Shown: positions 1-6,335 of the stretch, piece after piece
How positions within the stretch are numbered: position 1 is the stretch's first letter
How the letters are laid out: each line of letters opens with the position of its first letter
IMG/VR virus record: IMGVR_UViG_3300045988_011450
Coordinates: 1-6,335 of that record
Reading direction: 5' to 3' (one strand)
Length of the DNA stretch: 6,335 nucleotides
Origin: a virus
Position numbers and translations under genes: made by a program
Notes under the pieces: generated by a model
The model's database searches: none
The model's input: only the letters and a program-made list of their open reading frames with translations
What the model was told of the DNA's origin: nothing

Positions 1-55
1 TCGGAGCTGAATTTATGGCAGGTATTCGCCAAGGTGGTATTAATGGAGCTCCTGG
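1..55. repeat. Terminal direct repeat, copy 1 (circular-genome overlap)
   Basis: The 55 nt tcggagctgaatttatggcaggtattcgccaaggtggtattaatggagctcctgg are identical at 1-55 and 6281-6335. The capsid reading frame is continuous across the junction. Confidence 0.97.
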
Positions 56-1019
56 TAATGGTCAAACCGCTACTGCTTACCCAAGCGGCAATTTAGATGG
101 CGGTTCTCCTTATTTTTATGCTAAAGGTACATCGAAATCTCCTGTTGGTTCGGTTGCTCTTCCTGCCTATATTTCAGGTTCTGATTTGACTTCCTCTCTT
201 TCGGGTACGTTAGAAGCTCAGTTCTCTGTTCTTCAACTTCGTGCAGCCGAAGCTATGCAGAAATGGAAAGAGATTGCTTTGGCTAATGGTCAAAACTATG
301 CTGCTCAGGTCAAGGCACATTTTGGTGTAAGTGTTAATCCTTTGCAGGCACATCGCTCTACTCGTATTTGCGGTTTTGATGGTTCTATTGATATTTCTGC
401 TGTCGAGAACACAAATCTTACTTCTGATGAGGCAATTATCCGTGGTAAAGGTTTAGGCGGTCAACGTGTGAATAATCCTGAAACGTTTACTTGTGATGAA
501 CATGGTATTTTAATGTGTATTTATCATGCTACACCGCTTTTGGATTATGTCCCTTCGGGTCCTGATTTGCAACTTCTTTCTACTGTTGACGGCGCTTCTT
601 GGCCTGTTCCTGAGTTTGATTCTTTAGGCTTGGAGTCTTTGCCTTTTTTACCTTTGATTAATGTTAAGGAGATTAGCCCTGTTCTTCCGAATAAGTTTAT
701 CGGTTATGTTCCTCGTTATATCAGTTGGAAAACTTCTACTGATGTCGTCCGAGGTGCATTTACGGATACCTTACGTTCATGGGTTGCACCTGTCAATAAA
801 GAGTATTTGATGAAGTTTACTCAGATTCCTGATAATGTTTCTCCTTCTGAAGGTGGTTATAACTTTTCGTATAGTTGGTTTAAAATCAATCCTTCGGTTG
901 TTAATCCTATTTTTGGTGTTGCTGCTGGTGATGACTGGAATTCTGACCAATTACTTTGTAATTGCCAGTTTGATGTGAAAGTTGCTCGTAATCTTTCGTA
1001 TGACGGTATGCCTTATTGA
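1..1019 (+). CDS. VP1: Major capsid protein VP1, C-terminal part (wraps from 6280; codons start at positions divisible by 3; stop TGA 1017-1019)
   Basis: Track ORF 15..1019 is in the same frame as the 5413 ORF once 6281 is equated with 1. 868 nt (5413-6280) plus 1019 nt gives 1887 nt, i.e. 628 codons plus stop. Codons are strongly T-ending. Confidence 0.95.
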   Translation, partial: GAEFMAGIRQGGINGAPGNGQTATAYPSGNLDGGSPYFYAKGTSKSPVGSVALPAYISGSDLTSSLSGTLEAQFSVLQLRAAEAMQKWKEIALANGQNYAAQVKAHFGVSVNPLQAHRSTRICGFDGSIDISAVENTNLTSDEAIIRGKGLGGQRVNNPETFTCDEHGILMCIYHATPLLDYVPSGPDLQLLSTVDGASWPVPEFDSLGLESLPFLPLINVKEISPVLPNKFIGYVPRYISWKTSTDVVRGAFTDTLRSWVAPVNKEYLMKFTQIPDNVSPSEGGYNFSYSWFKINPSVVNPIFGVAAGDDWNSDQLLCNCQFDVKVARNLSYDGMPY

Positions 1020-1041
1020 TTTATTTAAAAATTTTACTATT

Positions 1042-1524
1042 ATGTCTAAATTTGGTTTTTCTCGTTATAGTTTGAATGTTGATAATCAGCTTCATTCTAA
1101 TACAGTTGTTTGTTGTTCTGATGCGTCTGTTGCGTTGGCTGGTGTATTACCTGAGATTTCGCCTGTTGAAGATTTTCTCTTTAATCATAATGTAGATGGT
1201 ACAGTTACTTTTGTAAGTGATTATGGTGTTCTTGCTGGACAGGCTGCAATTGATCAGATGAATCCGACTCAGTTGCGTCGTTATCTGAATGGTTTACGTC
1301 CTTCTTCATCTCCTTATACTAATCATTATGATGATGATTTCCTTTTGGAATATTGTAAGGATAGAAATATCCAGTCTTACACTGAAATGCAAGCTTGGCT
1401 TGATCATTTGATTTCAGAGGGTCAATCTATTGAGAGTGATGTTGCTGCTTATCAGGCTGCTAAGTTGGCAGAGCAACAAAAGTCTGCTGATCCTGCAAAT
1501 AATGCCCAATCTTCTACGGAATGA
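1042..1524 (+). CDS. Hypothetical protein, 160 aa (position suggests a scaffolding or other morphogenesis role; not recognisable by motif)
   Basis: This is the track ORF 982..1524. I prefer the ATG at 1042 (MSKFGFSRYS...) because it lies 22 nt after the capsid stop instead of inside the capsid gene. Codon bias is strongly T-ending. Its stop overlaps the VP2 start (ATGA at 1521-1524). Confidence 0.7.
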   Translation: MSKFGFSRYSLNVDNQLHSNTVVCCSDASVALAGVLPEISPVEDFLFNHNVDGTVTFVSDYGVLAGQAAIDQMNPTQLRRYLNGLRPSSSPYTNHYDDDFLLEYCKDRNIQSYTEMQAWLDHLISEGQSIESDVAAYQAAKLAEQQKSADPANNAQSSTE

Positions 1525-2618
1525 TAGGTGCGGCTATCGGTGCCGCTGGTTCACTTGCCAGCGGTGTCGTTAATGCTATTGGCAATAATCGTCAAGGTTC
1601 TAAGAATAGAAAACATCAACTTGAAATGCAGCGGATTCAGAACGAATGGGCAAGTGCTGAGTCTCAGAAATCACGTGATTTTGCTAAGTCAATGTTTGAT
1701 GCTTCTAATGAATGGAATTCGGCTAAAAATCAGCGTGCACGTTTAGAGGAAGCTGGTTTAAATCCTTATTTGATGATGAATGGTGGTTCAGCTGGTATGG
1801 CTCAGTCTACATCTGCAACTGCTACTGGTGGTTCTTCTGGTTCTGGTGGTTCACCTTATCAATACACACCTACCAATATGGTTGGTGATGTTGCTTCTTT
1901 TGCTGGTGCTATGAAGTCTCTTTCTGACGCTCGTAAGTCTGGCACAGAAGCTGATTTGTTGGGTAAGTATGGTGATTCTGATTATTCTTCTCGTATTGCT
2001 AACACAGAGGCTGATACTTATTTTAAACAGCGTCAATCTGATGTTGCTACTGCACAAAAAGCTAATTTGCTTTTGTCTGCCGAAGCTCAGCAAGTTATGA
2101 ATATGTATCTTCCGCAGGAAAAACAGATAGCTCTTTCTACACTTGGTGCTCAGTACTGGAATATGATTAGAGATGGCTCTATCAAAGAAGAACAAGCAAA
2201 AAATCTTCTTGCTACTCGTTTGGAGATTGAAGCCCGTACAGCTGGCCAACATATTTCTAATAAGGTTGCTCGTTCAACTGCTGATAGTATTATTGACGCT
2301 ACTAATACTGCTAAGATGAATGAAGCTGCTTATAATAGAGGTTATTCTCAATTTTCTAATGATGTTGGTTATCGTACAGGCAAAATGGACCGTTGGTCTC
2401 AGGATCCTGTCAAAGCTCGTTGGGATAGAGGTATAAATAATGCTGGTAAGTTTATCGACGGACTTTCTAATATTGTCGGTTCTGTTACTAAGTTTGGTTT
2501 TTTAAGAAATGCTAACAAGTCGTTAAAAGAGTCTAAGCGTCAATTTGACCGCGGTACGGTTGATATTTTTGATGATAATCGCGGTTATTCTTGGACTCGT
2601 CAACATCGTGGTCGTTAG
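1521..2618 (+). CDS. VP2: Minor capsid / DNA pilot protein VP2 (H-like)
   Basis: 365 aa. The N-terminus is a small-residue hydrophobic segment (MIGAAIGAAGSLASGVVNAIG). It is followed by NSAKNQRARLEEAGLNPYLMM, with AGLNP at 1752-1766, the motif shared by microvirus VP2 pilot proteins. A Gly/Ser-rich linker and a long predicted helical region follow. The position after VP1 fits. Confidence 0.87.
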   Translation: MIGAAIGAAGSLASGVVNAIGNNRQGSKNRKHQLEMQRIQNEWASAESQKSRDFAKSMFDASNEWNSAKNQRARLEEAGLNPYLMMNGGSAGMAQSTSATATGGSSGSGGSPYQYTPTNMVGDVASFAGAMKSLSDARKSGTEADLLGKYGDSDYSSRIANTEADTYFKQRQSDVATAQKANLLLSAEAQQVMNMYLPQEKQIALSTLGAQYWNMIRDGSIKEEQAKNLLATRLEIEARTAGQHISNKVARSTADSIIDATNTAKMNEAAYNRGYSQFSNDVGYRTGKMDRWSQDPVKARWDRGINNAGKFIDGLSNIVGSVTKFGFLRNANKSLKESKRQFDRGTVDIFDDNRGYSWTRQHRGR

Positions 2619-2642
2619 TTGTCTTTTGTTTTTACTCCTTTT

Positions 2643-2674
2643 AAGGGATTGGCTTTAATTAGTCAGTCCCTTTT
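2643..2674 (+). terminator. Hairpin plus short T run 25 nt after the VP2 stop (candidate intrinsic terminator or ssDNA hairpin)
   Basis: AAGGGATTGGCT (2643-2654) pairs with AGTCAGTCCCTT (2661-2672) over 12 positions, two of them G-T/U wobbles. The loop is TTAATT, and TT follows at 2673-2674. The T tract is short, so terminator function is uncertain. Confidence 0.35.
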
Positions 2675-2865
2675 CCGTATGGCCCTTCTGCTTCACTACA
2701 TTTCTTGTCCCTTCTATCCGTCCAGCCAGCTGGGGGGGCCCTCTGGGGGGAGCAAGGCTCCCTAAATCTCTATGACGAGACGGGAGTCGAGCATGAAAAA
2801 AACGTCGGCCGTCCACGGGCCGCAGCCGTGGCCCTCGGAGAGTCTTAGCGAAGCGTTGTTCTGCA
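2675..2865 (+). other. GC-rich structured noncoding island (candidate ssDNA origin structure or ncRNA; family unknown)
   Basis: Hand count gives 79 G+C in the 120 nt at 2721-2840 (66%), against visibly AT/T-rich coding flanks. It contains G7 (2732-2738) and G6 (2745-2750). Hairpins are GGGAGC-aag-GCTCCC (2748-2762) and CCACGG-gccgcag-CCGTGG (2813-2831). ORFs here lack the genome's T-ending codon bias. Confidence 0.55.
2848..2854 (+). other. GCGAAGC mini-hairpin heptamer, copy 1
   Basis: Exact GCGAAGC read at 2848-2854 in the packaged-sense strand. Confidence 0.5.
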
Positions 2866-2884
2866 TAGTTTATAAATTTTACTG

Positions 2885-2909
2885 GTACGAAGTTCTCCGA
2901 CTTTCGTGC
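2885..2909 (+). other. Stem-loop (9 bp with one bulge, loop TCTCCG)
   Basis: GTACGAAGT (2885-2893) pairs with ACTTTCGTGC (2900-2909). T2902 is bulged and there is one G-T wobble. Confidence 0.45.
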
Positions 2910-2914
2910 GAAGC
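2908..2914 (+). other. GCGAAGC mini-hairpin heptamer, copy 2
   Basis: Exact GCGAAGC at 2908-2914, 60 nt after copy 1. It overlaps the base of the 2885-2909 stem. Confidence 0.5.
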
Positions 2915-2915
2915 A

Positions 2916-2941
2916 AATCGGATTAATTGTTATTTCCGATT
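2916..2941 (+). promoter_or_regulatory. Perfect 7-bp stem with 12-nt AT-rich loop, 87 nt upstream of the Rep gene (candidate origin hairpin)
   Basis: AATCGGA (2916-2922) pairs perfectly with TCCGATT (2935-2941). The loop is TTAATTGTTATT. Confidence 0.4.
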
Positions 2942-3015
2942 CAAACACCCTTGTTCACGATTGGCGAAAGTCACATGACTATATTAAAGGTATTGCGTAA
3001 TAAAAAAAAAGTTTT

Positions 3016-3023
3016 TATGTTTG
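3016..3023 (+). promoter_or_regulatory. Bacteroides-type -7 promoter motif TAnnTTTG (TATGTTTG) upstream of VP4
   Basis: TATGTTTG lies 4 nt before the VP4 ATG. A partial -33-like ATTG sits at 2992-2995, giving a 20-nt spacer. An A9 tract (3002-3010) lies between them. The motif is so close to the ATG that the transcript would be nearly leaderless, so this call is tentative. Confidence 0.25.
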
Positions 3024-3027
3024 CAGC

Positions 3028-4647
3028 ATGCTAAACGAAAGAAGTAAAACATATGGTTCCTGTGCTCACCCTCGTATAATTAAGAATAAATATACAGGTG
3101 ACCCTGTTTATGTTCCTTGCGGTTCTTGTGAGTTTTGTATTCACAACCGTTCTGTTAAATCGGAGCTTAAATGCAACGTTCAACTTGCTTCTTCTAAGTA
3201 TTGTGAATTTGTTACGCTTACTTATTCTACTGAGTATTTGCCGGTAGGTAAATTTTATCAAGGTTCTCGTGGTGAGGTTCGTTTTCGGTCGTTATCTCGT
3301 GATTTTGTTTATTCATATAAGACTGTTCAAGGTTATAACCGTAATATATCGTTTAATGATGAAGTTTTTGATTTTGATACTCAGTTGTCTTGGGAGGCTG
3401 CACAATTATTGCAGAAAAAGACGCATTTACATTATACTGCTTTTCCTGATGGTCGGCGTGTTTATAATAGACCTTATATGGAAAATTTTATCGGTTATCT
3501 TAACTACCGTGATATACAGCTTTTTCTGAAACGTTTAAATCAAAATATAAGGAGTATTACAAATGAAAAGATTTACTACTACGTTACTGGCGAGTATGGA
3601 CCAACGACTTTCCGCCCGCATTTCCATCTCTTATTTTTCTTCGACTCGGAAAAGCTCCGACAAAGTTTTAGACAGTTTGTTTCTAAGAGCTGGCGATTTG
3701 GTGATTCAGATACGCAACATGTCTGGTCGTCCGCTTCATGCTACGTTGCGGGATATGTCAATAGTATTGCGTGCCTTCCCGACTTTTTTAAGAATAGTAG
3801 GCATATTAAGCCGTTCGGGCGCTTTTCTGTCCATTTTGCGCAATCCGCTTTTGATGAAGTGTTTAAACCGCAAGAAGATGAAGAAATATTCTCTTTATTC
3901 TATGATGGTCGAGTCCTTGACCTTAATGGAAAGCCTACGCTTGTTAAACCTACAAGGTCGCATATCAATAGATTATACCCCCGACTTAATAAGTCTAAGC
4001 ATGCGTCTGTGGTTGATGATATACGAGTTGCAACAACTGTATCAAAACTCCCACAAGTCCTTGCAAAATTCGGCTTTATTGATGAGGTAAGTTCTTTTGA
4101 GTTTTCAAAGCGTGTTTATTATTTGATTCGTCGGTATTTGGAAGTTGATCATTGCTTGGATTCTGCGCCTGAGGAACTTCGTATAATTTATAATGCTTGT
4201 CGCCTTTCGTTGTATATCAACTTTTCGGATGAAAGCGGTTGCTCTGCTATTTATCGTTTGTTGCTTCAGTATCGTAACTTAGTCGATAATTGGATTACTG
4301 CTCCTGCTGGTTCTGTTGCCTTTACTGGTCAATTACGTAAAGCTGTGAGGTCTATTCATTCTTTCTATGATTATTGTTCTCGACGCTCTTTGCATGATCA
4401 GCTTGTTAAGGTTGAAAAGTGGTCTAATGATTCTTATGTACGTGATAATTTGTCAATATATTATTTTTACCCGTTGACTGATGTTGATATAATGAAGAAA
4501 TCTTTTTCAGAGATAGTGTTTGGTAGCTCTGTTCTTCGAGCCAGCTATGCAGATTATGCAGCGGATAATCGTGAACGTATCAAACATAAAGCTCTGAATG
4601 ATAAGAATTCTTTGTTGATTGCAGAAGTTGACAAAAAACCTGTTTAA
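3028..4647 (+). CDS. VP4: Replication initiation protein VP4 (HUH rolling-circle endonuclease, phiX174 gpA-like)
   Basis: 539 aa. RCR motif I is FVTLTY (3208-3225). The HUH motif is HFH within RPHFHLLFFF (3619-3627). The two-tyrosine motif YVAGY within CYVAGYVNS (3742-3756) resembles my recollection of phiX174 gpA YVAKYVNK. The N-terminus has a Cys/His cluster, CAH...PCGSCEFCIH. Confidence 0.94.
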   Translation: MLNERSKTYGSCAHPRIIKNKYTGDPVYVPCGSCEFCIHNRSVKSELKCNVQLASSKYCEFVTLTYSTEYLPVGKFYQGSRGEVRFRSLSRDFVYSYKTVQGYNRNISFNDEVFDFDTQLSWEAAQLLQKKTHLHYTAFPDGRRVYNRPYMENFIGYLNYRDIQLFLKRLNQNIRSITNEKIYYYVTGEYGPTTFRPHFHLLFFFDSEKLRQSFRQFVSKSWRFGDSDTQHVWSSASCYVAGYVNSIACLPDFFKNSRHIKPFGRFSVHFAQSAFDEVFKPQEDEEIFSLFYDGRVLDLNGKPTLVKPTRSHINRLYPRLNKSKHASVVDDIRVATTVSKLPQVLAKFGFIDEVSSFEFSKRVYYLIRRYLEVDHCLDSAPEELRIIYNACRLSLYINFSDESGCSAIYRLLLQYRNLVDNWITAPAGSVAFTGQLRKAVRSIHSFYDYCSRRSLHDQLVKVEKWSNDSYVRDNLSIYYFYPLTDVDIMKKSFSEIVFGSSVLRASYADYAADNRERIKHKALNDKNSLLIAEVDKKPV

Positions 4648-4654
4648 TATAAGT

Positions 4655-4798
4655 ATGAAAGATTATTATTATGCTATTCTTTATTTTGGTGAGGATTCTG
4701 TGAAGGTTGTTATGACCCTTGATCAGATTGATTCTGTTCTTAAAACAGGGCATACTGTTGAAATTCTTGAGCGTGTTCATCTTTTAATTACTGATTGA
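4655..4798 (+). CDS. Small hypothetical protein, 47 aa (not in the ORF track)
   Basis: My translation is MKDYYYAILYFGEDSVKVVMTLDQIDSVLKTGHTVEILERVHLLITD. 33 of 47 codons end in T, matching the genome's coding bias. It fills the gap exactly, starting 7 nt after the VP4 stop and stopping 1 nt before the next ATG. I recognise no homology. Confidence 0.5.
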   Translation: MKDYYYAILYFGEDSVKVVMTLDQIDSVLKTGHTVEILERVHLLITD

Positions 4799-4799
4799 T

Positions 4800-5204
4800 A
4801 TGTATAAGCCTAAGTATTTTTCTTTGCAAGAATTGATTGATACGTCTGTTACAACTCTTGCTAATAATATTCCAAATTGGGATAGTTTGGAGAACCTTCT
4901 TGTTTTGTGCGAAAAGATTCTTGATCCTTTGCGTGATGCATTTTGCAAACCTTTGTTCGTAAATTCTGGCTATCGTTCTAATTTTGTGAATGAAGCTGTT
5001 GGAGGTGTTTCTACTTCTCAACATAAATTAGGTTGTGCTGCTGATTTATCTGTTCGCTCTGATTGTTCGTTGTCTGAGTTATTTGAGCTTGTGCAGGATT
5101 TACATTTACCTTTTGATCAGCTTATTTATTATAAGAAAAGACGTTTTATTCATGTGTCTTGGTCTCCTACTCCACGGTCTCAGGTGATTGTCCGTAATGA
5201 ATAA
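4800..5204 (+). CDS. Zinc D,D- or L,D-peptidase, Peptidase_M15_3 / M15A-like (putative peptidoglycan hydrolase, endolysin candidate)
   Basis: 134 aa. It has the SGYRS...N..VGG..SQHKLGCAAD pattern, with H-x6-D formed by H75 (5022-5024) and D82 (5043-5045). A distal FIHV histidine, H118, sits at 5151-5153. This is the H-x6-D...H zinc triad layout of VanY/M15 phage peptidases. No signal peptide or TM segment is visible. Confidence 0.85.
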   Translation: MYKPKYFSLQELIDTSVTTLANNIPNWDSLENLLVLCEKILDPLRDAFCKPLFVNSGYRSNFVNEAVGGVSTSQHKLGCAADLSVRSDCSLSELFELVQDLHLPFDQLIYYKKRRFIHVSWSPTPRSQVIVRNE

Positions 5205-5416
5205 TGCTTGATATTCCTTTATCTTTCCCGTCTATTCATAATGATTTGGTAGACGGAATACCTGAAAATTATGTTTCCTATTATAAAAAGTATTTATATG
5301 AAATTGAATTTTTCCGTCTTAAAAAAAGTGATTCTTCTGATTCACGACATTGTGACGTTCCTCTTGTCAAGGAAGAAAAACAATTAGTTATTAATTTTAA
5401 ATTTGATGAAAAATGA
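5204..5416 (+). CDS. Hypothetical protein, 70 aa
   Basis: Its start overlaps the peptidase stop (TAATG) and its stop overlaps the VP1 start (ATGA). 38 of 70 codons end in T. The protein is charged (K/E/D rich) with no TM segment, and I recognise no motif. Confidence 0.5.
   Translation: MLDIPLSFPSIHNDLVDGIPENYVSYYKKYLYEIEFFRLKKSDSSDSRHCDVPLVKEEKQLVINFKFDEK
5398..5405 (+). promoter_or_regulatory. TAnnTTTG motif (TAAATTTG) 7 nt upstream of the VP1 start
   Basis: Read directly. It lies inside the 70-aa ORF. I saw no good -33 TTTG at the expected spacing, so this may be chance in a T-rich genome. Confidence 0.2.
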
Positions 5417-6335
5417 GTAGTTTATTTTCGTATGGAGATATTAAAAATTCTCCCCGTCGTTCTGGTTTCGATTTGTCGAACAAATGTGCGTTTACCGCTA
5501 AGGTAGGTGAGTTGCTTCCTACTTATTGGAAGTTCTGTATGCCTGGTGATAAGTTTAAGATTTCTCAGGAATGGTTTACCCGTACACAGCCAGTAGATAC
5601 TTCTGCTTTTACTCGTATTCGTGAATATTACGAGTGGTTCTTTGTTCCTCTTCATTTGCTTTATCGTAACAGTAACGAGGTGATCATGTCCTTGGAGAAA
5701 CAACCTAACTATGCCGCTTCTTCGTCTTCTTCCATTTCTTTTACAAGAAATTTACCTTTTCTTTCTTTGTCTGACATAAATTCAGCTATTGTTAACGTTG
5801 GTAAATCTACAAAACAAAAGAATTTCTTTGGTTTTAAGCGTGCAGACGGTTTTAAGAAGCTTTCTTCATACCTTGGCTATGGTGAAACTGATCCCTCTGT
5901 TATCGAGGTTGATTCTCGTGTTTCTGCTTTCCCGTTCTACGCTTATCAGAAGATTTATGCTGACTATTACAGAAATTCTCAATGGGAGAAAAATCAGCCT
6001 TGGACGTACAACTGTGACTTCTGGAACGGTGAGTCTGCATCTCCTGTTTCTACCTCGACTGACTTATTCAACACTCACCCTAATGACTCGGTTTTTGAGC
6101 TTCGGTATGCGAATTGGAACAAAGATCTTTGGATGGGCGCTTTACCTAATTCTCAGTTTGGTGATGTTGCTGCTGTTACTATTACCTCTGACCTTTCTAA
6201 ATATAAAGCCTCTGTTGCTGGTCGTGCTAATGTTAAAGGCATGATGCCTGTTGTTTATGGTGACGCTGGCGGCAATTCTGTCGGAGCTGAATTTATGGCA
6301 GGTATTCGCCAAGGTGGTATTAATGGAGCTCCTGG
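5413..6335 (+). CDS. VP1: Major capsid protein VP1 (F-like), N-terminal part; continues at position 1 after removing the 55-nt duplicate
   Basis: The ATG at 5413 overlaps the upstream stop (ATGA). My own translation is open to the window end: MSSLFSYGDIKNSPRRSGFDLSNKCAFTAKVGELLPTYWKFCMPGDKF...FFVPLHLLY...YAYQKIYADYYRN. The RxGFDLS / FTAKxGELLP / PGD / FFVP pattern is the conserved Microviridae capsid N-terminus. This ORF is missing from the ORF track because it has no stop inside the window. Confidence 0.95.
   Translation, partial: MSSLFSYGDIKNSPRRSGFDLSNKCAFTAKVGELLPTYWKFCMPGDKFKISQEWFTRTQPVDTSAFTRIREYYEWFFVPLHLLYRNSNEVIMSLEKQPNYAASSSSSISFTRNLPFLSLSDINSAIVNVGKSTKQKNFFGFKRADGFKKLSSYLGYGETDPSVIEVDSRVSAFPFYAYQKIYADYYRNSQWEKNQPWTYNCDFWNGESASPVSTSTDLFNTHPNDSVFELRYANWNKDLWMGALPNSQFGDVAAVTITSDLSKYKASVAGRANVKGMMPVVYGDAGGNSVGAEFMAGIRQGGINGAP
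6281..6335. repeat. Terminal direct repeat, copy 2 (circular-genome overlap)
   Basis: Exact copy of 1-55. An end overlap of this kind is typical of a circular contig reported linearly. A length of 55 nt would fit an assembler k-mer overlap (inference). Confidence 0.97.

Follow-up and report, generated by a model that had tools for sequence, protein, structure and literature searches.

Between its pilot gene (VP2) and its Rep gene (VP4), this Bacteroides-type microvirus has a non-coding stretch of ~350 nt in which conserved hairpins form on the packaged strand; a GC-rich island belongs to this stretch. We put the probability at about 0.55 that the spacer is a folded ssDNA origin region, in which the island would be the clade-specific 5' module of a cis-element in the VP2-VP4 gap; that the element acts as DNA and as an origin, and what its modules do, we infer from sequence comparison. 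The stretch is strongly conserved, pairs on the + strand with compensatory changes, is enriched in mini-hairpin motifs on the same strand, and keeps its place, with a terminator-like hairpin on one side and a promoter-like site on the other. Among the functions that the initial annotation had offered, a complementary-strand priming signal in the virion ssDNA is best supported, by the + strand structure, the mini-hairpins and the terminator-promoter position, although these features may also reflect a Rep (+)-origin.

The window, a stretch of 6,335 nt (positions 1 to 6,335 of IMG/VR record IMGVR_UViG_3300045988_011450), is a circular microvirus genome with 82.6% identity to Bacteroides phage phiHBP1. 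Its VP2 stop codon lies at 2616-2618 and the VP4 ATG at 3028, and the 409-nt gap between them (2619-3027) is mostly occupied by the island. All counts and coordinates of the initial annotation for the island were reproduced. The G+C content is 65.8% (79/120) at 2721-2840, 62% (93/150) at 2701-2850 and 59.7% across 2675-2865, compared with 38.8% for the whole genome, and two coding samples have 47% (1-60) and 25% (3301-3360). The richest 120-nt window in the genome begins at 2718 (66.7%) and the best elsewhere reaches 51.7%, so that no other window of this size exceeds 52%; with an SD of 5.9 points among 120-nt windows, the island lies ~4.7 SD out. The short words were also found at the positions claimed for them, namely CCCTTCT at 2683 and 2709, G7 at 2732, G6 at 2745, GGCCCT at 2681, 2737 and 2830, and CCGTCCA at 2718 and 2809. 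TTCTGC (2686 and 2859), which had been taken for a direct repeat flanking the island, is not meaningful as such, since half of the relatives have lost the second copy; four further copies are present in the genome. The ~190-nt island itself is real, but it is merely the 5' two-thirds of a larger feature, the spacer being constrained throughout 2619-3027.

With its composition so atypical for the genome, the island might be taken for a functionless host fragment captured recently, or for an assembly chimera, as the initial annotation had considered. This is scarcely conceivable. The island is carried by 25 independent assemblies from several collections and by the PCR- and Sanger-verified isolate phiHBP1 (PMC13064476), it is more conserved than coding sequence and shows compensatory changes, and relatives with VP4 only 27-34% identical have an equivalent GC-rich module. 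No extended match was found in 185,579 species genomes or in plasmids: the exact hairpin pattern gave only chance matches of 21-31 nt in high-GC bacteria, a search that is informative only as "no exact copy in Bacteroidota" given a pattern too GC-rich and too short, and the plasmid collection gave no match to the spacer. A match in a 37-kb viral contig falls inside a coding region and was rejected. In a distant BLASTN search with the spacer against 50,697 phage records, a check that had been proposed earlier, phiHBP1 alone was returned.

From 5' to 3', the spacer runs from a hairpin with a T-run through the island and a three-way junction (domain B) to a Bacteroidota-type promoter and VP4. Its features are as follows.

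2643..2676, + strand: H0, a terminator-like 12-bp hairpin (AAGGGATTGGCT / AGTCAGTCCCTT) with two G·T pairs, then TTTT, just 3' of the VP2 stop
2675..2865, + strand: the GC-rich island, a clade-specific, hairpin-dense module
2748..2762, + strand: H2, a 6-bp hairpin (GGGAGC-AAG-GCTCCC), paired in 25/25 sequences
2763..2774, + strand: single-stranded linker TAAATCTCTATG, invariant bar one A>G in two sequences, the invariance being by construction in L006-L009 and L043-L058, for which it was partly used as a search pattern
2776..2791, + strand: H3, a short hairpin with a GNNA loop (GGGA, 2782-2785), 2-3 Watson-Crick pairs and tandem G·A/A·G mismatches
2793..2806, + strand: ATGAAAAAAACGTC, an A7 run between H3 and H4a, invariant in 25/25 sequences (part of the search pattern for L043-L058 only)
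2806..2822, + strand: H4a, a 5-bp hairpin (CGGCC-GTCCACG-GGCCG), paired in 25/25 sequences
2813..2831, + strand: H4b, CCACG(G)/(C)CGTGG, which competes with H4a or forms an H-type pseudoknot
2834..2842, + strand: H5, mini-hairpin CTC-GGA-GAG, with compensated versions among relatives
2848..2854, + strand: mini-hairpin GCGAAGC, within the indel-variable segment 2846-2880
2884..2980, + strand: domain B, the conserved core, a 97-nt three-way junction ending 48 nt upstream of VP4
2887-2893, + strand: domain B mini-hairpin A-C-GAA-G-T
2899-2906 with 2965-2972, + strand: domain B closing helix B1, GACTTTCG with CGAAAGTC, followed by ACA
2907-2915, + strand: domain B mini-hairpin TGC-GAA-GCA
2916-2922 with 2935-2941, + strand: domain B hairpin H6, AATCGGA with TCCGATT
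2942-2964, + strand: domain B unpaired junction of 23 nt, holding CTTGTTC (2950-2956)
2992..3023, + strand: predicted Bacteroidota-type promoter, with ATTG at -33 (one mismatch to TTTG), a 20-nt spacer and the -7 box TATGTTTG (3016-3023), a TAnnTTTG match

The initial annotation had allowed that related genomes might carry no conserved sequence or structure at this locus. The island is conserved in sequence and structure in 25/25 relatives, and it is also present in every relative found by the VP4 protein alone. The spacer shows 76-90% identity in genomes that are 69-83% identical overall, and in an alignment of 20 genomes conservation peaks over 100 nt at 2733-2832, with a mean pairwise identity of 0.91 versus 0.73 overall; part of the island's invariance is by construction, as sequences were retrieved with exact island patterns. 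The island's own sequence is clade-specific, and a covariance model of its core (R2) had no match in distant relatives. Across six helices, all 850 of the 850 cells at the 34 tested pairs hold standard pairs, with compensatory changes at 7 pairs, values reached by 0/500 shuffles, and slid controls gave 28-50%. All 8 one-sided changes are G·U or U·G on the + strand and would read A·C on the - strand. The base pairing is thus specific to the + strand. Folding with both DNA and RNA parameters, as had been suggested, was ~2 SD better than shuffles on the + strand (single-sequence z = -1.97 and -2.15, respectively), and the - strand (z = -1.89 and -0.86) was nearly equal to it under DNA parameters. 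Since single-sequence folds beat shuffles only marginally, the structural case comes from the comparative data and not from folding energy.

The hairpins at 2748-2762 (GGGAGC/GCTCCC) and 2813-2831 (CCACGG/CCGTGG) are located as claimed. H2 has a compensatory version in one relative (GGGAGA/TCTCCC) and a loop of variable length (AAG, TCGCAG, AGGCAC, AAGCAT); the alternative pairing of CTCCC with GGGAG fails in the five sequences that carry GGTAG, where no second change restores it. The hairpin at 2813-2831 (H4b) is present in sequence but never varies, and the covariation sits in the overlapping helix 2806-2810/2818-2822 (H4a), where a compensatory change from G-C to C-G occurs in two relatives and each of seven one-sided changes still allows G·U pairing on the + strand. 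None of the 5 counted pairs of H4b varies in the 25 sequences, which speaks neither for nor against it; a putative H4a/H4b pseudoknot would have loops of 2 and 4 nt. On the - strand, H4a and the A7 run resemble an intrinsic terminator site, and a TAnnTTTG scan found no antisense promoter for it. H3 was left out of the automated pair count because its alignment columns are out of register; read by hand, it has the same shape in three sequence versions (ACGAGACGGGAGTCGAG, TCGAGCGGGAGCGAAG and TGAGAGCGGGAGCGAA), of which the second and third are literal GCGNNAGC mini-hairpins (GCGGGAGC and GCGGTAGC). H5 occurs as GCC-GGA-GGC in 16 sequences (including CCGGAGG), as CCC-GGAA-GGG in 6 (including CCGGAAGG) and as CTC-GGGA-GAG in 2. 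At 2848..2854 one relative carries GCGGAGC, and about half of the relatives have a shorter, AT-rich stretch in place of the whole segment 2846-2880. No supported structure was found in the 5' third of the island (2698-2747, with pyrimidine tracts and G-runs), because A and G variants at 2710 break the pairing of the G-runs with the pyrimidine tracts at 2681-2689 and 2708-2716.

The open reading frames across the island are non-coding, as had been suspected. In ORF 2772-2978, 14/68 codons end in T (21%) versus 52-70% in real genes, indels of 1 and 2 nt break every frame among the relatives, clade 2 has in-frame stops, and a search of the region's ORFs gave no Pfam match. A small protein, be it the 136-aa ORF annotated in phiHBP1, the 68-aa ORF 2772-2978 or a peptide from the invariant ATG 2793, perhaps with frameshifting at A7, is therefore highly improbable. 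A CDS is annotated here in the phiHBP1 GenBank record, but the 136-aa ORF is not preserved in relatives; clade 1 shares the string WYEVLRLSCEANRINC...CSRLAKVT in one frame, but this frame shifts relative to the ATG and contains TGA in all clade-2 genomes. Likewise, ATG and A7 followed by a possible pseudoknot resemble a slippery site, but the spacer from A7 to the helix is a mere 3-4 nt, and the ORF from ATG 2793 ends after 10 to 61 codons across relatives, with all four bases occurring at the first position of codon 11, TAG included. The conservation is at the nucleotide level, third positions included, and tracks base pairing. The frameshift reading is ruled out by the relatives' frames and stops, the small-protein reading as a whole is largely refuted, and the CDS in this region of the phiHBP1 reference genome is probably spurious.

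Upstream of the island, H0 is a hairpin of 9-13 bp in all 25 relatives with data, with very different stem sequences (for example GGCTGGCTC/GAGTCGGCC in clade 2, where there is no clean T-run), and the gap likewise opens with a hairpin plus T-run in two distant relatives. H0 was absent from the output of the terminator scan, and its T-run consists of four T followed by CC. It is likely a weak terminator, and because of this weakness transcripts that read through the island are also likely.

Downstream, domain B is the most widely conserved piece of the spacer. All of its 18 pairs are paired in 25/25 sequences (alignment A3), 5 of them with compensatory changes, and a covariance model of it (R1) gave one + strand match per genome in 11/11 distant microviruses (E = 7e-8 to 5e-3) whose VP4 is 27-34% identical, as well as matches in 10 further IMG/VR contigs. 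In the wider alignment, which is fitted to the model, 97.1% of domain B cells are paired and 16/18 pairs show a compensatory change, with 0/500 shuffles reaching these values and slid controls at 23-38%. When IMG/VR was searched with a loose DNA pattern of domain B, most matches were chance ones in large contigs, and only those confirmed by the covariance model were used. An alternative hairpin to B1, ACGAAGT/ACTTTCGT, was rejected: the frequent change A2890>T is uncompensated there but neutral in a GNA loop, where it falls on the N. In 21/23 loci the same -7 box follows domain B at a distance of 17-118 nt, where the background is 0.14 per 160 nt, and the G+C content of the 300 nt upstream of domain B is raised in 23/23. 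TAnnTTTG with TTTG is the established promoter consensus of Bacteroides, and the site at 2992..3023 probably functions as a promoter. Domain B is conserved throughout the Bacteroidota-type microviruses, just upstream of a putative rep-operon promoter. With a hairpin and T-run upstream and the -7 box downstream, the element lies between transcription units, directly upstream of the rep operon.

Mini-hairpin motifs are concentrated in the spacer. In the clade, GCGN(1-2)AGC and CCGN(1-2)AGG occur at 6.2 per kb in the spacer versus 0.19 elsewhere (33-fold), with 2-5 mini-hairpins per genome, and the same motifs are absent from the - strand of the spacer. In the equivalent region of 21 distant genomes, 66 were counted on the + strand, for which composition predicts 5.2, and the - strand had 10. 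GCGAAGC, GCGAAAGC, GCGGGAGC and GCGGTAGC stand at conserved positions, and GCGAAGC at 2848..2854 exactly matches the "extraordinarily stable" DNA mini-hairpin (PMC13037366). Such mini-hairpins are bound poorly by SSB and melt at 76.5 C as DNA versus 39 C as RNA; they are found at the primer site of the complementary-strand origins of G4, St-1 and alpha3, and also in RSF1010 ssiA and the N4 ssDNA promoter (PMC13037366).

It is rather unlikely that the element works as RNA instead. It would then be either a processed ncRNA or, at the end of the capsid-pilot transcript, a structured 3' UTR, and it might stabilise the transcript, control how far transcription reads through into VP4, or act in trans as, e.g., an anti-defence RNA. 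The folded strand has the same sense as all genes, so + strand-only structure is equally expected of an RNA; H0 seems leaky, the RNA fold is stronger on the + than on the - strand, a pseudoknot is possible at 2806-2831, and the GNRA-like GGGA loop of H3 with tandem G·A pairs is a common RNA motif, but the loop variant GGTA is GNNA and not GNRA. Many of the compensated stems are 2-3 bp on GNA triloops, which are stable as DNA and weak as RNA (PMC13037366). No conserved Bacteroidota promoter is found upstream, where the nearest TAnnTTTG (2564-2571) lies within VP2 and is not conserved; the conserved promoter sits downstream of the element. In a scan of the whole window with Rfam 15 on both strands at E<=10, only two matches were returned (4443-4505 and 5246-5300), both outside the spacer and far below the gathering score, and ARAGORN on the window found no tRNA or tmRNA in the spacer. 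Read as a hammerhead, CUAUGACGA...GAGC fails in every variant, either at A6 or at A14 of the core, and no P1 partner was found for an HDV-like fold around 2806-2860 (both by hand). The structured ncRNA or ribozyme put forward by the initial annotation thus found no positive evidence. The element may nevertheless also be transcribed and act as a structured RNA, e.g. as an anti-defence decoy or a self-processing RNA.

If the spacer is a folded ssDNA origin, its GC-rich stems and d(C-GNA-G)/d(C-GNNA-G) mini-hairpins would stay folded while SSB covers the rest of the T-rich genome, both after injection and anew on every displaced progeny strand. At the exposed folded site, the host's primase, its RNA polymerase or a PriA-type primosome could then prime the complementary strand. 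Domain B would be either the conserved core of the initiation signal or the nicking/termination origin of Rep (VP4), with the unpaired CTTGTYC junction as candidate nick region. A HUH-Rep dso has its nick site in an unpaired stretch flanked by helices near rep, and the stretch of domain B that might serve is the conserved 23-nt junction between its helices.

Instead of priming, the island could serve as another DNA cis-signal: as a Rep (+) origin with its binding enhancer, in packaging or capsid contact, or, like the CTX-phi attP(+) hairpin, as a folded recombination site for integration. This is unlikely. Folding on the + strand would also serve Rep in terminating on the displaced strand, VP4 shares the REP_ORF2-G2P domain with the Ff gene II protein, and the GC-rich 5' end of the f1 intergenic region (IG) includes the packaging hairpin. 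The spacer also lies directly upstream of rep, where rolling-circle plasmids usually keep their dso (PMC5703833). On the other hand, iterons and tandem repeats are absent, species-representative genomes contain no prophage copy in an exact-pattern search, and phiHBP1 did not lysogenise (PMC13064476). Because the island is clade-specific while Rep is conserved, a Rep-recognition role fits domain B better. A dif/XerCD-like site near 2996-3026 was rejected by hand, having the wrong central spacing and no conservation.

For the folded ssDNA origin, the closest layout is that of the Ff phages (f1/M13/fd). The Ff IG comprises the packaging/terminator hairpin A, the (-) origin hairpins B-C and the (+) origin hairpins D-E, upstream of gene II. 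Like the spacer, it is a non-coding block of ~400-500 nt between the last late gene and rep (f1 5501-6005), opened by a hairpin that ends the upstream transcript as the terminator-like H0 opens the spacer, with a GC-rich hairpin cluster in an AT-rich genome (f1 peak 65.8% versus 66.7% here), action on the + strand only (as predicted for the spacer), and a Rep protein sharing the REP_ORF2-G2P domain. The spacer thus has the position of an Ff (-) origin, a non-coding block just upstream of rep and after a terminator-like hairpin, and the overall arrangement seems to mirror the Ff IG and the sso-next-to-dso layout of rolling-circle plasmids. The two differ in virus family, host RNA polymerase and promoter type, and the functional map is known for Ff only. 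The Ff (-) origin is primed by RNA polymerase and copies a host promoter (-35/-10) with two hairpins of folded ssDNA. No such mimic was found here: an E. coli-like -35/-10 mimic was neither expected nor seen in the spacer, a sigma-70-type scan gave nothing there, TAnnTTTG is absent from both strands of 2572-3015, and the supported stems give no -33/-7 mimic. No similarity to any characterised origin sequence was found; the local alignment with the f1 IG scored 22 versus 19.4 +/- 2.2 for shuffles (P ~0.14), and the words shared with it (CTTGTTC, GGCTCCCT and CTAAATC) were treated as chance.

Among microviruses, the origin of G4, St-1 and alpha3 depends on DnaG primase, which makes a defined primer on SSB-coated ssDNA from a specific trinucleotide, and has three hairpins in the F-G spacer. 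These phages are of the same family, and their origin is likewise an intergenic cluster of virion-strand hairpins; here the stable + strand cluster in the non-coding spacer is made up of H0, H2, H4a, H5, B1, the mini-hairpins and H6. The spacer differs in its location after the pilot gene and upstream of rep and is far longer, and the BLASTN search of phage records found no homology to the oriC of G4, St-1 or alpha3. The n' site of phiX174, which has no sequence consensus, is a ~55-nt hairpin recognised by PriA, with primosome assembly dependent on PriB, PriC and DnaT; since PriB, PriC and DnaT are not known outside proteobacteria, a phiX-type pathway is unlikely in Bacteroides. At the primer site of G4, St-1 and alpha3 the mini-hairpin is GCGAAAGC or GCGTTAGC (PMC13037366), and similar motifs are found in the spacer. 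The sso elements of plasmids (ssoA/U/T/W) and ICEBs1 (sso1) are orientation-specific, highly folded non-coding DNA of ~160-300 nt, often close to dso and rep like the spacer, and limit host range (PMC5703833, PMC4595007). A clade-specific island beside a conserved core fits the sso pattern, and the strand-specific structure is consistent with an orientation-specific sso activity in turning ssDNA into dsDNA. TAGCGA (2846-2851) resembles the ssoA CS-6 hexamer, TAGCG(T/A), which sits in a terminal loop, but lies in the segment missing from about half of the relatives, and the hosts here are Bacteroidota, not Firmicutes; no counterpart of the ssoA RSB was found in the spacer and no match in the plasmid collection. 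The reekeekee- and roodoodoo-microviruses have conserved Cap-Rep hairpins with compensated stems and random stops, proposed as a (-) strand initiation site (PMC9865509). These are intergenic and conserved at the nucleotide level with compensatory stem substitutions, as in the spacer, but consist of one or two simple hairpins (13-64 nt) in unrelated phage groups and hosts, whereas the spacer is a ~350-nt multi-domain element with a widely shared three-way junction.

A replication-origin signal, the most likely role of the spacer, is new for this gut phage group. It is possible, if doubtful, that the spacer represents a new origin class across the Bacteroidota gut microvirus radiation, in which mini-hairpins would serve as an SSB-resistant landing pad for a Bacteroidota-specific primer enzyme, domain B would present the Rep nick site, and the fast-diverging island would set host range. 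The comparison defines a concrete and alignable cis-element, consisting of the 97-nt junction, the clade-specific mini-hairpin module, and the flanking terminator-like hairpin and Bacteroidota-type promoter, and it is now open to experiment, as phiHBP1 can be cultured on its host, B. fragilis H1 (PMC13064476). Should the element be an origin, it would offer a way into host-range determinants, given that the host range of plasmids is limited by their sso elements, as well as a marker motif to recognise and orient such genomes in metagenomes and parts for building ssDNA vectors for Bacteroides. The link between DNA mini-hairpins and ssDNA initiation, which so far concerns a few cases in E. coli, would then extend to a large family in nature.

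The record is a complete circular microvirus genome: its ends overlap by 55 nt (1-55 = 6281-6335), as expected when a circular genome is assembled, and the true length is thus 6,280 nt. All genes of the window lie on the + strand. The nearest public genome is Bacteroides phage phiHBP1 (PV598014; 82.6% identity over the full length), the first cultured Bacteroidota microvirus, whose genome was confirmed with PCR and Sanger sequencing (PMC13064476).

Gene order of the window
5414 across the junction to 1019, + strand: major capsid protein, Phage_F domain
1042-1524, + strand: ORF
1521-2618, + strand: pilot protein VP2
between VP2 and VP4: non-coding gap of 409 nt (2619-3027, the spacer)
3028-4647, + strand: Rep protein VP4, REP_ORF2-G2P domain
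4800-5204, + strand: small ORFs and M15 peptidase

The GC-rich island (2675-2865) lies in this spacer. The base counts and coordinates of the initial annotation are all exact on recount, and its two hairpins, G-runs and repeated short words are found where it had placed them. The G+C content in 120-nt windows peaks at 66.7% (start 2718), compared with 51.7% at best elsewhere and a genome mean of 38.8%. TTCTGC, which had been read as a repeat flanking the island, has six copies genome-wide and is therefore not meaningful. The G-runs (2732-2738 and 2745-2750) vary from G5 to G8 across relatives, which could be true slippage or homopolymer sequencing error. Two runs of G6-7, 6-7 nt apart, could form a predicted two-tier G-quadruplex; no supportable fold was found for the 5' third of the island (2698-2747), which holds pyrimidine tracts and the G-runs.

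The relatives form two clades with ~80% and ~69% genome-wide identity to the window, and spacer identity is 76-90% in relatives of both clades. In clade 2 the spacer aligns well, whereas the flanking coding DNA is hardly alignable. In an alignment of 20 genomes, the most conserved 100 nt genome-wide are 2733-2832 (mean pairwise identity 0.91 vs 0.73 overall), and 2901-3000 reaches 0.855; these values carry the caveat that 31 nt of the island had served as the exact search pattern for 16 sequences. Twenty-five independent assemblies carry the element, among them every relative retrieved by VP4 protein alone, so retrieval by DNA pattern is not the cause of its ubiquity. The importance given to the island in the initial annotation presupposed conserved sequence or structure in related genomes, and both are conserved. 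The second TTCTGC falls in the segment 2846-2880, together with a TAGCGA hexamer and a GCGAAGC mini-hairpin. This segment gives way to a shorter unrelated AT-rich stretch in roughly half of the relatives, from both clades, which suggests recombinational module shuffling inside the spacer.

That the spacer encodes a protein is the reading implied by the phiHBP1 annotation, in which a 136-aa CDS spans the region. Compared with this CDS, the window has indels of +1, +2, -1 and +2 nt that split the frame into three. In a three-frame translation of 26 sequences, the ORF from an invariant ATG (2793) ranges from 10 to 61 codons, all four bases occur at its codon 11, where TAG is tolerated, and the sole recurrent peptide string contains a TGA in all clade-2 genomes. 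The initial view of the island as non-coding is thus borne out by the frame-splitting indels, the variable ORF ends and the TGA in clade 2, and a protein-coding spacer is very improbable, effectively refuted. The CDS itself (XTK89949.1, "hypothetical protein"; PV598014 2326-2736 = window 2570-2978) sits on the structured spacer. No relative keeps its frame, so the gene call is probably spurious. Neither an Rfam scan (E<=10, both strands) nor ARAGORN gave any match in the gap. A captured host fragment or a chimeric assembly, also raised initially, is effectively refuted by the 25 independent assemblies and by the searches for a source: when 185,579 species genomes were scanned with an exact pattern, only chance matches of 21-31 nt in high-GC bacteria came up, and the plasmid collection gave no match. 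The probability of this reading is very low.

Six helices, specified by hand, were scored on an alignment of 25 sequences (A3). All 850 cells of the 34 pairs counted are standard pairs, and two-sided changes occur in 7 of these pairs; the observed values were reached by none of 500 shuffles, and slid controls were 28-50% paired.

Supported helices in A3
2748-2762, + strand: hairpin H2
2806-2810 with 2818-2822, + strand: hairpin H4a
2899-2906 with 2965-2972, + strand: B1, closing helix of domain B (a three-way junction, 2884-2980)
2907-2915, + strand: TGC-GAA-GCA mini-hairpin
2916-2922 with 2935-2941, + strand: H6, hairpin within domain B

The one-sided changes (8/8) are G·U on the + strand, and the - strand would have A·C mismatches at these positions. 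They pair on the + strand only, indicating that the + strand is the folding strand. The second hairpin of the initial annotation (2813-2831), invariant across A3, stays a candidate; it shares one base with H4a, and the two could combine into a pseudoknot. The alignment does not hold three further hairpins in register, and these were therefore checked sequence by sequence: H0 (2643-2672) is folded in every relative although its stem sequence is largely different, H3 has a GNNA loop with tandem G·A pairs, and H5 occurs as CTC-GGA-GAG, GCC-GGA-GGC or CCC-GGAA-GGG. Read on the minus strand, 2796-2822 (H4a and an A7 run) gives CGGCC-CGTGGAC-GGCCG-ACGTTTTTTT, a textbook intrinsic terminator that is invariant in the clade. 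No antisense promoter was found near it, and it was not seen in the gaps of two distant relatives read (L063 and L065). It could be the stop of a primer RNA copied from the + strand, or a coincidence.

Many spacer stems have only 2-3 bp and GNA or GNNA loops, literally GCGN(1-2)AGC or CCGN(1-2)AGG. Within the clade, the density of these motifs is 6.2 per kb in the spacer vs 0.19 per kb elsewhere; the - strand of the spacer has none. The mini-hairpin at 2908 reads GCGAAGC, GCGAAAGC, CGCGAAGCG, GCGAATGC or CCCGAAGGG depending on the genome; the letters differ and the hairpin is kept. According to a 2026 review (PMC13037366), such mini-hairpins have a Tm of 76.5 C as DNA vs 39 C as RNA and are poorly bound by SSB as DNA; documented locations are the site of primer synthesis in the complementary-strand origins of G4, St-1 and alpha3, ssiA of RSF1010 (CCGAAGG) and the single-stranded promoter of phage N4 (GCGGAGC). 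A role at the RNA level would fit an mRNA of the same sense as the folded strand and an H0 terminator that looks leaky; however, no promoter lies ahead of the element, Rfam has no match and the tiny GNA-loop stems favour DNA, so this role is rather unlikely.

The next GenBank relatives have only 27-34% VP4 identity. In all 11 distant relatives analysed, the pilot gene is followed by non-coding DNA (largest gap 174-1,112 nt), which includes the G+C maximum of the genome in 7 of them and 2-8 mini-hairpin motifs in 10. A covariance model of domain B (R1), trained on phiHBP1-like sequences only, gives exactly one significant match in each of the 11 genomes, all on the + strand (E 7e-8 to 5e-3) and 10 of them in DNA that lacks annotation, downstream of the pilot gene. 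The other match, in Dulem virus 257 (L070; 3654-3747), underlies two CDS annotated as "hypothetical protein" (3581-3784 and 3768-4046). R1 also matches ten IMG/VR microvirus contigs (L077, L097, L109, L116, L130, L136, L137, L139, L141 and L143). Domain B, absent from Rfam, thus occurs in a wide group of gut microviruses (L063-L073 and these contigs), always on the gene strand. L141 (7,762 nt) and L116 (7,950 nt) both have a good match and exceed the typical microvirus by ~1.5 kb; they may be larger genomes, concatemeric assemblies or prophage fragments. In the wider domain B alignment, which is model-fitted and so favours structure, 97.1% of cells are paired and compensatory changes occur in 16 of 18 pairs (0/500 shuffles reach the observed values; slid controls 23-38%). 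Conserved bases are CTTGTYC in the unpaired junction and ACA after the closing helix. Across 21 distant genomes, the region has 66 mini-hairpins on the + strand vs 5.2 expected by composition, and 10 on the - strand. In L065 (3520/3539), L066 (3587/3606), L073 (5209/5228) and L071 (3787/3806/3825), the mini-hairpins within domain B and just 5' of it lie exactly 19 nt apart, which hints at a fixed geometry; the window counterpart is 21 nt (2888 vs 2909).

In 21 of 23 loci, domain B is followed by a TAnnTTTG box at a distance of 17-118 nt, mostly 45-66 nt (background 0.14 per 160 nt); the box suggests that the hosts of all these uncultured phages are Bacteroidota. G+C is elevated across the 300 nt upstream in 23/23 loci, and the model of the island core (R2) has no match beyond the clade. 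These data indicate a general plan of a fast-evolving GC-rich mini-hairpin module, followed by a conserved three-way junction and then an early promoter.

On the + strand of the window, the VP2 stop is followed by H0 with a T-run, the island, domain B (2884-2980), a promoter-like site and the VP4 ATG (3028), which places the element between transcription units, directly upstream of the rep gene. The promoter-like site (2992-3023; ATTG, 20 nt, TATGTTTG) matches the Bacteroides promoter consensus, TTTG/TAnnTTTG. Its end 4 nt ahead of the start codon suggests that the VP4 mRNA is leaderless. Clade 2 has an insertion that restores a TATCTTTG box, again 3 nt ahead of the ATG.

We infer, with a probability of roughly 0.55, that the element has an origin function at the DNA level. 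The + strand stems would remain folded and SSB-free once injected or displaced, a host enzyme would prime the complementary strand at them, and domain B might be either the core of the priming signal or the place where Rep nicks and terminates. Another DNA signal, for Rep origin, packaging or recombination, overlaps with this model and is unlikely as a separate explanation. The priming signal proposed in the initial annotation by analogy with known phage origins agrees with + strand folding and the DNA mini-hairpins. Sequence gives no support for placing the element in the G4, phiX174, Ff or ssoA families, and the working principle alone is in common.

In its logic, the element comes closest to the Ff intergenic region, which has a terminator/packaging hairpin, (-) origin hairpins and the (+) origin in this order; in f1 (J02448) it lies at 5501-6005, upstream of gene II. 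The G+C peak of f1 (65.8% at 5489-5608, genome ~41%) is a compositional parallel to the island, although the f1 region and the spacer have no sequence similarity. Words common to both (CTTGTTC, GGCTCCCT and CTAAATC) have no significant alignment behind them. Plasmid sso elements, which are orientation-specific, folded, host-range-limiting and near the dso and rep gene (PMC5703833, PMC4595007), are a second parallel by these features. In other microviruses, similar but much simpler compensated hairpins between Cap and Rep have been put forward in the same role (PMC9865509).

The island is real: a non-coding element under strong constraint, with structure specific to one strand. It probably belongs to a known kind, the ssDNA replicon origin region, in an architecture and a host group previously undescribed. 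Though not categorically new, the element is widespread, cleanly defined and now experimentally tractable.

Follow-up and report, generated by a model that had tools for sequence, protein, structure and literature searches.

The viral-strand origin of phiX174 is a 30-nt recognition sequence for gpA that lies inside gene A, and in f1 and M13 gpII nicks within the loop of a 6-bp hairpin (hairpin D). In the minus-strand origins of G4, St-1 and alpha3, hairpin I contains GCGAAAGC or GCGTTAGC, and in ssiA, the single-strand initiation signal of RSF1010, a CCGAAGG mini-hairpin at the tip of a hairpin aids recognition by primase (PMC13037366). As DNA, GCGAAGC and GCGAAAGC melt at 76.5 C, compared with 39 C for r(GCGAAAGC); the DNA mini-hairpin is nuclease-resistant, binds SSB poorly and is stable when closed by GC..GC or CC..GG pairs, CG..CG and GG..CC giving no stable form (PMC13037366). 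Intergenic hairpins beside the Rep gene of reekeekee- and roodoodoo-microviruses, conserved in nucleotide sequence and with compensatory substitutions, have been discussed as possible minus origins, with their function left open (PMC9865509).

Our literature searches found no mapped replication origins for the gut microvirus lineage considered here. To our knowledge, microvirus origins of either strand have been mapped experimentally nowhere outside the phiX174/G4 group. In the human gut, microviruses associated with Bacteroides rank among the most common DNA viruses. Here, we describe a conserved three-way junction in the packaged strand of one such genome, and propose it as a candidate origin of complementary-strand synthesis.

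Results

The window, meaning the whole 6,335-nt stretch of IMG/VR record IMGVR_UViG_3300045988_011450 that was analysed, is a complete circular microvirus genome of ~6280 nt with 82.6% identity to Bacteroides phage phiHBP1, and its source is a small ssDNA phage of Bacteroides. The + strand bears every gene and is 36.4% T; both properties fit the suggestion, made in the first-pass annotation of this DNA, that the given strand is the packaged one. Rep is an HUH enzyme with the two-tyrosine motif YVAGYVNS and matches Pfam PF23343 (REP_ORF2-G2P), a family name that we take to include the inovirus G2P protein. The same Pfam scan showed no primase among the phage genes. The genome has a single non-coding region, with no phiX-type origin words outside it, and the spacer between VP2 and Rep measures 409 nt. 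No tRNA or tmRNA was found in the window.

The first-pass annotation had drawn attention to the heptamer GCGAAGC upstream of the Rep gene. A count on both strands of the window confirmed exactly two copies, which lie on the + strand at 2848-2854 and 2908-2914. The argument from rarity holds for the spacer but not for the genome as a whole: genome-wide, 0.52 copies are expected and 23 of 200 shuffles contain at least two, whereas two + strand copies in the 409-nt spacer compare with an expectation of 0.013 (Poisson P for at least two ~9e-5, post hoc). The two copies also differ in their history, the second being kept and covarying in relatives while the first sits in an optional cassette.

The second copy forms part of a three-helix junction at 2883-2985 on the + strand, upstream of the Rep gene, which comprises a long-range helix (P1), the mini-hairpin and a second hairpin (P2; Table 1). 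P1 spans and closes 58 nt, so folding requires the region to be fully single-stranded. Both the minimum free energy and the centroid ssDNA folds of the window sequence agree with this structure, with a modest thermodynamic signal (z = -1.66). Across the family the joiner has the consensus CTYGTYC...GATT.G, and WAGTT of the 5' flank is retained even in the most diverged relatives that carry the element (clade C, Rep 27-30% identical). A scan of all column pairs in the element revealed no extra helices or pseudoknots, only clade-splitting correlations without stacked pairs.

Table 1. Features of the spacer between VP2 and Rep and its borders, in window coordinates.
Feature	Sequence	Position	Strand	Remarks
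Hairpin H1	AAGGGATTGGCT / AGTCAGTCCCTT, loop TTAATT, then TTTT	2643..2676	+	Inverted repeat
GC-rich island		2675..2845	+	61% G+C; hairpins e.g. 2748-2753/2757-2762, 2806-2810/2818-2822
Variable cassette	first GCGAAGC (2848-2854)	2838..2878	+	From alignment of relatives
5' flank of junction	TGGTACGWAGTTCYYN	2883..2898	+	Unpaired; columns invariant in close-relative alignment
P1, 5' strand	GACTTTCG	2899..2906	+	Pairs with 2965-2972
Mini-hairpin	TGC-GAA-GCA	2907..2915	+	Holds second GCGAAGC (2908-2914); stacks between P1 and P2
P2 hairpin	stem AATCGGA/TCCGATT	2916..2941 (2916-2922/2935-2941)	+	Perfect 7 bp
P2 loop	TTAATTGTTATT	2923-2934	+	12 nt, T-rich
Joiner	CAAAC-N3-CTTGTTCAYGATTRG	2942..2964	+	Single-stranded; best-conserved unpaired part of junction
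P1, 3' strand	CGAAAGTC	2965..2972	+	Inverted repeat; covariation with 2899-2906
3' tail	ACAYSACTATATW	2973..2985	+	Conserved; ACA invariant family-wide
Predicted Bacteroides-type promoter	TTG-N20-TATGTTTG	2993..3023	+	Ends 4 nt before Rep ATG (3028)

Covariation gives the junction its main support. In a MAFFT alignment of 24 distinct sequences from close relatives, pairing holds in 99.8% of cells and compensation is seen at 7 of the 18 base pairs, a value matched by none of 500 shuffles; the slid controls drop to 17-47% paired. All eight P1 pairs form in 24/24 of these sequences, two of them being fully compensated (GC<->CG and CG<->UA, each 13/11). The stem of the mini-hairpin covaries as well (UA<->CG, GC<->CG), and P2 is 100% paired with compensation in 3/7 pairs. 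A covariance model, R1, then located the full-length element in 52 further microvirus contigs whose Rep proteins are 27-43% identical, on the + strand only and with E values from 3.5e-11 to 8.3e-5. In a set of 68 distinct sequences, pairing extends to 96.9% of cells and compensation to 13/18 pairs, including four in P1 and all seven in P2. Consistent with this, when 17 distant sequences from outside the model-building set were aligned separately with MAFFT, de novo RNAalifold prediction recovered the same three helices with compensation in 9/18 pairs. T.G wobbles are seen in P1 and P2 of distant relatives. Five more distant microviruses with complete records gave no R1 match.

Conservation of the junction exceeds that of the genes: its identity to the phiHBP1 counterpart is 96%, where Rep reaches 88%, and its identity to that of relative L006 is 84.5%, where Rep reaches 64%. 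Relatives differ within the element by 1-2 nt indels, so it is not coding. The hairpin cluster recognised in the first-pass annotation stands as a structured, probably functional non-coding cis-element on the packaged strand, but one built as a three-way junction with a long-range helix and not as a row of local hairpins. Among its parts, the 7-bp stem with a 12-nt loop at 2916-2941 is present, exceeds chance and is conserved with compensation. The bulged hairpin is found at 2885-2909 as stated but is not supported, being without covariation and mismatched in about half of the relatives. The inverted repeat AGTCAcaTGACT at 2969-2980 can be seen in the window, but it too lacks covariation, with about half of the relatives mismatched; the score of this palindrome and the bulged hairpin is equalled or exceeded in 219 of 500 shuffles. 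The near-copy GCGAAAGT at 2964-2971 is likewise present, but forms no mini-hairpin and belongs to the 3' strand of P1.

Judged by its sequence, the conserved second GCGAAGC belongs to the Hirao DNA mini-hairpin family (GCGNAGC / GCGNNAGC): its loop is able to form the sheared G.A pair, and its closing pairs are those of the family. At this site the loop reads C-G(N)NA-G in 62 of the 68 distinct sequences, with GAA, GTA, GGA, GAAA, GATA, GGTA and GCTA among the variants; four sequences have GAAB or GTAT, two misfit, and the first loop base is G in 66/68. Most closing stems are GC..GC, six are CC..GG and one is AC..GT, while CG..CG and GG..CC never occur. The agreement of these natural variants with the published rules for stability argues for selection on the DNA hairpin itself. 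The precedent given in the first-pass annotation, a mini-hairpin in the phiX174 origin region, was misplaced, as the review names the minus-strand origin of G4, St-1 and alpha3 instead (PMC13037366).

The loops also bear on whether the fold works in RNA, either at the 3' end of the late VP1-VP2 transcript, as a stabiliser or compound terminator, or as a regulatory RNA upstream of Rep. The + strand is of mRNA sense, and Watson-Crick covariation alone separates neither DNA from RNA nor one strand from the other; furthermore, the GAAA loops of eight sequences are good GNRA loops in RNA. However, GNTA, which is no RNA GNRA loop but falls within the DNA mini-hairpin family GCGNNAGC, accounts for 24 of the 36 tetraloops. 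Neither GNA triloops nor GNTA tetraloops, the two types that make up most of the loops, are favoured in RNA, and an RNA version of the mini-hairpin is much less stable than its DNA form (PMC13037366). The DNA and strand arguments rest on this loop identity, on the limited wobble pairs and on the inferred promoter and terminator positions. In clade C, similar C-G(N)NA-G hairpins also occur 3' of a TAnnTTTG promoter box, in what is probably transcribed leader DNA, so the motif is not exclusive to untranscribed DNA.

H1, a putative terminator for late VP1-VP2 transcription, lies upstream of the junction and after VP2, and would form the left edge of an untranscribed gap. Owing to T.G and G.T wobbles it folds on the + strand only. 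Clades B and C have a hairpin in the same place, with another stem sequence and with GTGAT as its loop, and since registers differ between clades, fixed-column pairing is only 71%. H1 was not called in a terminator scan of the window. The predicted promoter would mark the right edge of the gap. A TTG/TTTG-N18-22-TAnnTTTG motif begins 4-73 nt 3' of the element in 64/69 relatives, at an offset fixed within each clade and with variable spacers, and takes the strict TTTG form in 41; TAnnTTTG alone is not rare in the window (11 found against 7.3 expected). Lying between H1 with its T-run and this promoter, the element appears to be outside transcription units as delimited by this predicted terminator and promoter.

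This arrangement bears on the RNA reading as well. The T-run of H1 is only 4 nt long and may terminate inefficiently, in which case read-through transcripts would include the element. There is, however, no T-run behind the element, which sits between candidate terminator and promoter in 64/69 relatives, and no Rfam family matched either strand of the whole window at E <= 1. Taken with the loop identities, we consider a function in RNA very unlikely.

Two further spacer segments lie outside the conserved junction. The GC-rich island is near-invariant in clades A and B, is absent from clade C (L097), and was not found in the 182 nt preceding the element in L018; it shares 82% identity with its counterpart in L006, where the nucleotide identity of the Rep gene is 64%. 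Some genomes in each of the two Rep clades carry the cassette (~20-40 nt); in others an unrelated shorter segment takes its place. Relative L033 carries GCGGAGC at the cassette position. The first GCGAAGC is therefore an optional extra mini-hairpin in a recombining cassette, outside the core.

Several other candidate features of the spacer were rejected. A minus-strand terminator called by the scan at 2822-2796 has T.G wobbles that favour folding of the + strand, and a helix between 2835-2841 and 2894-2900 competes with P1 and is not maintained in relatives. Three open reading frames (2772-2978, antisense 2655-2948, and the annotated phiHBP1 CDS L001 3440-3850) are broken in relatives by 1-2 nt indels, and none has a Pfam match. 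Derivation from a host attachment site was dismissed, as the invariant core of the GC island gave two unrelated matches in 185,579 species genomes and 0 in Bacteroidota.

A stem-loop next to an HUH Rep gene, which the first-pass annotation took as the classic origin layout, is found in clades A and B; in clade C, ~870 nt and two small open reading frames separate Rep from the element. This distance weighs against the possibility that the junction is a plus-strand origin, at which Rep would bind the fold and nick the P2 loop or the joiner (CTTG/TTC), the nick starting rolling-circle synthesis and the same fold being recognised to close displaced strands. A variant would have a composite element with both origins, like the f1 intergenic region. 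Clades A and B do have a hairpin with a T-rich, fixed-length 12-nt loop 5' of the Rep gene (loop length 12 nt in 64/68 sequences), and the loop sequence follows the Rep clade, as expected of a Rep-specific site: TTAAYTGTWMTY in clades A and B versus TKTCRCATCTAR in clade C. Compared with rolling-circle stem-loops, P2 has the compensated stem, but its loop is not conserved across the Rep family. The fold itself survives down to 27% Rep identity and the P2 loop does not.

Several further features favour a plus-strand origin. The CTYGTYC of the joiner is the best-conserved unpaired stretch, and the mosaic alleles of the spacer point to a recombination hot spot, a typical trait of rolling-circle origins. 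Rep belongs to PF23343 (REP_ORF2-G2P). The spacer is also the sole non-coding region, phiX-type origin words being absent elsewhere; with no other obvious non-coding candidate, the element or part of it may serve as plus origin instead or in addition. Against this, a helix closing 58 nt would be hard to extrude from the double-stranded RF, where initiation must happen, and the enzymes in documented settings of the mini-hairpin are primases and polymerases rather than HUH nickases (PMC13037366). The first-pass annotation also compared the loop word with the phiX174 nick site, but this resemblance is at chance level, with 13 decamers within two mismatches of ACTTGATATT against 11.8 expected. On balance we regard a plus-strand origin as unlikely.

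Discussion

As in a G4-type complementary-strand origin, the junction is selected, structured DNA of the packaged strand, as shown by its covariation, its conservation above that of the genes and its non-coding sequence. Our preferred, tentative reading, to which we assign a probability of roughly 0.45, is that the junction at 2883-2985 acts in ssDNA as the origin of the complementary (minus) strand. Of the origin region first proposed for this locus, an origin role remains the most natural interpretation, but a minus-strand origin is favoured over a Rep nick site.

In such a scheme, host SSB would cover the viral DNA on entry, while the junction, and above all its very stable mini-hairpin, would remain folded and SSB-free. 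A Bacteroides priming enzyme, either DnaG primase or RNA polymerase, might then recognise the fold and make the primer for second-strand synthesis. With no primase among the phage genes, a host enzyme would be needed. Retention of the fold down to 27% Rep identity is what would be expected if conserved host machinery reads the signal. We infer the priming role, the enzyme and the start site from the oric of G4, St-1 and alpha3 and from ssiA of RSF1010; the element is homologous in neither sequence nor structure to the origins of G4, phiX174 or M13, so that the function is assigned by analogy.

The same properties could serve another purpose in ssDNA: contact with capsid or DNA-pilot protein during packaging or ejection, a protective knot that resists nucleases or excludes SSB, or a decoy for ssDNA defences. 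The fold is specific to the packaged strand, its conservation is independent of Rep divergence, and mini-hairpins are nuclease-resistant and poor SSB binders (PMC13037366). One site per genome would nevertheless offer little protection, and the sequence points to no protein partner. We know of no microvirus that requires a packaging signal, and in phiX174 packaging is coupled to replication. These roles are the least probable of those we weighed.

A more speculative extension of the complementary-strand origin, and one we think quite improbable, is a single ~100-nt dual-purpose fold holding both origins of this abundant human-gut microvirus lineage. The mini-hairpin and P1 would recruit Bacteroides primase to SSB-coated DNA, the P2 loop or joiner would be the site of Rep nicking and closure, and the GC island and GCGAAGC cassette would act as exchangeable boosters. 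If true, Bacteroidota would have a PriA-independent route like that of G4, built on an unrelated fold.

The junction is a precisely bounded, covariation-supported candidate origin common to dozens of gut microvirus genomes, and phiHBP1, now in culture on B. fragilis, makes it directly testable (PMC13064476). With it, the DNA mini-hairpin motif, so far illustrated by a few cases from E. coli phages and plasmids, gains a series of natural variants. In annotation, R1 could mark the lineage and would avert false open reading frames such as the 136-aa spacer CDS of phiHBP1.

Comparison with described origins places the element apart from each of them while identifying shared features. An R1 search found no homology to the G4, phiX174 or M13 origins. 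Rep has the HUH and two-tyrosine layout of its phiX174 counterpart, whose motif is YVAKYVNK. A viral-strand origin of the phiX174 type can be set aside: the 30-nt recognition sequence is lacking (no match to CAACTTGATATTAATAAC within three mismatches), the decamer is at chance level, CTTGATA is conserved nowhere on the coding strand of relatives, and the element lies outside the Rep gene.

The order of parts is that of the Ff phages f1 and M13, in which the structural genes end and are followed by a hairpin, structured origin DNA, and the promoter and gene of the initiator. In the Ff intergenic region these are a terminator/packaging hairpin, the minus origin and the plus origin, with the Rep gene behind them. 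Rep shares a Pfam family name, REP_ORF2-G2P, with the Ff initiator, and the 7-bp stem and 12-nt loop of P2 resemble hairpin D of M13, with its 6-bp stem and 11-nt AT-rich loop. The Ff minus origin differs in being a promoter-like hairpin pair read by RNA polymerase, and no need for a packaging signal is known in microviruses. The CTTGTTC and CAAAC shared with the M13 plus origin are taken to be a coincidence, as their order differs and they are not alignable.

The hairpins of reekeekee- and roodoodoo-microviruses are simple and belong to other Microviridae clades, in contrast to the three-way junction with a Hirao mini-hairpin described here. The ssiA origin is a single 40-nt hairpin read by the plasmid-encoded RepB' primase; its CCGAAGG nonetheless occurs at the mini-hairpin position in three relatives (L006, L012 and L101).

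The closest analogues are the oric elements of G4, St-1 and alpha3 (Bullavirinae, F-G intergenic). The G4 record has GGACGGCGAAAGCCGCCGTCC followed by CTACTG, with the complementary-strand start annotated at 3998, and R1, run with filters off, gave no match in the G4 genome at E <= 10, hence no homology to G4 oric. G4 oric has three consecutive hairpins and is primase-dependent, whereas here a three-way junction is closed by a long-range helix, the host is Bacteroides and priming is only proposed. In both cases, however, non-coding DNA of the packaged strand forms hairpins that need ssDNA, a GCGNNAGC-type mini-hairpin lies within the structure, and the element is placed by gene boundaries, not inside genes.

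Genome context and relatives

The 55 nt at the start and finish of the window are identical, so it represents a complete circle of ~6280 nt. All genes lie on the T-rich + strand (36.4% T). Identity to Bacteroides phage phiHBP1 (PV598014), a B. fragilis microvirus that has been cultured, is 82.6% for the whole genome. The element described here, a three-helix junction, lies in the right half of the sole non-coding region (see table).

Features of the viral genome, in window coordinates
Feature	Position	Strand	Remarks
Capsid protein VP1	5413 through the circle junction to 1019	+	Pfam Phage_F
Small ORF	1042-1524	+	
VP2	1521-2618	+	
Non-coding region	2619-3027		
Hairpin, then T-run	2643-2676	+	after VP2 stop
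GC-rich island	2675-2845		left of first GCGAAGC
Terminator-like hairpin	2796-2822	-	CGGCCCGTGGACGGCCG, then T7
Variable segment	~2838-2878		
First GCGAAGC	2848-2854	+	
Three-helix junction	2883-2985		
Helix P1	2899-2906/2965-2972		GACTTTCG/CGAAAGTC
Mini-hairpin	2907-2915		TGCGAAGCA
Second GCGAAGC	2908-2914	+	
Hairpin P2	2916-2941		12-nt loop
Joiner	2942-2964		
Promoter-like motif	2993-3023	+	TTG-N20-TATGTTTG; ends 4 nt before Rep ATG
Rep, 539 aa	3028-4647	+	PF23343; HUH motif HFH and YVAGYVNS
ORF inside Rep, 175 codons	3563-4090	+	+1 frame
Peptidase_M15_3 domain protein	4800-5204	+	E = 9e-16; between Rep and capsid gene
Two further small ORFs		+	

Relatives (IMG/VR and metagenome contigs, and contigs encoding Rep homologues) were gathered through Rep and not through the element, allowing its conservation to be judged without circularity. 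They form three groups, with Rep identities of 84-88% (clade A), 57-60% (clade B) and 27-43% (the large clade C). The element is 96% identical to phiHBP1 and 84.5% to the clade B relative L006, against 88% and 64% for the Rep gene and 89% and 71% for VP2; the spacer is non-coding, yet better conserved than the genes. Indels of 1 and 2 nt among the relatives disrupt every reading frame of the spacer, leaving unsupported, and probably spurious, the 136-aa hypothetical CDS annotated across it in the GenBank record of phiHBP1 (2326-2736; 3440-3850 in our copy, L001).

Three side observations concern the genes. The M15 peptidase gene is also found in clade B and in the relative L012. The ORF inside Rep is open at the matching place in four relatives (L002, L003, L004 and L005), and could be an overlapping gene or a frame left open by codon bias. 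Rep reads as two separate ORFs in a pair of IMG/VR contigs (L004 1193-2826, L005 1974-3607), through either assembly errors or defective genomes.

A covarying three-helix junction

The first-pass annotation had proposed a cluster of local hairpins as a candidate origin. Its 7-bp stem with a 12-nt loop is present and forms P2, and its GCGAAAGT word and small palindrome both occur in the window. As structures, however, the palindrome and a bulged hairpin lack support: their score is matched by 219 of 500 shuffles, and about half of the sequences carry mismatches. Correlated changes in the alignments are incompatible with these local hairpins and point instead to the three-helix structure. In clade B the P1 strands become CACTTTTG and CAAAAGTG; the mini-hairpin varies to CCCGAAGGG, CGCGAAGCG or TGGCGAAGCCA, with a GAAA loop in further relatives; and P2 changes from AATCGGA/TCCGATT to AACCGGA/TCCGGTT or AATCGCT/AGCGATT.

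Across 24 distinct sequences aligned with MAFFT, 99.8% of cells are paired, the sole unpaired cell being an artefact of the alignment where a paired insertion occurs. Compensatory changes are seen at 7/18 pairs, a value reached by none of 500 shuffles, and sliding the partners lowers pairing to 17-47%. Folded as ssDNA, the window sequence gives the junction both at minimum energy and as the centroid, with a z-score of only -1.66. A covariance model trained on these 24 sequences recovers the complete element in 52 further clade C loci, always on the + strand (E 3.5e-11 to 8.3e-5). In a set of 68 distinct sequences, pairing extends to 96.9% of cells and compensation to 13/18 pairs. Since that alignment was fitted to the model, RNAalifold was also run on 17 clade C sequences outside the model, aligned independently with MAFFT, and returned the same three helices with 9/18 pairs compensated. 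Many relatives are closely related, so that cell counts overstate independent events and the compensated-pair counts (7, 13 and 9 of 18) are sturdier. BLAST places the clade C form of the element in microviruses deposited in GenBank from lemur and rodent faeces, where no feature is annotated; five complete genome records from more distant microviruses lack it, as do G4, phiX174 and M13.

The mini-hairpin and the folding strand

As first reported, GCGAAGC occurs exactly twice over both strands. Two copies genome-wide are ordinary (at least two in 23/200 shuffles); in the 409-nt spacer, a pair of + strand copies is unusual (0.013 expected, P ~9e-5, a post-hoc figure). The second is the conserved mini-hairpin. 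Loops at this site, counted in 68 distinct sequences, are GAA (18), GTA (10), GGA (2), GGTA (12), GATA (11), GAAA (8), GCTA (1), GAAT, GAAC or GTAT (4) and other (2), and by sequence they belong to the mini-hairpin DNA family reviewed by Hirao, GCGNAGC and GCGNNAGC (PMC13037366). The closing pair is C-G throughout, followed by G-C or C-G (AC..GT once). The stability rule stated in that review is obeyed: stems are GC..GC or CC..GG, and CG..CG and GG..CC are never seen.

In RNA form the mini-hairpin is reported to lose much of its stability (39 °C against 76.5 °C for the DNA; PMC13037366), GNTA accounts for 24 of 36 tetraloops and is not an RNA GNRA loop, the opposite strand would read TN(N)C, and clade C carries T.G wobbles. 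Together these favour folding in the + strand, as DNA; that the junction acts at the RNA level seems improbable. The C-G(N)NA-G motif recurs in these phages: a second such hairpin lies ~100 nt before Rep, 3' of a TAnnTTTG box, in L097 (1395-1440) and other clade C loci, as GCGCGGAGCGC, GCGCGGTAGCGC and the compensated GCGTGGAACGC.

The first GCGAAGC sits in the variable segment, present in the window, phiHBP1, several clade A genomes and two clade B genomes (one with GCGGAGC instead) and elsewhere swapped for unrelated shorter sequence. It is an optional, recombining extra outside the core. The GC-rich island hardly varies across clades A and B; clade C lacks it, and it is not seen within 182 nt upstream of the element in the clade A contig L018. 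Sub-blocks of the island are shared patchwork-fashion across the clades, in the manner of an exchangeable cassette, and nothing in Bacteroidota genomes matches its core. Within the island, the minus-strand terminator-like hairpin has T.G wobbles in six relatives that fit + strand folding instead.

A predicted gap between transcription units

Clades B and C carry a hairpin of different stem sequence at the place of that following VP2. Directly 3' of the junction, a Bacteroides-type promoter motif (TTG/TTTG-N18-22-TAnnTTTG) is found in 64 of 69 element-bearing relatives, at an offset constant inside each clade with variable spacers; in these 64/69 it adjoins the following gene or lies ahead of it. 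With a hairpin and T-run on its left and a promoter on its right, the junction is predicted to sit in a gap between transcription units. The position of the motif relative to the Rep start codon suggests that the Rep mRNA has little or no leader. Adjacency to Rep, part of the original proposal, is not a conserved property, since in clade C ~870 nt and two small ORFs separate the element from Rep.

A candidate minus-strand origin

The junction fits best as a minus-strand origin, at which host enzymes would begin the complementary strand. P1 closes 58 nt, so that the fold requires a fully single-stranded template; the element is predicted to lie between transcripts; at its centre stands a very stable, DNA-specific hairpin of a kind known from primer synthesis on SSB-coated DNA; and the fold persists to Rep identity as low as 27%. 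We hold this probability at roughly 45%, because the role is proposed by analogy and the element shows no homology to a proven origin (G4, phiX174 and M13 tested). A plus or composite origin is unlikely, though better placed than the RNA-level reading: P2 loop length is fixed while its sequence is clade-specific, the joiner CTYGTYC is strongly conserved and no other non-coding candidate exists in the genome, but the proposed likeness to the phiX174 nick site is at chance level and duplex DNA would not readily extrude the junction. Other single-stranded DNA roles seem the least probable of all.

In the literature searched, the junction is not described for Bacteroides or Alpavirinae-like microviruses, nor does the phiHBP1 paper mention it. 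Other Microviridae clades have conserved compensated hairpins tentatively tied to minus-strand initiation (PMC9865509). Mini-hairpin DNA binds SSB poorly, and its natural contexts are the primase site of the G4, St-1 and alpha3 complementary-strand origins, ssiA of RSF1010 and phage N4 promoters (PMC13037366). For the putative minus-strand origin, the closest systems in function are G4-type oric and RSF1010 ssiA, and the spacer layout is like that of the f1 intergenic region.
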